Assembly: GCA_036677365.1 (NCBI GenBank)
Contig: JAVBWN010000012.1
Span: 148,478-212,477, forward strand
DNA from: Acholeplasma sp.
Lineage (GTDB): Bacteria > Bacillota_I > Bacilli_A > Acholeplasmatales > UBA5453
Length of the DNA stretch: 64,000 nucleotides
Direction of reading: 5' to 3'
Shown here: one piece after another, positions 1 through 64,000 of the stretch
Layout: each line of letters opens with the position of its first letter
Position numbering within the stretch: position 1 is the first letter of the stretch
Program-made: the position numbers and the translations under genes
The notes under the pieces: generated by a model
The model's input: only the letters and a program-made list of their open reading frames with translations
Database searches by the model: none
Told to the model about the DNA's origin: nothing

Positions 1-1203
1 TGTGACGTCCCCTATGATTCTAATGGATAACCCAGGACCCGGGAATGGTTGTCTTTGAACCAAAGCTTCTGGTAATCCTAGCGCTTGACCAAGCTTTCTA
101 ACTTCATCTTTAAACAAGGTATTTAAAGGTTCAATCAGCTTTAGATTCATCTCTTTGGGTAACCCACCCACATTGTGGTGAGACTTAATCGTTTTCGCAT
201 GCTTGGTCCCAGATTCAATCAAATCGGTATATAATGTGCCTTGTGCAAGAAAAGTTGCGTTCTTTAATTTCTTGGTTTCAGCTTCAAAGACTTCAATGAA
301 AGTCTTACCAATGATTTTTCGCTTATCTTCGGGATTTTCTACCCCTTTGAGTTTTTCTAAGAATAGTCCTTTCGCATCCACAACCACCAAATTCAAATCG
401 AAGTTGTGGGTAAAATAGTCAGACACTTCACGGCCTTCGTTTTTTCTGAGTAAACCATGGTCTACAAAGATACAAGTGAGTTGTTTACCGATGGCTTTAT
501 CGAGTAAGGCAGCAGCCACACTCGAGTCCACGCCACCGGATAAACCAAGGATGACTTGTTGGTCTAAAACAGTATTTCTAATCTTTTGAACTTGTTCATC
601 GATGAAGGTATCCATTGTCGAGTTACGATGGGCTTTTGTCAATTTTACAAAGTTTTCTAACATCCACATCCCGTGTTCGGTATGGGTCACTTCCGGGTGA
701 AATTGAATCCCAAACAACGGTTTGAACATGTGTTTCATCATGACATGAGGTGTCGATGTGCTTTGTGCGGTGGATTCAAAAAATGCGGGTAATACTTTGA
801 CTTGATCCCCATGGCTCATCCATACCGATGTGGTTTGTCCTAACCCTTCGATTAAAGGGTTTTTAGCGGTGAGTTCAATCGTGGTTTTACCAAATTCATG
901 ATGCTTACTACCTTCGACATACCCACCCAAACGGTGTGCCATCAGTTGCATCCCATAACAAATCCCTAAGATAGGGATATTTAAATCAAACAGCCCTTTT
1001 GGTACTGAAAAACTATCAGCGTCATACACCGAGTGTGGACCACCCGATAAGATGATGCCTTTAAGATGAGTATCTTGTTTGAGTATTTCTAAATCGATGT
1101 CGTGTGGGACGAGTTCGCTGTATACGCCAAGTTCGCGAATGCGTCTGACAATCAGTTGATTGTATTGACTACCAAAGTCTAAAACAATGATTTTATCAGT
1201 CAT
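1..1203 (-). CDS. guaA: GMP synthase (glutamine-hydrolysing), 5' part; runs off the window start
   Basis: Read manually on the minus strand from ATG at 1203: [30 protein letters not shown]..., GICYGMQL (GATase Cys), QFHPEV, LSGGVDSSV (PP-loop), RQPFPGPGL. The start overlaps the guaB stop. Confidence 0.97.
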   Translation of the reverse strand, partial: MTDKIIVLDFGSQYNQLIVRRIRELGVYSELVPHDIDLEILKQDTHLKGIILSGGPHSVYDADSFSVPKGLFDLNIPILGICYGMQLMAHRLGGYVEGSKHHEFGKTTIELTAKNPLIEGLGQTTSVWMSHGDQVKVLPAFFESTAQSTSTPHVMMKHMFKPLFGIQFHPEVTHTEHGMWMLENFVKLTKAHRNSTMDTFIDEQVQKIRNTVLDQQVILGLSGGVDSSVAAALLDKAIGKQLTCIFVDHGLLRKNEGREVSDYFTHNFDLNLVVVDAKGLFLEKLKGVENPEDKRKIIGKTFIEVFEAETKKLKNATFLAQGTLYTDLIESGTKHAKTIKSHHNVGGLPKEMNLKLIEPLNTLFKDEVRKLGQALGLPEALVQRQPFPGPGLSIRIIGDVT

Positions 1204-2323
1204 GGTAGTTTGGGGATGCTTTCATGTGTTTTACATCGTGGGGATGGGATTCTTTCAATCCAGCATGGGTAATTTTCATAAATCTGGCGTATAGTTTCAT
1301 GTCTTCAATGGTTTTACACCCACAATAACCCATCCCTGAACGTAAGCCACCCATCATTTGATAAATCACATCATGGATAGGACCTTTATAAGGGACACAA
1401 GCTTCAATGCCTTCAGGCACCAACTTGTTGAGTTCTTTGACCCCACCTTGGAAGTAGCGGTCAGAAGACCCTCGTTGCATGGCGGTTAAAGACCCCATGC
1501 CAATGTAGGTTTTGTATTTTAAACCATCTTTTTCAAATACCTCACCAGGGGATTCACTACAGCCAGCGAGTAAACTGCCCATCATCACACAGTCAGCACC
1601 TGCAGCGAGTGCTTTCGGGATGTCACCAGAAAGCTTAATCCCACCATCAGCGATGATCCCAACTTTATATTGTTTCGCAACCGAATACACATCGTTGATA
1701 GCGGATAGTTGTGGGACACCTACTCCGGCAACCACACGGGTGGTACAAATCGACCCTGGACCAACCCCCACTTTTAAACAGGTTGCGCCAGCATAGATGA
1801 GGTCGATGGCTGCTTGTGCAGTGACTATGTTCCCACCAATGATGTCTAAATCTGGGTATTTGTGACGTATCGATTTGATGGTTTCAATCACGCCTTTAGA
1901 ATGACCGTGGGCTGAATCTACCGCGATGATATCGACCCCTGCAGATACCAACGCATCGATGCGTTCTAAGGTATTCTTAGATACACCCACCGCTGCCCCA
2001 ACACGTAAACGACCCAATTCATCTTTGGTTGCGTCGGTTTCATTAAATGTGGCTGATTTAACCAGTTGTATTTCTTTGACTTGGTCTTCAATCGACATAT
2101 TTTTATGTATGATGCCTAAGCCACCCAGTTTCGCTAAAGCGATGGCCATCGTAGACTCTGTCACGGTGTCCATCGCTGCCGATAACACTGGGATGGCTAA
2201 CGAGATCTTTTTAGTCAATTTCGTATCGAGTTTGACTTGAATCGGTACGACCTCAGAATATGATGGAACCAACAATAAATCATCAAATGTATAACCCTCA
2301 GCGGTTATTTTTTCTTTTAACAT
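1196..2323 (-). CDS. guaB: IMP dehydrogenase (no CBS subdomain)
   Basis: [42 protein letters not shown] (catalytic Cys), ADGGIK, GMGSL, VPEGIE; adjacent to guaA. Confidence 0.98.
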
Positions 2324-2494
2324 GAACCCTATCCCCCTTATTTATCAGCCATTTTATCATAGATAAGGGTAAAATAACCCAGTAAAATTGTAAAATAAGG
2401 GCTTAAGCGGTTTCACTGGGATTGATGATTTCATGATTCGGTGTTACAATCAAAAAAGAAGTTCATCGATACTAAATAAAGAAGGTAATGAAAA

Positions 2495-3274
2495 ATGAAT
2501 AGAAAAAATGTGTTATGGTTTTTGGGTTTACTATTGGCTTGGCTTTCTTACATCCCACTGGGGTTTCTGATTGTAGAAACCAACGCCTTTGGACAATTGT
2601 ATGAAAGTTTAAATTTATCACAATCCAGTTTACGTTATTACATCACAGAGAATGCGTTTGATATGGCATTTATGGGCATCTTAACGATTGGTTTATTCAT
2701 CCTATTGATCAATCGTTTTAAATACACCCAGGCAGTTCACTTTAAAATAACAACCATCACTAAAGTGGTTGTTTTGAGTGCTGTGATGATTTCAATCTTA
2801 GGTATGGTCATTCAAGTGTTATTCGCAGGGTCTAACCATCCCTTACATGCCTATATTGGCGAATACATCAAACAATTGTTGTGGGTTGGGATGGTTGAAG
2901 AATTGATCTTTAGAGGGTATATATTCATTGAACTATTGAAATTGAAATCCTCTAAGTTTAAGTTAATATATATCGTTTTAATATCGGCTTTTATGTTTTC
3001 TATCATTCATTTACCAGCCTATTTCTTATACAACAGCCAATATGATTTATTATCCATTGTTTGGAATTTGATTTTCCCATTTTCCATTGGGGTCTTATAT
3101 GCGTATCTTTTATATATGAATAATGACATCATTTCGCTCATCTTCATTCACACAACCTCAAACATGATTTCATATTACACTGGTATCATGGGTACGGTGT
3201 GGCTAGTATTATTTTGGGTGGGATTGGGTTATTACACCTATCATTCATATAAAACATATCTTCAAAACAAATAA
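2495..3274 (+). CDS. CPBP/Rce1-family intramembrane glutamic endopeptidase
   Basis: Multi-TM protein with EELIFRG, FSIIH and HxxxN motifs. Confidence 0.85.
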   Translation: MNRKNVLWFLGLLLAWLSYIPLGFLIVETNAFGQLYESLNLSQSSLRYYITENAFDMAFMGILTIGLFILLINRFKYTQAVHFKITTITKVVVLSAVMISILGMVIQVLFAGSNHPLHAYIGEYIKQLLWVGMVEELIFRGYIFIELLKLKSSKFKLIYIVLISAFMFSIIHLPAYFLYNSQYDLLSIVWNLIFPFSIGVLYAYLLYMNNDIISLIFIHTTSNMISYYTGIMGTVWLVLFWVGLGYYTYHSYKTYLQNK

Positions 3275-3323
3275 AGAAGTGCTACTACAGAACAGCATAA
3301 GTCAACGATTAGGATATAAAAAT

Positions 3324-3387
3324 AAAAAAACAGAAGCAGTAATCTGGCCTTCTGTTTTTTGAAACTCGATATGAGTTTTCAGGACAT
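3324..3387 (-). ncRNA. Putative small structured RNA, copy A (downstream of the Abi gene); candidate RNA antitoxin
   Basis: Minus-strand AUGUCCUGAAA-ACUCAUAUCGA-GUUUCAAAAAACAGAAGGCCAGAUUACUGCUUCUGUUUUUUU. Two hairpins, the second a U-tailed terminator. Own promoter at 3392-3420; near-identical copy at 4416-4479. Confidence 0.6.
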
Positions 3388-3391
3388 GATT

Positions 3392-3420
3392 ATTATATCA
3401 CGAGGAATTTTTGTATGCAA
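3392..3420 (-). promoter_or_regulatory. sigma70-type promoter for RNA copy A
   Basis: TTGCAT (3420-3415), 17 nt, then TG-n-TATAAT (3397-3392), immediately after the Abi stop codon and with no ORF downstream. Confidence 0.7.
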
Positions 3421-3426
3421 AACAAA

Positions 3427-4368
3427 TTACTTGAAAGTTGACTGAACAGTTTTACAATCAGATGATAAACCTAAGCTTAGCAACAGTGAGTTAACATTCA
3501 CTGATCCTTTCTTATTGTAATGAGCAATCTCTAGTATATTTCGCATTATCGACTTAAAAAAAGTTATATTATCTTGCAACAAGTACGAACAATGGGCAAT
3601 AGTAGCGAATAATGAAACTTTATTTTTATTGAGAATAAAGTGCGGATTGTAAATGTATGGATGAAATTTTGAATTGGAGATTTTTTTCCCCTTTAAAGTA
3701 TCAAAATCAAGAATAAACTCACCATGTGCACAGGCATTTCTCAAGTAGTTTAGCTTCTCTACCACATTATTGAATTCAGAGATTTTTAAATCAAAACTGT
3801 TTACAATGCGCTCTTTAATGTCTTTATTTAGTAACTTGAAAAAGGTCCTAATTTGTCCGAATGTTAAATAGTGAGCAATTACGAATGGTGGCACAGATTC
3901 AATGGTAGAAAAATGATATTTAGCATCTAAATTTTTTTTCTTTTTCGCATAGACTGTCCAGCATTCATCAATAAAAGCAGTTTTTACCGCATTACGATCT
4001 TCATCAGTGCCTGTATTAGGGTAGTCAAAGACATCTACAATAAATGAGTTTATTGTAAAATATGCATAACCATTATCTTTACAATAATATGAATACTCAT
4101 CTGCAATTTTGTTTCTGATAATTCTCTCACATCTAAGCACTAACAATAAGACTTCTTTAGAAATTTTTTCATTGGTTTCCTCTAGCCACTTGTAATCTTG
4201 AACGGTAAAGAAGGCTAATTTACCATCGTGAAAAAGATATTTCTCATAGTTATGGTTAATTAGGTAATAGCTGGTTGTTTTCAAATAAGCTTCAATTTCT
4301 TTCTTAGTTGAAATACAACCTTTTTCAATTTGTCGATTTACTTGTCCTTCTAAAGTTAATGGCTCCAT
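3427..4368 (-). CDS. Abi_2 (AbiD/AbiF-like) abortive-infection protein with HEPN RNase motif
   Basis: N-terminal 'TLEGQV...SYY' pattern, 'PPFVIAHYLTFGQI' and 'LRNACAH' (RxxxxH HEPN) typical of Abi_2; RBS GAGGTG; AT-rich. Confidence 0.85.
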   Translation of the reverse strand: MEPLTLEGQVNRQIEKGCISTKKEIEAYLKTTSYYLINHNYEKYLFHDGKLAFFTVQDYKWLEETNEKISKEVLLLVLRCERIIRNKIADEYSYYCKDNGYAYFTINSFIVDVFDYPNTGTDEDRNAVKTAFIDECWTVYAKKKKNLDAKYHFSTIESVPPFVIAHYLTFGQIRTFFKLLNKDIKERIVNSFDLKISEFNNVVEKLNYLRNACAHGEFILDFDTLKGKKISNSKFHPYIYNPHFILNKNKVSLFATIAHCSYLLQDNITFFKSIMRNILEIAHYNKKGSVNVNSLLLSLGLSSDCKTVQSTFK

Positions 4369-4415
4369 ATGTTCACACCTCTAAAGTTTATATATTAGGT
4401 ATATTATAACATAAT

Positions 4416-4479
4416 AAAAAAAACAGAAGCAGTAATCTGGCCTTCTGTTTTTTGAAACCATCAATCGGTTTCAGGACAT
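4416..4479 (-). ncRNA. Putative small structured RNA, copy B (leader of the Abi gene); candidate RNA antitoxin
   Basis: AUGUCCUGAAA-CCGAUUGAUG-GUUUCAAAAAACAGAAGGCCAGAUUACUGCUUCUGUUUUUUUU. 42 nt (4417-4458 = 3324-3365) plus 11 nt (4469-4479 = 3377-3387) are identical to copy A. Confidence 0.65.
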
Positions 4480-4484
4480 AATCA

Positions 4485-4513
4485 ATAATACCATAACGTG
4501 ATTTTGTAGTCAA
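4485..4513 (-). promoter_or_regulatory. sigma70-type promoter for RNA copy B / Abi gene
   Basis: TTGACT (4513-4508), 17 nt, then TG-n-TATTAT (4490-4485). Confidence 0.7.
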
Positions 4514-4652
4514 TCCATTTTAGAACAAACTAAAAAAAATGCAAAATTGTAGAATAAGTATAATCTATATTCTATGAAAAGCGTATAAGATAGAATAATA
4601 CAATGATTATTCGTTTATTTTCTAGTATAATGATATAGTGAAGGTGAAAGAA

Positions 4653-5801
4653 ATGGATAAATTTGTAAGTTACGAAAAACGATTCTATAACCCTGAATTT
4701 ACGGATACAAAGTTAGCGAAAAGAAAAAGAATGATGACAGATAAGCCTTATCTAAGTGCTACTATTAAGGATTTATCCCAAATAAAGATAGAAATCAGTC
4801 AAGAAACACAAGATTTGTTACTAGACTCGGTAGAAGGTTTAGCAAGACTTGATGGATATGTTCATCATTATCGAGATTTAATTTCTATGGTCATGCTAAG
4901 AGCTGAAGCTTTATCTAGTTCACAAATAGAACATTATAGTGCCTCTAATCGAAGCGTGGCATTGGCACAAATTCACAAAAAGCAATCCACAGAAGCCATG
5001 ATCATCAAATCCAACTTAGAGTCTTTGATTTTAGGTATTTCATCAAAAGAACCACTAGATACAAGTAAAATCATCCAATTGAATCAAACACTTTTAAAAA
5101 ATCCAACCATGGACGTGCGTACCCGAATCAATTGGATTGGGACACCCAATTCTATACCCCATGAAGCAACCTATGTGCCACCACACCCTGAGCATCTTAA
5201 TTTGTTTATGAGTCAGTTCATAGCTTTTTGTAATAGAAATGACATGCACCCATTGATTCAGTCAGCTATAGCTCATGCCTATTTTGAACTCATTCATCCA
5301 TTCGAAGATGGAAATGGTCGTGTTGGCAGAATACTCATTCAGTGTTTATTAAGAGAAAAGCAGTTTTTAGAATTTCTTTCAATGCCATTTTCTGTAGGGA
5401 TTGTTCATGATCAAGTCAGGTACATTCAAGCACTAAATGATTTTAAAGAAGGCAATTATGAGACCATCATTATTGTGCTATTAGAAAACACATTATACCT
5501 CGTACCCAAAGTGTATGATACACTAGAAAAACTCATAAAACTCAAACAAAACTGGAAAGCCAAATTGAACATTCGACAAGATGCCCTAGCATGGAAAATA
5601 CTGGATGATTTGATTGCACAACCCGTCATTGATGTAAAATATATTAGAGAAAAACACCAAGCCAATGATCAAGCTGTCAGAAATAACATACAAACGCTTG
5701 TGAATGTAGGTATCTTAAACATCATAGGTAACGATAGTCGTGATGTTGCTTATGAATCCATTGAGGTATTGGATTTATTAGACCAATTCTCTAAAAAATA
5801 A
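4653..5801 (+). CDS. Fic-family protein (class II-like, C-terminal HTH)
   Basis: Fic motif HPFEDGNGRVGR; N-terminal inhibitory-type SSQIE motif; ATG 4653 follows RBS AAGGTG (alternative GTG at 4638). Confidence 0.92.
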   Translation: MDKFVSYEKRFYNPEFTDTKLAKRKRMMTDKPYLSATIKDLSQIKIEISQETQDLLLDSVEGLARLDGYVHHYRDLISMVMLRAEALSSSQIEHYSASNRSVALAQIHKKQSTEAMIIKSNLESLILGISSKEPLDTSKIIQLNQTLLKNPTMDVRTRINWIGTPNSIPHEATYVPPHPEHLNLFMSQFIAFCNRNDMHPLIQSAIAHAYFELIHPFEDGNGRVGRILIQCLLREKQFLEFLSMPFSVGIVHDQVRYIQALNDFKEGNYETIIIVLLENTLYLVPKVYDTLEKLIKLKQNWKAKLNIRQDALAWKILDDLIAQPVIDVKYIREKHQANDQAVRNNIQTLVNVGILNIIGNDSRDVAYESIEVLDLLDQFSKK

Positions 5802-5885
5802 ATCAGAACCTGTCATTTAGCGAAGTATTCTCACCAATAAATAAAAGCATTTTATCGTATATTATATGTAAGAAAGGATGACATC

Positions 5886-8144
5886 ATGAAAAGAGTATGG
5901 ATTTTCTTTATCCTAATGATGAGCATAGTGAGCATGTATGGTCACTTTTTTAGTCATGAAGCTCATGATGTGAACACCTTCACCTTGTTATATGAGACCA
6001 CGGATTTATCAGAACTCGATGGGTATATTCAAACCCATGATATGGTTATCCAAGATTATGATGGTAGAATCGCTGAAATTATGTATACAGGGACTGCTAT
6101 AGATAAACTCATTGAAGATGGTTTCGTGTATGAGGGAATTTATTCAACTCAAAACCCACCATGGGTTAAACCCATCGTCAATGACCCTTATTTTCCAAAT
6201 CAATATGCTTTAAAACTAACCAATACCGACGATGCTTGGGGTATTACTACGGGTTCAAGTGCGGTTACTGTCGCCATCATCGATACAGGCATTGATGTCG
6301 ATCACCCGGAATTTACAGGTAGAGTATCTGAATTATCGTATAACGCTGTTACCCAAATGGTTGGCTTAGAAGCGGTAGAAGATGATCAAGGCCACGGAAC
6401 CATGGTGGCAGGTGTCATCGGTGCGAATTCAAACAACAGCACAGGGGTTGCTGGGGTAACCAATGCTGTACAGTTGATGGTTATCAAAGCCAATGAAGCG
6501 GGTGAGGATACGTTTAAAGATTCTGACATCATTCGAGGGATCTATTATGCCGTGGACAATGGTGCAGACATCATCAACTTATCCATAGGTAGCACTTATG
6601 CGAACCCACTCACCAAAAAAGCATTAGATTACGCACTAGAAAAGAATGTCCTAGTTGTCGCTTCATCCGGTAATGATGGTGAAAACATCAAGATATACCC
6701 AGCCTCCTTTGACACAGTCATTTCAGTGGGGTCTGTCGATCAATATTCAAATCTATCCTCATTTTCCAATTATAACGATAAAGTCGATGTGGTCGCCCCA
6801 GGTAGCGGGATTGTAACGACCAACCGTGCGAATACATATTCAACCGTTAACGGAACATCCTTTTCAAGTCCTTATGTGGCGGGGATCGCTGCTTTATACA
6901 AGAGTTTACACCCAGAAGCAACCGTAGCTCATTTAACCGATGTCATCACATCCACGGCCAAAGATTTGGGTACCACCGGGTATGATATCCAATATGGTCA
7001 TGGCTTAATTGATGCTTTAGCGATGGTCTCACTTTCTTATATCCAAGTGACTGTGGATTACCCACTCGATATTCCTAGCAGTTATTATTACGTGACCTCA
7101 GGTGGTACCATCAGTATTGAAAGACCACCGGTCATCGATTACTATGAGTTTGTTGGTTGGTACTTAGATGAAGCTTATCAAATCCCATATGAATCTACCT
7201 ATGCTTTTACAACGAATACCACGATCTATGCGTATTATCGTAAAACCCATGGGGTCATCACTTGGGTGATTGATGAACAAATCGTATCCACAGAAACCCT
7301 TTCGTTAGGGTCACTACCAACACCACCCGATACCAATTTACCAGGTGTCACATTCTATGGCTGGTATTTGGATGAAGCCTATACCCAGCCCGTCACAGAC
7401 TTCATGGTAACGGATGATCAAACCTATTATGGGTATTATCAAGTTCAATATTTTGAACTACAATACCTCGCAGAAGACCATACCACCCTATTGTCCATCA
7501 TTCAGTATTCTAGTATTGAACCCATCGAATGGATGGCGGGTCCTGAAAAACCTTCGGATTTATATTATAATTACACATTCATCGGTTGGACAGAAGCGGT
7601 TCTATATGAATCCGAAATTGTGTATGTCTATCCTATCTATAAAAAAGTCTTGAAGCCCGATTTGTCAGGGTTAAACCCTGGGGTAGATACCATCATTGAA
7701 GGACAAACTTATATCGATACAGGGATCTTTGTTTTAGTTGAGGGTTTAACCGTTCAAACGGTGGGTTCGATTGATTCGACTGAAGTTGGGGTTCAAACCT
7801 TGACTTATGAGATATACGACGGTGAAACCCTGGTGTATACCTTAATCCGAAAGATTCGAGTATTGACCGATAATCGATTGGTGGTTACCCTCAATAAAGC
7901 GATCACGACTTTATATGTCGGTGATGATTATGTGGACCGAGGGGTCACCTATAATAAAGGTATCTTGGTCAAAACAGGTGAAGTCGACATCTCTAAAACA
8001 GGCATATATAAAATCACCTACACCGTCACGTATCGTGACCAAGTGGTGGTAAAATCAAGGTATGTCATCGTGCTCGCTAGAGAAATCGAAACCCCTGTAG
8101 GCTATATACCGAGTAGAAAAGAGGATGACATCAATGAAAGCTAA
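5886..8144 (+). CDS. Secreted S8 (subtilisin-like) serine peptidase with InlB B-repeat and DUF5011-type Ig-like domains
   Basis: Triad motifs IIDTG, HGTMVAG, GTSFSSP; 'FVGWYLDEAY...YAYY' repeats; 'LNPGVDT' Ig-like repeats; signal peptide. Confidence 0.92.
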   Translation: MKRVWIFFILMMSIVSMYGHFFSHEAHDVNTFTLLYETTDLSELDGYIQTHDMVIQDYDGRIAEIMYTGTAIDKLIEDGFVYEGIYSTQNPPWVKPIVNDPYFPNQYALKLTNTDDAWGITTGSSAVTVAIIDTGIDVDHPEFTGRVSELSYNAVTQMVGLEAVEDDQGHGTMVAGVIGANSNNSTGVAGVTNAVQLMVIKANEAGEDTFKDSDIIRGIYYAVDNGADIINLSIGSTYANPLTKKALDYALEKNVLVVASSGNDGENIKIYPASFDTVISVGSVDQYSNLSSFSNYNDKVDVVAPGSGIVTTNRANTYSTVNGTSFSSPYVAGIAALYKSLHPEATVAHLTDVITSTAKDLGTTGYDIQYGHGLIDALAMVSLSYIQVTVDYPLDIPSSYYYVTSGGTISIERPPVIDYYEFVGWYLDEAYQIPYESTYAFTTNTTIYAYYRKTHGVITWVIDEQIVSTETLSLGSLPTPPDTNLPGVTFYGWYLDEAYTQPVTDFMVTDDQTYYGYYQVQYFELQYLAEDHTTLLSIIQYSSIEPIEWMAGPEKPSDLYYNYTFIGWTEAVLYESEIVYVYPIYKKVLKPDLSGLNPGVDTIIEGQTYIDTGIFVLVEGLTVQTVGSIDSTEVGVQTLTYEIYDGETLVYTLIRKIRVLTDNRLVVTLNKAITTLYVGDDYVDRGVTYNKGILVKTGEVDISKTGIYKITYTVTYRDQVVVKSRYVIVLAREIETPVGYIPSRKEDDINES

Positions 8145-8667
8145 ACTTCTGTTAATCCTCCTTGCTTTATTGTTTGTTTTGACTGCCTGTGGGGAAGTAG
8201 ACCCAGATCAAATCCGGTTTGAACTCACTCCAGGGGTAGACACGGTTGAAATCAATTCAACTTTTGAAGATGCTGGTGTGAGGGCTTCTTACTTTGGGTT
8301 ACCAATCCAAGTGGAAATCATCGAAAACACCGTGGATATGAGTGCCATCGGTCAATATCAAATTACGTATCAAATCGATTATCGTGGAATCATTAAAACT
8401 TTAACCAGAGTCGTGTTTGTGGTCGATGAAACCGCACCAATAGGGATACTCAACCCAGGCATCGATACCGTGGTTGTTGGTAATACTTGGACAGACGCCT
8501 TTATATCTGCCAGCGACAATTCAAACGAGGTAGTTTTAATCACAGTAACGGGTTTTGTCAACACAAACTTCGTGGGGAGTTACATGATCACATACACCTT
8601 AGAAGATACCTCGGGTAACCAGTCCATTTATTATCGCTGGGTCTATGTGATGGAAAATATCAACTAA
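8134..8667 (+). CDS. Lipoprotein with two DUF5011-type Ig-like domains
   Basis: Lipobox LTAC; two 'L.PG.DTV...D...Y.ITY' units; overlaps the protease stop. Confidence 0.75.
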   Translation: MKAKLLLILLALLFVLTACGEVDPDQIRFELTPGVDTVEINSTFEDAGVRASYFGLPIQVEIIENTVDMSAIGQYQITYQIDYRGIIKTLTRVVFVVDETAPIGILNPGIDTVVVGNTWTDAFISASDNSNEVVLITVTGFVNTNFVGSYMITYTLEDTSGNQSIYYRWVYVMENIN

Positions 8668-8724
8668 AGGCACTGAAAAGTGCTTTTTTCTTGATTAATA
8701 GCACTATGGGTGTTATTATATGAA

Positions 8725-8746
8725 TATATGAACAGACATTCATATA
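8725..8746 (+). promoter_or_regulatory. ArsR/SmtB-type operator
   Basis: Inverted repeat TATATGAA-CAGACA-TTCATATA (TGAA-N6-TTCA core) just upstream of the ArsR gene. Confidence 0.8.
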
Positions 8747-8760
8747 ATAGGAGGTAACCC

Positions 8761-9105
8761 ATGGAACATCAAAATTGTGGACACGATGTCATCATCAAAG
8801 ACATCCAACAAAACATCATTCAAGATACCGACCTCTATTTAATGGTCGATTTATTCAAAGTATTATCCGACCCCACCAGAATCAAGATATTATACGCCAT
8901 ATCGAAACATGAGATTTGTGTGAATGACATCGCACAAATTTTAAACATGACTCAAAGCGCAGTATCACACCAACTCAAAAACCTCAAACAAGCCGCGTTG
9001 ATCAAAAGCAGAAGAGAAGGTCAAACCATTTATTACCGGTTGAGTGATGACCATGTGCATTTGATCTTCAATCAAGCTTTAGATCACATCCAGGAGTTCA
9101 AATGA
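8761..9105 (+). CDS. ArsR/SmtB-family metal-sensing repressor
   Basis: FKVLSDPTRIKIL, ICVNDIA, SAVSHQL, DDHV...DHIQE (alpha5 metal site). Confidence 0.93.
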   Translation: MEHQNCGHDVIIKDIQQNIIQDTDLYLMVDLFKVLSDPTRIKILYAISKHEICVNDIAQILNMTQSAVSHQLKNLKQAALIKSRREGQTIYYRLSDDHVHLIFNQALDHIQEFK

Positions 9106-11003
9106 GTACATGTACACATGAACATGACCATCACGATTCTTGTCATGAACATGAACACCATGGGTACTTAAATCTGATTTTGTTTGGGGTAGGTTTATTG
9201 TTTTATACCATCGCCTGGTTCATTCCATTGGATTGGCTTAAAACCAGTCTATTTTTACTCACCGTTTTACTTTCAGGATACCACGTGATTTTTGAAGGTT
9301 TCATCGATACATTTAAGCGTTCAATCCATCAAAAACGCTTCATACCCAACATCCACTTACTCATGAGTTTAGGTGCTTTGGGTGCCATCCTCATTGGTGA
9401 ATACAGTGAAGCGGCACTGCTGATATTGATTTTCGCAGGGGCACATTTTTTAGAAGATTTCGCTGAATCTAAAAGCAAAAAAGAAATCACAAGCTTACTG
9501 AAGTTAAAACCCAAACAAGCGCGTAAAATCGATACGAACGGTGAAGTGATTTTGGTCGATGTGGATACACTTAAGTTGGGGGATTCCTTACAGGTTTTAC
9601 ATGGGGATTTAATTCCAGTCGATGGCAAAATCACCCAAGGGTATACAACCGTTGATCAATCCGCCATCACTGGGGAGAGTATCCCTGTGGATAAAGGTCC
9701 TGAGGATGTCGTTTATGGCAGTACACTCAATGTCACACAATCCTTCACGATGGTCGTGACTAAGAATATCGAAGAAACATTGTTTTCTGGTATTTTAAAG
9801 ATGGTCAGTCAAGCTCAAAAAGATTTATCCAAAACCGCCAAATGGATTCAAAAGATAGAACCGATATACGTCACGATTGTACTCATCTTCGCCCCGATAT
9901 TTTATGTACTTGGGTTATATCTATTAGGGTATACAAATGAAGTCGCTTTTTATAAGACCATGGTGTTTTTGATTGGGGCTTCCCCTTGTGCCTTAGCAGC
10001 AACAGATATCCCTGCCACTTTATCCGCTTTGTCACACTTAGCGAAACGTGGGGTTTTATTTAAGGGTGGGTCTTACTTATCAAACTTCAATGATATTAAA
10101 GCCATCGCTTTTGATAAAACAGGTACGTTAACCCTGGGTAAACCTGAAGTGACCGATGTCATTTGGTTATTTAACGAAGATAAAAAAGAAATCTTGGTAT
10201 CGATGGAAAAGACATCAAATCACCCATTGGCTTTAGCCATTCAAAACCATTTTAAAGGAATTTCAACCATCACACTGGATGTATTACATAAGATCGGTTC
10301 AGGGGTAGAAACCACCATCGATGGTATGACTTATTTTGTAGGCAACAAAACCCACTTCATCGATCCCTCTATGGTGGCCGATGAGATTCAAACCCGACTC
10401 GAATTTGAAGGTAAAACCGTTGTTTTCTTTGGACAGCAAGATCAAATATACTGTGTGATTGGTTTGAAAGACCAACCCAAACCATCCGCAAACCCGACGA
10501 TTGCATATTTTAGGAAAGCAAACATCAAAACAATCCTCTTGTCTGGGGATACCACAAATACAGCAGTAGCCATTGGACAATCCTTGGGAATGGATGTTAT
10601 GATTGGTGAGGTGCTCCCGGAAGATAAGGCGAATGAAATCATCTCCCTGAAAAAAACCTATGGTAGCGTCGCGATGGTGGGGGATGGGGTCAACGACGCC
10701 ATCGCTTTGGTCAAAGCTGATATTGGTTTTTCTATGAAACAAGGCACCGATGTCGCGATGGCAGTGAGTGACGCGGTATTGATGGATGATGACTTATCCA
10801 AATTGGTTTTGACACACAAGATTAGTCGAAAATTGAGACGTATTGTCATTCAAAACATGATGTTCGCTTTACTCGTGGTTCTGTTTTTAATCACAACCAA
10901 TCTGGTTTTTTCGATCCAATTATCCCTAACCGTATTCATCCATGAAGGCAGTACATTGTTGGTCATCCTCAATGGGCTCAGAATGCTCAAAAATTTGAAA
11001 TGA
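9102..11003 (+). CDS. Heavy-metal-translocating P-type ATPase, P1B-4-like (Zn/Co/Cd)
   Basis: His-rich N terminus, TGES, SPC in TM, DKTGT, HP, GDGVNDA, HEGST. Confidence 0.95.
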   Translation: MSTCTHEHDHHDSCHEHEHHGYLNLILFGVGLLFYTIAWFIPLDWLKTSLFLLTVLLSGYHVIFEGFIDTFKRSIHQKRFIPNIHLLMSLGALGAILIGEYSEAALLILIFAGAHFLEDFAESKSKKEITSLLKLKPKQARKIDTNGEVILVDVDTLKLGDSLQVLHGDLIPVDGKITQGYTTVDQSAITGESIPVDKGPEDVVYGSTLNVTQSFTMVVTKNIEETLFSGILKMVSQAQKDLSKTAKWIQKIEPIYVTIVLIFAPIFYVLGLYLLGYTNEVAFYKTMVFLIGASPCALAATDIPATLSALSHLAKRGVLFKGGSYLSNFNDIKAIAFDKTGTLTLGKPEVTDVIWLFNEDKKEILVSMEKTSNHPLALAIQNHFKGISTITLDVLHKIGSGVETTIDGMTYFVGNKTHFIDPSMVADEIQTRLEFEGKTVVFFGQQDQIYCVIGLKDQPKPSANPTIAYFRKANIKTILLSGDTTNTAVAIGQSLGMDVMIGEVLPEDKANEIISLKKTYGSVAMVGDGVNDAIALVKADIGFSMKQGTDVAMAVSDAVLMDDDLSKLVLTHKISRKLRRIVIQNMMFALLVVLFLITTNLVFSIQLSLTVFIHEGSTLLVILNGLRMLKNLK

Positions 11004-11011
11004 AATTGAAT

Positions 11012-11050
11012 ACGAGTTCATCTCTAAAAAAGGTGAACTCGTTTTCTTTT
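11012..11050 (+). terminator. Rho-independent terminator
   Basis: ACGAGTTCA...TGAACTCGT stem followed by a T tract. Confidence 0.8.
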
Positions 11051-11149
11051 TACACTATGTGTAGTCAAAAATTGAAACAATTCAAAAATTACCGTGAAGT
11101 TTCAATTTTTTCAATAATCATTTAAATAGAAATCGCTTACATAATTATT

Positions 11150-11178
11150 TTGACAAACCCCTTTTTATCGACTATACT
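11150..11178 (+). promoter_or_regulatory. sigma70 promoter of the large-lipoprotein operon
   Basis: TTGACA, 17 nt, TATACT. Confidence 0.75.
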
Positions 11179-11221
11179 TTAAATTAGATAGTACTTTTCA
11201 CGCTATCACTTTAATTTTTAA

Positions 11222-11241
11222 TAATCGAAACGTTTCGATTA
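11222..11241. promoter_or_regulatory. LacI-family operator
   Basis: Perfect 20-bp palindrome TAATCGAAACGTTTCGATTA with the AAACGTTT/central CG core typical of LacI sites; LacI gene at 17661. Confidence 0.8.
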
Positions 11242-11271
11242 CTTGAAATCAATCATGAGGGAGGAAAAGAA

Positions 11272-14200
11272 ATGAAAAAATTGATGTACATTTTGGTTGG
11301 CTTACTTCTAGTAACAAGCTTGGCAGCTTGTGTTCCGGCCGAAGAAACTGTGAAGTACACAGTCACCTTTATGTCTGAGGGTGGGTCTGTCGTATCACCA
11401 GTCGAAGTCAACGAAAATGGTTTAGTTACCAAACCTGCCGACCCAACCAAATCGGGTTATACCTTTGGTGGTTGGTACAAAGAAGAAGCACTTACAAACC
11501 CATGGGTTTTCGCAACCGATAAAGTTACAGGTCACGTATCTCTATACGCTAAATGGACCCCAGTTCAAGGACCTTATACCGTAACATTCATCACCAATGG
11601 GGGATCCATCATCCCACCAGCAACCGTGAATGCCGGTAGTGCGGTTTCAAAACCAACCGACCCAACCAAACCACATTTTACATTTGATGGTTGGTATACC
11701 GACGTCGCATTTAACAACGCTTATGTATTTACAAGCGCCGTCAACGCGAACATCACATTGTATGCGAAATGGAATCCAATCGTATTCGTGGTTACATTTG
11801 AATCAAATGGTGGATCAGCGGTTGTTGCAGCCAATGTGAACTCAGGGACTGCTTTAACTGAACCTACAGCACCTACCAAATCGGGTTATACCTTTGGTGG
11901 TTGGTATGTTGAAGCGGGATTAGTTACCCCATATGTGTTTACAGATGTGGTTAACAACAGCTTTACACTCTATGCTAAATGGATTGAAAGCACCCCGATG
12001 GTATCCTTCAATACCGATGGTGGTTCAGCCGTCACTTCAGTTACAGTTAATAATAATGTCGTGATTGCACGCCCAGCCGACCCAGTCAAATCAGGATTCT
12101 TATTTGCAGGTTGGTACCGTGACCAAGCATACACCGATTTATGGAACTTTGAAGTAGATGCCCCAACAGAAAGCATCACTTTATATGCGAAATGGAAAGC
12201 AGAAACCAACTTCAATCAAACTTTTAAAGTGTTGTCGATTGGTAACAGTTTTTCAGAAGATGCGCACCGTTTCTTATGGAGCATTGCACAATCTTACGGC
12301 ATTCCAGCAGAAAACATCGTGGTTGCGAACATGTATATTGGCGGGTCAGAACTCGCACAACATGTGACCAACATTCAAAATGACGCGGCTGCGTATACGT
12401 ATCAATTATTTGAAGACGCTACTGTGGAATCGATCAATGGCGTTAAACTATCTGCAGCGATTCGTGCAGAACGTTGGGACGTTGTTACTTTCCAACAAGC
12501 GAGCCATTACAGTGGATTGCCTGCAAACTATGCAAACCACATCGAAACCTTAACCCGTTTCGTTGAACAAAACGCAACCAATCCAAACGTTCAAATCATG
12601 TGGCACATGACTTGGGCATACCAACAAACCAGCACACACAGTGGTTTCAATAACTATAACAAAGATCAAATGACGATGTACAACGCGATTTTGAATGCGG
12701 TTGCTCAAAAAGTCGATCCGATTTCTCAAGTGATGAACGTCATCCCTGTAGGTACCGCGATTCAAAATGCGCGTACATCCTACATTGGTGATTTATTCAC
12801 CAGAGATGGCTACCATCTATCTGACCCACTTGGCCGTTACATCGCAGGCTTATCGTTCTTCAAGACCATCACTGGTTTTAACTTAAGTGCGTCAATTTTC
12901 CGTCCTACGGGCATCACTGAACATTTACAAGCCTTGGCGATTGAAGCCGTAAACAGCGCGCATCAAAATCCATATCAAGTGACCAATTCTACATTTACAA
13001 CCGAACCAGAACCAGAAGTCATCGAAGTCAATGGTGTATTATACCCATTCACTTATGTCCAAGGCTTCTGGGCCGATAACGCAACTGCGGTATCACCAAC
13101 CACAGATGCGTTACATAATAGCTTCGCAGCGGTCATGCCGATTCCGAAGTATATGTTACCTGTCGGTTCCGAAATTGTCTTACAACCTGGGTATCAATAC
13201 CGTGTGATTTATCTAGAAAAGACGGGCGAAAATGCGTATCGTGTCTTATCCAGATCGGTATTATACACAGCCCCTTATATTGAAATTGATGCTGCATTCT
13301 GGGGCTCTTATACCCATGTCGCATTCAACATTACCACCAACCCAACTTCTAACATATCCGCTCGTCTAGATGAAGTGGCTGGCAAACTCAAACTTTACCA
13401 TCCAGAAGGCACCGGTTTAGGTCATGTCGATTCTGACCTCACGTGGTCCTCTGGTATTTGGCAACAAGATGGTCATCTTTTGGCAGAATCGGTTTACCAC
13501 CGTTCTTCTAACCCGCTCACTGCCGCTTATTACAACAACGATACTGTGGTTGAAGTAGAAGCTGGTTATAAGTTTGCTTATGTTGTCTTAAATTTCTTTG
13601 AAGGACAATACAATGTATTATCAGTCAGTGATTATCAAACTTCACCGTTATACATCGATGAAGCTTTCGCAACCGGTAAGGAACTCATCGCGTTCATCGT
13701 GACAACCACCAATGCAGATGTCGATATGACAGCACTCGATATGGCAACTGTGGTCGATTTACATCCAGCAGTGATTCCACACGTCGATAGAGAATTCAGT
13801 TTCATCTCTGGTTATTGGGAATTGAACAAAAACGCGATTACAACCACCAATGCGAACATGACGTTCTTGAATGGATTCGCAGCCTCTCAACCACAATCCA
13901 AAGCGTATTATTCAAGCATCAACTCGATTACCATCGCAGCAGGATATCAAGTAAGAGTCATTTATTTAGGTTATGACAACTACGGAAAATACACCGTATT
14001 ACTGCGTACCAACAATTTAACTGGTACAATAGTATTAGATGAGACATTCTGGGGTGCTTATGAATACATCGCATTCAACATTTCTTCAGTACCGTCTTCT
14101 GACCTTTCAGGTGTATTAAATACACTACCCAACAAATTCAGTTATGATATGGACCCAATCGTCTTTACTTCTGGTTACTGGAATACCAATGGTACAGCCT

Positions 14201-14892
14201 TAACTGCAGGTGTGAATTTTGGTGGATCCAACATCATTCCAAGACAATTTATCCAAGCAGGTACGACCGTTCAAATCGAAGCGGGTTACCAAGTTCGTGT
14301 GATTTTCTTTAATTACATTGAAGGTACTGGATTCAAAGTCGCTAGCCGTACGGAAAACTTTGTCGGTTCAGCCCCACTTACCAATGGATTCTATCAAGAT
14401 TTCCAATACATTGGTTTCAATATTTCAACAGCCCCTACAGCAACCAACATCTCCGCGGTATTGGATACCCTGCCTGCTAAATTATCTTTCGTAGCATTTG
14501 TTGGTCCTGCAGTGGCACACGTAGATCAACCATTATCATTTGTTAGTGGTTATTGGAACAACTTCGCCATCGCGGTTACCCCAGGTACCGATGCCTTCTC
14601 TAAGGGCTTCGCTGCTTCAAATGTATTATCTAAAGAATCGATGGCTGACGTGACTGAAATCCAAATCGCAGCCGGTTATCAAGTGAGAGTCATCTACATG
14701 GATTACTCATTCAATACCTATTCTGTCATGCTTAGAACCAACAACTTGACAGGTACCATCGTGACTGACGCCGCTTTCTGGGGCAATTACCAATATGTCG
14801 CGTTCAATATTTCATCTGTACCATCCTCTGATCTATCTGGATCATTGGAAACTTTACCAGCACTCATCACCATCGTGAGAATGCCGTCTTAA
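11272..14892 (+). CDS. Large lipoprotein: 4 InlB B-repeats + SGNH/GDSL-like (DUF4886-type) domain + 5 copies of an unrecognised ~120-aa domain
   Basis: Lipobox LAAC; four 'TVTF...GGS...F.GWY...LYAKW' units; IGNSFS, QQAS, TWAY, RDGYH; five 'G.W...GYQ.RVI...AFNI' repeats. Confidence 0.8.
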   Translation: MKKLMYILVGLLLVTSLAACVPAEETVKYTVTFMSEGGSVVSPVEVNENGLVTKPADPTKSGYTFGGWYKEEALTNPWVFATDKVTGHVSLYAKWTPVQGPYTVTFITNGGSIIPPATVNAGSAVSKPTDPTKPHFTFDGWYTDVAFNNAYVFTSAVNANITLYAKWNPIVFVVTFESNGGSAVVAANVNSGTALTEPTAPTKSGYTFGGWYVEAGLVTPYVFTDVVNNSFTLYAKWIESTPMVSFNTDGGSAVTSVTVNNNVVIARPADPVKSGFLFAGWYRDQAYTDLWNFEVDAPTESITLYAKWKAETNFNQTFKVLSIGNSFSEDAHRFLWSIAQSYGIPAENIVVANMYIGGSELAQHVTNIQNDAAAYTYQLFEDATVESINGVKLSAAIRAERWDVVTFQQASHYSGLPANYANHIETLTRFVEQNATNPNVQIMWHMTWAYQQTSTHSGFNNYNKDQMTMYNAILNAVAQKVDPISQVMNVIPVGTAIQNARTSYIGDLFTRDGYHLSDPLGRYIAGLSFFKTITGFNLSASIFRPTGITEHLQALAIEAVNSAHQNPYQVTNSTFTTEPEPEVIEVNGVLYPFTYVQGFWADNATAVSPTTDALHNSFAAVMPIPKYMLPVGSEIVLQPGYQYRVIYLEKTGENAYRVLSRSVLYTAPYIEIDAAFWGSYTHVAFNITTNPTSNISARLDEVAGKLKLYHPEGTGLGHVDSDLTWSSGIWQQDGHLLAESVYHRSSNPLTAAYYNNDTVVEVEAGYKFAYVVLNFFEGQYNVLSVSDYQTSPLYIDEAFATGKELIAFIVTTTNADVDMTALDMATVVDLHPAVIPHVDREFSFISGYWELNKNAITTTNANMTFLNGFAASQPQSKAYYSSINSITIAAGYQVRVIYLGYDNYGKYTVLLRTNNLTGTIVLDETFWGAYEYIAFNISSVPSSDLSGVLNTLPNKFSYDMDPIVFTSGYWNTNGTALTAGVNFGGSNIIPRQFIQAGTTVQIEAGYQVRVIFFNYIEGTGFKVASRTENFVGSAPLTNGFYQDFQYIGFNISTAPTATNISAVLDTLPAKLSFVAFVGPAVAHVDQPLSFVSGYWNNFAIAVTPGTDAFSKGFAASNVLSKESMADVTEIQIAAGYQVRVIYMDYSFNTYSVMLRTNNLTGTIVTDAAFWGNYQYVAFNISSVPSSDLSGSLETLPALITIVRMPS

Positions 14893-14960
14893 TTTAAGTT
14901 TTGGTTATAACACGAGGGATTTAGCACCCCTAAATCCCTCCCTATAAATAGGAGGAAAAC

Positions 14961-17552
14961 ATGAGAAAGGCAACAAAACTATTTTTAATGTTTTTAGTGG
15001 CTGGTTTGGTGTTTGGCATCGCTGGATGTCAACCTAAGACGCCCGAAGAAGAAGAAATCGTTGACTTCAGCGCACTTGGCGGCTGGACCGACGGTGGTGA
15101 TGGCGTTTATACCATAAACACCAACACTGCAGCAGAATTGAATGTATCTTACAACAAAGGCACATTCCCGAACGCTTTCATGCAAAGCGCAGTCATTACC
15201 AAAGACTTATCTGTCTATAAAAAACTAGTCATTACAGTCGAAGGTATGGGTTCTATGTTGTTAAGATTAGAAACCAAAGATGATACCCCAGTAAAAGAAG
15301 TTGGCTTAAATGTCACTGCAATCAAGGGGACTTATGAATGGAACTTAATCCAATCTTCAGAATTCTTGAAGAAAGTAGACCGTATTGTCATCATTGGTTC
15401 ACCTGAAAGAGAAGCTTCTACAGGTGTATTAAAGATCACAGCACTCACATTCTCAGATGAAATCGCCGATGGATTCATCATCAATGATGGATTCAATAAC
15501 ATTCAATCCAATGTGAATGAATACAATGGTACCGATGAAGTGTTCCACTTCAACCAAAAGTATGAATCCAACGATGAAGGTATTTATGTCATTACTTACT
15601 CAGGCACCGATGCACAAGTGGCATACAGTAAACCTTCTGGTTATGAATGGGCATTCATGAAGACACGTGTTCAAGGTAACTTTACAAACTTCAATTACGC
15701 TGTATTCGTTGTCCAAGGTACCGCGGGTCATAAATTACTCATCAAACCAAACGAATACAACGCTGTTGAATCGTTCATTTGGTTGGATGGTACTGAACAA
15801 GAACTCGTCATCGATTTAACTAAACTATCCTTGACTGAAAAGAACGCAATCACTGACTTTAAGATTTTCATCGCAGCTGGTTCAGCTGGTACATCATCAC
15901 AACCAATTCAAGGTCAAGTTGTATTCAAAGACGCATTCATGATCGATGAGTATGAATTTGAAGAACCTGTATTCATCGTCAACGAATACAATGGTACCGA
16001 TGCAACCTTCGCATTAGGCAACTGGTATGATGGTGGCGATTTGGTTTATACCATCACACCAAATGCTGGCGCATTCGAAGTCGATTATGTCAAGAAGGGC
16101 GAATGGAACTTCATGTACGCTTTAGTCGATGGCGACTTCAGCGGATTCGCGAAACTTGAATTTGAACTTACAGGTCAAGTCAACAAGACCATTTTATTAA
16201 AAGTAGAATCACCTGTTGGGAACAAAGAACAACAATTCACATTTGATGGTACTAAACAAGTATTCACCATCGATTTAACCGCGATGACTCAAGCACAACT
16301 CGAACAATTGAACAAAATTGTCATGTTCGCTGTCCCTGGTGGCTTAGGTTCAGGTGAATTCACCATCCATAGCGTCACATTTAAGAATTCAGATTACGTT
16401 GTTTCAACCCCTTGGACCAGCCTAGATGCCGGTGTATACACCTTCACAGGCACCAGCCCAGTGGTTGTCAACTATACTAAAGTGGCTGGTCAAGACTGGT
16501 CAGCAATGATCAATAACTTCAACGCAGCTGAAGTCGCTGGTTTAAATAAGATGACTTTAGTCTTAAAAGGTACTGCAGGTAAATCTGTATTGGTTAAGCC
16601 AAATGATATGGGTGCACTTGAACAAGTGGTAAACTTTACCGATAGTAACCCTGTAACCATCGTAGTCGAAGCAGCAAGCTTCTCGAAACTTGTTTTATTT
16701 GGTGAAGGTGGTACTGCCCCTGCGACCGGTTCATTTGAAATCGTATCACTCACATTATCGTATGTACCAGTTGAAGTCGATTTAACGGCTAAATATCAAT
16801 TCAACGACAAATGGGTACCAAACCTAGCGACCGTATACACCTATGATTTCCAAGCGAATAAGACTGTGGTTAACTATACGAAGACTGCAGGTCAAGATTG
16901 GGAATGGTTCAGAGTCGTATTTGATGCGAAAGACGTTGCGGGTCTAAACACCTTAACCATTACCTTAAAAGGTACTGCAGGCAATCAAGTCTTGATCAAA
17001 CCAAATGACCAAGGCTCACTTGAAAAATTTGTGACATTTACCGACGATCAACCGATCACAGTGACCATTTCTGCTGACCAATTCATGTCTGTATTTATGT
17101 TTGGTGCACCAGGTACAGCCCCTGCAACCGGTTCATTTGAAATCTTAGAAGCGTATCTATCTTATTCTAAAGATTTGATCAACACATGGGTTCAAAATGA
17201 CCCAGGTACTTACGATGTGGTTGTTTTAGGTACATTGACTAAGGTCAACTATACCAAAGCTGCAGGTCAAGAATGGGTATTCTTGAAGTCAACTGTGGCT
17301 GCTAAAGACATCGAAGGCTTGAACACCGTATCCGTTACCCTTAAAGGTACCGCAGGTAAACAAGTATTGGTTAAAGTCAATAACGCAGTTGAACAATGGG
17401 TAACCTTTGTCGATGATCAACCAATCACTGTTGTAATCACCATTCCTGAAGGCATCACAGGTGTGATTCTATTCGCAGAAGGTGGCACAGCGCCAATCAC
17501 GGGTTCATTTGACATCGTTTCTGCAAAAGTATATTTCAAAGCTTTAACATAA
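14961..17552 (+). CDS. Lipoprotein made of six beta-rich repeats (putative carbohydrate-binding)
   Basis: Lipobox IAGC; six 'W....GVY...Y.K...W...(L)KGTAG..VL.K...GSFEI' units; no catalytic motif recognised. Confidence 0.65.
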   Translation: MRKATKLFLMFLVAGLVFGIAGCQPKTPEEEEIVDFSALGGWTDGGDGVYTINTNTAAELNVSYNKGTFPNAFMQSAVITKDLSVYKKLVITVEGMGSMLLRLETKDDTPVKEVGLNVTAIKGTYEWNLIQSSEFLKKVDRIVIIGSPEREASTGVLKITALTFSDEIADGFIINDGFNNIQSNVNEYNGTDEVFHFNQKYESNDEGIYVITYSGTDAQVAYSKPSGYEWAFMKTRVQGNFTNFNYAVFVVQGTAGHKLLIKPNEYNAVESFIWLDGTEQELVIDLTKLSLTEKNAITDFKIFIAAGSAGTSSQPIQGQVVFKDAFMIDEYEFEEPVFIVNEYNGTDATFALGNWYDGGDLVYTITPNAGAFEVDYVKKGEWNFMYALVDGDFSGFAKLEFELTGQVNKTILLKVESPVGNKEQQFTFDGTKQVFTIDLTAMTQAQLEQLNKIVMFAVPGGLGSGEFTIHSVTFKNSDYVVSTPWTSLDAGVYTFTGTSPVVVNYTKVAGQDWSAMINNFNAAEVAGLNKMTLVLKGTAGKSVLVKPNDMGALEQVVNFTDSNPVTIVVEAASFSKLVLFGEGGTAPATGSFEIVSLTLSYVPVEVDLTAKYQFNDKWVPNLATVYTYDFQANKTVVNYTKTAGQDWEWFRVVFDAKDVAGLNTLTITLKGTAGNQVLIKPNDQGSLEKFVTFTDDQPITVTISADQFMSVFMFGAPGTAPATGSFEILEAYLSYSKDLINTWVQNDPGTYDVVVLGTLTKVNYTKAAGQEWVFLKSTVAAKDIEGLNTVSVTLKGTAGKQVLVKVNNAVEQWVTFVDDQPITVVITIPEGITGVILFAEGGTAPITGSFDIVSAKVYFKALT

Positions 17553-17598
17553 AAAACCATTGGCAATACTCACGACACAGTATGCCCTCCCAATGTGG

Positions 17599-17640
17599 GA
17601 AAATGCTTTTAGGGGTTACCACCTTTAAAAGCATTTTTTC
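17599..17640 (+). terminator. Rho-independent terminator ahead of the lacI-family gene
   Basis: AAAATGCTTTTAGGGG...CCTTTAAAAGCATTTT stem plus T tract. Confidence 0.65.
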
Positions 17641-17660
17641 CATGCGGGAAAGGAGGTCAC

Positions 17661-18617
17661 ATGCCTACAATCAAAGATGTTGCGAGAAAAGCGGGGGTGT
17701 CGATCTCTACCGCTTCCTACGCTTTAAACAACCAATCGAATGTCCACCCAGATACGAAAAAGAAAATACTCGCGATTGCGAAAGAACTCAATTATTACCC
17801 CAATGGCAGTGCGAGAAATTTAAAAACCAAACGCACCGGTAATGTGGGTGTCTTTGTGTATGGGTTTGCAGGGCCAATCTTCTCAGATGTCCTAGAAGGC
17901 ATTCGACAAACCCTACAAGCCAACAATTTAAACATCATTGTCAGTTCCGGTAAAGCGTCTTCGAACTTGCTCAAAGAACGACAAGTCGATGGGGCGATTG
18001 TGTTTGATGGGCAGTTGTCTGACGATGTCTTATTACACTATGCTTCTCAAGGCCACCCACTGTTTGTTTTGGATCGAAACTTGGTTGGACCGAACATTTA
18101 CTCATCGGTTATTGACAATGAGGGTTTGGTGTATACATTCATCCAAGCGATGATTCAAAAAGGCTATGATGATTTCGCGTTTTTATCTGGACCGACCATC
18201 GCTTTTAACAACAACCATAGATACGATGGTTTTAAACAAGCGTTACATGAAAAAGGGTTATCACATACCTACCTTCAAGGGGACTTTACGATTCAAAGTG
18301 GCTATCAAGCTGGGTTACTATTATTAAAACAAGAAAAACGTCCAAGATTTGTATTTTGTGCAAACGATGAATCGGCGATTGGGCTCATTGAAGCTTTGAA
18401 ACAAGGCGGGGTTAGGATCCCTGAAGACATCGCAGTCGCGGGGTTTGATAACATCGTTTTGGATGAATTCATTACCCCAAAACTCACCACCATTGGCATC
18501 GACCATATGGAGTGGGGTAAACGGGTAGCGACCGCTTTGATGGATATCATCAATGACCGAATCCCTGAGGACATCCAAGTCCCGATTGGCAAAATCATTT
18601 ACCGTGAATCTTGTTAA
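17661..18617 (+). CDS. LacI-family transcriptional regulator
   Basis: TIKDVARKAGVSISTASYALN HTH; LNYYPN..ARNL hinge; ND..A.G, GFDN. Confidence 0.96.
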   Translation: MPTIKDVARKAGVSISTASYALNNQSNVHPDTKKKILAIAKELNYYPNGSARNLKTKRTGNVGVFVYGFAGPIFSDVLEGIRQTLQANNLNIIVSSGKASSNLLKERQVDGAIVFDGQLSDDVLLHYASQGHPLFVLDRNLVGPNIYSSVIDNEGLVYTFIQAMIQKGYDDFAFLSGPTIAFNNNHRYDGFKQALHEKGLSHTYLQGDFTIQSGYQAGLLLLKQEKRPRFVFCANDESAIGLIEALKQGGVRIPEDIAVAGFDNIVLDEFITPKLTTIGIDHMEWGKRVATALMDIINDRIPEDIQVPIGKIIYRESC

Positions 18618-18772
18618 TGACAAATGAATTGCTTCTAAAAAGGCACAGATGGCTGTGCCTTTATTTTTCTATGTAAAACACATGTAAGATTTCCTTATTA
18701 TTTCAAAATCACCATATACAACAGTATATGCTTATGCTATACTGAGGTAAAATGACGATTTTGGAGGTATAT

Positions 18773-19678
18773 ATGGACGCTATTTTAGAGATCAAGCATT
18801 TGAAAAAGTATTACGGCGAAATCAAAGCGGTCGACGACATTTCCTTTAATGTTAGACGTGGCTCACTATTCGCTTTTTTAGGACCGAACGGGGCAGGTAA
18901 ATCCACCACCATCAAAGTGATTTCCACCTTACTCGATTTGGATTCGGGGGCAGTATTATTGAACGGTCAATCCGAAGACAATTACTTCAGAAACAAAATT
19001 GGGGTAGTCTTCCAAGAAAACATCTTAGATGATTTACTCACCGTGAAAGAAAACTTACTGTACCGCGGGTCTTTATACATCAACGATAAAGCCGGTGTCC
19101 TCAAACGCTATGAAGAATTGAGAAGTTACTTACACTTAGACGAATTTGAAAACCAACGTTTCAAAACGCTCTCAGGGGGTCAAAAACGAAGAACAGAGAT
19201 TGCGAGAGCTTTATTCTCAAACCCTGAAATCTTATTGTTAGATGAACCGACCACAGGCTTAGACCCAGAAACCAGACAAGTTGTTTGGAAAGTCATCGAT
19301 GATTTAAGAACCTCTTCAGGGATGACGATTTTCTTAACCACCCACTACATGGAAGAAGCGGCCGTCGCCGATCACGTAGTCATCATCAATAAAGGGAAGA
19401 TTTGTGCTGAAGGCACCCCGGCCGCACTCAAAGACCAATACTCGTATGACCGTTTAAAACTGGTCCCATTCAACAAAAAGGCCTTGGTCGATTACTTAGA
19501 ATCAATCCAAAGACCACACAAGAAAGTATCCGATGAATACATCATTCAAGTAGAGGATGCGAAAGACGCGATTACATTGTTAGAAGCACTCAAAGACAAC
19601 ATCAAACAATTTGAAGTCATCAAAGGTTCCATGGATGATGTCTTCATTCAAGTGATTGGAAGTGAACACCATGTTTAA
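18773..19678 (+). CDS. ABC exporter ATP-binding protein
   Basis: GPNGAGKST, LSGGQ, LLLDEPT, TTHY. Confidence 0.95.
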   Translation: MDAILEIKHLKKYYGEIKAVDDISFNVRRGSLFAFLGPNGAGKSTTIKVISTLLDLDSGAVLLNGQSEDNYFRNKIGVVFQENILDDLLTVKENLLYRGSLYINDKAGVLKRYEELRSYLHLDEFENQRFKTLSGGQKRRTEIARALFSNPEILLLDEPTTGLDPETRQVVWKVIDDLRTSSGMTIFLTTHYMEEAAVADHVVIINKGKICAEGTPAALKDQYSYDRLKLVPFNKKALVDYLESIQRPHKKVSDEYIIQVEDAKDAITLLEALKDNIKQFEVIKGSMDDVFIQVIGSEHHV

Positions 19679-20540
19679 TTTAACTACATTGATCAAACGA
19701 AATGTCAAAGTCTTTTTAAGAGATAAGGCAGCGGTATTCTTTTCATTCCTATCGGTCATCATCTTACTGGGTTTATATTTCTTATTCTTAGGTAGACAGT
19801 ATACCACAGGGGGTTCATTTGATACCATTGAAGACAACCTCAAAACCTTCTTAGGTGTGGGTGTCATCATGGGTGGGGTCTTGGTCATCAATACCGTATC
19901 TTTATCTTTAGGGGTCATGGGTACGATTGTCTCAGACATCGAAACCAGACGTTTAGAAGGCTTTATGGTTACACCGATTGAACGCTATAAAGTCATCTTA
20001 TCCTATTTCATTTCATCCACACTAGTCACGGTGGTTTTATCTTGGATGATGTGGGGATTAACCATTTTATATGTGGGTATTTCTTCTGGTTATTGGTACA
20101 ATCTAGAAACCATTTTAGTATCTTCATTATTGATTTTATTCTATACGTTCATCTCATCCGCTTTGATGTTATTCTTAGTCACTTTGATCAAGAGCCAAAA
20201 TGCTTTTGGTGCTTTAGCTGGTGTGTTAGGGACAGTCATTGGTTTCATGAGCGGGATTTATATGCCACTATTTGTCTTAGGTAAGGGGATGTCGAATATT
20301 GCTTCTGTGGTACCATTTACCCATATGACAATCTTACTCAAACAAGTGATACTAAAACAAGCCTACGCTGAACTACCAGCCCCATTCGCAGAAGCCCTCG
20401 CTGAATCGTATGGTACACAAGAAATTGGTGTGTTTGGTATCGATATCCCCATGTTTTGGTTGATGGTAGGGTCCTTCGGGGTAGCACTCATCTTACTGGC
20501 TTTAGCTTATCGAAACATGAATAAAAAGATGATCAAATAA
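19671..20540 (+). CDS. ABC-2 type exporter permease
   Basis: Six TM segments, FMSGIYMP; coupled to the ATPase gene. Confidence 0.9.
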   Translation: MFNLTTLIKRNVKVFLRDKAAVFFSFLSVIILLGLYFLFLGRQYTTGGSFDTIEDNLKTFLGVGVIMGGVLVINTVSLSLGVMGTIVSDIETRRLEGFMVTPIERYKVILSYFISSTLVTVVLSWMMWGLTILYVGISSGYWYNLETILVSSLLILFYTFISSALMLFLVTLIKSQNAFGALAGVLGTVIGFMSGIYMPLFVLGKGMSNIASVVPFTHMTILLKQVILKQAYAELPAPFAEALAESYGTQEIGVFGIDIPMFWLMVGSFGVALILLALAYRNMNKKMIK

Positions 20541-20546
20541 AAAAAC

Positions 20547-20589
20547 AAGATGTCTAATCGCTTTTTTGCGAAATAGACATCTTTTTTTT
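20547..20589. terminator. Bidirectional terminator between convergent genes
   Basis: AAGATGTCTA...TAGACATCTT stem with A/T tracts on both sides. Confidence 0.75.
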
Positions 20590-21625
20590 ATGGTTGTATG
20601 CGCTGATCGTAAACGATGGATGCGAAAATAAGACTCGCTAACCCATAACTCCAATTGTCTTTATAACCAATCCATTTGTATCCCAGTTTTGGAAATAAAG
20701 GTAGTGGAATGGTTGGATTGGAGACTTTGGTCAAATAAGGATGATTCACTTTGGTTTGGATGAAAGCTTTCATCGATGCTTCATAACCCTTTTGTGCAGT
20801 CATACCAAAAGCATCATCCATAATTCCAAGTCTGACTGTTTTGAGAATACCCCCATGAATCAAGAAATTGGCAGAAGACTCTAAACCAGACTTGTGATTT
20901 AAGATGGTTCTAAACAGATGGTCTTGTTGTAAAGGTGTAATCGCTTGGATGGTTTCAATCAACATCGTTTTAATCGATAGATGATACACTGGATCTAAAT
21001 GTTCTAACATCATAGGTAAGGCCATCACGACCCAACCGTTGCCTCTACCCCAGTAGATGTCTTTTGGATAAGCCAGTTTAAATTTGACCCAATACGCATG
21101 TCGCCATAAGCCATCTTTAGAAAGGTATTCCTTGAATTTAACGGCGGTATTGAAGGCCATCATTTGGTATTTTTGATTGTTTTTGTAATGCCCATACACA
21201 CTCAAGAACACCCCATACATCATGATGGAATCGACCCAAATGGATTTAGGATAGAGTTTACCAATCCCACTGTGTCCTAAATGATTGGGTAAAAAGTCGA
21301 TGACTGGTTTGACATGTTCAATGTAATCGATGCCCAATTGGGTGAGGCTATCATAGTGGTCGGTTTGATAAATTCGACCATACGTAAAACTGATGAGGAT
21401 TGGTGCGAATTTATCCGATTGATCGACCACAGGTGGGTGTTCAAGGTAGTAATCTAAATAGCTTTCAATGAACGATTTGTATTTGGTTTCACCCAAATAT
21501 TCATCTAATAATAACAAAGCATAACCAAATAAAGCTTCCCCCCACATCCACTTCATCTTGGGTTCGATTTGAGTGATGTGATGATCAATCACTGAGATAC
21601 AATCTTTAAGATAAGGATTCATCAC
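20588..21625 (-). CDS. GH105 unsaturated (rhamno)galacturonyl hydrolase
   Basis: W.WG near the N terminus, SIWVDSIMM (catalytic Asp region), WGRGNGW, ESSA; located in a pectin locus. Confidence 0.85.
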   Translation of the reverse strand: MMNPYLKDCISVIDHHITQIEPKMKWMWGEALFGYALLLLDEYLGETKYKSFIESYLDYYLEHPPVVDQSDKFAPILISFTYGRIYQTDHYDSLTQLGIDYIEHVKPVIDFLPNHLGHSGIGKLYPKSIWVDSIMMYGVFLSVYGHYKNNQKYQMMAFNTAVKFKEYLSKDGLWRHAYWVKFKLAYPKDIYWGRGNGWVVMALPMMLEHLDPVYHLSIKTMLIETIQAITPLQQDHLFRTILNHKSGLESSANFLIHGGILKTVRLGIMDDAFGMTAQKGYEASMKAFIQTKVNHPYLTKVSNPTIPLPLFPKLGYKWIGYKDNWSYGLASLIFASIVYDQRIQP

Positions 21626-23444
21626 GAATCAACTCCTTTAGGTTTAAGATGAGTTTATGCGAACCATGGGTAATTTCAATTTGACTGGGTTGTCGTGGTA
21701 TCTTTCCAAAAGGTGAATCCAGCCGGTCATATTCTGTGAATACCTGTTGGTTATTATGGAAGACTTGATGGTTTTTTGTATCAATTTCGATGTCATCCAA
21801 TGTGTAAAGATGACCTGCTTTGGTAATCATTAAACGTGCTAGTTTTTTCTTGAAATCTTCTAAGGATACATCATCTGTAGAAGCGACCAAAAACCCCCAA
21901 GCGGTGTATTTGCCTAATTGTCGGAGTTCTACATCATCATATCGGGTGATTTCATTTAATCCAAGGATCCCTATCATGGCCTTGTTTTTAATACCAATGA
22001 CACTGAATTTATCATACATCATCTCATCAAAATCAGATACGTTCATATGACAGTGGGTGAATAACGCCCGTTTCTTTTCGAATAACCCTGTTCTTGGGGA
22101 TAAATCAAACACGTATAATGCCTTGTTTTCATGTTGGAAAGCGTAAGGCATGATGCCATTACCGACCCAATAAGATGGACTAAAGTTTCTAGAATTGTCT
22201 TTAAAAAAGGCGCTCGCTGGGTGTGTGACAAACACGGAAGTCTTTATATCTAACAATGCACCACCCACATGTTGTTGGTCACCAAAGGATTTGGGGACAT
22301 ACATTTGGGCAGTCGATAATAGAAAGTCTTTGTGTTTATAGGTATACACATTCGCCCGTTCAATCGCGACCCCTTGGGTGGTTGGATTGAGCAGGGTGAT
22401 GAGTGGTTTTAATAGATGGAGTTTCTTAAAGAAGATGTTATCAAAGGCACTCAGGTTCTTTAAAAAAGTGTTATGTTTCAAATGCCATGCATGAAACATG
22501 TCGATCGTGAGTTCAATCGATTCATGGTTGGTGAAAGCCTCCATCGACCACAAATATAACCCAGTCGTATAAAAATCTTTTTTCTGTTTAAAGTAGTTGG
22601 TTACTTCACTTAGGTATAAGCCATTCGAATCTTTGATGATTTTGGTGCTTTGGTCTTTTGAAATCTCTTGGATCACTTGAGGGACATCATACTTGGTATT
22701 TAAGACAAACTCAGCGGATAGCCGAGTGTAGTCATAGGTTTCGACAGGACCTAGATTAAAGGCCTTTTTCATGATGTCTAGGATATCTTGTTCTTTGGGG
22801 TCCATCTTTTGCTTGTCATAACAACGACCTGAAGCCACACTAAAATAACCATGATGGTGGAGTAATGCGAAATCCAGCATCAACAAATCCATTAAAAGGG
22901 TCGCTTGTTTAGTGATGGTTTCATCGCTTGAAAATTCAATCAATAAGGATAAAGGCGCGACATCTTCCTCATAATAAGTGTTCGAATGGAACTCAACAAA
23001 ACCCAATTCAAATCGGGTTTTAAACCAATACATCAAGTGTTGATACCCACGGTCTTTATGAAAAGAACCGAAGGCTTTTGTATTGGTAAATACCTCATTG
23101 GGGTATAAACACCCCGCCAAGTATTCACACGTTGAAAAGATCAATTGGTGGTTTTCACTCCAATAACACATCCCGTCTTCACCAGGGTCAGCCATATGGT
23201 ACTTAAACCCCAAGACGGTTTTTTTCATTTGATTTAAAGTACCTTCAGTGATCAAATGCGCGTATTTATATAAACTTCTTAAAATACAAATCATTCGAAA
23301 GTCCGCACAATCATACCGTTTGTCGATGTAGTTTAAGAGGCTTAAAATACCCGATTCATCGATCGTTTTACCCTGGGCTAAAAGATCTATTTCAGGAAAC
23401 GTCTTGTGGGTCATTTTAACAGACATTGGGAGGTCTTCAAACAT
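21606..23444 (-). CDS. Uncharacterised cytoplasmic protein, possibly alpha/alpha-toroid plus beta-sandwich (heparinase II/III-like) oligosaccharide lyase
   Basis: Motifs WSENHQ, EFHSNTYY, SGRCY, GDQQH; no signal peptide; cotranscribed with GH105 and a sugar symporter. The fold is an inference. Confidence 0.45.
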   Translation of the reverse strand: MFEDLPMSVKMTHKTFPEIDLLAQGKTIDESGILSLLNYIDKRYDCADFRMICILRSLYKYAHLITEGTLNQMKKTVLGFKYHMADPGEDGMCYWSENHQLIFSTCEYLAGCLYPNEVFTNTKAFGSFHKDRGYQHLMYWFKTRFELGFVEFHSNTYYEEDVAPLSLLIEFSSDETITKQATLLMDLLMLDFALLHHHGYFSVASGRCYDKQKMDPKEQDILDIMKKAFNLGPVETYDYTRLSAEFVLNTKYDVPQVIQEISKDQSTKIIKDSNGLYLSEVTNYFKQKKDFYTTGLYLWSMEAFTNHESIELTIDMFHAWHLKHNTFLKNLSAFDNIFFKKLHLLKPLITLLNPTTQGVAIERANVYTYKHKDFLLSTAQMYVPKSFGDQQHVGGALLDIKTSVFVTHPASAFFKDNSRNFSPSYWVGNGIMPYAFQHENKALYVFDLSPRTGLFEKKRALFTHCHMNVSDFDEMMYDKFSVIGIKNKAMIGILGLNEITRYDDVELRQLGKYTAWGFLVASTDDVSLEDFKKKLARLMITKAGHLYTLDDIEIDTKNHQVFHNNQQVFTEYDRLDSPFGKIPRQPSQIEITHGSHKLILNLKELIRDESLS

Positions 23445-23445
23445 A

Positions 23446-24867
23446 TTAACAGAACTCCTTTTGATAGCCTTCAGCTCTAATTTCTTCTTCAGGTGTCCAA
23501 GGGATATTTAACGCCATTTTCTCATTCAAGGCTTTGATGTCTTTAGAAATTACAGGGGTGAGTTTGAATGTTCTTGATACCATAAAAGCAAGTAACATGA
23601 GCATACCTAACCCTAAGATAAAGATGAAACGAATGCCTAAAATCGCTGAATCTGGTTGGATGGGTTCTGGTAATAATTCAGTCGGGGTGATGAACCCGGT
23701 GAGTTCCAATACCCAACCAATGACAAATACCGCGATTGCAGCACTACCGGTGCGAATGAACGTCATGACACCGCTACAAACCCCAGTATTTCTTTCCTTA
23801 AGTTTTAGTTCAACCAAATCGACCACATCTGGGAATAAAATCCAGCTCATCAGTTGTGCCCCACTGAAGCCTAAGGCCGCTAAACCAACCAAAACATATA
23901 ATATGATTGGTGCGCCACCCGCAGGGAAGAAAGCAATCCCTAAACTCATCAAAATGGTAAGTGGTAATCCAAAGTAATAAATCTTGGTTTTGGATACCGA
24001 TGAAACCAGTTTATATAAAAGCGGGAACATCAATAGCTGCATCCCCAAGAAAGTCCCTAGGAAGATGGTAGAAGAAATGTTGACCACGTATAACCCATAA
24101 TAAATAACGACCGCAGACGCCATGTCTAAGGCTAAAGCTTGACAAATGTATAAAACGACCAATTTACGGAAACCCTTAACGGATAGTGGTTCGAAGAATG
24201 CTTTTACACTAAACCGTTCCACCGCTTCATATGGGGTACGTTCTTTGGTGTATAAACCAATCAGTATGAGTGGCACGGTAAATATAACACCAAAGACAAA
24301 CACCAATATGAAGTAAAATCCCATGATGGATAAGTTACCAGCGGTATAGGATTCAAACAACATCGTAGGCACGAGTGTACAAATCGCTGTGGATGTCATA
24401 GAAAAAATCAAACGGGTGAGGTTGACTTTATTCCGTTCATTAAAATCGTTGGTGATTTCTGTTGATAACGCTGAATAAGGCACAGCAATGATGGTGTTGA
24501 TGGTGTAGTAGAACAAGTAAGTGACGAGCATATACACGACTTTAAGTGCAGTATTACCTAACCCATGAGGTAACCATAACAACGCTAAAGCAGGTATCAA
24601 CAAAATACCCCCAATCAAGATGAACGGACGACGTCTGCCCAGTTTGGTTTTGGTTCTATCGGTAATCATCCCCATCAACGGGTCATTGATGGCGTCCCAC
24701 GCTTTAGAGATTAAAATCATCGTCCCTGCGATGCCAGGGCTGATGCCGATGACGTTGGTGATGAATACTAAATAGAGGACACCGATGATGGTTTGTCCAC
24801 CCCCACCGTATAAATCGCCTAAAGCGAAAATGAAGCGTTCTTTGGGTTTGATTTCGTTTATTTGCAT
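23446..24867 (-). CDS. MFS glycoside-pentoside-hexuronide (GPH) symporter
   Basis: 12 TM; WDAINDPLMG..TDRTKTKLGRRRPF signature. Confidence 0.92.
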   Translation of the reverse strand: MQINEIKPKERFIFALGDLYGGGGQTIIGVLYLVFITNVIGISPGIAGTMILISKAWDAINDPLMGMITDRTKTKLGRRRPFILIGGILLIPALALLWLPHGLGNTALKVVYMLVTYLFYYTINTIIAVPYSALSTEITNDFNERNKVNLTRLIFSMTSTAICTLVPTMLFESYTAGNLSIMGFYFILVFVFGVIFTVPLILIGLYTKERTPYEAVERFSVKAFFEPLSVKGFRKLVVLYICQALALDMASAVVIYYGLYVVNISSTIFLGTFLGMQLLMFPLLYKLVSSVSKTKIYYFGLPLTILMSLGIAFFPAGGAPIILYVLVGLAALGFSGAQLMSWILFPDVVDLVELKLKERNTGVCSGVMTFIRTGSAAIAVFVIGWVLELTGFITPTELLPEPIQPDSAILGIRFIFILGLGMLMLLAFMVSRTFKLTPVISKDIKALNEKMALNIPWTPEEEIRAEGYQKEFC

Positions 24868-25026
24868 AGTAACCTCCAGCGGTCTTTAAGATTATCATAA
24901 CACAACTATTTAGACTTAAAACCAACTATTTTGAGGTTAAAACTAATAATTCATCCAAAATATAGAAAACGTTCACATTTCACAAAAAATATCAAAACTC
25001 ACGCAAACGATGTGTCTGCGCACGTA

Positions 25027-25064
25027 TGTAAGCGTTGACACAATGGAAAACAATATGATATAAT
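25027..25064 (+). promoter_or_regulatory. Pectin-operon promoter with overlapping cre-like site
   Basis: TGTAAGCGTTGACA overlaps -35 TTGACA (25035-25040); TG-n-TATAAT at 25059-25064. Confidence 0.65.
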
Positions 25065-25110
25065 GATAATGAAATAAACAGTGTCTATCATAATAGACGC
25101 AGGAGAATAC

Positions 25111-26556
25111 ATGAAAAAAATTTGGATGATGCTCGTATTTGGTTTGTTCTTCACGTTGGCAGCGTGTACGAATGAACGCATACCTACAACCGATCCAATC
25201 ACACCTTTGCCAAATGACGAGTTGCCAGTAGACTACTCCAGGTTTCATAACCCATTTGGCTTTTCTTCGCTTATCATCACAGATCGTAAAATTTATAAAG
25301 ATCATGTAACGGTGGTTCAAAATGAGATTGAATTTTTGGATGCTTTGATGGATACCTCAGTTAAAGTCATTCAAATTGAATCGGATTTATCATTGGGGTC
25401 AAAAGAGATCACGAATCAATTAAGTGAAGCAGGCAAATCACTATCAAGCTATAGCAATGTCTACCGCGCTCACAGCAGACAACCCCTCACCCACCCTACT
25501 TTATTAGAAACTGGGGTAGGTCAAGTAAGACTCAACGACAGAAGTGATTTGATGATTTATTCGAAAACAGGCGTTAAGATCAAACACGCTGCCTTCCAAA
25601 TCGAACGATCAACCAATGTAGTGATTAGAAACTTGCATCTGTCTGAACTTTGGGAGTGGGATGAATATTCCGAAGGACAGTATAAACGGAATGACTGGGA
25701 TTATTTCAGTTTAAAGGATGTGAATGGCATTTGGTTTGACCACCTCACGTTTGATCAAGTCTATGATGGCATCATCGATTTAAGAGAACACAGTCAAAAC
25801 GTGACGCTATCTTGGTCCAAACTGAATTTTAATCCAAATGCTTTTATCGACACTCAAATCGATCATTTAGAAGGTAACCGTTCTAGTCATCCTTATTATG
25901 ACAGTCTACGCACCGAAGGTATTTCTGTGGAAGACTTGAAGCTATTTTCGAGCTTTCAAAAGAAGGGCTTTAACTTAGGTAATACCACCGATGGCGATGG
26001 TTTTGAAGACATCACCATGACTTTTCATCATCTAGAAGTATTTAATTTAATGGACCGTATGCCGAGATTAAGAAAAGGCGATGTCCATTTGTATCACATG
26101 ATTCTAGACAACACCTTGCTGTATCAAACCAGACTCGTACTCAATAGTCCAAACCTATCTTTTGTCAATCAAGGGTTGGTATCCACAGAAGGGGGTTCCA
26201 TTTTACTCGAACATTCGATTTATAAATACGTCACTACCCCGATTAAAAACCACCAAGACAGTGACCCCGATGTCAAATACACCGGGTCATACGAAGTCAA
26301 AAACAGTGAACTGATTACAGGAAACCGAACTTACTTTGGGTCATCGACAGACAAAAATTCGCTTTGGTTACATACAGGGGCGAATATAGCATTACCTTAT
26401 CAAATGCGTAACCATGAGGTGATCCCTTACGCCTACGCATTAGAAGATGTTTATTATTTAACTGAAACATTCACTAATTTCAAAACAGGTGCGACCTCCA
26501 TCGAAGATTTCGATTGGCTATGGATCGATACCACACTTTCAAATATAGGAGATTAA
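25111..26556 (+). CDS. PL1 pectate lyase (lipoprotein)
   Basis: Lipobox LAAC; NVVIRNL, IWFDH, DGIID, NVTLSW, RMPRLRKG (RxPxxR) motifs. Confidence 0.9.
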   Translation: MKKIWMMLVFGLFFTLAACTNERIPTTDPITPLPNDELPVDYSRFHNPFGFSSLIITDRKIYKDHVTVVQNEIEFLDALMDTSVKVIQIESDLSLGSKEITNQLSEAGKSLSSYSNVYRAHSRQPLTHPTLLETGVGQVRLNDRSDLMIYSKTGVKIKHAAFQIERSTNVVIRNLHLSELWEWDEYSEGQYKRNDWDYFSLKDVNGIWFDHLTFDQVYDGIIDLREHSQNVTLSWSKLNFNPNAFIDTQIDHLEGNRSSHPYYDSLRTEGISVEDLKLFSSFQKKGFNLGNTTDGDGFEDITMTFHHLEVFNLMDRMPRLRKGDVHLYHMILDNTLLYQTRLVLNSPNLSFVNQGLVSTEGGSILLEHSIYKYVTTPIKNHQDSDPDVKYTGSYEVKNSELITGNRTYFGSSTDKNSLWLHTGANIALPYQMRNHEVIPYAYALEDVYYLTETFTNFKTGATSIEDFDWLWIDTTLSNIGD

Positions 26557-26561
26557 AACAC

Positions 26562-27893
26562 ATGAAAAAAATCTACACCCTGGCTTTACTGATGGTTGTT
26601 TCCCTGTTCTTAGCAGCGTGTGGGCAAACCGCCGACGACAACGAAATTTCATTTGCGTGGTGGGGCACCTCAGACCGTAATATCGCCACCTATCAAGCGA
26701 TTGAACGCTTTGAAGAAAAATACCCGCAATATAAAGTAAAAGGGGAACAATCCACCTGGAATGGGTACCAACAATCTTTAAACAATAAGCTCAACCGTGG
26801 CACCGAAGCCGATGTCTTTCAAGTGAACTACAACTGGATTTATTCGATGTATGGGAAAGACTATTTCATGGATTTAAATGACTTGGGTCTGGATTTATCC
26901 AAATACCCAGCCGATGAACATACCCCACTCACCGTGGATGGTAAAGTCTTGGGTTTATCGGTCTCTGAAACAGGCTATATTTTCTATTTAAATCAAAAAC
27001 TTTATGAGGATGCGAATGTATCCTTTGATGGGGGTACCAGAGTGCTCCCTCAAACCTGGGAAGAACTGATGACTGCGGGTGAACTCATCAATGGCAAAGA
27101 CGCGTCTAAATACGCGATTGGTCGTTTAGATGCCCAACAAGTAGCCATTTTGATGTTTTCATACCTCGCCCAAGTCCATGGGAAGAATGTCATCAATGAT
27201 CAAAACCAACTCAATTTCACCCAAGCCCAATTGGTCGAAGGGTTCAATTTCATCACCGATTTAAGAAGCACAGGCGTACTCATTCCATCGAACGCCATCG
27301 ATACCCATTTGGATGGCCCAACCAATCCGAATTGGACTTCTCAAAAATATGGCGGCGTCTTACAATGGAATACCGCGATTTCTGAATATCAAAATACACT
27401 CCCAGCATCTGCGAACTTAGTGATGGCAGGCATGTTCCAACAACAAGCAGGTCAAAACGTGGGTATGTACAAAAAAGTTTCTATGGCTTACGCAGTTTCT
27501 AAACGCGTAGAAAAGAGCTCAGCAAAACAAGAAGCTGTGAAGACATTCATCGAATTCATGACCACAGACCCAGAAGCGGTCGCCATCTTAGGGGTTGACC
27601 GTGGGGTATCCTCAAATTCAACCACACAAGACTTGTTAAAGGCTGTGGTGGGCAAAGACTATGAAAACTCCCTTGAGTGGCAAGGCCATACGGTGGTTCA
27701 AGCGATGTATAATCATCAACTTACACAAAACATGGCACTTTATATTCACCCATATTACGAACACAACACCTTTAGAGCCATCTATGAAGGCCCAATCGAA
27801 TCGTTCTTACTCAATAACATCAACGCGAATGAAGCGGCATCCCGTATCATTCAACGTTTCAATACCGAATTAGCACGGATCATGGCGGACTAG
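26562..27893 (+). CDS. Sugar ABC transporter solute-binding lipoprotein (TogB-like, oligogalacturonide)
   Basis: Lipobox LAAC; FAWWG...R, EADVFQVNYNW, LGVDRGV as in oligogalacturonide-binding proteins. Confidence 0.85.
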   Translation: MKKIYTLALLMVVSLFLAACGQTADDNEISFAWWGTSDRNIATYQAIERFEEKYPQYKVKGEQSTWNGYQQSLNNKLNRGTEADVFQVNYNWIYSMYGKDYFMDLNDLGLDLSKYPADEHTPLTVDGKVLGLSVSETGYIFYLNQKLYEDANVSFDGGTRVLPQTWEELMTAGELINGKDASKYAIGRLDAQQVAILMFSYLAQVHGKNVINDQNQLNFTQAQLVEGFNFITDLRSTGVLIPSNAIDTHLDGPTNPNWTSQKYGGVLQWNTAISEYQNTLPASANLVMAGMFQQQAGQNVGMYKKVSMAYAVSKRVEKSSAKQEAVKTFIEFMTTDPEAVAILGVDRGVSSNSTTQDLLKAVVGKDYENSLEWQGHTVVQAMYNHQLTQNMALYIHPYYEHNTFRAIYEGPIESFLLNNINANEAASRIIQRFNTELARIMAD

Positions 27894-27895
27894 GT

Positions 27896-28777
27896 ATGGT
27901 AGGAGAGAAGAAATGGGTACCCTACGCACTCTTAGTGCCGTGGTTAATTGGTTTCATCTTATTTAAACTTTACCCATTCATCAGTTCATTCATCATGAGT
28001 CTGTATGAAAAAAGGGGTCGAGTATCGACATTTGTCGGACTTAAAAACTTCGAATTGATTTTCGATTCCTCAAGTTATTTGGGTTCTGAATTCATGAATG
28101 CACTCAAGGTCACGTTCATGTACGTATTCATTACAGTACCTTTGATTTTGATTGTTTCTTTGTTAGTAGCCTATATTTTAGCGTTAAAGATGAAGGGCAT
28201 TGGCTTCTTTAGAACTGCCTTTTATATGCCAACAGTGCTTGGTGCGAACGTCGCAATCATCATCTTATGGCGTTATATTTTCGAATACAACGGCTTAATC
28301 AATGCAGGTTTAAAATTGATTGGGGTACAACCGATCAGTTTCTTAGGCACCGCCGCTGGGGCGATGGCCTCGATTGTCTTACTGAGGGTTTGGCAATTCG
28401 GGTCGACGATGTTGATATTTTTGAATGCTTTGAAAAATGTCCCAGAAACTTTATACGAAGCAGCTACCATCGATGGGGCTGGCAAAGTAAGACAATTCTT
28501 CAGTGTGACCATACCAATGATTACCCCAATCATTTTATTCAACGGGGTTATGAGGTTGGTAGAAACGTTCCAAGTCTTCAATGGGCCAATGCTCATCACC
28601 AATGGTGGACCTGAAAATTCCACCAATGTATTAAATAAACTCATTTATGACATCGCGTTTAAAGGCGGCGATTTAAACGTCGGTAGTGCGATGTCTTGGA
28701 TATTATTCGTGATCATTATGGTATTTACAGTGATGATTTTCAGATCCAGTAAATACTGGGTTCACTATCAGGATTAG
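27896..28777 (+). CDS. Sugar ABC transporter permease
   Basis: EAA motif LYEAATIDGA; TNGGP. Confidence 0.95.
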   Translation: MVGEKKWVPYALLVPWLIGFILFKLYPFISSFIMSLYEKRGRVSTFVGLKNFELIFDSSSYLGSEFMNALKVTFMYVFITVPLILIVSLLVAYILALKMKGIGFFRTAFYMPTVLGANVAIIILWRYIFEYNGLINAGLKLIGVQPISFLGTAAGAMASIVLLRVWQFGSTMLIFLNALKNVPETLYEAATIDGAGKVRQFFSVTIPMITPIILFNGVMRLVETFQVFNGPMLITNGGPENSTNVLNKLIYDIAFKGGDLNVGSAMSWILFVIIMVFTVMIFRSSKYWVHYQD

Positions 28778-28786
28778 GGGTGAACA

Positions 28787-29674
28787 TTGATGAATAAAAC
28801 CATTCAAAAAAGAATCATTTCAGTCATTAAGTATGGCATCATCTTAGGATTCGCTTTCGTGATGTTATACCCACTCTTATGGATCATTGGTGCCTCATTC
28901 AATGAAGTCGCGAATGAATCGTTCTTCTTTTGGCCAAAAGCATTCACATTAGTCGGGTGGCAAGAAGCGTTAACCGCCCCGGGTTGGGGCAGTGCTCAAG
29001 GGTATTCGTTGTTACGTGCGGTATGGAATACGATGCAGTATGTCATTCCTCATGTGGTCTTCGGTACAGTATCGACTTTACTCACTGCGTATGTATTAAC
29101 ACGCATGCATTTTAAAGGTAAAAAGTTTGTATTCGCCCTCGTCATCGGTACATTGTTGATGCCCAATACCATCTTTAGAATCCCGATGTATGCCTTTTGG
29201 ACGAGTCCAGGTGTCGCATCCATTTGGGAAAACAATACCTTACCGTTTATGGCATTCTTACCGCTATGGGCAGGTTCCGTATTCGCGGTCAACTCATTTT
29301 CAATTTTCATGTTCATTCAATTTTTTAGAACCATCCCCCGTGACTTAGATGAAGCGGCGTATATGGATGGAGCGAATAAGATGCAAGTCCTATGGTATGT
29401 GTTGATGCCGGTATTAAAACCGATCGTCATCACAGTAGCACTGTTGTTGTTCATCGCTGAATTCAACGATTACCAAGGACCACTCATTTACATTACGAAC
29501 GCGGAGTTTTTCCCGTTAGCTAAGGTGTTACCACTCTTAGGATTGGATTCCATCAATACCTACGCCCATGTGTATGCGCGTTCGATTGTGTCGGTATCGA
29601 TCCTCATCATCGTATTCTTTGTGGCTCAAAAATACTTTGTCGGTAACAACGCAGATTCAGCCATTAAGGGTTAG
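28787..29674 (+). CDS. Sugar ABC transporter permease
   Basis: EAA motif LDEAAYMDGA. Confidence 0.95.
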   Translation: MMNKTIQKRIISVIKYGIILGFAFVMLYPLLWIIGASFNEVANESFFFWPKAFTLVGWQEALTAPGWGSAQGYSLLRAVWNTMQYVIPHVVFGTVSTLLTAYVLTRMHFKGKKFVFALVIGTLLMPNTIFRIPMYAFWTSPGVASIWENNTLPFMAFLPLWAGSVFAVNSFSIFMFIQFFRTIPRDLDEAAYMDGANKMQVLWYVLMPVLKPIVITVALLLFIAEFNDYQGPLIYITNAEFFPLAKVLPLLGLDSINTYAHVYARSIVSVSILIIVFFVAQKYFVGNNADSAIKG

Positions 29675-29683
29675 GAGGTTCAC

Positions 29684-30547
29684 ATGAAAAAAAGCATTTT
29701 AGGGGTCCTCATCGGTTTGGTTTTGGTGTTATCGGCGTGTGCTGAAAAAACACCAGGACCTGAAGTGATTGAAGATTATGTATGTAAAGATACCCCACTT
29801 TCCACCGGGTGTTATGTCCCATCGGATGATTTGAACTTCATATCACCAATCGCGGATGAATACACCATCAACGAAACATTTGAAACCGACCGTGTCAATC
29901 AAATGCCGCGCAATTGGTTATTGTATCGCAACGAAGAATATAAAGCCGATGGTGTCAAAGCAACCATCATTGAAAATAGTGGTAACCGCTATGTAGAGCT
30001 ATTTTCGGATGGTTTAAAAGCCCCGATGTACCCACAATCGGCACCGAACCCTACCTTTATTTTCTCTACCAAATTCAATTTGGACTTAGACCGTAAAGGG
30101 GTCGCTTACGCCACGGTCATGTTACCATCCAACAAGCCTACCGATTCGATTGCTTTTGGGGTATCGACCGGCGCGGTCAATACCATCCAAGCGGTGATTG
30201 GTTCCGATTTAAAAGTCCAAATCAAAGTGGGTGGGCCATTCTTTTATTACTCCGGTACCGCCGATGGTGGGGATACCTATGCCACATCAGTCACCATTTT
30301 AAAAGACACTTGGTACACCTTCAAGTTTGAATGGGACGCATCCACCAATGTCGTTTCCGCGCACATCAAACAAGGGGATGCATTCGTATCTTTATATTCC
30401 GGGGCATTCCACGTTTCCAACCGCGTTAATGCGCTTTTGAGTGGTGCGATCTTAGTACCGAATGTATTTAGAGTCACGATGCCTCGAAACTATACACACA
30501 GTTATGCGTATATCGATGATGTCATCGTGAATCGAAAGGGGGTTTAG
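29684..30547 (+). CDS. Lipoprotein of unknown function (lectin/jelly-roll-like)
   Basis: Lipobox LSAC; beta-rich; ETFE...WYTFKFEWD...YIDDV pattern. Confidence 0.55.
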   Translation: MKKSILGVLIGLVLVLSACAEKTPGPEVIEDYVCKDTPLSTGCYVPSDDLNFISPIADEYTINETFETDRVNQMPRNWLLYRNEEYKADGVKATIIENSGNRYVELFSDGLKAPMYPQSAPNPTFIFSTKFNLDLDRKGVAYATVMLPSNKPTDSIAFGVSTGAVNTIQAVIGSDLKVQIKVGGPFFYYSGTADGGDTYATSVTILKDTWYTFKFEWDASTNVVSAHIKQGDAFVSLYSGAFHVSNRVNALLSGAILVPNVFRVTMPRNYTHSYAYIDDVIVNRKGV

Positions 30548-30550
30548 TCG

Positions 30551-32317
30551 ATGAAAAAAGCTTGGATTGTAGTTTTAGTCTTATTATCCAGTTTGATGAT
30601 TACAAGCAAAGTCTTCGCACAAACCCATAAAATCCCTTATACCGAAGCCGATTATGCCCGCTTACACGCGGTCATTCAATACGTTGAAAACGTCTTAAAA
30701 TATGGTCATGAATACAATGAAGAGACCAAACTATTGCCAGACGCCATCAACACCTTAACCGGTGAACCTGCCAGATGGACCTTTCCAAACCGCGCAGAAG
30801 TGCCTTACGCCAACTTAGCCAACCAACAAAACTTCTTCAGAACCTTGGTGGCTTTAAGTAACGTGACAGGCAGTCCAAAATATAAAAATGAAGCGGTAGC
30901 GATGTTGGATGAATTCATGGATAATTACCAATCACCCAATGGTTTATTCCAATGGGGCGGACATAGAGCCATCAACTTAGATACCCTCGAAGTTCAAAGT
31001 TTCGAAGGTCCGAATGGGCCGCATGAACTTAAAAACATGATGCCTTATTATGAACTCATGTTGGAAGTCAATGAAGAAGCGACTTTGAAATTCATGAGAC
31101 AATTATGGACAGCGCATTTCTATTGGAGTTCGACCGACATGAACCGTCATGGCAGTTACTCTACCGCTTATGACGTCAATGTCTTTGGTCAAACGATTCC
31201 TGAGGATGTCATTCAGTTTGACAGCTTGGGTAATCCCATCATTCCAGCCGATTCCCCAGGGCTATTACCATTTGTCAACTCAGCGACCGATTTAGCCTAC
31301 GCTGCGTTCACTTTATCCAATCATACAGGCGACCCGATCCCAGCCGATTGGGCGAAGTATTTGATGAGACAATACAATTTAGCCAGCAACCCGATTACAG
31401 GGATGACGGTGTATCAATACAAGTCTACTTTGGTCACCAAATCCGCGATTGAATGTGCGGACCCAGCCTATACCAATTCTGGCTGTGGCGACCGTGTTGC
31501 CCGTCAGTTCAGGGATTTTGGACCTGTCGCAAGAGAAGCCAATGTCGCTTGGAAAAATACCCAAGCGGTGTATGTGGATAATATTTTAATGTTATTAGAA
31601 GCCGCCGACAAATACGGTGTTACTGAATTTGTCGATTGGGCAAGACAGTATATTGAAGGTTATTTAAAGTATGCGTACATTCGTGTTGATGGTAAGAATA
31701 TGATCATTCCAATGTTCATTGATGGCACCGTCACTTATGGGTATGTCGTTCCTGAGGTGGGTTATTTTGGACCATCACGTATGAGACTCGACTATGTTAG
31801 TATGCCAACGACTTATTTATTACCCATCTTAAGAACCATCTTACAAACCAAAGAAAGTGCTGACCAAGCCGTGTTATGGTCCTATTTTAGAGACATCGTG
31901 TACACCTTTGGTTTAGGTGACATCGGTGAACTCGGTGGCGCGAAGCCAAATCTCAACATCGATACATCGATCGATGACCCATACGCATTGATGGCGATGG
32001 TTGAATTGTATGATTACACCAAAAACCCAGCGTATTTAGAAGTAGCAAGAACGATTGGCAACAACATCGTCACCGAAAAATTCCATCGAGGATTCTTCGT
32101 CGAATCTGACATCATGTTATATAGCCGTTTAGACCAACCAGATACCTTAGCACTACTCACGCTAGACGCTGTAATCCGCGGAATTTCACTGTCCGATATG
32201 CCATTCTATTTGGCTGACAGTGGCTATATCCATGGGTACTTGTTATCCAACGATGGTGTCGTTGAAGACAGAAGTTATACACAAAATATGGTCTATACGA
32301 AGACCATATACGATTGA
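30551..32317 (+). CDS. PL2 pectate lyase (PelW/periplasmic pectate lyase family), secreted
   Basis: NLANQQNFFR, WGGH, HELK, DMNRHG, GDR..RQF motifs of PL2; signal peptide ending VFA. Confidence 0.88.
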   Translation: MKKAWIVVLVLLSSLMITSKVFAQTHKIPYTEADYARLHAVIQYVENVLKYGHEYNEETKLLPDAINTLTGEPARWTFPNRAEVPYANLANQQNFFRTLVALSNVTGSPKYKNEAVAMLDEFMDNYQSPNGLFQWGGHRAINLDTLEVQSFEGPNGPHELKNMMPYYELMLEVNEEATLKFMRQLWTAHFYWSSTDMNRHGSYSTAYDVNVFGQTIPEDVIQFDSLGNPIIPADSPGLLPFVNSATDLAYAAFTLSNHTGDPIPADWAKYLMRQYNLASNPITGMTVYQYKSTLVTKSAIECADPAYTNSGCGDRVARQFRDFGPVAREANVAWKNTQAVYVDNILMLLEAADKYGVTEFVDWARQYIEGYLKYAYIRVDGKNMIIPMFIDGTVTYGYVVPEVGYFGPSRMRLDYVSMPTTYLLPILRTILQTKESADQAVLWSYFRDIVYTFGLGDIGELGGAKPNLNIDTSIDDPYALMAMVELYDYTKNPAYLEVARTIGNNIVTEKFHRGFFVESDIMLYSRLDQPDTLALLTLDAVIRGISLSDMPFYLADSGYIHGYLLSNDGVVEDRSYTQNMVYTKTIYD

Positions 32318-32330
32318 GAGGTAACCCCAC

Positions 32331-32792
32331 ATGAAAAAACTATTTTTAATGATCATGGTCATGGTATTTGGGTTGTCTTTGATCGGTTGTCAAGACCAAA
32401 AACCCACCAATGAAGATGTGGTTGTGGATGATACTTATATTCTATTGATGGAAGCTGAAGACTTATCTGGCATGGCATCGAAGACCAAAGTGGTCATCAC
32501 TGTTGATGGCAGTTTGAATTTACCAACCACGTATAAAGGTGTGAGTATCACCTATACATCGCGTTTACCTGAAATCATCAGCAACGAAGGTGTGGTCAGT
32601 AGACCCAACACCTGTTGGATTGAATCGAGAGATCAACAAGGCATCCCAAGACAAGATTTGGTCGGCTTGAATGACAACTGGCCAGTGGTACTCGATGTCA
32701 CACTCACATTGAATGGTCAAACCAGAACAGCGAAATTGCTGTTTGTTGTGGCCCCAAGAGAAGGTTTCACCTGCAACAATTACAAAGGTTAA
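32331..32792 (+). CDS. Small lipoprotein with Ig-like domain
   Basis: Lipobox LIGC; LNLPT...GVSITY.S..P.IIS.EG.V.RP Ig-like pattern. Confidence 0.6.
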   Translation: MKKLFLMIMVMVFGLSLIGCQDQKPTNEDVVVDDTYILLMEAEDLSGMASKTKVVITVDGSLNLPTTYKGVSITYTSRLPEIISNEGVVSRPNTCWIESRDQQGIPRQDLVGLNDNWPVVLDVTLTLNGQTRTAKLLFVVAPREGFTCNNYKG

Positions 32793-32808
32793 TTAAAAGG
32801 GAGGAAAT

Positions 32809-35800
32809 ATGAAAAAAATCATCAGTCTAATCGCAATCATGACCTTGGGTTTCATTTTGATGGCATGTACGACAACCAAGTACACCGTCACATTTGAATC
32901 CAATGGTGGGAGTGCTGTTACCGCAATCGAAGTTGAAAGTGGTAAAACATTCACCGCACCCGCCGTACCCACACGCAGTGGTTACGCGTTTGATGGGTGG
33001 TTCAAGGAGGCAGCCTTAACCAACCCATGGGTATTTGAAACAGATGTCGTTACTGGCAACATCACATTGTATGCCAAATGGTCAGTCACCGATCAAGCTT
33101 ATGTCGATCAAGTATTTGAATGGTTGACTTTAGGCAACATCACCGGACTCACCAACTTGTCTCCAAGATTGATTTTCCCTACCAATAGAGATGGTGTTTC
33201 CATCACGTGGTCGATTGATAAACCAACCTACATTCAAGCCAACGGTTTAATCAATCAACCGACATTTGAAGAAGGGGATCAAACCGTTACCTTGACGGCT
33301 ACTTTAACCAGAGGTAGCGTCACCAGAACCAAAACATTTACCGCAACCGTACTCAAGTTAGCGAGCATCGAAGATACCCCTCCAATCATTGAAGAAGACT
33401 TTAAGTCCTATACCAATGGGAATATCCTAGGTCAAACAGGATTGTGGGCACCGGTATCAGGTAAAGCAGGAAACTCACTATTTACCGTCATTTCATCGTT
33501 AACCCCAGCGATTCCAAACGGATCGAATGCATTAAAGATTGAAGCGTTGACAGAACTTCAAATTGAAGGGTCCATCGCGCACAGTTACGATGTCTTGGTA
33601 TTTGAAGTAGACCTATTACAATCTTCTACTTCAAACGCTTCTGCCATCAACATTCAATCCTCATCATCGAGCCCAGTGGTAGCGTTTGGGTTAGACGGCG
33701 CGTCTTTATTCTATCGTACCGATAACGGCACATTGATGAAGACCGCAATCAACATCAACCAGTGGTACACCATGCGTGTGGAAGTGGATCTTGTCAATAA
33801 GACCATAGAAGCCTTCTATTATGAAGCTGGACAACTCGTATCCTTAACCCCAGGTAAAGTATCGTATACAGGCACAACGCCATTCCAAAGCGTGTTCATC
33901 CGTAGTGGTAGTTCAACCACACTCACACTCAGAGAACCTGCCTACATCACGAACTTAGTTGTCAACCGTATTGAAGCGTTACCACGTCCGGTTGAAGTGA
34001 TCAAATTAGGTCAAGTGACCGACATCCGTTCTACGGTCTCAATCGAAGAAGGTTCTACATTTACGCTAGATATCCCTAAAGTATATAACTACTTTGGTAC
34101 ACAACAACTCTTGGTTAAAGATACCGATTATACGTTAGTGATCGATAACCCAGTGAATACAACTGTACCAGGTGATTATGTCGTCACATACACATTTACC
34201 AACAGTGCGAATGCCTCTGACATTAAAGTGGTCACACAAAATGTCAATGTGTATTCCGCCGCTGAACCGAATGAAATCAGCAGTGTCGTTTCAACGCAAG
34301 CGGGTTACCTTGAAAAGCAATCGGATATTACCATTACCGTGGTTCAACCATCTGGTACACTTTATTATTTACTCAGCAACAATGAAACCGAAACCAAAGC
34401 TTCCATCATGGCTGGTGTATCGCAAGTGATCACCGCACAAAGCATTCTATTGGATGATTTGAATGTAGCATCGTTTGCTTACATCCATGTCTTTGTCGAT
34501 TTGAATGGCGATTCGAATATCGTAAGCCATATGATTTTAAGAGAAGCCGTCACTGAAATCACATCGGTGTCTCAATTCGTTTCGATTTTCTCAACCACAG
34601 CCGCCGATATTACAACCAGTTACGCACTTAGGACAGATATCGATTTAACTGGCATTGTATGGGCTGATGGCAATACATCCTTTAAAGCTAAATTTTATGG
34701 TAATGGACATGTCATTTCTAATTTATCCATGACCAAGACAGGCACCAACTATGGTGGTTTATTTGCGAGAATCAATGGTGGTATGGTCAGAGACCTCGTC
34801 TTAGACAACATCCACGTGACCTCAGCAGACCGTGGTGGTATTTTGGTCGGTCGTGTTGAAAATGGGAACTCATCCATTACAAACGTCGTCATCATGAATT
34901 CATCCATCACCGCAGCAAATTCAAACGGTGTGGGTGGACTCATCGGTTTAGTTTCCAGAGAAACGATTTTAAGCAATATTACCTTATTAGACTCTGATGT
35001 CATCGCAACCGGTGTTAAAAACGTCGGTGGCGTGGTTGGTAGAGTTGATGGTGCCGCGTTGATTGCTTCTGATATTTATGTTCGCGGTGTCATGGTGAAA
35101 TCCAATGTCATCGATGCCTTAGACATCGCAGCCGGTGCCTTTGTCGGTTATGTCAGAGACTCCGTCGCTTCTGTAGTTACAGCAAACCGTATCGTCATCA
35201 TCGATACTGTGGTGGACGCTCAAATCGCTGGTGGGTTCATCGGTTATTTACGTAACCCTGGTTCCGCAACCGCTCAAAACGTGTACTTGGATGTCGATTT
35301 CATCCATCCAACTAAAGTCGCTGCTGGTTTAGTCGGTAGAGTCAACAACGAAACCGATAAACTCAATACCACCAGTATCTTTGGTGTACTCACCGGTTCA
35401 GTCGAACACGTTCAAGCACAAGCATTCGTGAACACCACAGTGCCAACAAACTTGGCATGGTGGACTACCAATTTACCAGTATTTACCACCAATGAATTAT
35501 GGACACTCGATAGCAATCAAATCTTCGCACTCGATAACTATATTGAAAACAGTGCACCGATGTTGGCTGTTGACTTGGTCTATAACATCACGCTAGATAA
35601 CGAACAAATTCAAATTCGTCAAGGTGGAGCCTTTGAACATATTGCCCCTCACGTCGGTGGTTATCAGTTTGTGGGCTGGTTCCTAGATCAAGCGTTGACC
35701 CAAGCATTACCAGAAGGGTATGTGGTTTCTGCTGCAGTTACCCTATATGGAAAATACGAAACCGTACCTGCTTCACAAGTCACCTTCGTGACGAATGTCG

Positions 35801-37167
35801 AAGGATTAACTGTCCCGATGCAAGAAGTGAACTATGGTCAACTCGCCACCTTACCTGTGGTTGCCAATCAAATGATTGAGGGTGTGTTAAAAGAAGTGGT
35901 TGGTTGGACATTGAATGGTCAACCATTTGACTTCTCAACCCCAATTTTAGGTAACACGGAATTGGTTGCAGTATGGTCTACGGTTGAAATGACTGTCACA
36001 TTCAATGGTGGAAACGCCGTGACTGTTTTATACGGTGAACTTGTCGCAGCACCATCTGAAAACCCAACACACTATTTCGAAGAAGTTACCTTCAAAGAAT
36101 GGCAACTTTCAGGGGTAGCCTTTGATTTCAATACCCCAATTACTGCAAACATCAACCTGGTAGGTACATTCAATACACCTGCATCGATTTCAATAGATAC
36201 GGTAGAAGAGTTCCATTATATGGCAACCGTTGAATCCACCTACAATTATGTTTTATCCACGAATTTGGATTTCGCAGCATTCACTTGGACATACGTCAAT
36301 ACATCCTTTAAAGGTACATTCGATGGCCAAGGACATACCATCTCGAATATTTCAATGACCGGTTTAACTGGTTATGCAGGCGTATTCCCTAGAGCCAATG
36401 GCGCAACCATTTCAAACTTAGTACTAGACAACATCACCATCGCGACCACCGCACGTGCCGGTGTCTTGGTGGGTAGAATTGAAAACAACGGTTCCACCAT
36501 TGAAAACATCGTTGTTAAAAATTCAAGTGTATCTGGTGCAGACTCCAATGGTGTCGGTGGTTTGGTCGGTCAAATTTCCAAATCATCCAATATTTTCAAT
36601 GTCGCAGTCATCAACACCAACGTCACCAATAATGTGGTGAACGTGGGTGGTTTGGTGGGTAGAATCGATGGTGGCGCACTCGTCATCGCTGATGATATCT
36701 TCATTTCAAATGTCACGGTTAAATCCAACAGTGCCAACACCTCAGACGTCGCCGCTTCCGCACTTGTTGGCTATATCGCCAACGTCGCTGATTCCGTATT
36801 CTCTGGTGTACGTATTGTCGTTTTAGATACCACAGTGGATGGCAATGTCGCGGCTGCATTCGTCGGTTATAACCGCTATCCAGGTACCGCTAACTTGATG
36901 GATGCTTACTTTGAAGTGACATTTGTCAACAACGAACGTTCCGGTTTAATCGGATACAACCGTGATCAAGTGACACCACTCGATCAATCCAGTATTTTTG
37001 GTAGCTTCACCAACGATACCCCGCATTCAAACGCACTCGCATTAACCAACAGTGCAGTACCTGCGGACGCCGCTTGGTGGACAACCAATCTCAACAATAT
37101 CGCGACCTCATCCTTATGGGTCATCAACCCAGATGGTTCAGCAACCCTCGCATTATTGGTAGATTAA
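32809..37167 (+). CDS. 1452-aa lipoprotein: InlB B-repeats, Ig-like, lectin-like and two GLUG/beta-helix regions
   Basis: Lipobox LMAC; LYAKW repeat; duplicated 'F.G.GH.ISN...NGVGGL.G...WWTTNL' units. Confidence 0.75.
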   Translation: MKKIISLIAIMTLGFILMACTTTKYTVTFESNGGSAVTAIEVESGKTFTAPAVPTRSGYAFDGWFKEAALTNPWVFETDVVTGNITLYAKWSVTDQAYVDQVFEWLTLGNITGLTNLSPRLIFPTNRDGVSITWSIDKPTYIQANGLINQPTFEEGDQTVTLTATLTRGSVTRTKTFTATVLKLASIEDTPPIIEEDFKSYTNGNILGQTGLWAPVSGKAGNSLFTVISSLTPAIPNGSNALKIEALTELQIEGSIAHSYDVLVFEVDLLQSSTSNASAINIQSSSSSPVVAFGLDGASLFYRTDNGTLMKTAININQWYTMRVEVDLVNKTIEAFYYEAGQLVSLTPGKVSYTGTTPFQSVFIRSGSSTTLTLREPAYITNLVVNRIEALPRPVEVIKLGQVTDIRSTVSIEEGSTFTLDIPKVYNYFGTQQLLVKDTDYTLVIDNPVNTTVPGDYVVTYTFTNSANASDIKVVTQNVNVYSAAEPNEISSVVSTQAGYLEKQSDITITVVQPSGTLYYLLSNNETETKASIMAGVSQVITAQSILLDDLNVASFAYIHVFVDLNGDSNIVSHMILREAVTEITSVSQFVSIFSTTAADITTSYALRTDIDLTGIVWADGNTSFKAKFYGNGHVISNLSMTKTGTNYGGLFARINGGMVRDLVLDNIHVTSADRGGILVGRVENGNSSITNVVIMNSSITAANSNGVGGLIGLVSRETILSNITLLDSDVIATGVKNVGGVVGRVDGAALIASDIYVRGVMVKSNVIDALDIAAGAFVGYVRDSVASVVTANRIVIIDTVVDAQIAGGFIGYLRNPGSATAQNVYLDVDFIHPTKVAAGLVGRVNNETDKLNTTSIFGVLTGSVEHVQAQAFVNTTVPTNLAWWTTNLPVFTTNELWTLDSNQIFALDNYIENSAPMLAVDLVYNITLDNEQIQIRQGGAFEHIAPHVGGYQFVGWFLDQALTQALPEGYVVSAAVTLYGKYETVPASQVTFVTNVEGLTVPMQEVNYGQLATLPVVANQMIEGVLKEVVGWTLNGQPFDFSTPILGNTELVAVWSTVEMTVTFNGGNAVTVLYGELVAAPSENPTHYFEEVTFKEWQLSGVAFDFNTPITANINLVGTFNTPASISIDTVEEFHYMATVESTYNYVLSTNLDFAAFTWTYVNTSFKGTFDGQGHTISNISMTGLTGYAGVFPRANGATISNLVLDNITIATTARAGVLVGRIENNGSTIENIVVKNSSVSGADSNGVGGLVGQISKSSNIFNVAVINTNVTNNVVNVGGLVGRIDGGALVIADDIFISNVTVKSNSANTSDVAASALVGYIANVADSVFSGVRIVVLDTTVDGNVAAAFVGYNRYPGTANLMDAYFEVTFVNNERSGLIGYNRDQVTPLDQSSIFGSFTNDTPHSNALALTNSAVPADAAWWTTNLNNIATSSLWVINPDGSATLALLVD

Positions 37168-37186
37168 TCAAATATTAATAGTCATA

Positions 37187-37230
37187 AAACCCTTGAAATG
37201 GATCATCCAAATCAAGGGTTTTCTTTTTTA
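37187..37230 (+). terminator. Rho-independent terminator of the pectin operon
   Basis: AAAACCCTTGA...TCAAGGGTTTT plus T tract. Confidence 0.8.
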
Positions 37231-37281
37231 TATTTAATTAAAAAATTACTTGATGTATAATGTTAATGATGGAGGTACGCT

Positions 37282-37635
37282 ATGAAAAAATATGATTACC
37301 TATTTGGCTATTACGGCAGTGTAGGATTGTTGATTGCTTTGAATAATAACTTTTGGTACACGATTGGTAAAATAGGTCATTGGATGGACAATGGGGTATC
37401 GTTATTATTCATCTACCTTTTGATTTCAATTTGGATCACCAGATCACAATATAAAAATGGCTATTTTGAACGAAAAAACGCCTTCAAAACGGCTTTATGG
37501 TTTGGTATACCTGCCATAGCATTATTGATTATGACGATCATCAGTGGTTTTGATATCCTCAGTTTTGGATTTTATTTCATGGGGGCTTTGTTTTTACTTG
37601 CGATTAATTATCTAATTGCTGGATTACTTAAGTAG
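37282..37635 (+). CDS. Small 4-TM membrane protein, paralog 1
   Basis: RBS GGAGG; hydrophobic; similar to the next two ORFs (G9, S13, W25, FGIP). Confidence 0.75.
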   Translation: MKKYDYLFGYYGSVGLLIALNNNFWYTIGKIGHWMDNGVSLLFIYLLISIWITRSQYKNGYFERKNAFKTALWFGIPAIALLIMTIISGFDILSFGFYFMGALFLLAINYLIAGLLK

Positions 37636-37645
37636 AGGTGCATCT

Positions 37646-37999
37646 ATGAAAAAAATACTGTTTCAAACCGGCTATTATATATCGCTTGTCATGACGATGG
37701 TTTTGTATACCCAATATTGGTTTTATGTAGGTAAATTTGGTCAATGGTTGTTTGACGCTTCATTGTTTCTCATCGCCTATATGATGGTTTCGGTGTTGCT
37801 TACAAGAAAAAATCATCTAGAAAAGAAATACGATAAACAAACTGCCACAAATTTATCTTTATTGTTTGGGATACCCATGGTATTTTTCGTATTCATTTGG
37901 TTACAAACCGGCACATTATTGGCAAGTTATACATTCCTCTACATCTTGGGGTTAGGCATCCTGAATATCATTTATTTGGTTGCGAGTGCTATAAAATAA
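37646..37999 (+). CDS. Small 4-TM membrane protein, paralog 2
   Basis: RBS GAGGTG; MKKILFQTGYYIS...W25...LFGIP. Confidence 0.75.
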   Translation: MKKILFQTGYYISLVMTMVLYTQYWFYVGKFGQWLFDASLFLIAYMMVSVLLTRKNHLEKKYDKQTATNLSLLFGIPMVFFVFIWLQTGTLLASYTFLYILGLGILNIIYLVASAIK

Positions 38000-38010
38000 A
38001 AAGGTATAAC

Positions 38011-38400
38011 ATGAGAAAAAAATTATTCAAGTTAGGCTTTATACTATCATTATCACTATCCATCGCTATATTCGTACATCATTAGATCATTTATTTCATC
38101 ACAGAACGACACAACCATTTCATCGGTAGTATTTTATTACTTGTCGTTACTGGAATCAACGCCTTGATGGGTCATTATGAGATTAAGGAAAACAGCTATG
38201 ATACAGCTGTCGCCATTAAAATCGCTTTATTATACATTCCGCCCATCGGTGTACTCATATTTATATGGTATTGGTTGGCGCAAACAGGCACAATCTTCTA
38301 TTACACCTATACGTTTGTGATGTTTATTACAATCTTGATCTATACGATTGCTGCAGTATTACCACAAGCCAATCCAAAGAAAAAATCCCTACATCGATAG
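38011..38400 (+). pseudogene. Small membrane protein, paralog 3, interrupted by an in-frame TAG at codon 25
   Basis: ATG 38011 with RBS AAGG; TAG at 38083-38085 aligns to W25 of both paralogs; the frame continues to 38400. Confidence 0.75.
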
Positions 38401-38426
38401 GGATTTTCTCTTATTCAAGGGTGATA

Positions 38427-40481
38427 TTATCTAAATTGGATGAGGTATACAGCGGTATTCGCTAAAGCAACCAAGGTGAAGAATGCGGTTGTGAAGAATA
38501 CGGATGCCCAAACGTTACCAGTCTTTTCATTGAAACGACGGATGACAATACCAGCCACGGTTAATGTAGGCACGATACCAACCAATAGGATAGAAGACAA
38601 TGAGAAGGTTGGGAATGCGGCTACGCCAGTGTTGTATAACACGAAGTATTGATAAACCAAGAAGAATAATACCGGACCAACCAATAAGAATGCAGCGAGT
38701 ACATCGGCTTTCCAAGCTTTCATACCCTTGGTATTGACGAAGATTGTGATAGCAGATGCCAAGTAATAAATGAAGAATAATGGCATATATCTGAGTGCTG
38801 CAACAAATTGTTGGCTATTGAAAATCTTAATCGCGTAAGCGTATAGTCTAAAGTCTGTTAAGAAAATCCATTCCATCAATCCAACGACTAAGAATAAACC
38901 TAATGCCAATACGATGGCTGTTAATAAGGAAGCGCCGACTTGAATCCAAGAAGCTTTCAAACCATAAGGGTTTTCCACATTAAGACCTGCATTGAATACT
39001 GGGGTTGTACCAAATACGATTAAGAAAGTTAAACCAGCCGCAGCCACTGCCCAATACGCGATGGTATTGATCGAAGGCGCACTCCAATAGGTTGCTTTGG
39101 TAATGATGGTTGGGTTTAATAAGAACCAACGGAATGCTAAAGCAACGAAAATCACGATTGCTGCACCTAAAGTCACCTTTTGTGCCACTTTAACGGATTC
39201 TGGTTTAGCCATAGACATCAACCAAGCACCGATGATCACAACGAATGTACCACCAACGATGTAATGCATGGTCTTCGCCAATAAGCCAAGACCTGCCACT
39301 TGACGGTCCATGAAAATATTAAGATAGAAAGCACCGAGTAATGCTGCCAACAAGACCACGATGAACTTCAAAGCCTTCAAGTTATGGTTCAATTCAACTT
39401 GAGGTTGAGCTTTGATTTCTGCATAGACTTTATTGAATACTTTCACTTGAGTGAGTAATAGGAACGCTGGGCAAATCATTAAGAATAAAGCGACTAAGGA
39501 AATCGATGTGAAGACTTCTTTTAACCACCATACTTGACCCGTCTTGATTTCAATGCCGTAAGAGGTTAATGAACCCAAATCAGCATGTTGTCCAAGTTGG
39601 AATGCGAAGGCATCGTTGAAGAAATCAACCATGTTTTCACCAGTCTTCAATGACCAGTGGTTTTGAGGGTGGGTTTCATCTGGTGTATAAATGATTCTTT
39701 GTCCGCCGTCTCTGTCATACCAAACAGACGCTTCAGCATTGCCTTCATCGTCTCTACCTAAGAATTTCAAACCGACAGGGTCTTTCACGAAATCTTTGTA
39801 ACGAACAGAACCGTTAGCGGATGCTGTAACGTTATCAAAGAAGAATTGGTCCCAATGCGCAGCGATGACACCGGCAGAACGTGGGCCAAAATAAGTTTCA
39901 GGGTTAGCGACACCAATGTATCTAAAGTCTGCACCGACAGGTAGTGCAGCAGCAATCTTACGATAACCATTGGTTGCGAAATCTATTTCATCAAATACGA
40001 CGGCGTAAGTGGATGAGAAACCACCCATGGAGTGACCGCTAACGCCGATCATACCATCCCCGTTAGCTGCCTTTAAAACATAATCTTGATCATACATGTA
40101 TTGAACTGCATCGTATACGGATCTTGGGAAGAAGCTGAATGCAGCAGGGGTTTCCCAAGTCGAATCACCATGGTCATACATATCAAAAGCAAGGACAACA
40201 AAACCTCTTCTGGATAATTCAATCGCACCGATCATTTGCATTTCGGCGTTATTGAGGTACCCGTGTGTGAGAACAACCGCAGGTGCTGGGTTATTTGCAT
40301 CTACACCTCTAGGTATGTATAGATAACCCGATAACGTACCGCGTTCGGTTTCAAAACTGATCTTGTCAACTTTGACTGAGAAGAATGAGTTTTGAACCGT
40401 TGAAGCGAAAAAGCTTGATACCAATACGACGAGTAAAAGTATCACCAACCATTTGGTCGGCTTAGACATTTTTTGTAACAT
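38427..40481 (-). CDS. Membrane-anchored alpha/beta hydrolase with multi-TM C-terminal domain
   Basis: N-terminal TM, HGY, DMYDHG, GHSMGG nucleophile elbow, many C-terminal TM helices. Confidence 0.85.
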   Translation of the reverse strand: MLQKMSKPTKWLVILLLVVLVSSFFASTVQNSFFSVKVDKISFETERGTLSGYLYIPRGVDANNPAPAVVLTHGYLNNAEMQMIGAIELSRRGFVVLAFDMYDHGDSTWETPAAFSFFPRSVYDAVQYMYDQDYVLKAANGDGMIGVSGHSMGGFSSTYAVVFDEIDFATNGYRKIAAALPVGADFRYIGVANPETYFGPRSAGVIAAHWDQFFFDNVTASANGSVRYKDFVKDPVGLKFLGRDDEGNAEASVWYDRDGGQRIIYTPDETHPQNHWSLKTGENMVDFFNDAFAFQLGQHADLGSLTSYGIEIKTGQVWWLKEVFTSISLVALFLMICPAFLLLTQVKVFNKVYAEIKAQPQVELNHNLKALKFIVVLLAALLGAFYLNIFMDRQVAGLGLLAKTMHYIVGGTFVVIIGAWLMSMAKPESVKVAQKVTLGAAIVIFVALAFRWFLLNPTIITKATYWSAPSINTIAYWAVAAAGLTFLIVFGTTPVFNAGLNVENPYGLKASWIQVGASLLTAIVLALGLFLVVGLMEWIFLTDFRLYAYAIKIFNSQQFVAALRYMPLFFIYYLASAITIFVNTKGMKAWKADVLAAFLLVGPVLFFLVYQYFVLYNTGVAAFPTFSLSSILLVGIVPTLTVAGIVIRRFNEKTGNVWASVFFTTAFFTLVALANTAVYLIQFR

Positions 40482-40529
40482 CTTTTCTCTCCCTTTTCTG
40501 TTTGATTTTTGTAATTTCAGCCCCTATAA

Positions 40530-40651
40530 AAATATAAAAAGAACGACACCTATAAAATCACTTTCGTGAAATATGGCCTCCGCTCTTGGTCTCTAAGCGC
40601 TTACATTACGTTGTCAAAGAAATTATAACACCGAGCCATGAACACTGTCAA
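40530..40651 (-). promoter_or_regulatory. Promoter plus attenuator leader of the hydrolase gene (GlpP-type)
   Basis: TTGACA-18-TATAAT (40651-40622); cre-like TGTAAGCGCTTAGA; AGAGACCAAGAG overlapping a hairpin (AAGAGCG/CGTTCTT, inner TCAC-GAAA-GTGA) plus U tract. Confidence 0.6.
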
Positions 40652-40758
40652 TACGTGAAATGCGGATTGTGTTTGAATATAAAAGGAATAAAGGAAATCC
40701 CCTAATAAGGGGAAAAAGTGTGTATTTTCCGATTGTATCAAAAGTCTTGTGATAAGCC

Positions 40759-40875
40759 TTGACAGTCATGCCTTCAAACATTATAATTAAAGTAGAATTT
40801 AAGAGCGCAAGAGTTGAGAGCAAAGTCATATAAAATGCATATTTTAGAGCGTTTTGATTTTGCTATTTATTTTCT
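40759..40875 (+). promoter_or_regulatory. glpP promoter and leader hairpin
   Basis: Consensus TTGACA-17-TATAAT (40759-40787); AGAGCGCAAGAG followed by an AGCAAAGTCA/TGATTTTGCT stem and T-rich tail. Confidence 0.65.
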
Positions 40876-40894
40876 ATAAGGGTGTGATTTTCAT

Positions 40895-41437
40895 ATGTTA
40901 GGCAACCAAAGGATCATTCCAGCCATCAGTAATCACCAAGAACTGAGGCTGTTCTTACAAACCAGTTTAACCTATGGCATATTGATGAATTTTCAATTGG
41001 CACAGTTACCTGATTTGGTTTTAGAAATGAAAAGCAAACAGAAAAAAGTCCTCATCCACTCTGAATTGATCAAAGGGTTGAGTTCCGATGAGTTTGGGGC
41101 GATATACCTCATTCAATCCCTCAAAGTCGATGGCATCATTTCATCGAAACCCAAAGTGATTGAAGTGTGTAAAAAGCGAAAAGTGGTAGGCATTTTAAGA
41201 TTCTTCTTGAAAGACTCCATTTCACTCGAACAAAGCTTAGAAGTAGCGAGTAAAACCAACCCAGACTACCTAGAAGTTTTACCAGCACTTTGTATCGATG
41301 TCATTCCAGAAATCAAACAACACATCCATTGTGACATCATGATGGGTGGCTTGATTCGAACCAAAGACCAAATAGCCGCTTGCCTACTTGCAGGTGCGGT
41401 CGCGGTCACTACATCCAATCCGAAGTTTTGGATCTAA
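40895..41437 (+). CDS. glpP: Glycerol-3-phosphate-responsive antiterminator
   Basis: H.ELIKGL, DGIISSK, RFFLKDS.S, PDYLEVLP, GGLIRT, VTTS. Confidence 0.93.
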   Translation: MLGNQRIIPAISNHQELRLFLQTSLTYGILMNFQLAQLPDLVLEMKSKQKKVLIHSELIKGLSSDEFGAIYLIQSLKVDGIISSKPKVIEVCKKRKVVGILRFFLKDSISLEQSLEVASKTNPDYLEVLPALCIDVIPEIKQHIHCDIMMGGLIRTKDQIAACLLAGAVAVTTSNPKFWI

Positions 41438-41454
41438 ACACAAATTAATATTTT

Positions 41455-41512
41455 AAAGAGAGATAAGAGAGAAAATGCATGTATTCATACATCCTTTTTC
41501 TCTTTTTAAATT
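41455..41512 (+). terminator. Terminator/attenuator between glpP and the glycerol catabolic genes
   Basis: AGAGATAAGAG overlaps the AAGAGAGAAA/TTTTTCTCTT stem with inner ATGTAT/ATACAT; T tract. Confidence 0.7.
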
Positions 41513-41527
41513 TTATAGGAGGCCTTC

Positions 41528-42964
41528 ATGAAAGACTATATCATCATCGGGTCCGGTATCATCGGATCCCTCATTACCCGTGAATTATCGAAATACCCTG
41601 TATCTGTGTTGGTAATCGATAAAGAAAACGACATCGCGAGTCACCAAACCATCGCCAACAGTGCGATCATCCATTCCGGACATGACCCCAAACCTGGGAC
41701 ACTGAAAGCCCGTTTGTGCGTAGAAGGGAATCAAATGTACGATGTTTTAGAAAAAGAACTCGACATTCCGTTACTCCGAACCGGGGCCTACGTGGTTGCC
41801 CATAATCACTTTGAAGAACAAATGCTTCAAGACTTACAACAACGCGCCAAACAAAATCATGTGATGGGGACTTATTTTTTAAGCGGTGATGAAGCACGAA
41901 AAGTTGAACCTAGGTTGTCTGAAACCATCACCAAAGTATTGTCCTTACCTACAACAAAAGTGACTTTCCCTTGGGAAGTCGCGATTCACGCGATAGCCAA
42001 CGCCATCAAAAATGGGGCTGAATTTAAAAGGAATGCCCACGTTATATCCATCGATAAGAAAGCAGATCATTACCTCTTGAACCTAAAAGATGGTACGCAA
42101 TTAGAGGCTAAACATGTCATCAACGCGGCCGGCGTCATGAGTGATATCATTGCTGCGATGATCGAAGAACAGCCTGAATTTGAAATCAAACCTCGAAAAG
42201 GGGAATATTTTGTTTTAGACCGTAAAGCCGTAGGGTTATTCAACCATGTGATTTACCCACTGCCAACCAAAGCAGGTAAAGGGGTCCTCATCGTTCCCCA
42301 AACCCATGGGAATATCTTACTTGGACCTACCTCATATGAGGTGACAGACCGTGAAGATGAATCCACCACGAGAGACGGTATGAAGTATATTAAAGAACAA
42401 CTCAAATCGTTATCGAATCAAATTCCGTTTGATATTATCATTAGAAACTTTGCAGGTGTTAGAGCCACATCAACGTATGAAGATTTCTACATTCAAGAAT
42501 CCAAAGTCCACAAAGGTTTTTATCACGTAGCAGGCATCGATTCACCAGGGTTAACGGCAGCCCCAGCGATTGCGAAATATGTGGTTGAAGAAGTCATTAA
42601 GATGGATTTAAAACCCAAACCAGATTTCAACCCCGATCATAAAGCCATCCCATTATTCCATACATTACCTGATGAAGACAAAAAGATGGCCATCCAACAA
42701 TACCCAAAGCATGGACACCTGGTCTGTAAGTGTGAAAAGATAACCGAACAAGACATCATCGATGCCATCCATAGCCTAACCGGCAACGACACCATCAAAG
42801 GCATTAAAAAGCGTGCCCGTGCTGGGGCAGGTTTATGTCAAGGGGGCTATTGTGAATCAGAAGTATTGAAGATCATTGCGAGAGAAACCAAGAAAAAACC
42901 AAATGAAGTGAATTACTACGCAGAAAACACACCGATACTTGTAAAGGAGACGAAAACCAAATGA
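41528..42964 (+). CDS. FAD-dependent glycerol-3-phosphate dehydrogenase (GlpA-like, C-terminal BFD-like 2Fe-2S)
   Basis: IIGSGIIG, ANSAIIHSG, SPGLTAAPA, CKCE...CQGGYC; in the glp operon. Confidence 0.88.
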   Translation: MKDYIIIGSGIIGSLITRELSKYPVSVLVIDKENDIASHQTIANSAIIHSGHDPKPGTLKARLCVEGNQMYDVLEKELDIPLLRTGAYVVAHNHFEEQMLQDLQQRAKQNHVMGTYFLSGDEARKVEPRLSETITKVLSLPTTKVTFPWEVAIHAIANAIKNGAEFKRNAHVISIDKKADHYLLNLKDGTQLEAKHVINAAGVMSDIIAAMIEEQPEFEIKPRKGEYFVLDRKAVGLFNHVIYPLPTKAGKGVLIVPQTHGNILLGPTSYEVTDREDESTTRDGMKYIKEQLKSLSNQIPFDIIIRNFAGVRATSTYEDFYIQESKVHKGFYHVAGIDSPGLTAAPAIAKYVVEEVIKMDLKPKPDFNPDHKAIPLFHTLPDEDKKMAIQQYPKHGHLVCKCEKITEQDIIDAIHSLTGNDTIKGIKKRARAGAGLCQGGYCESEVLKIIARETKKKPNEVNYYAENTPILVKETKTK

Positions 42965-44216
42965 TGACCACCGACCTAACCATCATTGGGGGTGGGGCAG
43001 CCGGACTTGCTGCCGCACTGTCAGCCTATGATGACCATTTAAACATATTAATCATCGAACGTGAACCCCGTTTGGGGGGTATCCTAAACCAATGTATCCA
43101 CAATGGGTTTGGCTTACACATGTTTCAAGAAGAGCTCACCGGTCCAGAATACGCGACCCGTTTCATTGAATCTCTGAAAAATAAGAACATTGAAGTATTG
43201 TTGGGAACCACCGTCATCGACATTCAAAAGAAAACCAACTTTGACATCACACTCACCAGCGAAAAAGATGGGTATCAGCACTTAAGATCGAAAGCCGTCA
43301 TCATCGCTTCTGGGTGTTATGAACGTACCCGTGGGGCCGTTCAAATCCCTGGCGAAAGACCCAAAGGCATCATGCCTGCAGGCAGTGCACAGCGCTATTT
43401 GAACATGGAAGGGTATTTGGTGGGTAAACGTGTTTTTATCTTAGGCAGTGGCGACATTGGACTTATCATGGCCAGACGCATGACTTTAGAAGGGGCACAA
43501 GTCTTAGGTGTGGCTGAACTCATGCCTTATTCGAATGGGTTAACAAGAAACATCGTTCAATGCTTAAATGATTTTGACATACCTTTATACTTATCACATA
43601 CCGTAACCAACATCAAAGGTAAGGACATCTTGGAACAAATCACGATTCAACAAGTCGATGACAAATTTGAACCCATCCCAGGTACAGAGAAAGTATTTGA
43701 TGTGGATACTTTATTGTTATCGATTGGTCTGATCCCAGATGTGGGTTTGTTCGATTCCTTAAAAATGAAAAAAAGCCCAATTACGAAAAGCGCGGTGGTA
43801 GACCAATCACTCATGACAAATGTCGAAGGCTTGTTCGTTTGTGGGAATGCTTTACATGTCCACGATTTGGTCGACTGGGTATCCAAAGAAGGCGAAAAAG
43901 CTGGACATTATGCGAAAGCATTTTTGTTGGAAAAAAGACAAAACGAAAAAGACTTAAAACCCATCACTGTGGGCAGCCATATCCGCTATATCGTCCCTCA
44001 ATTGATCGATTTCAATGACCTCGATGAACCGATTCAGTGTTCGTTTAGAGTCACAAAGAAAATGGCTCAAGGCACGATTAAAGTCATTCAAAATGGACAA
44101 GTCATCGTCCAAAAGAAAGCGAAATACATCGCTCCCGCTGAAATGGAAAACATCGTGATTCGAAAAGAACATTTCAATTCGAACCAACCGATTGAAATAT
44201 GTTTGGAGGAAACTTT

Positions 44217-44220
<4 letters not shown>
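42961..44220 (+). CDS. NAD(P)/FAD-dependent oxidoreductase (glycerol-3-P dehydrogenase partner)
   Basis: IIGGGAAG, QCIHNGFG, GSGDIGLIMARR, GNALHVHDLVD. Confidence 0.88.
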
Positions 44221-46066
<1,846 letters not shown>

Positions 46067-46105
46067 GACTTGATTTCTTATCAACAATTCAATTATAATG
46101 TAACT

Positions 46106-46188
46106 ACCATAAAGAGAAGGCGAGAGACAAGCTCATTGACCCTTCAGCAACCTACCGTAGGCAAGGTGCTAACGCTTGGATGATGGGG
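46106..46188 (+). ncRNA. SAM-I (S-box) riboswitch aptamer lacking P4
   Basis: P1 CCAT/ATGG; AAGAG J1/2; P2 GAAGG/CCTTC with GA/GA kink-turn and GAG/CTC; loop CAAG pairs with CTTG (pseudoknot); P3 AGCAACC/GGTGCT; promoter TTGATT-18-TATAAT upstream. Confidence 0.85.
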
Positions 46189-46201
46189 ATACTATACAAA
46201 C

Positions 46202-46232
46202 AAAGCCCATCTTCGCGATGGGTTTTTCTTTT
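46202..46232 (+). terminator. Riboswitch expression-platform terminator
   Basis: GCCCATC-TTCGC-GATGGGT plus T tract; its 5' arm CCCATC can instead pair with aptamer GATGGG (46182-46187) as an antiterminator. Confidence 0.8.
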
Positions 46233-46249
46233 GGTAGAAAGAGGTATAT

Positions 46250-46567
46250 ATGTTTCCATTTGGACAAAATGCAGTAAAAAAAGATGTGAAAAAGGTTTTA
46301 TTTGATTTGGTTAGGGTATCTTCGGATATCGAGTTTCAATTATTGTGTAGATACCTATTAGACAAAGGATTCAGGCCAATCCAACCGGAATTGGCGTATG
46401 AACATCCACGTACCCTCGCGATTCCTCTACATCCTAATGACCATACGTATGGTTATGTAGGTATCCATGTGGTGGCTGCTCAAGTGTATCATGGGGCGCA
46501 TTTATATGAATCGGTTGAAACATACCTAGCGAGTACTAAGGATATATTGCCTATAAAAAGAAATTGA
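46250..46567 (+). CDS. Hypothetical protein under SAM-riboswitch control
   Basis: RBS GAGGT; 105 aa; no family recognised. Confidence 0.7.
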   Translation: MFPFGQNAVKKDVKKVLFDLVRVSSDIEFQLLCRYLLDKGFRPIQPELAYEHPRTLAIPLHPNDHTYGYVGIHVVAAQVYHGAHLYESVETYLASTKDILPIKRN

Positions 46568-46637
46568 CTGATCCATCGCTGCATGCTAGAACATTCGAAT
46601 ACCTATTTATAACGAAGATTAGAATATCAAAATATTT

Positions 46638-46704
46638 TGTAAGCGCTATATTGACAACGCTTTCATGGATGGATATAATGTAATCGTATTAGGATACTGT
46701 ATCC
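46638..46704 (+). promoter_or_regulatory. Malate-operon promoter with cre-like site and GntR-like operator
   Basis: TGTAAGCGCTATAT; TTGACA-17-TATAAT (46651-46679); palindrome GGATAC-T-GTATCC (46692-46704). Confidence 0.65.
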
Positions 46705-46738
46705 AAAATACAAAATCCAAAAATTAAGGGAGAAAAGT

Positions 46739-48073
46739 ATGGAAAGAGTTAAAAGAGTCTTGTTAGACTCAAAGGTGATGGGGATACCTTGGCTAGTATT
46801 CATGGTCATCGGTGCGGTATTGTTTTTAGCAACATACCTTAAAGTAATGCCTTCAAGTATGGTTGGCGCATTCGCAATCATCATGTTTTTAGGCGCATTG
46901 CTCGGTTTTATTGGTGATAATACACCGATTATTAAAGATTACTTTGGTGGCGGTCCAATCGTCATCATCTTCGGTGTGGCAGCTTTGGTGTATTTCAAAT
47001 GGATGCCATCTGAAATGGTTACAAGCATCAATAGTTTCATGACCACAGGGGCACTCAAAAATGGTGCGAACGTGGTGGGTTACAAAGCTGGATTCCTCGA
47101 TTTTTATATCGCAGCACTCATTACTGGTAGTATTTTAGGGATGAATAAAAAATTACTCATCAAAGCATCCTTACGTTACTTCCCAGTCATCATTGGTGCG
47201 ACCTTACTCGCTTTATTATTTGCAGGTTTATTCGGCTTCTTCATGACTTATGGTTTCAAAGATGGTATGTTCTTCATCGGTATGCCAATCATGGGTGGCG
47301 GTATGGGTGCAGGTGCAGTCCCACTATCGACTGTCATGTCCAATATTTTGGGTGTACCAGCAGAAGAAATCTTATCACGCTTGGTCCCAGCGGTCGCTTT
47401 AGCCAATGCCATGGCGATTGTTGCGGCAGGATTATTAGACAAATTGGGTAAAAAATTCCCTAAATTGACTGGGAACGGTAAGTTGATGAGGGGCACCAAT
47501 GATTTTGATTTTGCAGACAAAGACGAAAAACTATCCGATGATCCAGCAAACTATGGTGTCGGTCTACTCATCGCAGTAACGTTCATGGTATTTGGAGCAA
47601 TCATTGAAAAGTTTGTCCCAGACATTCATTTCTATGCATGGATGATCATTTCTGTCGGTGTGGTTAAAGTATTGGGTATTTTACCTAGAAAATATGAGCT
47701 CATGGCTCAAAAATGGTATCAATTTGTTGCAGCAAACTTCACATTGGCTTTACTTGCAGGCATTGGTGTATCTTACATCAACCTCGGTCAAATCATCAGT
47801 GCAGTGAATGTGACTTACGTTGTCTTGGTTTTGGTCACTGTCTTAGGTGCCATTATTGGGGCAGGTTTGGTTGGACATTTCATGGGTCTATATGCCATTG
47901 AAGCAGCCATCACTGGTGGATTATGTATGGCAAACATGGGTGGTACCGGTGACGTAGCAGTACTTGGTGCATCCAAACGTATGGAACTCATGCCGTTTGC
48001 ACAAATCTCATCGCGTATCGGTGGGGCATTCATATTATTACTCACCAGTTTCTTATTGATGTTATTAAGCTAA
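46739..48073 (+). CDS. 2-hydroxycarboxylate (malate/citrate) symporter, 2HCT family
   Basis: GGGMGAGAVPL, CMANMGGTGDVAVL, FAQISSRIGG. Confidence 0.93.
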   Translation: MERVKRVLLDSKVMGIPWLVFMVIGAVLFLATYLKVMPSSMVGAFAIIMFLGALLGFIGDNTPIIKDYFGGGPIVIIFGVAALVYFKWMPSEMVTSINSFMTTGALKNGANVVGYKAGFLDFYIAALITGSILGMNKKLLIKASLRYFPVIIGATLLALLFAGLFGFFMTYGFKDGMFFIGMPIMGGGMGAGAVPLSTVMSNILGVPAEEILSRLVPAVALANAMAIVAAGLLDKLGKKFPKLTGNGKLMRGTNDFDFADKDEKLSDDPANYGVGLLIAVTFMVFGAIIEKFVPDIHFYAWMIISVGVVKVLGILPRKYELMAQKWYQFVAANFTLALLAGIGVSYINLGQIISAVNVTYVVLVLVTVLGAIIGAGLVGHFMGLYAIEAAITGGLCMANMGGTGDVAVLGASKRMELMPFAQISSRIGGAFILLLTSFLLMLLS

Positions 48074-48089
48074 AAAGGAAGGTATTACC

Positions 48090-49268
48090 ATGTCTACAGT
48101 TTACGAAAAAGCGTTATTAAAACACGCTGAATGGCAAGGCAAGATGGGCACTTATTTAAAAGCACCCATCGAGTCTAGAGAAGACTTAAATCTTGCATAT
48201 ACACCAGGGGTGGCACAACCTTGTATTGAAATCCACAAAAACAAGGATGATGTGTACAAATATACTTGGAAAGGCAATACCGTAGCCGTCATCACCGATG
48301 GTACGGCGGTATTGGGATTAGGCGATATTGGTCCAGAAGCCAGCCTACCAGTCATGGAAGGCAAGTGTGCATTACTCAAACGCTTTGGTAATGTGGATGC
48401 GGTACCAATCGCTTTAAATACCAAAGATCCCAAAGAAATCATTCAAATATGTAAGGCATTAGCCCCGGCATTTGGTGGTTTTAATTTAGAAGATATCAGT
48501 GCCCCACGTTGTGTTGAAATCGAACGTGCACTCATAGAAGCTTTAGATATCCCTGTATTTCACGATGACCAACACGGAACAGCCATTGTGGTTACTGCGG
48601 GTCTCATCAATGCGTTAAAGCTTGTCAACAAGCGTTTTGAAGACATCAAAGTGGTCGTCTCAGGTGCAGGTGCTGCAGGCAGCTCCATCATTAGTATGAT
48701 TTCAAAGATGGGTGTTAAGAACATCTTGGCCTTCAATGTCAAAGGAATCATTACGAAAGATGATTACGATCAATATGATTTCTTAACCAAAGAACTCACG
48801 GAAATCGTTAATCCGAATCGTGAAAGAATAGCTTTTAAGGATGCATTCCACAATGCGGATGTGTTCATTGGTGTGTCAGCACCGAAAATTGTTTCTAAAG
48901 AAATGATTCAATCGATGGCTAGGGATGCGATTGTATTCTCGATGGCCAACCCTGAACCTGAAATTTCCTATGTGGATGCTAAAGCAGCAGGCGCTCATAT
49001 TGTCGGGACTGGTCGTAGTGATTCACCAAACCAAGTCAATAATATCCTCGCATTCCCTGGGTTATTCAGAGGGGCACTCGATTGTCGTGCCAGCCGTATC
49101 AACGAAGAAATGAAATTAGCGGCCGCGGTGGGTATTTCAAAACTCATCAGTGATGCTGAATTATCCCCAGAATATGTCATTCCCTCAGCCTTTGATCCAA
49201 GGGTTTCTGAAGTGGTAGCATCCGAAGTCAAAAAAGCGGCTTACGAAACGAAAGTCGCCAGAATATAA
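48090..49268 (+). CDS. NAD(P)-dependent malic enzyme
   Basis: AYTPGVA, DGTAVLGLGDIG, NLEDI, FHDDQHGTA, GAGAAG, GRSD. Confidence 0.95.
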   Translation: MSTVYEKALLKHAEWQGKMGTYLKAPIESREDLNLAYTPGVAQPCIEIHKNKDDVYKYTWKGNTVAVITDGTAVLGLGDIGPEASLPVMEGKCALLKRFGNVDAVPIALNTKDPKEIIQICKALAPAFGGFNLEDISAPRCVEIERALIEALDIPVFHDDQHGTAIVVTAGLINALKLVNKRFEDIKVVVSGAGAAGSSIISMISKMGVKNILAFNVKGIITKDDYDQYDFLTKELTEIVNPNRERIAFKDAFHNADVFIGVSAPKIVSKEMIQSMARDAIVFSMANPEPEISYVDAKAAGAHIVGTGRSDSPNQVNNILAFPGLFRGALDCRASRINEEMKLAAAVGISKLISDAELSPEYVIPSAFDPRVSEVVASEVKKAAYETKVARI

Positions 49269-49371
49269 AACAAAGACGGTGCGCAAGCATCGTCTTTCTT
49301 GTATACATTATCCAAAAAACATGTTATCATTTTAGTGTAGTTGACATTATCAAATAAAGGGTGATTATTTA

Positions 49372-50010
49372 ATGAAGAAAATCGAAAATATTTCATTGCG
49401 TGATAAGATCGCACTGGAGATTAAAAATGCCATCCTCAGTGGTGAAATCGCTGCAGGTACACAACTCACACAAGAAAAGATTGCTGCTGACCTCGGGGTT
49501 TCAAGAATGCCTGTGAGAGAAGCTTTATTGGCACTTGAAAAAGAAAACTTCATCGAATTTAGCCCAACCAAAAAAGCGGTTGTTTTGCCATTTTCTATGG
49601 AAGATGTACATGAACACTATTGGCTTAGAGCCAATTTAGAAAGTGAATGTGCATTCATTGCAGCATCGATGGATAATGATTTATCCAAACTATTAAAACT
49701 CCATGAAGACATGTTACAATGCACCGATTATGGCAAGTATTTGGCTTTGAATCACCAGTTTCATCAAGAAATTCATGCTTTATCCAAATTGAAGAAAACC
49801 GTTCGATTGATCGAAAGTTTATGGAACACTGTCCCACCAATCATTCGAAAAGACCATGCAAAATACGTCGAAAAATCCAATCAAGAACACAGTTCAATTG
49901 TAGGAGCCATCAAATCCAAACAACCTGCATTAGCCAGAGAACTCATGCAAAAACACATCATGCGTTCATATCGTGATTTCATGGATCAAGAAAAACAAAG
50001 AAAAGCATGA
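49372..50010 (+). CDS. GntR-family regulator (FCD domain)
   Basis: LGVSRMPVREAL wHTH; N..FH, EH..I, M..H. Confidence 0.93.
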   Translation: MKKIENISLRDKIALEIKNAILSGEIAAGTQLTQEKIAADLGVSRMPVREALLALEKENFIEFSPTKKAVVLPFSMEDVHEHYWLRANLESECAFIAASMDNDLSKLLKLHEDMLQCTDYGKYLALNHQFHQEIHALSKLKKTVRLIESLWNTVPPIIRKDHAKYVEKSNQEHSSIVGAIKSKQPALARELMQKHIMRSYRDFMDQEKQRKA

Positions 50011-50300
50011 ATACCTATATCTATGTTTTGAAATTATCCAAAAGACTTCAAGATGAACACGCCTGGACTCAAAACGATGAAAATGCTTTAGAAGCCCATT
50101 TTGATCGTATAAAAAAAGATCATCAATCGGGTAAAATCATCCACGTGGGTAGAACAGAAAACCCAAACCAAGATGGGTTTGGGCTGGTGGTTTTCAAAGC
50201 AAACACCTTAGAAGAAGCGATTGATTATATGAATGCCGATCCTGCAGTGATGGGCAAGCAAATGAGCGCGACCGTATTTCCATATAAACACATATTCTAA
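50007..50300 (+). CDS. YciI-like protein
   Basis: H...(I)K...G.I...GRT, FKA.TLEEA....ADPAV. Confidence 0.7.
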   Translation: MNTYIYVLKLSKRLQDEHAWTQNDENALEAHFDRIKKDHQSGKIIHVGRTENPNQDGFGLVVFKANTLEEAIDYMNADPAVMGKQMSATVFPYKHIF

Positions 50301-50326
50301 AATGAAAAAGACCGGGAGGTCTTTTT

Positions 50327-50683
50327 TTAGTAGTTACTATTGAAGATGATGTGAATGAGGATTAAAACAAAGGTTACTGGACCTGCAATACGGTGAGCGA
50401 TGTATAAGGCTTTGGTTTTCTTTTCAGAAAACAACATCCCCAACATCCCTGTGGTGAAAATTCCCAACAAAGCCAACGAACCAGTGATTCGAAGTTCTCC
50501 CATAGAAACGGCTACTACCATGTGAATGAGGGCAGTAAATGAAGCAAGCATACCAAATAAACGATGTTTTTTTGCAATACTTTTGACCCATGGGTGTTTC
50601 ACATAACGTTTCAATCCATTGGTAGCGGCTAAAACAAAGAATGTGGCTGCTAAAATACCTAAAATAGTGATCAACAATGACAT
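50327..50683 (-). CDS. Small membrane protein with four TM His residues (cytochrome b/ferric reductase-like)
   Basis: HRLFG...IH and HRIAG...IH; RBS GGAGG before ATG 50683. Confidence 0.6.
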   Translation of the reverse strand: MSLLITILGILAATFFVLAATNGLKRYVKHPWVKSIAKKHRLFGMLASFTALIHMVVAVSMGELRITGSLALLGIFTTGMLGMLFSEKKTKALYIAHRIAGPVTFVLILIHIIFNSNY

Positions 50684-50771
50684 ATCATGTCCTCCTAAGT
50701 AACGATATTGTAACACTGAAAGAAAAGATAATTCTTGAAAAATGCTTATAAAAATGGAATGTAAGGAAAAA

Positions 50772-51740
50772 TTAATCTATCCGATTCAAAAAATCAATGT
50801 AATAAGAGACTGTAACCGGATTTTCTTCCATTGGAAGATGGCCAATATCGTCGAGTAATACACGGTTTTCTGAATCAATATCGAGTGCTAAAATAAACAC
50901 ATCATAAGATAGGACAGGAATCCAAGTATCTTTCTTCCCCCACATCAAGTAAGTCGGGGCAGTGATACCCATCAGTCTGTCAACTTGATCTGTATGTTCA
51001 TCCTCATATTGGGTAGTTAATATGGATTGTCTGGTGCCTTTCTTACGTAAAATATCATAATAACGATCGAGGGTTTCATCATCCAATTTAGAAACATCAC
51101 CATAAGCGGTTCTTAGAATTTGTTTGAGTAAGAAACGAGGGGTCAATTGACTCACAAATGAAGCCACCCAAGGCTGATTAATCCACCCGTTGGTATTACG
51201 GGTAGACATTTTTGGTGGTACAGCATCAATCAATATGAGTGAGTTGGTTAAGGCAGGGTATTCACTGGCAAAATACCAAGAAACTGCCCCACCTAAAGAG
51301 TTTCCCCCAATATGGATGTTATCTATAGACAAATGATCGAGTAAGGCTTTCACTACTGCGGCACTGCGTCTATATGACGTGATGTTATCTTCAAAGCCAT
51401 CAGATAAACCAAAATAAGGTAAATCCATCAACAAAACACGATAACCTTCTTGTACCAATGATTCTGCCCAAGGGATAAATGTATGTGAAGATGAAAATGC
51501 ACCATGAAGTAATAAAATCGCAGGAAGCGCAGAATCACCCATGTCCATATAGTGAATATCAATCTCTAACGTATCCCCTTCAAGTGACAATATTTCCAAA
51601 TTCACTAGATGAGAATGATCCGTTAGATACATGGATTTGATCCGTTCAACACTCAAATCACGTCTATAAAATACGATCACAAAAACAATCATGATAGATA
51701 AAAAAATCAAACCAATGATTTTAAGCCATTTCTTCACCAT
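50772..51740 (-). CDS. Alpha/beta hydrolase with N-terminal anchor
   Basis: LLHG, GNSLGG, WGKKD, GHLPMEE. Confidence 0.9.
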   Translation of the reverse strand: MVKKWLKIIGLIFLSIMIVFVIVFYRRDLSVERIKSMYLTDHSHLVNLEILSLEGDTLEIDIHYMDMGDSALPAILLLHGAFSSSHTFIPWAESLVQEGYRVLLMDLPYFGLSDGFEDNITSYRRSAAVVKALLDHLSIDNIHIGGNSLGGAVSWYFASEYPALTNSLILIDAVPPKMSTRNTNGWINQPWVASFVSQLTPRFLLKQILRTAYGDVSKLDDETLDRYYDILRKKGTRQSILTTQYEDEHTDQVDRLMGITAPTYLMWGKKDTWIPVLSYDVFILALDIDSENRVLLDDIGHLPMEENPVTVSYYIDFLNRID

Positions 51741-51886
51741 AATCGCCTCCTTATGTTTACTATAACCCATTTGTCATACATATTCAATCATAGACTATGA
51801 ATATTAGCATAAATAAAATGTTGACTAACTCTAGATATTGAAAACTATCAGTGTTATGATAATAAATGAAAAGGAAGTGATATATA

Positions 51887-53170
51887 ATGAAAAAAATCAT
51901 CATCGTATTGTTACTTTTACTGTCATTATCAGCGTGCAAACAGCCACAAAGAAATGAACAAAATGATATTTTTGAAGAAGGACTATTGGCTGTAAGCAAA
52001 AACGGATACTATGGATATATCAATGAGAAAGGCGAAGAAATCATCCCTTTTATATTCAATCGAGCTACCGCTTTTTATCGTGGAATAGCCATCGTCCAAG
52101 ATAACCAAAGCCGTGCTAATCTCATCAATAAGCAAGGAGAATTGTTGTTTGAAAATGGATATACAACGATTTATCGCGACAATGATACGAAATTTTTCAT
52201 TGTTGTGGATGAAGATAAATATGGGCTTTTAGATATCAAAGGTGACATCATTGTGGATTTAATCTATGACGATATAGAACCTTTTTATGAAGGTTTAGCA
52301 GTAGTTAAAAAAGATAATAAATATGGGTATATCAACACCCACGGTGAAATTGTGATTGAGCCAACATATGCTATGGCGAAGCGTTTCTCACACGGCTTGG
52401 CAGCGGTTTTGAATAATGAACTATGGGGATATATCAATTCGAAAAACGAAGTTGTCATCGATTTTCAATATAGTTATGCAAGTCATTTCGACGATTCCGC
52501 ACGTGCGGTTGTCACAGTACTGGATCAAACCTTACATAAGTATTATTTGATTGATGCTTCAAACCACAAATACATCGAAGATGCCTACTCTATTCGTGGG
52601 GATGGTCCTATTTACGCTGTAGCAACCCTAGATGGTAGCTACTTATATAAACCAGATGGGTCTAGATTTGTTGAAACCAAGTTTGATACAATCCATCAAA
52701 TCGAAGACTATTATGTGCATGCAGATTTAGTCAATCAAACGGTATTTGTATATTATAAATCCAATGGTGAAATCATTCAAATGCTAGAGCATGATACACA
52801 ACTCATTTATATAAGGCACCACTTTGAAGAACAGATGGTTTTACAAAGTGTGGAAAATGGCAGTATTCATATATTCTTGGATGAAAAAGAAATCATTCTA
52901 GAATCATTGTCCTTGTTACAAGTTCTATCGGAGGATTTATTTGTCACTCAAAATCAGACGTATCAAGTCGGTATTATGAATACGAAGGGTGAAATCATCG
53001 TTGACTTTATATATGATTCGCTCTATCAAGGGGCAGATGGTTATTTGATTACACGTGCAAATGGTTATTATGGGTTTTTAAATTCTCAGTATGAGACCAT
53101 CGTCCCACCGATTTATCAAAACGTATGGCACTGGTATAACATCAGCAATTTTGGTCAACCACATCAATAA
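51887..53170 (+). CDS. WG-repeat lipoprotein
   Basis: Lipobox LSAC; repeated 'F.EGLAVV..NKYGYIN..GE.VI' units. Confidence 0.88.
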   Translation: MKKIIIVLLLLLSLSACKQPQRNEQNDIFEEGLLAVSKNGYYGYINEKGEEIIPFIFNRATAFYRGIAIVQDNQSRANLINKQGELLFENGYTTIYRDNDTKFFIVVDEDKYGLLDIKGDIIVDLIYDDIEPFYEGLAVVKKDNKYGYINTHGEIVIEPTYAMAKRFSHGLAAVLNNELWGYINSKNEVVIDFQYSYASHFDDSARAVVTVLDQTLHKYYLIDASNHKYIEDAYSIRGDGPIYAVATLDGSYLYKPDGSRFVETKFDTIHQIEDYYVHADLVNQTVFVYYKSNGEIIQMLEHDTQLIYIRHHFEEQMVLQSVENGSIHIFLDEKEIILESLSLLQVLSEDLFVTQNQTYQVGIMNTKGEIIVDFIYDSLYQGADGYLITRANGYYGFLNSQYETIVPPIYQNVWHWYNISNFGQPHQ

Positions 53171-53280
53171 ATAAAAGCTTGATATGGGCTCAGTTGGTGT
53201 GTAGATACACTCAAAGCAAATATTTTGAACTTAAAACCAAATATGGTATTCTATACTTACGATAATTAAGGAGTGATGAT

Positions 53281-54162
53281 ATGGATTTAAGGATTGTTGA
53301 ATTATTCCAAAGCTTTAGAAGTGACTTTTTAGACTATTTCTTTATGTTTTTTAATGAGTTTGGCGATGAATTGGTTTTCCTTGTGGTAGCGGCCCTATTA
53401 TGGTGGGTTGTGAACAAACATTATGCGTATCGATTCATGATGATTTTCTTAACGTCGGTCGCTGTAAATGACGCATTTAAGAACCTAGTGAAAAGACCAA
53501 GACCTTACACTTTGCCATCGGTAGATTCCGTCACTGAACCAACCTATGGGTACTCATTCCCTTCAGGACACGCGCAAAATGCAGGTGCGATGGCACTCGT
53601 TTTAAATGAACGCTACGGCAACCTCAAAAAGTGGGTTAGACCGGTGCTTATTACCATTGTTGTCTTGGTCATGCTTGCTAGAATTTATTTGGGTCAACAT
53701 TACTTAACCGATGTGGTCGCAGGATTGGCGGTTTCTGTATTGGTATATTATGCTTTCATTTGGCTTGCTCCAAAAGTCTAGATTAGTCCAATTAAACTAG
53801 TTTATTATTCAATACCACTCATGGTATTAGGTGCATTCTTCATTGTCGATAAGAACTATTATGTTGCTATCGCATCCATGATTGGTTTAACTGTGGGTTA
53901 TGACTTAGAGTTGCGTTATGTCAAATATGAAGTTAAAGCCCCTTGGCAAATCCAAATAGCGAAATATGCGATTGGGATCATCGTGGCTTTATTGCTTAAG
54001 GAAGGCTTAAAGTTGGTATTCCCTTATAGCGGGAATGATGATTTAAATTTAACTCAATTGGACCTCATCCTCGATGGATTCAGATACTTCATCTTGACGG
54101 TATGGCTATCCTTAGGTTCAATGTGGGTTTTCAAAAAGTTATTTGGAAAATACTCAAATTAA
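53281..54162 (+). pseudogene. PAP2-family phosphatase with in-frame TAG at 53779-53781
   Basis: K....RPRP, SFPSGH, RIYLGQHY..D motifs; the same frame continues after TAG into a TM C-terminal half; no RBS before ATG 53821. Confidence 0.7.
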
Positions 54163-54165
54163 TGA

Positions 54166-54194
54166 AAAAAGGCACTCTGCGGAGTGCCTTTTTG
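54166..54194. terminator. Bidirectional terminator
   Basis: AAAAAGGCACTC-TGCG-GAGTGCCTTTTT. Confidence 0.85.
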
Positions 54195-55424
54195 TCATTC
54201 AATGACATGGATACTGTCAATTCTTTGACTGATTGGTGGGTGACTATAATTGAGAAATACATATAAAGGGTGTGGGGTTAAATTCACGAAATTTTCAATG
54301 GAAAGCTTCTTAAGCGCGCGAATCATTGCGTCCTTAGAGGTATTTTTAGCAGCGAAACCATCGGCGCGGTACTCCGCTTTTCTTGAAGCGACATTCATAT
54401 AAATACGGATGGGGATTTCAACAGGTTCTAATAAAATCATCATTAAAATGATTGTAAACCCAAAGTGAATGCCAGTTAGACCAAAGGCTGTGAATAGTGT
54501 TGGCATCATCAATATGAATGTCAATAATCCCACGTACACGAACAATAATAACAATGTTCTGAACAAGCCTTTTAAGGTATCTTTATGTGTAGCGTGACCC
54601 AATTCATGGGCTAAGACGGCCAAAATCTCATCTGTACTCATTTTTTCAATTAACGTATCAAATAAAACAACCTCTTTTTGCTTACCTAATCCACTGAAAT
54701 AGGCATTGAGTTTAGTCGATCGTTTTGAGGCATCTAAAACGAAAATCTTTTTCACTTCAAAACCCAAACGTTCGCCCAAAGCATCGATTTCGGTTTTTAG
54801 GTCACTTTCTGCCATCGGTTCGATTTTATTGAACCAGCGCATGAAGTATTTTTGTAAGAAGTATATGGAGACTAAAATAACGGATAATGCGATATAACTG
54901 AATAAGACAAACCATAAGAGTTCATCGTCAAATCGTCTAAATAAGACGTGTAGTAAGGCGATTAATCCACCACCCAGGACGATAGTTAGGATGAATCCTT
55001 TGAGCGTATCAATCCAAAACAACTTCTTTGACATCTTATTAAAACCAAATGACGCTTCAATTTCAAATATTTGATAGTATTTGAGCGGTATAGAGATGAC
55101 CAAAGTGATGAGGTAAAAGAAGAACATGAACAACAGTGTTTGAAGTGCCACCGAACCGGTTAAGCTATTGGTAAAAGATTCTAACGCACCAAAAAAGTTA
55201 AAAGCGAGTAAAAGGATTAGTAATGAGGTTGATATAACAGATGAGATCATCCCAAATTTAAAATTAGCCATGTTGTATCTTAACCAGGTTTGATACTTGT
55301 CAGGATCATATATATCCATCACAGATTCAGGCATCAAAGCTTTACGATTTCGATAATTCAAGATAGACACAGTCGTTTCAAAGATAAAAACCGATAAAAT
55401 CAACAGTAAAATAAGTATTTTCAT
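54195..55424 (-). CDS. M48 (Ste24-like) membrane zinc metallopeptidase
   Basis: DASKRSTKLNAYFSG, HELGH, EYRAD, SHPP. Confidence 0.93.
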   Translation of the reverse strand: MKILILLLILSVFIFETTVSILNYRNRKALMPESVMDIYDPDKYQTWLRYNMANFKFGMISSVISTSLLILLLAFNFFGALESFTNSLTGSVALQTLLFMFFFYLITLVISIPLKYYQIFEIEASFGFNKMSKKLFWIDTLKGFILTIVLGGGLIALLHVLFRRFDDELLWFVLFSYIALSVILVSIYFLQKYFMRWFNKIEPMAESDLKTEIDALGERLGFEVKKIFVLDASKRSTKLNAYFSGLGKQKEVVLFDTLIEKMSTDEILAVLAHELGHATHKDTLKGLFRTLLLLFVYVGLLTFILMMPTLFTAFGLTGIHFGFTIILMMILLEPVEIPIRIYMNVASRKAEYRADGFAAKNTSKDAMIRALKKLSIENFVNLTPHPLYVFLNYSHPPISQRIDSIHVIE

Positions 55425-55523
55425 GTAATCACATCCTTAGGATGATTATAACACCAAAAAGTCACTTTTACCAAAAGACCATCATCGCTATGATATAATA
55501 ACCATATAAGAGGTGAAAGATTC

Positions 55524-56738
55524 ATGAAAGTATTGTTTCGAATCATTCAATTTGTCCTCAAATGGGTTGCTAAAATATTGCCATGGAAACAACCTGTGGT
55601 TTTAGAAGGACACGACAGCTTAGTCTCACTGAAAAAACATTTAACTACCTTACCATATAAGCATTACCTCATTGTTACTGACCCAGGCATTAAAAAAGTA
55701 GGTTTGCTAGATTACGTTATAAGAGCAATTCAAATGGATTCCATCCAATTTACCATATACGATGCGGTTACACCCAACCCTACAATTCAATCCATTGAAG
55801 CAGCCTACCAGCTGTTTTTAAGTGCGGGATGTGACGCCCTTATTGGTTTAGGTGGTGGGTCAGCCATCGATGCTGCCAAAGCGGTAGGTATCCGGGTGAA
55901 AAAGCCCAATACGCCACTACATCAGATGAAAGGCATTCTCAAAGTTAGAAAAACCTTACCATTCTTAATTGCCATACCAACCACGGCAGGCACGGGTAGT
56001 GAAACCACCATAGCAACTGTCATTTCTAATCCAGATACGCATGAAAAATATGCAATTAGCGATTTAAGCTTAATGCCTAAAGTGGCCGTATTAGAACCTA
56101 AACTGACTAAAAACTTGCCGAAATTCTTTACAGCAACTACAGGCATGGATGCACTGACCCATGCTGTGGAAGCTTATGTCGGTCACGGGGGTACAAAATT
56201 CACCAATCGGATTGCAGAAGAAGCCATTTTGGGGATTCAAAAATACCTGAAATTATCCTATGATGAACCACATGATTTAGAAGCAAGATCCGGGATGCTC
56301 AAAGCCTCTTTCCAAGCAGGCGCTGCTTTTACGAGGGCATATGTGGGGAATATTCACGCCATAGCCCATACATTTGGAGGCTTTTATCAAGTACCACATG
56401 GGTATGCGAACGCCATCATCATGCCACACGTACTCAAATTTTACGGTAAAAAAGCCGAACACAAACTCGCGAAATTATCGGATTTATTGGGTTTAACCGA
56501 TGGTTCCGTATCGAATGGTATGAAAATGAAAGCTTTTATCGATTGGATTGAGAAGCTCAATGCTTATTTTGGCATTCCAACTCAAATCGAGGTACCACAT
56601 AAGCAAGATTTAGATGCGATGATACGTAATGCCTACAAAGAAGCTAACCCACTATATCCGGTACCCAAGATTTTTAGTAAAATGGATTTTAAAGTATTGT
56701 ATAATGCCATCATGAAATTAGACGACAAAGCAGCGTAA
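55524..56738 (+). CDS. Iron-containing alcohol dehydrogenase
   Basis: GGGSAIDAAK, PTTAGTGSE, GMDALTHAVE, HAIAH, HG. Confidence 0.95.
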   Translation: MKVLFRIIQFVLKWVAKILPWKQPVVLEGHDSLVSLKKHLTTLPYKHYLIVTDPGIKKVGLLDYVIRAIQMDSIQFTIYDAVTPNPTIQSIEAAYQLFLSAGCDALIGLGGGSAIDAAKAVGIRVKKPNTPLHQMKGILKVRKTLPFLIAIPTTAGTGSETTIATVISNPDTHEKYAISDLSLMPKVAVLEPKLTKNLPKFFTATTGMDALTHAVEAYVGHGGTKFTNRIAEEAILGIQKYLKLSYDEPHDLEARSGMLKASFQAGAAFTRAYVGNIHAIAHTFGGFYQVPHGYANAIIMPHVLKFYGKKAEHKLAKLSDLLGLTDGSVSNGMKMKAFIDWIEKLNAYFGIPTQIEVPHKQDLDAMIRNAYKEANPLYPVPKIFSKMDFKVLYNAIMKLDDKAA

Positions 56739-56822
56739 AATCTGCTTTTTCTTTTTTTTTCAAGGCTACAAATAAGGTATAATTAAACTAGATAAACGAT
56801 ATTAGAATAGGGGAGATGGCTC

Positions 56823-59162
56823 ATGATTTTGGTTAATTACCCGTACTTTCACTTGAAAACGTCTGAACTCAGTTACGTTTTTTGTGTGACACCCACTCGA
56901 AAATTAGAACATTTGTATTTTGGAGACGCCTTACCTGATGGCAAACTGGACGTCTTACACTTCAAACCAACAGCTGGTATCGGTAGTGCTATCCTTTATG
57001 AACGCGATGGTTATCAAACTAATTTGGATTTTTTACCGATGGAATTTTCTGAATTTGGTAAAGGGGATTACCGTCTTTCCCCAATCGAACTCCAAATGCC
57101 TGATCAAACTTTTGTCACAGATTTTATTTATCACGAACACGAAGTAAAATCAGGTATGGTGGCTTCTCATGTATTACCTGTGGGTAAACCAACCGAAGAT
57201 ATCGAAACATTGATCATCACATTAAAAGATTCAAAATTCAACGTGTATATTAAACTCATTTATACAGTTTATTCATCCACAAACGTGATTGGTAGAAGGC
57301 TGATTCTAGACAATCAAGATGAACTCTTACACATTCGAAAAATCATGTCAATGATGATAGATATCCCAGAAATGGATTATGAATTATTGACTTTACAAGG
57401 TGGATGGATCAAAGAAACACACAAAGACATTAGACCACTCCATTATGGGACATACATCCATGATTCCACCACAGGTGCATCTTCAAACCGTGTGAACCCT
57501 GGATTCATGGTATTCAAAAAAGGGACACATGAAGATTATGGTCGTTGTTATGGATTTAACCTCATTTATAGTGGCAATCATTACCAAGCCATCCATGTAT
57601 CCAATCATGGTATCATGCGCATCATGAATGGGATACACCCACAAGCATTCCATTACCCATTACATAAAAACGAACAATTTGAAACCCCTGAAGCCATCCT
57701 GAGTTTTTCAAGTTTGGGGTTCAATGGGCTCTCGAAACACTTCCATGATTTTGTATCGAAACACATCACACCCAGGCAATTCAAGCACAAATTGAAACCC
57801 ATCGTCATCAACAGTTGGGAAGCCTTTTTCTTTGATTTCACCTCGAGCAAGTTACGCCATTTAGCCAAGAAAGCCAAACAACTTGGGATAGAATTATTTG
57901 TCCTAGATGATGGTTGGTTTGGCAACAGAAATGATGACACAAGTTCACTAGGTGACTATCAAGTAAACCTTAAAAAACTGCCAGGTGGGTTAACTCAACT
58001 GTCCAAAGCCATTCACAAATTAGGTATGCAATTTGGTTTGTGGTTTGAACCAGAGATGGTTTCACCTCGAAGTGAACTTTATGACATACACCCGGATTGG
58101 GTTGTTAAAATCGAAGGCAGAACACCTGCTTTAGGCAGAAATCAATGGGTATTGGATTTGTGCAATAAAGAAGTTAGACAATATATCATGAACCAGATGT
58201 CTATCATCATTGAATCTGCACAACTCGATTATATTAAATGGGACATGAATAGGCACATCACCGATGCGTTTTCTAGTCATGTTGAACATCCGGGGATGTT
58301 CTATCACCACTATATTTTGGGTTTATATGAGATATTGAATACACTACAAAATAAGTATCCGAATCTTTGGATCGAATCTTGTTCCAGTGGTGGCAATCGC
58401 TTCGATTTAGGGATGTTATCTTATACCCCGTATATTTGGGCATCCGACAATACAGACCCGATTGAACGCTTAAAAATTCAAGAAGGCTTATCCTATTTCT
58501 ACCCACCATCGACCATCAGTGCACACGTATCACTAGCCCCACATGCACAAACCATCCGGCATACACCACCATCGACCAGATTCAATGTGGCAGCGATGGC
58601 ATGTTTGGGTTATGAACTCAACTTAAAGTATTTGACCAAAGCAGAGCTCAATGAAATTAAAAAGCAGATTTCACTCTATAAATCCTATCAAAATGTATTT
58701 CAACTAGGCACATTTAAGAGATTCAATCCGATTAGAAATAACTTGTATATTTGGCAAGTCTCGCTAGCCGATACCCATATCGTTGGGTTTTATCAAACGT
58801 TATATGAAGCGTCTCCTAACCCCGATGTGTTGAGTATTAAAGACTTAAAACCCGATGCACTGTATGAAATGACCTCAGTTCAACAAACCATGCCGATCGG
58901 TCGGTTTGGTCATTTAATCGCCCATGCATTACCAATTAAACTCAATCCAAATGGGTTCATCATGCATACGATATCCAAATACAAACAACTCGAAAATGCG
59001 ACAGAATCCTATACCATATCTGGACAAGCACTCATTCGGGGTATCCCTTTGAAACAACAATTCAGTGGGACATATTACAACAATCAAACCAGGATCTTAG
59101 GGGATTTTGGGTCACAACTTTATATCATTCGAAAAGTAGGTGAAGCACATGCGACAGATTAG
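56823..59162 (+). CDS. GH36 alpha-galactosidase
   Basis: NSWEA, FVLDDGWFG, FGLWFEPEM, YIKWDMNR, CSSGGNRFD, WASDNTD. Confidence 0.96.
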   Translation: MILVNYPYFHLKTSELSYVFCVTPTRKLEHLYFGDALPDGKLDVLHFKPTAGIGSAILYERDGYQTNLDFLPMEFSEFGKGDYRLSPIELQMPDQTFVTDFIYHEHEVKSGMVASHVLPVGKPTEDIETLIITLKDSKFNVYIKLIYTVYSSTNVIGRRLILDNQDELLHIRKIMSMMIDIPEMDYELLTLQGGWIKETHKDIRPLHYGTYIHDSTTGASSNRVNPGFMVFKKGTHEDYGRCYGFNLIYSGNHYQAIHVSNHGIMRIMNGIHPQAFHYPLHKNEQFETPEAILSFSSLGFNGLSKHFHDFVSKHITPRQFKHKLKPIVINSWEAFFFDFTSSKLRHLAKKAKQLGIELFVLDDGWFGNRNDDTSSLGDYQVNLKKLPGGLTQLSKAIHKLGMQFGLWFEPEMVSPRSELYDIHPDWVVKIEGRTPALGRNQWVLDLCNKEVRQYIMNQMSIIIESAQLDYIKWDMNRHITDAFSSHVEHPGMFYHHYILGLYEILNTLQNKYPNLWIESCSSGGNRFDLGMLSYTPYIWASDNTDPIERLKIQEGLSYFYPPSTISAHVSLAPHAQTIRHTPPSTRFNVAAMACLGYELNLKYLTKAELNEIKKQISLYKSYQNVFQLGTFKRFNPIRNNLYIWQVSLADTHIVGFYQTLYEASPNPDVLSIKDLKPDALYEMTSVQQTMPIGRFGHLIAHALPIKLNPNGFIMHTISKYKQLENATESYTISGQALIRGIPLKQQFSGTYYNNQTRILGDFGSQLYIIRKVGEAHATD

Positions 59163-61473
59163 ACACATCAATGACGGCTGGTTTTTTAAACCATTCGAGT
59201 TAAAAGATATTGAAGCTTTTGATCCTTCTTTATATGTGCCTGTTTCGATTCCTCACGAAGGGATCAAATTGCCTTACCATTATTTTGATGAAAAAATCAC
59301 GCAACAAAAGTTCACGTATTATAAGGAATTTTTCATCGAATCAGACTTAGAAAATCAAATCATTTCCATCCGTTTTGAAGGTGTTGCCCATCAAGCAAAT
59401 GTATATTTAAACGGGCGATTTATCACCAAGCATGTGGGCGGATATACGCCATTTGAAGCGATTTTAAACGACTACATTAATTTTGGAAAACAAAATCAAC
59501 TGTGTGTGGTTGTGGATGGTAACGAAGACAAAGATACCCCACCATTTGGTGGTGTGGTTGATTACCTTGGCTATGTTGGAATTTACCGTGAAGTCGCCCT
59601 TATCCTTAAAGATGAGATTCATATTAAAGATGTTTATGTTCGAACTCAGAACAAAAAATTCAAAGCAACTATTCAGCTTTCTCATGAAGCGATTTTATCC
59701 TATCAACTGATTGACCCTAAAGGCCAGTGCGTGAAAAGTGGCCAGTTACCAAAAGCGACCACCCATGAAATTGAAGAAACATTAGAACAGGTTGATTTTT
59801 GGGACATCGATCAACCCCATTTATACCGATTGAAAACCAAAGTAGAGTCGGATGAGGTATCCACACGATTTGGTTTTAGAGACATTGAATTCAAGCCGGA
59901 TGGGTTTTATTTGAATGGCAGATTATTAAAACTGAGGGGATTAAACCGTCATCAAAGTTATCCTTATGTTGGCTATGCCATGCCCAAGCGGATGCAACAA
60001 CAAGATGCCGATATTTTGAAATATGAACTTGGTTTAAATATTGTACGGTCATCACACTACCCACCATCTAAACACTTCATCGAACGCTGTGATGAAATTG
60101 GTTTATTGTTATTTGAAGAACTCCCTGGGTGGCAACACATCGGTCAAGGGGCTTTCATCGATAACGCACTTAAGGCCTTAGAAGAAATGATCCTTCGAGA
60201 CCGAAATCACCCATCCATCATTTTATGGGGCGTAAGAATCAACGAATCACCTGACCATCATGATTTCTATACCAAATCCAATGCGCTATCGAAACATCTC
60301 GACCCATCTCGTCCAACCGGTGGGGTCAGAAACTTCGCTAAATCTGAATTTTTAGAAGATGTGTATACATATAATGATTTTTCACATACCGGAAACAACC
60401 CAGGTGTGATGTCCAAACACAAAATCACCAAAGCGGTACCGTATATGGTCACTGAACACAACGGACATATGTTTCCTACCAAAAAATTCGACCCAGAATC
60501 GAAGCGTGTTGATCAAGCATTAAGACACATGCGTGTTCTAAATGACGCTTTAGACCCACAATCGAACATTGCGGGTGCGATTGGTTGGTGTATGAGCGAT
60601 TATAATACGCATAAAGAATTTGGCTCTGGGGATAAGATTTGTTACCATGGTGTTTTAGATATGGACAGATTACCGAAACTCGCCGCGTATGGTTACCAAT
60701 CTCAAAAAACCAATGAACCATTCATGAAAATCGCATCCACCATGCAAAATGGTGAGTACGCCGGGGGTTTCTTAGAAAAAGTTGTGGTATTCACCAATGT
60801 GGATTATATTAAACTCTATCGTAATGATGTATATATAGACACTTACCATCCGAGTATTGAGGCATATCCATTCTTACCACACCCACCCATCATCATCACC
60901 GATTTTATTGGTAAAACGTTGATGAACAAAGAACACATGAAGGAAAAAGATGCAGAAAAAACCAAACAGCTTCTTCGAAGCATTCAAAAAGATGGGAACC
61001 ATTTACCGATTTTTAAACAACTTCAAATGCTTTTTTTACTAAAAAAGTATCACCTCACATTGAATGATGGTGTAAGAATGTTTTTTGAATATACGAGTGG
61101 CTGGGGTTCAGCTGAAACCATCTACACCTTTGAAGGATACACGAACGATCAGTGTGTGATTCAACAAAAAATCGAATCTCACAAGGTAACGGAATATCAC
61201 CTCAAAGGCGAGGATACGATGGTGATTGGCGAAACTTATGATGTCCTTAGATTGGTAGTTCTAAAGACCAACTCAAATGGACATACCCTCGATTTCGCAA
61301 TGGATGGCTTTACAGTAGAAACCGAAGGACCAATTGAACTCATCAGTCCAACAATCTCCAGTTTGAATGCAGGATCAAGAGCAATTTACATCAAGTCAAC
61401 AGGCTTGGGGATTGCGAAAGTAACCGTGCATTTTGAAGAGAGCACTTTAACCAAAGAAATCAAAATCATCTAA
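59149..61473 (+). CDS. GH2 beta-galactosidase
   Basis: RFEGV, GGYTPF, GLNRHQ, RSSHYP, RNHPSIILW..NES (acid/base), VTEH (nucleophile). Confidence 0.93.
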   Translation: MRQIRHINDGWFFKPFELKDIEAFDPSLYVPVSIPHEGIKLPYHYFDEKITQQKFTYYKEFFIESDLENQIISIRFEGVAHQANVYLNGRFITKHVGGYTPFEAILNDYINFGKQNQLCVVVDGNEDKDTPPFGGVVDYLGYVGIYREVALILKDEIHIKDVYVRTQNKKFKATIQLSHEAILSYQLIDPKGQCVKSGQLPKATTHEIEETLEQVDFWDIDQPHLYRLKTKVESDEVSTRFGFRDIEFKPDGFYLNGRLLKLRGLNRHQSYPYVGYAMPKRMQQQDADILKYELGLNIVRSSHYPPSKHFIERCDEIGLLLFEELPGWQHIGQGAFIDNALKALEEMILRDRNHPSIILWGVRINESPDHHDFYTKSNALSKHLDPSRPTGGVRNFAKSEFLEDVYTYNDFSHTGNNPGVMSKHKITKAVPYMVTEHNGHMFPTKKFDPESKRVDQALRHMRVLNDALDPQSNIAGAIGWCMSDYNTHKEFGSGDKICYHGVLDMDRLPKLAAYGYQSQKTNEPFMKIASTMQNGEYAGGFLEKVVVFTNVDYIKLYRNDVYIDTYHPSIEAYPFLPHPPIIITDFIGKTLMNKEHMKEKDAEKTKQLLRSIQKDGNHLPIFKQLQMLFLLKKYHLTLNDGVRMFFEYTSGWGSAETIYTFEGYTNDQCVIQQKIESHKVTEYHLKGEDTMVIGETYDVLRLVVLKTNSNGHTLDFAMDGFTVETEGPIELISPTISSLNAGSRAIYIKSTGLGIAKVTVHFEESTLTKEIKII

Positions 61474-61603
61474 AAGATAACGGCCAATTTGGGCCGTTTT
61501 CTGCTATTATAAGAATCTATACAGATTTATTCAATCACACATAATAAGCATTTCATTTCATCTCATAGATACATTTGATTATAATGAATGCGAGGTGAGA
61601 CTT

Positions 61604-61951
61604 ATGTCATTTTTTCAAGTACATTTTAAAGGGAAATACGCCAACGATTTATCACCTAAAGACTATGCTCAAAAAGTCGAAGATGGTGAATACATCGTTT
61701 TGATCGATGTGCGCAGTGCCTATGAATACCATCAAAAAAGAATACCCAATGCCATCCATTATCCCATTGATGAATTGATCAAAAACATCGAAAATGATTA
61801 CCCGGATAAATATCAAACTTATGTGCTTTATTGTAATGAAGGGATATTATCGTATCAAGCCTTAGAACACATGGCGAAACTCAATTATACCTCAGTGTAT
61901 GATTTAGGTGGTATTCAAACGTGGCCTTATGAAACAGAATCGGATGTATAG
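61604..61951 (+). CDS. Rhodanese-like domain protein
   Basis: IDVRS..EY...IPNAIH.P, YC..G, YDLGGI..W. Confidence 0.88.
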   Translation: MSFFQVHFKGKYANDLSPKDYAQKVEDGEYIVLIDVRSAYEYHQKRIPNAIHYPIDELIKNIENDYPDKYQTYVLYCNEGILSYQALEHMAKLNYTSVYDLGGIQTWPYETESDV

Positions 61952-62064
61952 AACACCCATCGCGGTGTTTTTTTAACATAAATTCAAAAAAATTCAAATA
62001 AAATCTTTGATTGGGATTGTAAAGGTGTATAATGTAATTGAACAAAACATTATGAAAGGGGTAC

Positions 62065-62427
62065 ATGATGCTAGAAGATAAAGATAAATCATTACTGGGT
62101 GAAGAAAAAGACCCTTTCGCATCCATCATCGATGAACAGATCGATCCTTTTGAAACGCCAGAAACTGACCCATTTGAAACACCTCAATCTAAACCAGAGA
62201 AAGCAGAAAAACCAAAGAAGATTAAAGGAGACAAAATACAAGAAGATAATAATGATTTTTTTAACCCGATCTCAACGAAAGCAGAGGATCAAATCTACGA
62301 ACCGGAAAGAAGCATATTCAAATCATATCGCATCCTTGGTACTGTAATTACGGTAGCGATGTTAGCTATGTTTATTATTACGTATTTGTTTTCACTATTA
62401 TTTCAATGGATGTTTGGATTCCACTAA
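62065..62427 (+). CDS. Hypothetical protein with acidic disordered N terminus and C-terminal TM helix
   Basis: RBS AGGGG; three DPF motifs; hydrophobic C terminus. Confidence 0.6.
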   Translation: MMLEDKDKSLLGEEKDPFASIIDEQIDPFETPETDPFETPQSKPEKAEKPKKIKGDKIQEDNNDFFNPISTKAEDQIYEPERSIFKSYRILGTVITVAMLAMFIITYLFSLLFQWMFGFH

Positions 62428-62494
62428 TCGTGGGTCCTTTTTTTTCACATGAATTCATTTTCGTGCTAAAATATCCCTAAAGGACGGGATCATT

Positions 62495-63859
62495 ATGGAT
62501 TTTACTACCCTCGTATCGAACCAAAAAGCCTATTTTTATTCAGGTGTGACCAAGACGTATGCACATCGCTTAGCCGCGCTTAAATCGCTTAAACAGGCGA
62601 TTATCAATTTTGAACCACAAATCTATCAAGCCTTATATGAAGACCTAGGTAAGTCTAAGGAAGAAGCCTTTTTAACCGAAATTGGATTGGTTTTGAGTGA
62701 GATCACTGAAGCCATCAAACACTTAAAATCTTGGATCAAACCCATTCGAGTTAAAACACCATTGGTATTGTTTAAAGCCTCCAGTAAGATTTACCGCGAC
62801 CCACTCGGGACAGTATTAATCTTATCGCCATGGAACTACCCATTTCAACTGGCCATAAACCCTTTGGTGGGGGCCATCGCAGCAGGTAACACTGCGATTG
62901 TTAAGCCTTCTTCATCCTCTGAAAAAACAGCCGTTGTCATTGACCTCATGTTGAAAAGTGTTTTTGAACCTGTATTTGTTACAACCGTTTTAGGCAGTGC
63001 GGTATTGGCAGAAAAACTACTCTATGAAAAGTTTGATCACATATTCTTTACCGGTAGCATTCCTATTGGTAAGAAAGTCATGCAAATAGCGTCTGAAAAC
63101 TTAACACCGGTAACGCTAGAACTGGGTGGTAAAAGTCCATGTATCATCGATTCAAATACAGATATCCAAATGGCAGCCAAAAGAATTGCTTTTGGAAAAC
63201 TCATCAATGCTGGACAAACTTGCATCGCGCCAGACTATGTATTCATCAAACCAGAACTGAAATCATCTTTTGTTGAATACTATAAAAAATATGTTAAAGA
63301 GTTTTATGGCGAATCACCCTTAGAATCGGATCATTATCCAAAAATCATCAGTGCAAAACACGTAGAACGTTTGATGGGTTTGACTCAAAATGAGCATATT
63401 GTACTGGGTGGTAAAACCAATGGGATCAAAATTGAACCCACAATTTTAGATAACATCACCTTCGATTCAAAAGTGATGAAAGAAGAAATCTTTGGACCGA
63501 TTTTGCCATTAATCGACTATCAACATATCGATGACGTCATCGACATTCTAAAAACCAAGGAAAAACCACTGGCCTTTTATTTGTTTACGAATGACAAGAA
63601 GATCCAAGATAAAGTACTTTCTTCACTCAGTTTTGGTGGTGGTACCGTCAACGATACCTTGATGCATTTTGCCAACCATCATTTAGGCTTTGGTGGTGTT
63701 GGTCATAGCGGTATGGGAAATTACCATGGGATACGCAGTTACAAGACCTTCACACATGAAAAGTCGGTACTTACGCGATCTATAAAAATAGATTTACCGA
63801 TGAGATATCATCCGATTTCAAAGACATCTGACAGCATCATCAGAAGAATACTAAAATAA
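62495..63859 (+). CDS. Aldehyde dehydrogenase (ALDH3-like)
   Basis: PWNYP, FTGS, LELGGKSP, GQTCIAPDY, EEIFGP, FGGVG.SGMG. Confidence 0.96.
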   Translation: MDFTTLVSNQKAYFYSGVTKTYAHRLAALKSLKQAIINFEPQIYQALYEDLGKSKEEAFLTEIGLVLSEITEAIKHLKSWIKPIRVKTPLVLFKASSKIYRDPLGTVLILSPWNYPFQLAINPLVGAIAAGNTAIVKPSSSSEKTAVVIDLMLKSVFEPVFVTTVLGSAVLAEKLLYEKFDHIFFTGSIPIGKKVMQIASENLTPVTLELGGKSPCIIDSNTDIQMAAKRIAFGKLINAGQTCIAPDYVFIKPELKSSFVEYYKKYVKEFYGESPLESDHYPKIISAKHVERLMGLTQNEHIVLGGKTNGIKIEPTILDNITFDSKVMKEEIFGPILPLIDYQHIDDVIDILKTKEKPLAFYLFTNDKKIQDKVLSSLSFGGGTVNDTLMHFANHHLGFGGVGHSGMGNYHGIRSYKTFTHEKSVLTRSIKIDLPMRYHPISKTSDSIIRRILK

Positions 63860-63867
63860 CGCTCCAT

Positions 63868-63915
63868 AAAGAGATTATAACCGTCTATGAAAAATTGGTT
63901 ATAGTCTCTTTTTTG
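63868..63915 (+). terminator. Rho-independent terminator
   Basis: AAAGAGATTATAACC...GGTTATAGTCTCTTT plus T tract. Confidence 0.75.
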
Positions 63916-64000
63916 TTTACTAGGAAAGTTCGTCTTTTATTGTTCGCTTTCCGAATGTTCTTTCAATCAGTTTTATATAATTCTACTATAAACTTGGTAT

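Follow-up and report, generated by a model that had tools for sequence, protein, structure and literature searches.

An Abi_2/AbiF-fold HEPN protein of 313 aa is encoded on the minus strand (3427-4368) of a 64,000-nt stretch of Acholeplasma sp. DNA (hereafter the window; GCA_036677365.1, contig JAVBWN010000012.1, positions 148,478-212,477 of the forward strand), and its gene is flanked, on its own strand, by two copies of an element of ~64 nt. All coordinates given here are positions in the window. The locus is probably a type III-like AbiF toxin/RNA-antitoxin module of the abortive-infection kind, in which a divergent AbiF clade would be paired with a small-RNA class of its own. The copy downstream of the toxin gene is the conserved core of this arrangement; for an RNA-antitoxin system of the AbiF kind it is unusual that the RNA gene follows the toxin and that another copy sometimes precedes it.

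The earlier note on this DNA had taken the protein for an AbiF-like HEPN toxin, an assignment that was borne out at the levels of sequence, profile and fold. The protein matched Pfam Abi_2 (PF07751) with an E-value of 3.4e-18 and 67 bits (cut-off 25.6) over residues 28-218, and it contains the stretch YLRNACAHGEF, in which R210-N-A-C-A-H215 constitutes the HEPN R-x4-H motif. R210, N211, C213, A214 and H215 were unchanged in all 15 aligned homologues, and the motif aligned with the RNSCCH stretch of 8vz6 in a profile comparison that reached E 1.4e-4. The AlphaFold model of the toxin (pLDDT 92.1) was matched by Foldseek to 8vz6_A, the PbAbiF dimer bound to its ncRNA, with E 2e-6, probability 1.00 and TM-scores of 0.66/0.69 over 316 columns; among at least 500 Foldseek matches listed, this was the sole PDB match with E <= 0.001, the next one having E 0.28. 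Sequence identity to PbAbiF amounted to 14%. Judged by sequence comparison and modelling, the toxin is a divergent, rare relative of the AbiF-fold HEPN proteins. The homodimer model gave an ipSAE of 0.74 versus 0.00 for the best control, a mark reached by 20 of 30 proteins solved as same-chain pairs and, among those solved as single chains, by 1 of 23, and one that may come from the predictor's memory of 8VZ6. The runs shared at least 90% of contacts, the pLDDT of the partner was at least 88, and residues 214-216 were located in the interface. On this prediction the toxin, a putative HEPN RNase, probably works as a homodimer whose interface holds the RNACAH motifs.

The direct repeat that had been described on both sides of the toxin gene was recovered by repeat search as an exact 42-nt block (3324-3365 = 4417-4458) and, separated from it by 10 or 11 nt depending on the copy, a further block (3377-3395 / 4469-4487) in which the first 11 nt (3377-3387 = 4469-4479) match exactly. 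An exact 42-nt repeat inside 2.2 kb is far beyond chance. The upstream copy occupies 4416-4479 (minus strand; fold, repeat and a covariance-model match of 87.7 bits) and the downstream copy 3323-3387 (minus strand; fold and a covariance-model match of 91.4 bits). The toxin gene lies between them, their spacing being 1093 nt; the repeat search found no tandem array, and both blastn and the covariance model found only these two copies in the 1.97-Mb genome. The upstream copy begins with the single strand AUGUCCU, followed by hairpin 1 (GAAACC / GGUUUC with a 7-nt loop), an A6 linker, hairpin 2 (CAGAAG-[GC bulge]-CAG AUUA CUG-CUUCUG) and a U8 tail. The downstream copy differs from it only in the top of hairpin 1 (a bulged A, CUC / GAG and the loop AUAUC) and in its U7 tail; the two are identical over 53 nt, and the differences are confined to 10-11 nt at the hairpin 1 top. 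RNA folding predicted the same two hairpins in both copies, with energies of -20.3 and -18.0 kcal/mol, z-scores of -4.0 and -3.9 and none of 200 shuffles as stable. As to the U-tailed terminators proposed earlier, a hairpin followed by U7-8 ends both folds, but neither hairpin was listed by the simple terminator scan, because the loop and the bulge fall outside its rules. A coding role of the RNA is unlikely, the 5' AUG-UCC-UGA being lost in homologues (ACG in L009 and L010), and a 41-aa ORF at 4388-4513 is a listing artefact overlapping promoter and RNA.

The same element occurs at four diverged metagenome loci (L007-L010) with 58-69% protein identity and unrelated neighbours; the neighbour genes also differ among the window, L007, L009 and L010. 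The comparative set is small, comprising 5 lineages with 7 distinct full copies and 1 partial copy. Between loci, RNA identity was 74-89%, whereas the DNA of the gene reached 65-71% and the 34 nt preceding its start codon 50-61%. The seven full copies from the 5 lineages could be aligned, and the covariation test suggested by the earlier note came out in favour of a structured RNA: RNAalifold returned 22 pairs, all of them kept and 5 with compensatory changes, while in the alignment fitted to the model 159 of 159 cells paired and 5 pairs had changed on both sides. No shuffle out of 500 reached any of five pairing measures, and sliding the partners left only 45-55% paired. The 5' AUGUCCUGAAA hairpin, whose absence from homologous loci had been set in advance as the result that would speak against an RNA gene, was retained together with the 5' sequence, both hairpins, the promoter and the U-tract.

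A structured RNA adjoins the toxin gene in all 5 lineages despite their differing neighbours, always on the strand of the gene. The downstream copy lies directly past the stop codon in the four lineages whose flank is visible (4/4; window, L007, L008 and L009), and the upstream copy was found in three of the five (window, L010 and, as a partial copy at a contig end, L008). L007 and L009 have a single copy, downstream only. The RNA-toxin-RNA layout proposed by the earlier note holds for the window, but the upstream copy is missing in 2/5 lineages, and the layout is therefore one variant of a toxin-RNA core. Hairpin 1 of the upstream copy in the window, with a C:G pair and no bulge, resembles its upstream counterpart in L010. 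Among downstream copies, those of the window, L007 and L008 have the bulge and a U:A pair in common. Hairpin 2 is identical within a locus.

Each RNA copy had been credited with an extended -10 promoter of its own, and both promoters were found by a promoter scan with the TG present. The upstream one, TTGACT-17-TATTAT, spans 4485-4513 on the minus strand (-35 TTGACT at 4508-4513, 17-nt spacer, TG at 4492-4493, -10 TATTAT at 4485-4490) and has 10 of 12 matches. The downstream one spans 3392-3420 (minus strand; -35 TTGCAT at 3415-3420, 17-nt spacer, TG at 3399-3400, -10 TATAAT at 3392-3397) and begins 7 nt past the toxin stop codon; the scan listed it as TTTGCA-18-TATAAT (3421-3392), which is equivalent to TTGCAT-17-TATAAT, and the TTGCATACA that it contains is common to the downstream copy of L009. 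In every homologous copy, TGnTAnnnT precedes the RNA 5' end (the conserved AYG) by 4-5 nt. The toxin gene has a further extended -10 promoter, TGTTATAAT (4403-4411, minus strand), which was read from the sequence and overlaps the end of the U-tract region of the upstream copy; the Shine-Dalgarno sequence AGAGGTG (4376-4382, minus strand) follows, 7 nt from the ATG at 4366-4368. An aligned TGnTAnnnT is located ~35 nt before the toxin start codon in 5/5 lineages, including two without an upstream RNA, which agrees with the earlier suggestion that TGnTATAAT at 4403-4411 drives the toxin directly. The companion suggestion, that the upstream copy attenuates toxin transcription, is weakened to an accessory role at most, since the toxin has its own conserved promoter. 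The terminator scan found no further terminator-like site between the toxin stop codon and the downstream RNA, and this RNA lies at the point where toxin transcripts have to end. The hairpin of this RNA can also act as a terminator for the convergent CAAX-protease gene on the opposite strand. The whole module is compact, measuring ~1.2 kb.

A comparison with the Rfam abiF motif (RF03085), which the earlier note had advised, came out negative: no match at E <= 10 appeared in the window region, the 106-nt core or the whole genome, nor was the motif matched in the homologous loci or in any of the 22 Abi loci scanned. The positive control, phiC2 upstream of abiF, was recognized with 37.6 bits and E 7e-5. 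These searches therefore give no support to homology between the RNA and a proven antitoxin, and sequence comparison indicates that the RNA is most likely a class of its own, uncatalogued in Rfam. The lone CRISPR-DR match, on the opposite strand (16.8 bits, E 2.2), was at chance level and was discarded. The element model gave no match better than E 1.3 in the distant Abi_2 loci L002-L004 and L012-L015 and zero matches in 11 Abi_2 loci from a 399-genome phylum sample, where RF03085 was likewise unmatched. No gene-flanking repeats were present at the distant Abi_2 loci except L002, whose repeat belongs to a dispersed family with no tie to Abi genes and was rejected as a similar layout. Protein-pattern scans yielded 54 stretches in genome contigs and 38 in viral contigs, with 0 relatives in either set. 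A DNA pattern of linker plus hairpin 2 hit one stretch in genome contigs, a chance match within an ORF, and none in viral contigs; a looser hairpin-2 pattern hit 8 viral stretches, none genuine, the best of which (15.3 bits, E 0.22) had no hairpin 1. The tblastn search with the toxin returned 5 plasmid records and 18 phage records, all below 37% identity.

To our knowledge, experimental work on AbiF/RNA systems is limited to two, PbAbiF/AbiFr and C. difficile AbiF/RCd22; in both the RNA lies upstream and is an inhibitor. By analogy with them, we infer for the present module transcription, RNA-protein binding, neutralisation, toxicity and phage defence. In the ~64-nt RNA, a single-stranded 5' AYGWCCU would be followed by a short hairpin, an A-rich linker and a second, bulged hairpin doubling as an intrinsic terminator; this RNA would be produced from strong extended -10 promoters. 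It would bind the toxin and keep the RNase site blocked as long as infection or stress does not disturb the balance. The order of the core would be a weak toxin promoter, the toxin ORF, the RNA promoter, the RNA and the terminator; each toxin mRNA should therefore carry one RNA unit at its 3' end and finish at the terminator of the RNA, with the RNA's own promoter supplying an excess of RNA over toxin mRNA. Where a second copy, presumably duplicated long ago, lies upstream, as in the window and at least two other lineages, it may contribute extra RNA, and its terminator may insulate the toxin gene from upstream transcription.

Another explanation would reduce the element to a regulatory structure at the 3' or 5' end of transcripts, namely a hairpin that terminates transcription from both sides and stabilises mRNA and that was duplicated together with the gene; there would be no antitoxin RNA acting in trans, and the toxin, if any, would be controlled otherwise. 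Hairpin 2 with its U-tract does resemble an intrinsic terminator, the A-tract makes both strands work, and the downstream copy is in a position to end transcription of the convergent CAAX-protease gene. However, a terminator has no need of the conserved 5' AYGWCCU, the compensated hairpin 1 and the invariant GC bulge, or, in every copy, of its own extended -10 promoter at a constant distance of 4-5 nt. The plus strand also scores ~20 bits with the covariance model by virtue of the symmetric hairpin, yet the minus-strand score (72-91 bits) is far above that of the plus strand (17-22 bits), and the element is more conserved than the coding sequence. Considering these features, a terminator function alone is unlikely. 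The antitoxin reading has also to be weighed against one in which the nuclease binds the RNA as a cofactor that shapes its activity positively, as a sensor, a specificity element or a guide-like partner such as envisaged for AbiF-to-Cas13 intermediates, instead of, or in addition to, inhibiting it. On this view the two RNAs would differ in the top of hairpin 1, consistent with the confinement of all differences between the window copies to its 10-11 nt. The toxin fold is related to that of PbAbiF, which was solved with its ncRNA, and PMC12737573 presents the AbiF ncRNA as a proposed forerunner of crRNA. AbiF with its ncRNA has recently been proposed as ancestral to Cas13 with crRNA. This cofactor role seems improbable all the same: the variable stretch is tiny and mostly base-paired, neither an array nor acquisition genes are present, and both published AbiF RNAs are inhibitors. 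Antisense pairing of the RNA with the toxin translation start, rejected as a mode of action in its own right, was no better than in shuffles, 0.16-0.84 of which were as good.

The two copies could also be scars of mobility instead of functional RNA genes, having arisen by duplication of an attachment or target site or as the termini of a small mobile cassette. The toxin gene is indeed contained within a ~5.5-kb stretch missing from a same-genus genome, it was not found in any of the 9 same-genus genomes searched (9/9), and L007 has a transposase-like neighbour. Nevertheless, the repeats flank only the 1.1-kb gene and not the 5.5-kb insertion, the empty site in the same-genus genome is without RNA-like sequence and has no copy, L007 and L009 possess one copy each, and compensatory changes preserve the structure across loci, all of which makes an origin as mobility scars very improbable.

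Among the known systems to which the proposed antitoxin module can be compared is PbAbiF/AbiFr, a Prevotellaceae AbiF with its ncRNA (PDB 8VZ6), reportedly the subject of Zilberzwige-Tal et al. in Cell in 2025. The two share a single-HEPN Abi_2 protein of ~300 aa with R and H at 210 and 215, the overall fold, a symmetric homodimer (predicted here) with the HEPN motif in the interface, and a small structured RNA that is encoded in cis and has a bulged, conserved hairpin. They differ in protein sequence and in the sequence class of the RNA. The published mechanism is neutralisation of AbiF by an ncRNA encoded in cis, which binds to the HEPN dimer (bioRxiv 10.1101/2025.04.15.648962; PMC12737573; PMC13064643). 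The PbAbiF ncRNA is placed upstream in PMC12737573 and PMC13064643, whereas the conserved copy of the window is downstream with its own promoter and the second copy is only sometimes upstream. C. difficile AbiF_Cd/RCd22, as presented in bioRxiv 10.1101/2025.04.15.648962, has the order promoter, small RNA, Rho-independent terminator and abiF, which equals the upstream half of the window module, and likewise has two RNA units per toxin gene. In that preprint, RCd22 contains two tandem Rfam abiF motifs in one upstream transcript, and AbiF_Cd is given no separate toxin promoter and is expressed via read-through; the window, in contrast, has separate RNA genes on both sides, a conserved toxin promoter and no RF03085 match. 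RF03085 is itself a small hairpin RNA linked to Abi_2 genes, and its dimensions are similar to those of hairpin 2, with an outer stem of 6 bp and an inner stem of 3 bp separated by an asymmetric interruption, but its sequence is unrelated and its interruption consists of 1 nt on the 5' side and 6 nt on the 3' side instead of the 2-nt 5' bulge of the window. The classical type III systems (ToxIN, AbiQ, CptIN and TenpIN), as outlined in the Discussion of bioRxiv 10.1101/2025.04.15.648962, also combine an RNase toxin with a repeated small-RNA antitoxin, a terminator that sets the RNA:toxin ratio and a role in abortive infection. Their toxins have a ToxN-like fold, unlike the AbiF/HEPN fold found here, and their antitoxin is an upstream tandem array processed by the toxin, unlike the dispersed copies with own promoters and a downstream core copy. 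A classical ToxIN-like system was ruled out by this toxin fold and by the absence of a tandem array, and CRISPR-Cas13 (type VI) by the length of 313 aa, the one RNACAH motif and the separation of the repeats by the gene itself.

A more far-reaching proposal can be put forward only tentatively and is itself doubtful, namely that this clade would be the first AbiF or type III-like system whose antitoxin RNA gene is obligatorily 3', residing in the 3' end of the toxin mRNA with its own promoter and belonging to a class absent from Rfam, and that the upstream copy would be an ancient paralogue and not a recent duplicate. If so, each protomer of the HEPN dimer could hold one of the two RNAs, or the two could be differently regulated, and the repeat-bracketed nuclease gene would be a natural example of a single antitoxin RNA starting to multiply around an AbiF-like effector. 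A distant AbiF clade with a different RNA and gene order would point to a wider range of RNA partners and layouts. It would further suggest that RNA partners of the many Abi_2 genes lacking the Rfam abiF motif have gone unrecognised, possibly downstream of those genes.

In public RNA runs, words of the stretch were contained in only 2 (shares 0.17 and 0.05), both as contigs. These metatranscriptome contigs, which carry no strand, end or expression information, are one of 151 nt at 3218-3367 and one of 455 nt inside the toxin gene (3731-4185, with 5 differences).

The minus strand of the window between 3300 and 4520 contains a single ORF (3427-4368) encoding a 313-aa protein, with a direct repeat on either side. 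The earlier note had described this repeat around an Abi_2 gene, and the description was confirmed in every detail: a 42-nt block (3324-3365 = 4417-4458) and an 11-nt block (3377-3387 = 4469-4479) are exact, with spacers of 11 and 10 nt between them in the two copies. The upstream RNA copy (4416-4479, minus strand) and the downstream one (3323-3387, minus strand) are the only two in the entire 1.97-Mb genome (38% G+C) according to blastn and a covariance model. On the gene's strand, each comprises a single-stranded 5' part (AUGUCCU), hairpin 1 (G-AAAC-C...G-GUUU-C), an A-rich linker, hairpin 2 (CAGAAG, unpaired GC, CAG, a 4-nt A/U loop, CUG and CUUCUG) and a 3' U-tract. In RNA folding, the two copies shared a two-hairpin structure with U7-8 behind it (-20.3 kcal/mol with z -4.0 and -18.0 kcal/mol with z -3.9), and 0 of 200 shuffles folded as stably, which upholds the proposed U-tailed hairpin ends, though these hairpins were absent from the list of a simple terminator scan. 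Overall, the finding is real and its earlier interpretation essentially right, and the locus is probably an AbiF-type toxin/RNA-antitoxin module.

The protein matched Pfam Abi_2 (PF07751) with E 3.4e-18, and the RNACAH HEPN motif lies at residues 210-215, as had been read from the DNA; R210, N211, C213, A214 and H215 were invariant in a 15-sequence alignment. Searching 5.8 billion clusters by a word index returned 16 proteins with 54-99% identity, all carrying Abi_2, and when 1.84 billion representatives were scanned in full with HMMER, one cluster scored E 1e-155 and the next best E 2e-14 (455 with E <= 0.001, 5 with E <= 1e-10 and 1 with E <= 1e-30); by these searches, the protein clade is small and isolated. 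The AlphaFold model was confident (pLDDT 92.1, pTM 0.86), and its sole Foldseek PDB match with E <= 0.001 was 8vz6_A, 'PbAbiF dimer bound to ncRNA' (E 2e-6, TM 0.66/0.69, 14% identity; second-best match E 0.28), which was also recovered by a sequence profile (E 1.4e-4). A two-copy complex prediction passed with an ipSAE of 0.74 against 0.00 for the best control, a result that may only reflect likeness because 8VZ6 is a solved dimer; 20 of 30 proteins solved as one-chain pairs attained the ipSAE mark, as did 1 of 23 single-chain structures. At least 90% of the dimer contacts agreed between runs with pLDDT of at least 88, and the predicted interface includes residues 214-216.

A metagenome scan reduced 101 pattern matches to six loci, and the resulting comparative set covers five lineages. 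Two of the loci (L005 and L006) are of the same lineage as the window, with proteins 99-100% identical, and the four diverged loci, L007 (64%), L008 (66%), L009 (58%) and L010 (69%), all carry the RNA element on the gene's strand. Alignment of seven distinct full copies showed that G3, CCUG, AAAC, GUUUC, a GGCCAG...CUGC core and the U-tract were invariant. RNAalifold predicted 22 pairs, with compensatory changes in five: 14:23 (U:A, C:G or U:G), 15:22 (C:G or G:U), 33:63 (A:U or U:G), 35:61 (C:G or A:U) and 39:57 (A:U, U:A or C:G). In a model-fitted alignment of nine hits (eight distinct), standard pairs filled 159 of 159 cells, counts that rest on few sequences and on an alignment fitted to the model; none of 500 shuffles matched the observed value on any of five measures, and when the partners were shifted by 1-3 columns, only 45-55% still paired. 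The hairpin conservation and covariation sought in homologous loci were thus both found. A partial upstream copy in L008 (33 bits) was left out of model building; it differs from the downstream copy there at one compensatory pair (U:A versus C:G). Identity between loci was 74-89% for the RNA, 65-71% for the gene DNA and 50-61% for the 34 nt preceding the toxin's ATG. The first nine bases of the RNA read AUG-UCC-UGA, and the AUG is replaced by ACG in L009 and L010.

The promoter scan placed a separate extended -10 promoter with TG before each copy, as the earlier note had proposed: TTGACT-17-TATTAT (4513..4485) upstream and TTTGCA-18-TATAAT (3421..3392) downstream, which the earlier note gave as TTGCAT-17-TATAAT. 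In every RNA copy, homologous ones included, TGnTAnnnT ends 4-5 nt before the conserved 5' AYG, and transcription should therefore begin with that A or a neighbouring base. The further promoter suggested for the toxin, TGTTATAAT at 4403-4411 as read directly from the sequence, likewise found backing, an aligned TGnTAnnnT lying ~35 nt before the ATG in all five lineages, including those without an upstream RNA. A 41-aa TTG-start ORF (4388-4513, minus strand) overlaps the upstream RNA, its promoter and the toxin promoter, and is almost certainly no gene.

The downstream copy begins ~20-45 nt past the toxin stop codon with no other terminator in between, and toxin transcripts should therefore enter the RNA and end at its terminator. 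With the covariance model, this copy was found in all four lineages with that flank (window, L007, L008 and L009), L010 being left out as its contig stops inside the gene, and the upstream copy in three of five (window, L008, where it is cut by the contig end, and L010), none being found in L007 and L009. The conserved core is therefore toxin then RNA, and RNA-toxin-RNA is a frequent variant of it. In L007 (~1230-1300), the sequence ahead of the toxin gene still has a T-run together with the TTTTTTTATGATATAAT promoter context also present in L008, perhaps the trace of an upstream copy since lost; a transposase-like ORF is found another 300 nt upstream, on the opposite strand. In hairpin 1, the upstream copies of the window and L010 are alike (for the window, C:G at 14:23 without a bulged base), and a bulged base and U:A recur in the downstream copies from the window and from L006, L007 and L008. 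Hairpin 2, by contrast, is identical between the window's two copies. This pattern, weak with two upstream copies only, points to an old duplication after which hairpin 2 stayed uniform within a locus.

Published AbiF systems, PbAbiF/AbiFr in two reviews (PMC12737573, PMC13064643) and C. difficile AbiF/RCd22 in a preprint (bioRxiv 10.1101/2025.04.15.648962), are described as type III toxin-antitoxin systems in which an ncRNA encoded in cis attaches to the HEPN homodimer and obstructs its active site. All three texts put the RNA upstream of the gene. In C. difficile AbiF/RCd22, a single upstream RNA contains two Rfam abiF motifs with a terminator at the end, and the toxin is a read-through product with no promoter of its own (bioRxiv 10.1101/2025.04.15.648962), whereas the window's toxin has an aligned one. 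The suggested Rfam comparison came out negative: no match to the abiF motif RF03085 was obtained at E <= 10 in 2.4 kb, the 106-nt core or the whole genome, and the positive control upstream of abiF in phage phiC2 scored 37.6 bits (E 7e-5). The consensus at phiC2 joins a 6-bp outer stem to a looped 3-bp inner stem through an interruption of 1 nt (5' side) and 6 nt (3' side); hairpin 2 is alike in dimensions but differs in sequence, with the opposite asymmetry. RF03085 was found in 0 of 22 other Abi_2 loci scanned (the four homologous loci included), and the new RNA in 0 of 18 distant ones. What is newly seen is an uncatalogued RNA that accompanies a divergent AbiF clade in a 3'-RNA or flanking-RNA layout, and no description of such a layout came up in the papers searched.

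As a toxin/RNA-antitoxin module, the locus would express a HEPN RNase from a weak promoter and hold it inactive by an excess of strongly promoted small RNA. Each toxin mRNA would carry one RNA unit in its 3' end, and the terminator of an optional second RNA gene upstream would also shield the toxin gene from outside transcription. That the element is a mere terminator or stabiliser is unlikely, since the conserved 5' strand, hairpin 1, the bulge and the dedicated promoters count against it, and the RNA acting as a cofactor that shapes rather than blocks nuclease activity is similarly doubtful. Antisense pairing of the RNA with the toxin translation start was unsupported.

The gene was found in none of the nine same-genus genomes searched; of 60 relatives, just 3 have it, each of them distant (E 1.6e-8 or weaker). 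In one same-genus genome (G004, locus L019), the CAAX-protease gene is directly followed by the ArsR-type gene (at 8761 in the window), with an unrelated terminator in between; therefore, ~3275-8760 of the window is a variable insertion (~5.5 kb), possibly a small variable islet or defence islet. Besides the AbiF module, it contains a Fic/DOC-domain gene (4638-5801, plus strand, by domain match), a large S8-type peptidase-like gene (5886-8144, plus strand) and a lipoprotein-like gene (8125-8667, plus strand), the latter two named from translation only. The repeats enclose the AbiF gene alone, not this insertion. That they are mobility scars is very improbable, given that loci with a single RNA copy and the empty site count against it. 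The gene neighbours, named from translations, are unrelated in L007 (transposase-like, vWA-like), L009 (polyamine genes, a membrane protein) and L010 (HNH-like); as judged from these loci, the RNA moves with the gene, not with the site.

Among the 18 distant Abi_2 loci, no gene-flanking repeats were found save in one (L002, G047:C2), where ~170-nt direct repeats (1309-1480 and 2136-2275; 84% and 86% identity, a terminator-like hairpin at the end) surround a truncated 159-aa Abi_2 ORF that retains only the C-terminal half, with IRNACAHG. This was ruled out as a comparable layout because the repeat is a dispersed element; its family has 5-7 matches per genome in three genomes of that genus, most copies without a nearby Abi-like ORF. 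In the Streptococcus phage IPP38 locus (L014), the S. pyogenes sRNA family Spy779816 is matched below threshold between a distant Abi gene and an integrase gene, on the opposite strand (1897-1979, minus strand; 41.8 bits, gathering score 67, E 7e-4).

On the plus strand, hairpin 2 of the window's downstream copy (3324-3365) is symmetric, with an A-tract, a stem and a U-tract; it sits 50 nt past the stop codon of the CAAX-protease gene, which is convergent (2495-3274, plus strand), and so probably terminates that gene too. Two public RNA runs yielded one contig inside the toxin gene and one at 3218-3367; the latter, a 151-nt metatranscriptome contig with one extra T after 3318, crosses the CAAX-protease/RNA junction.
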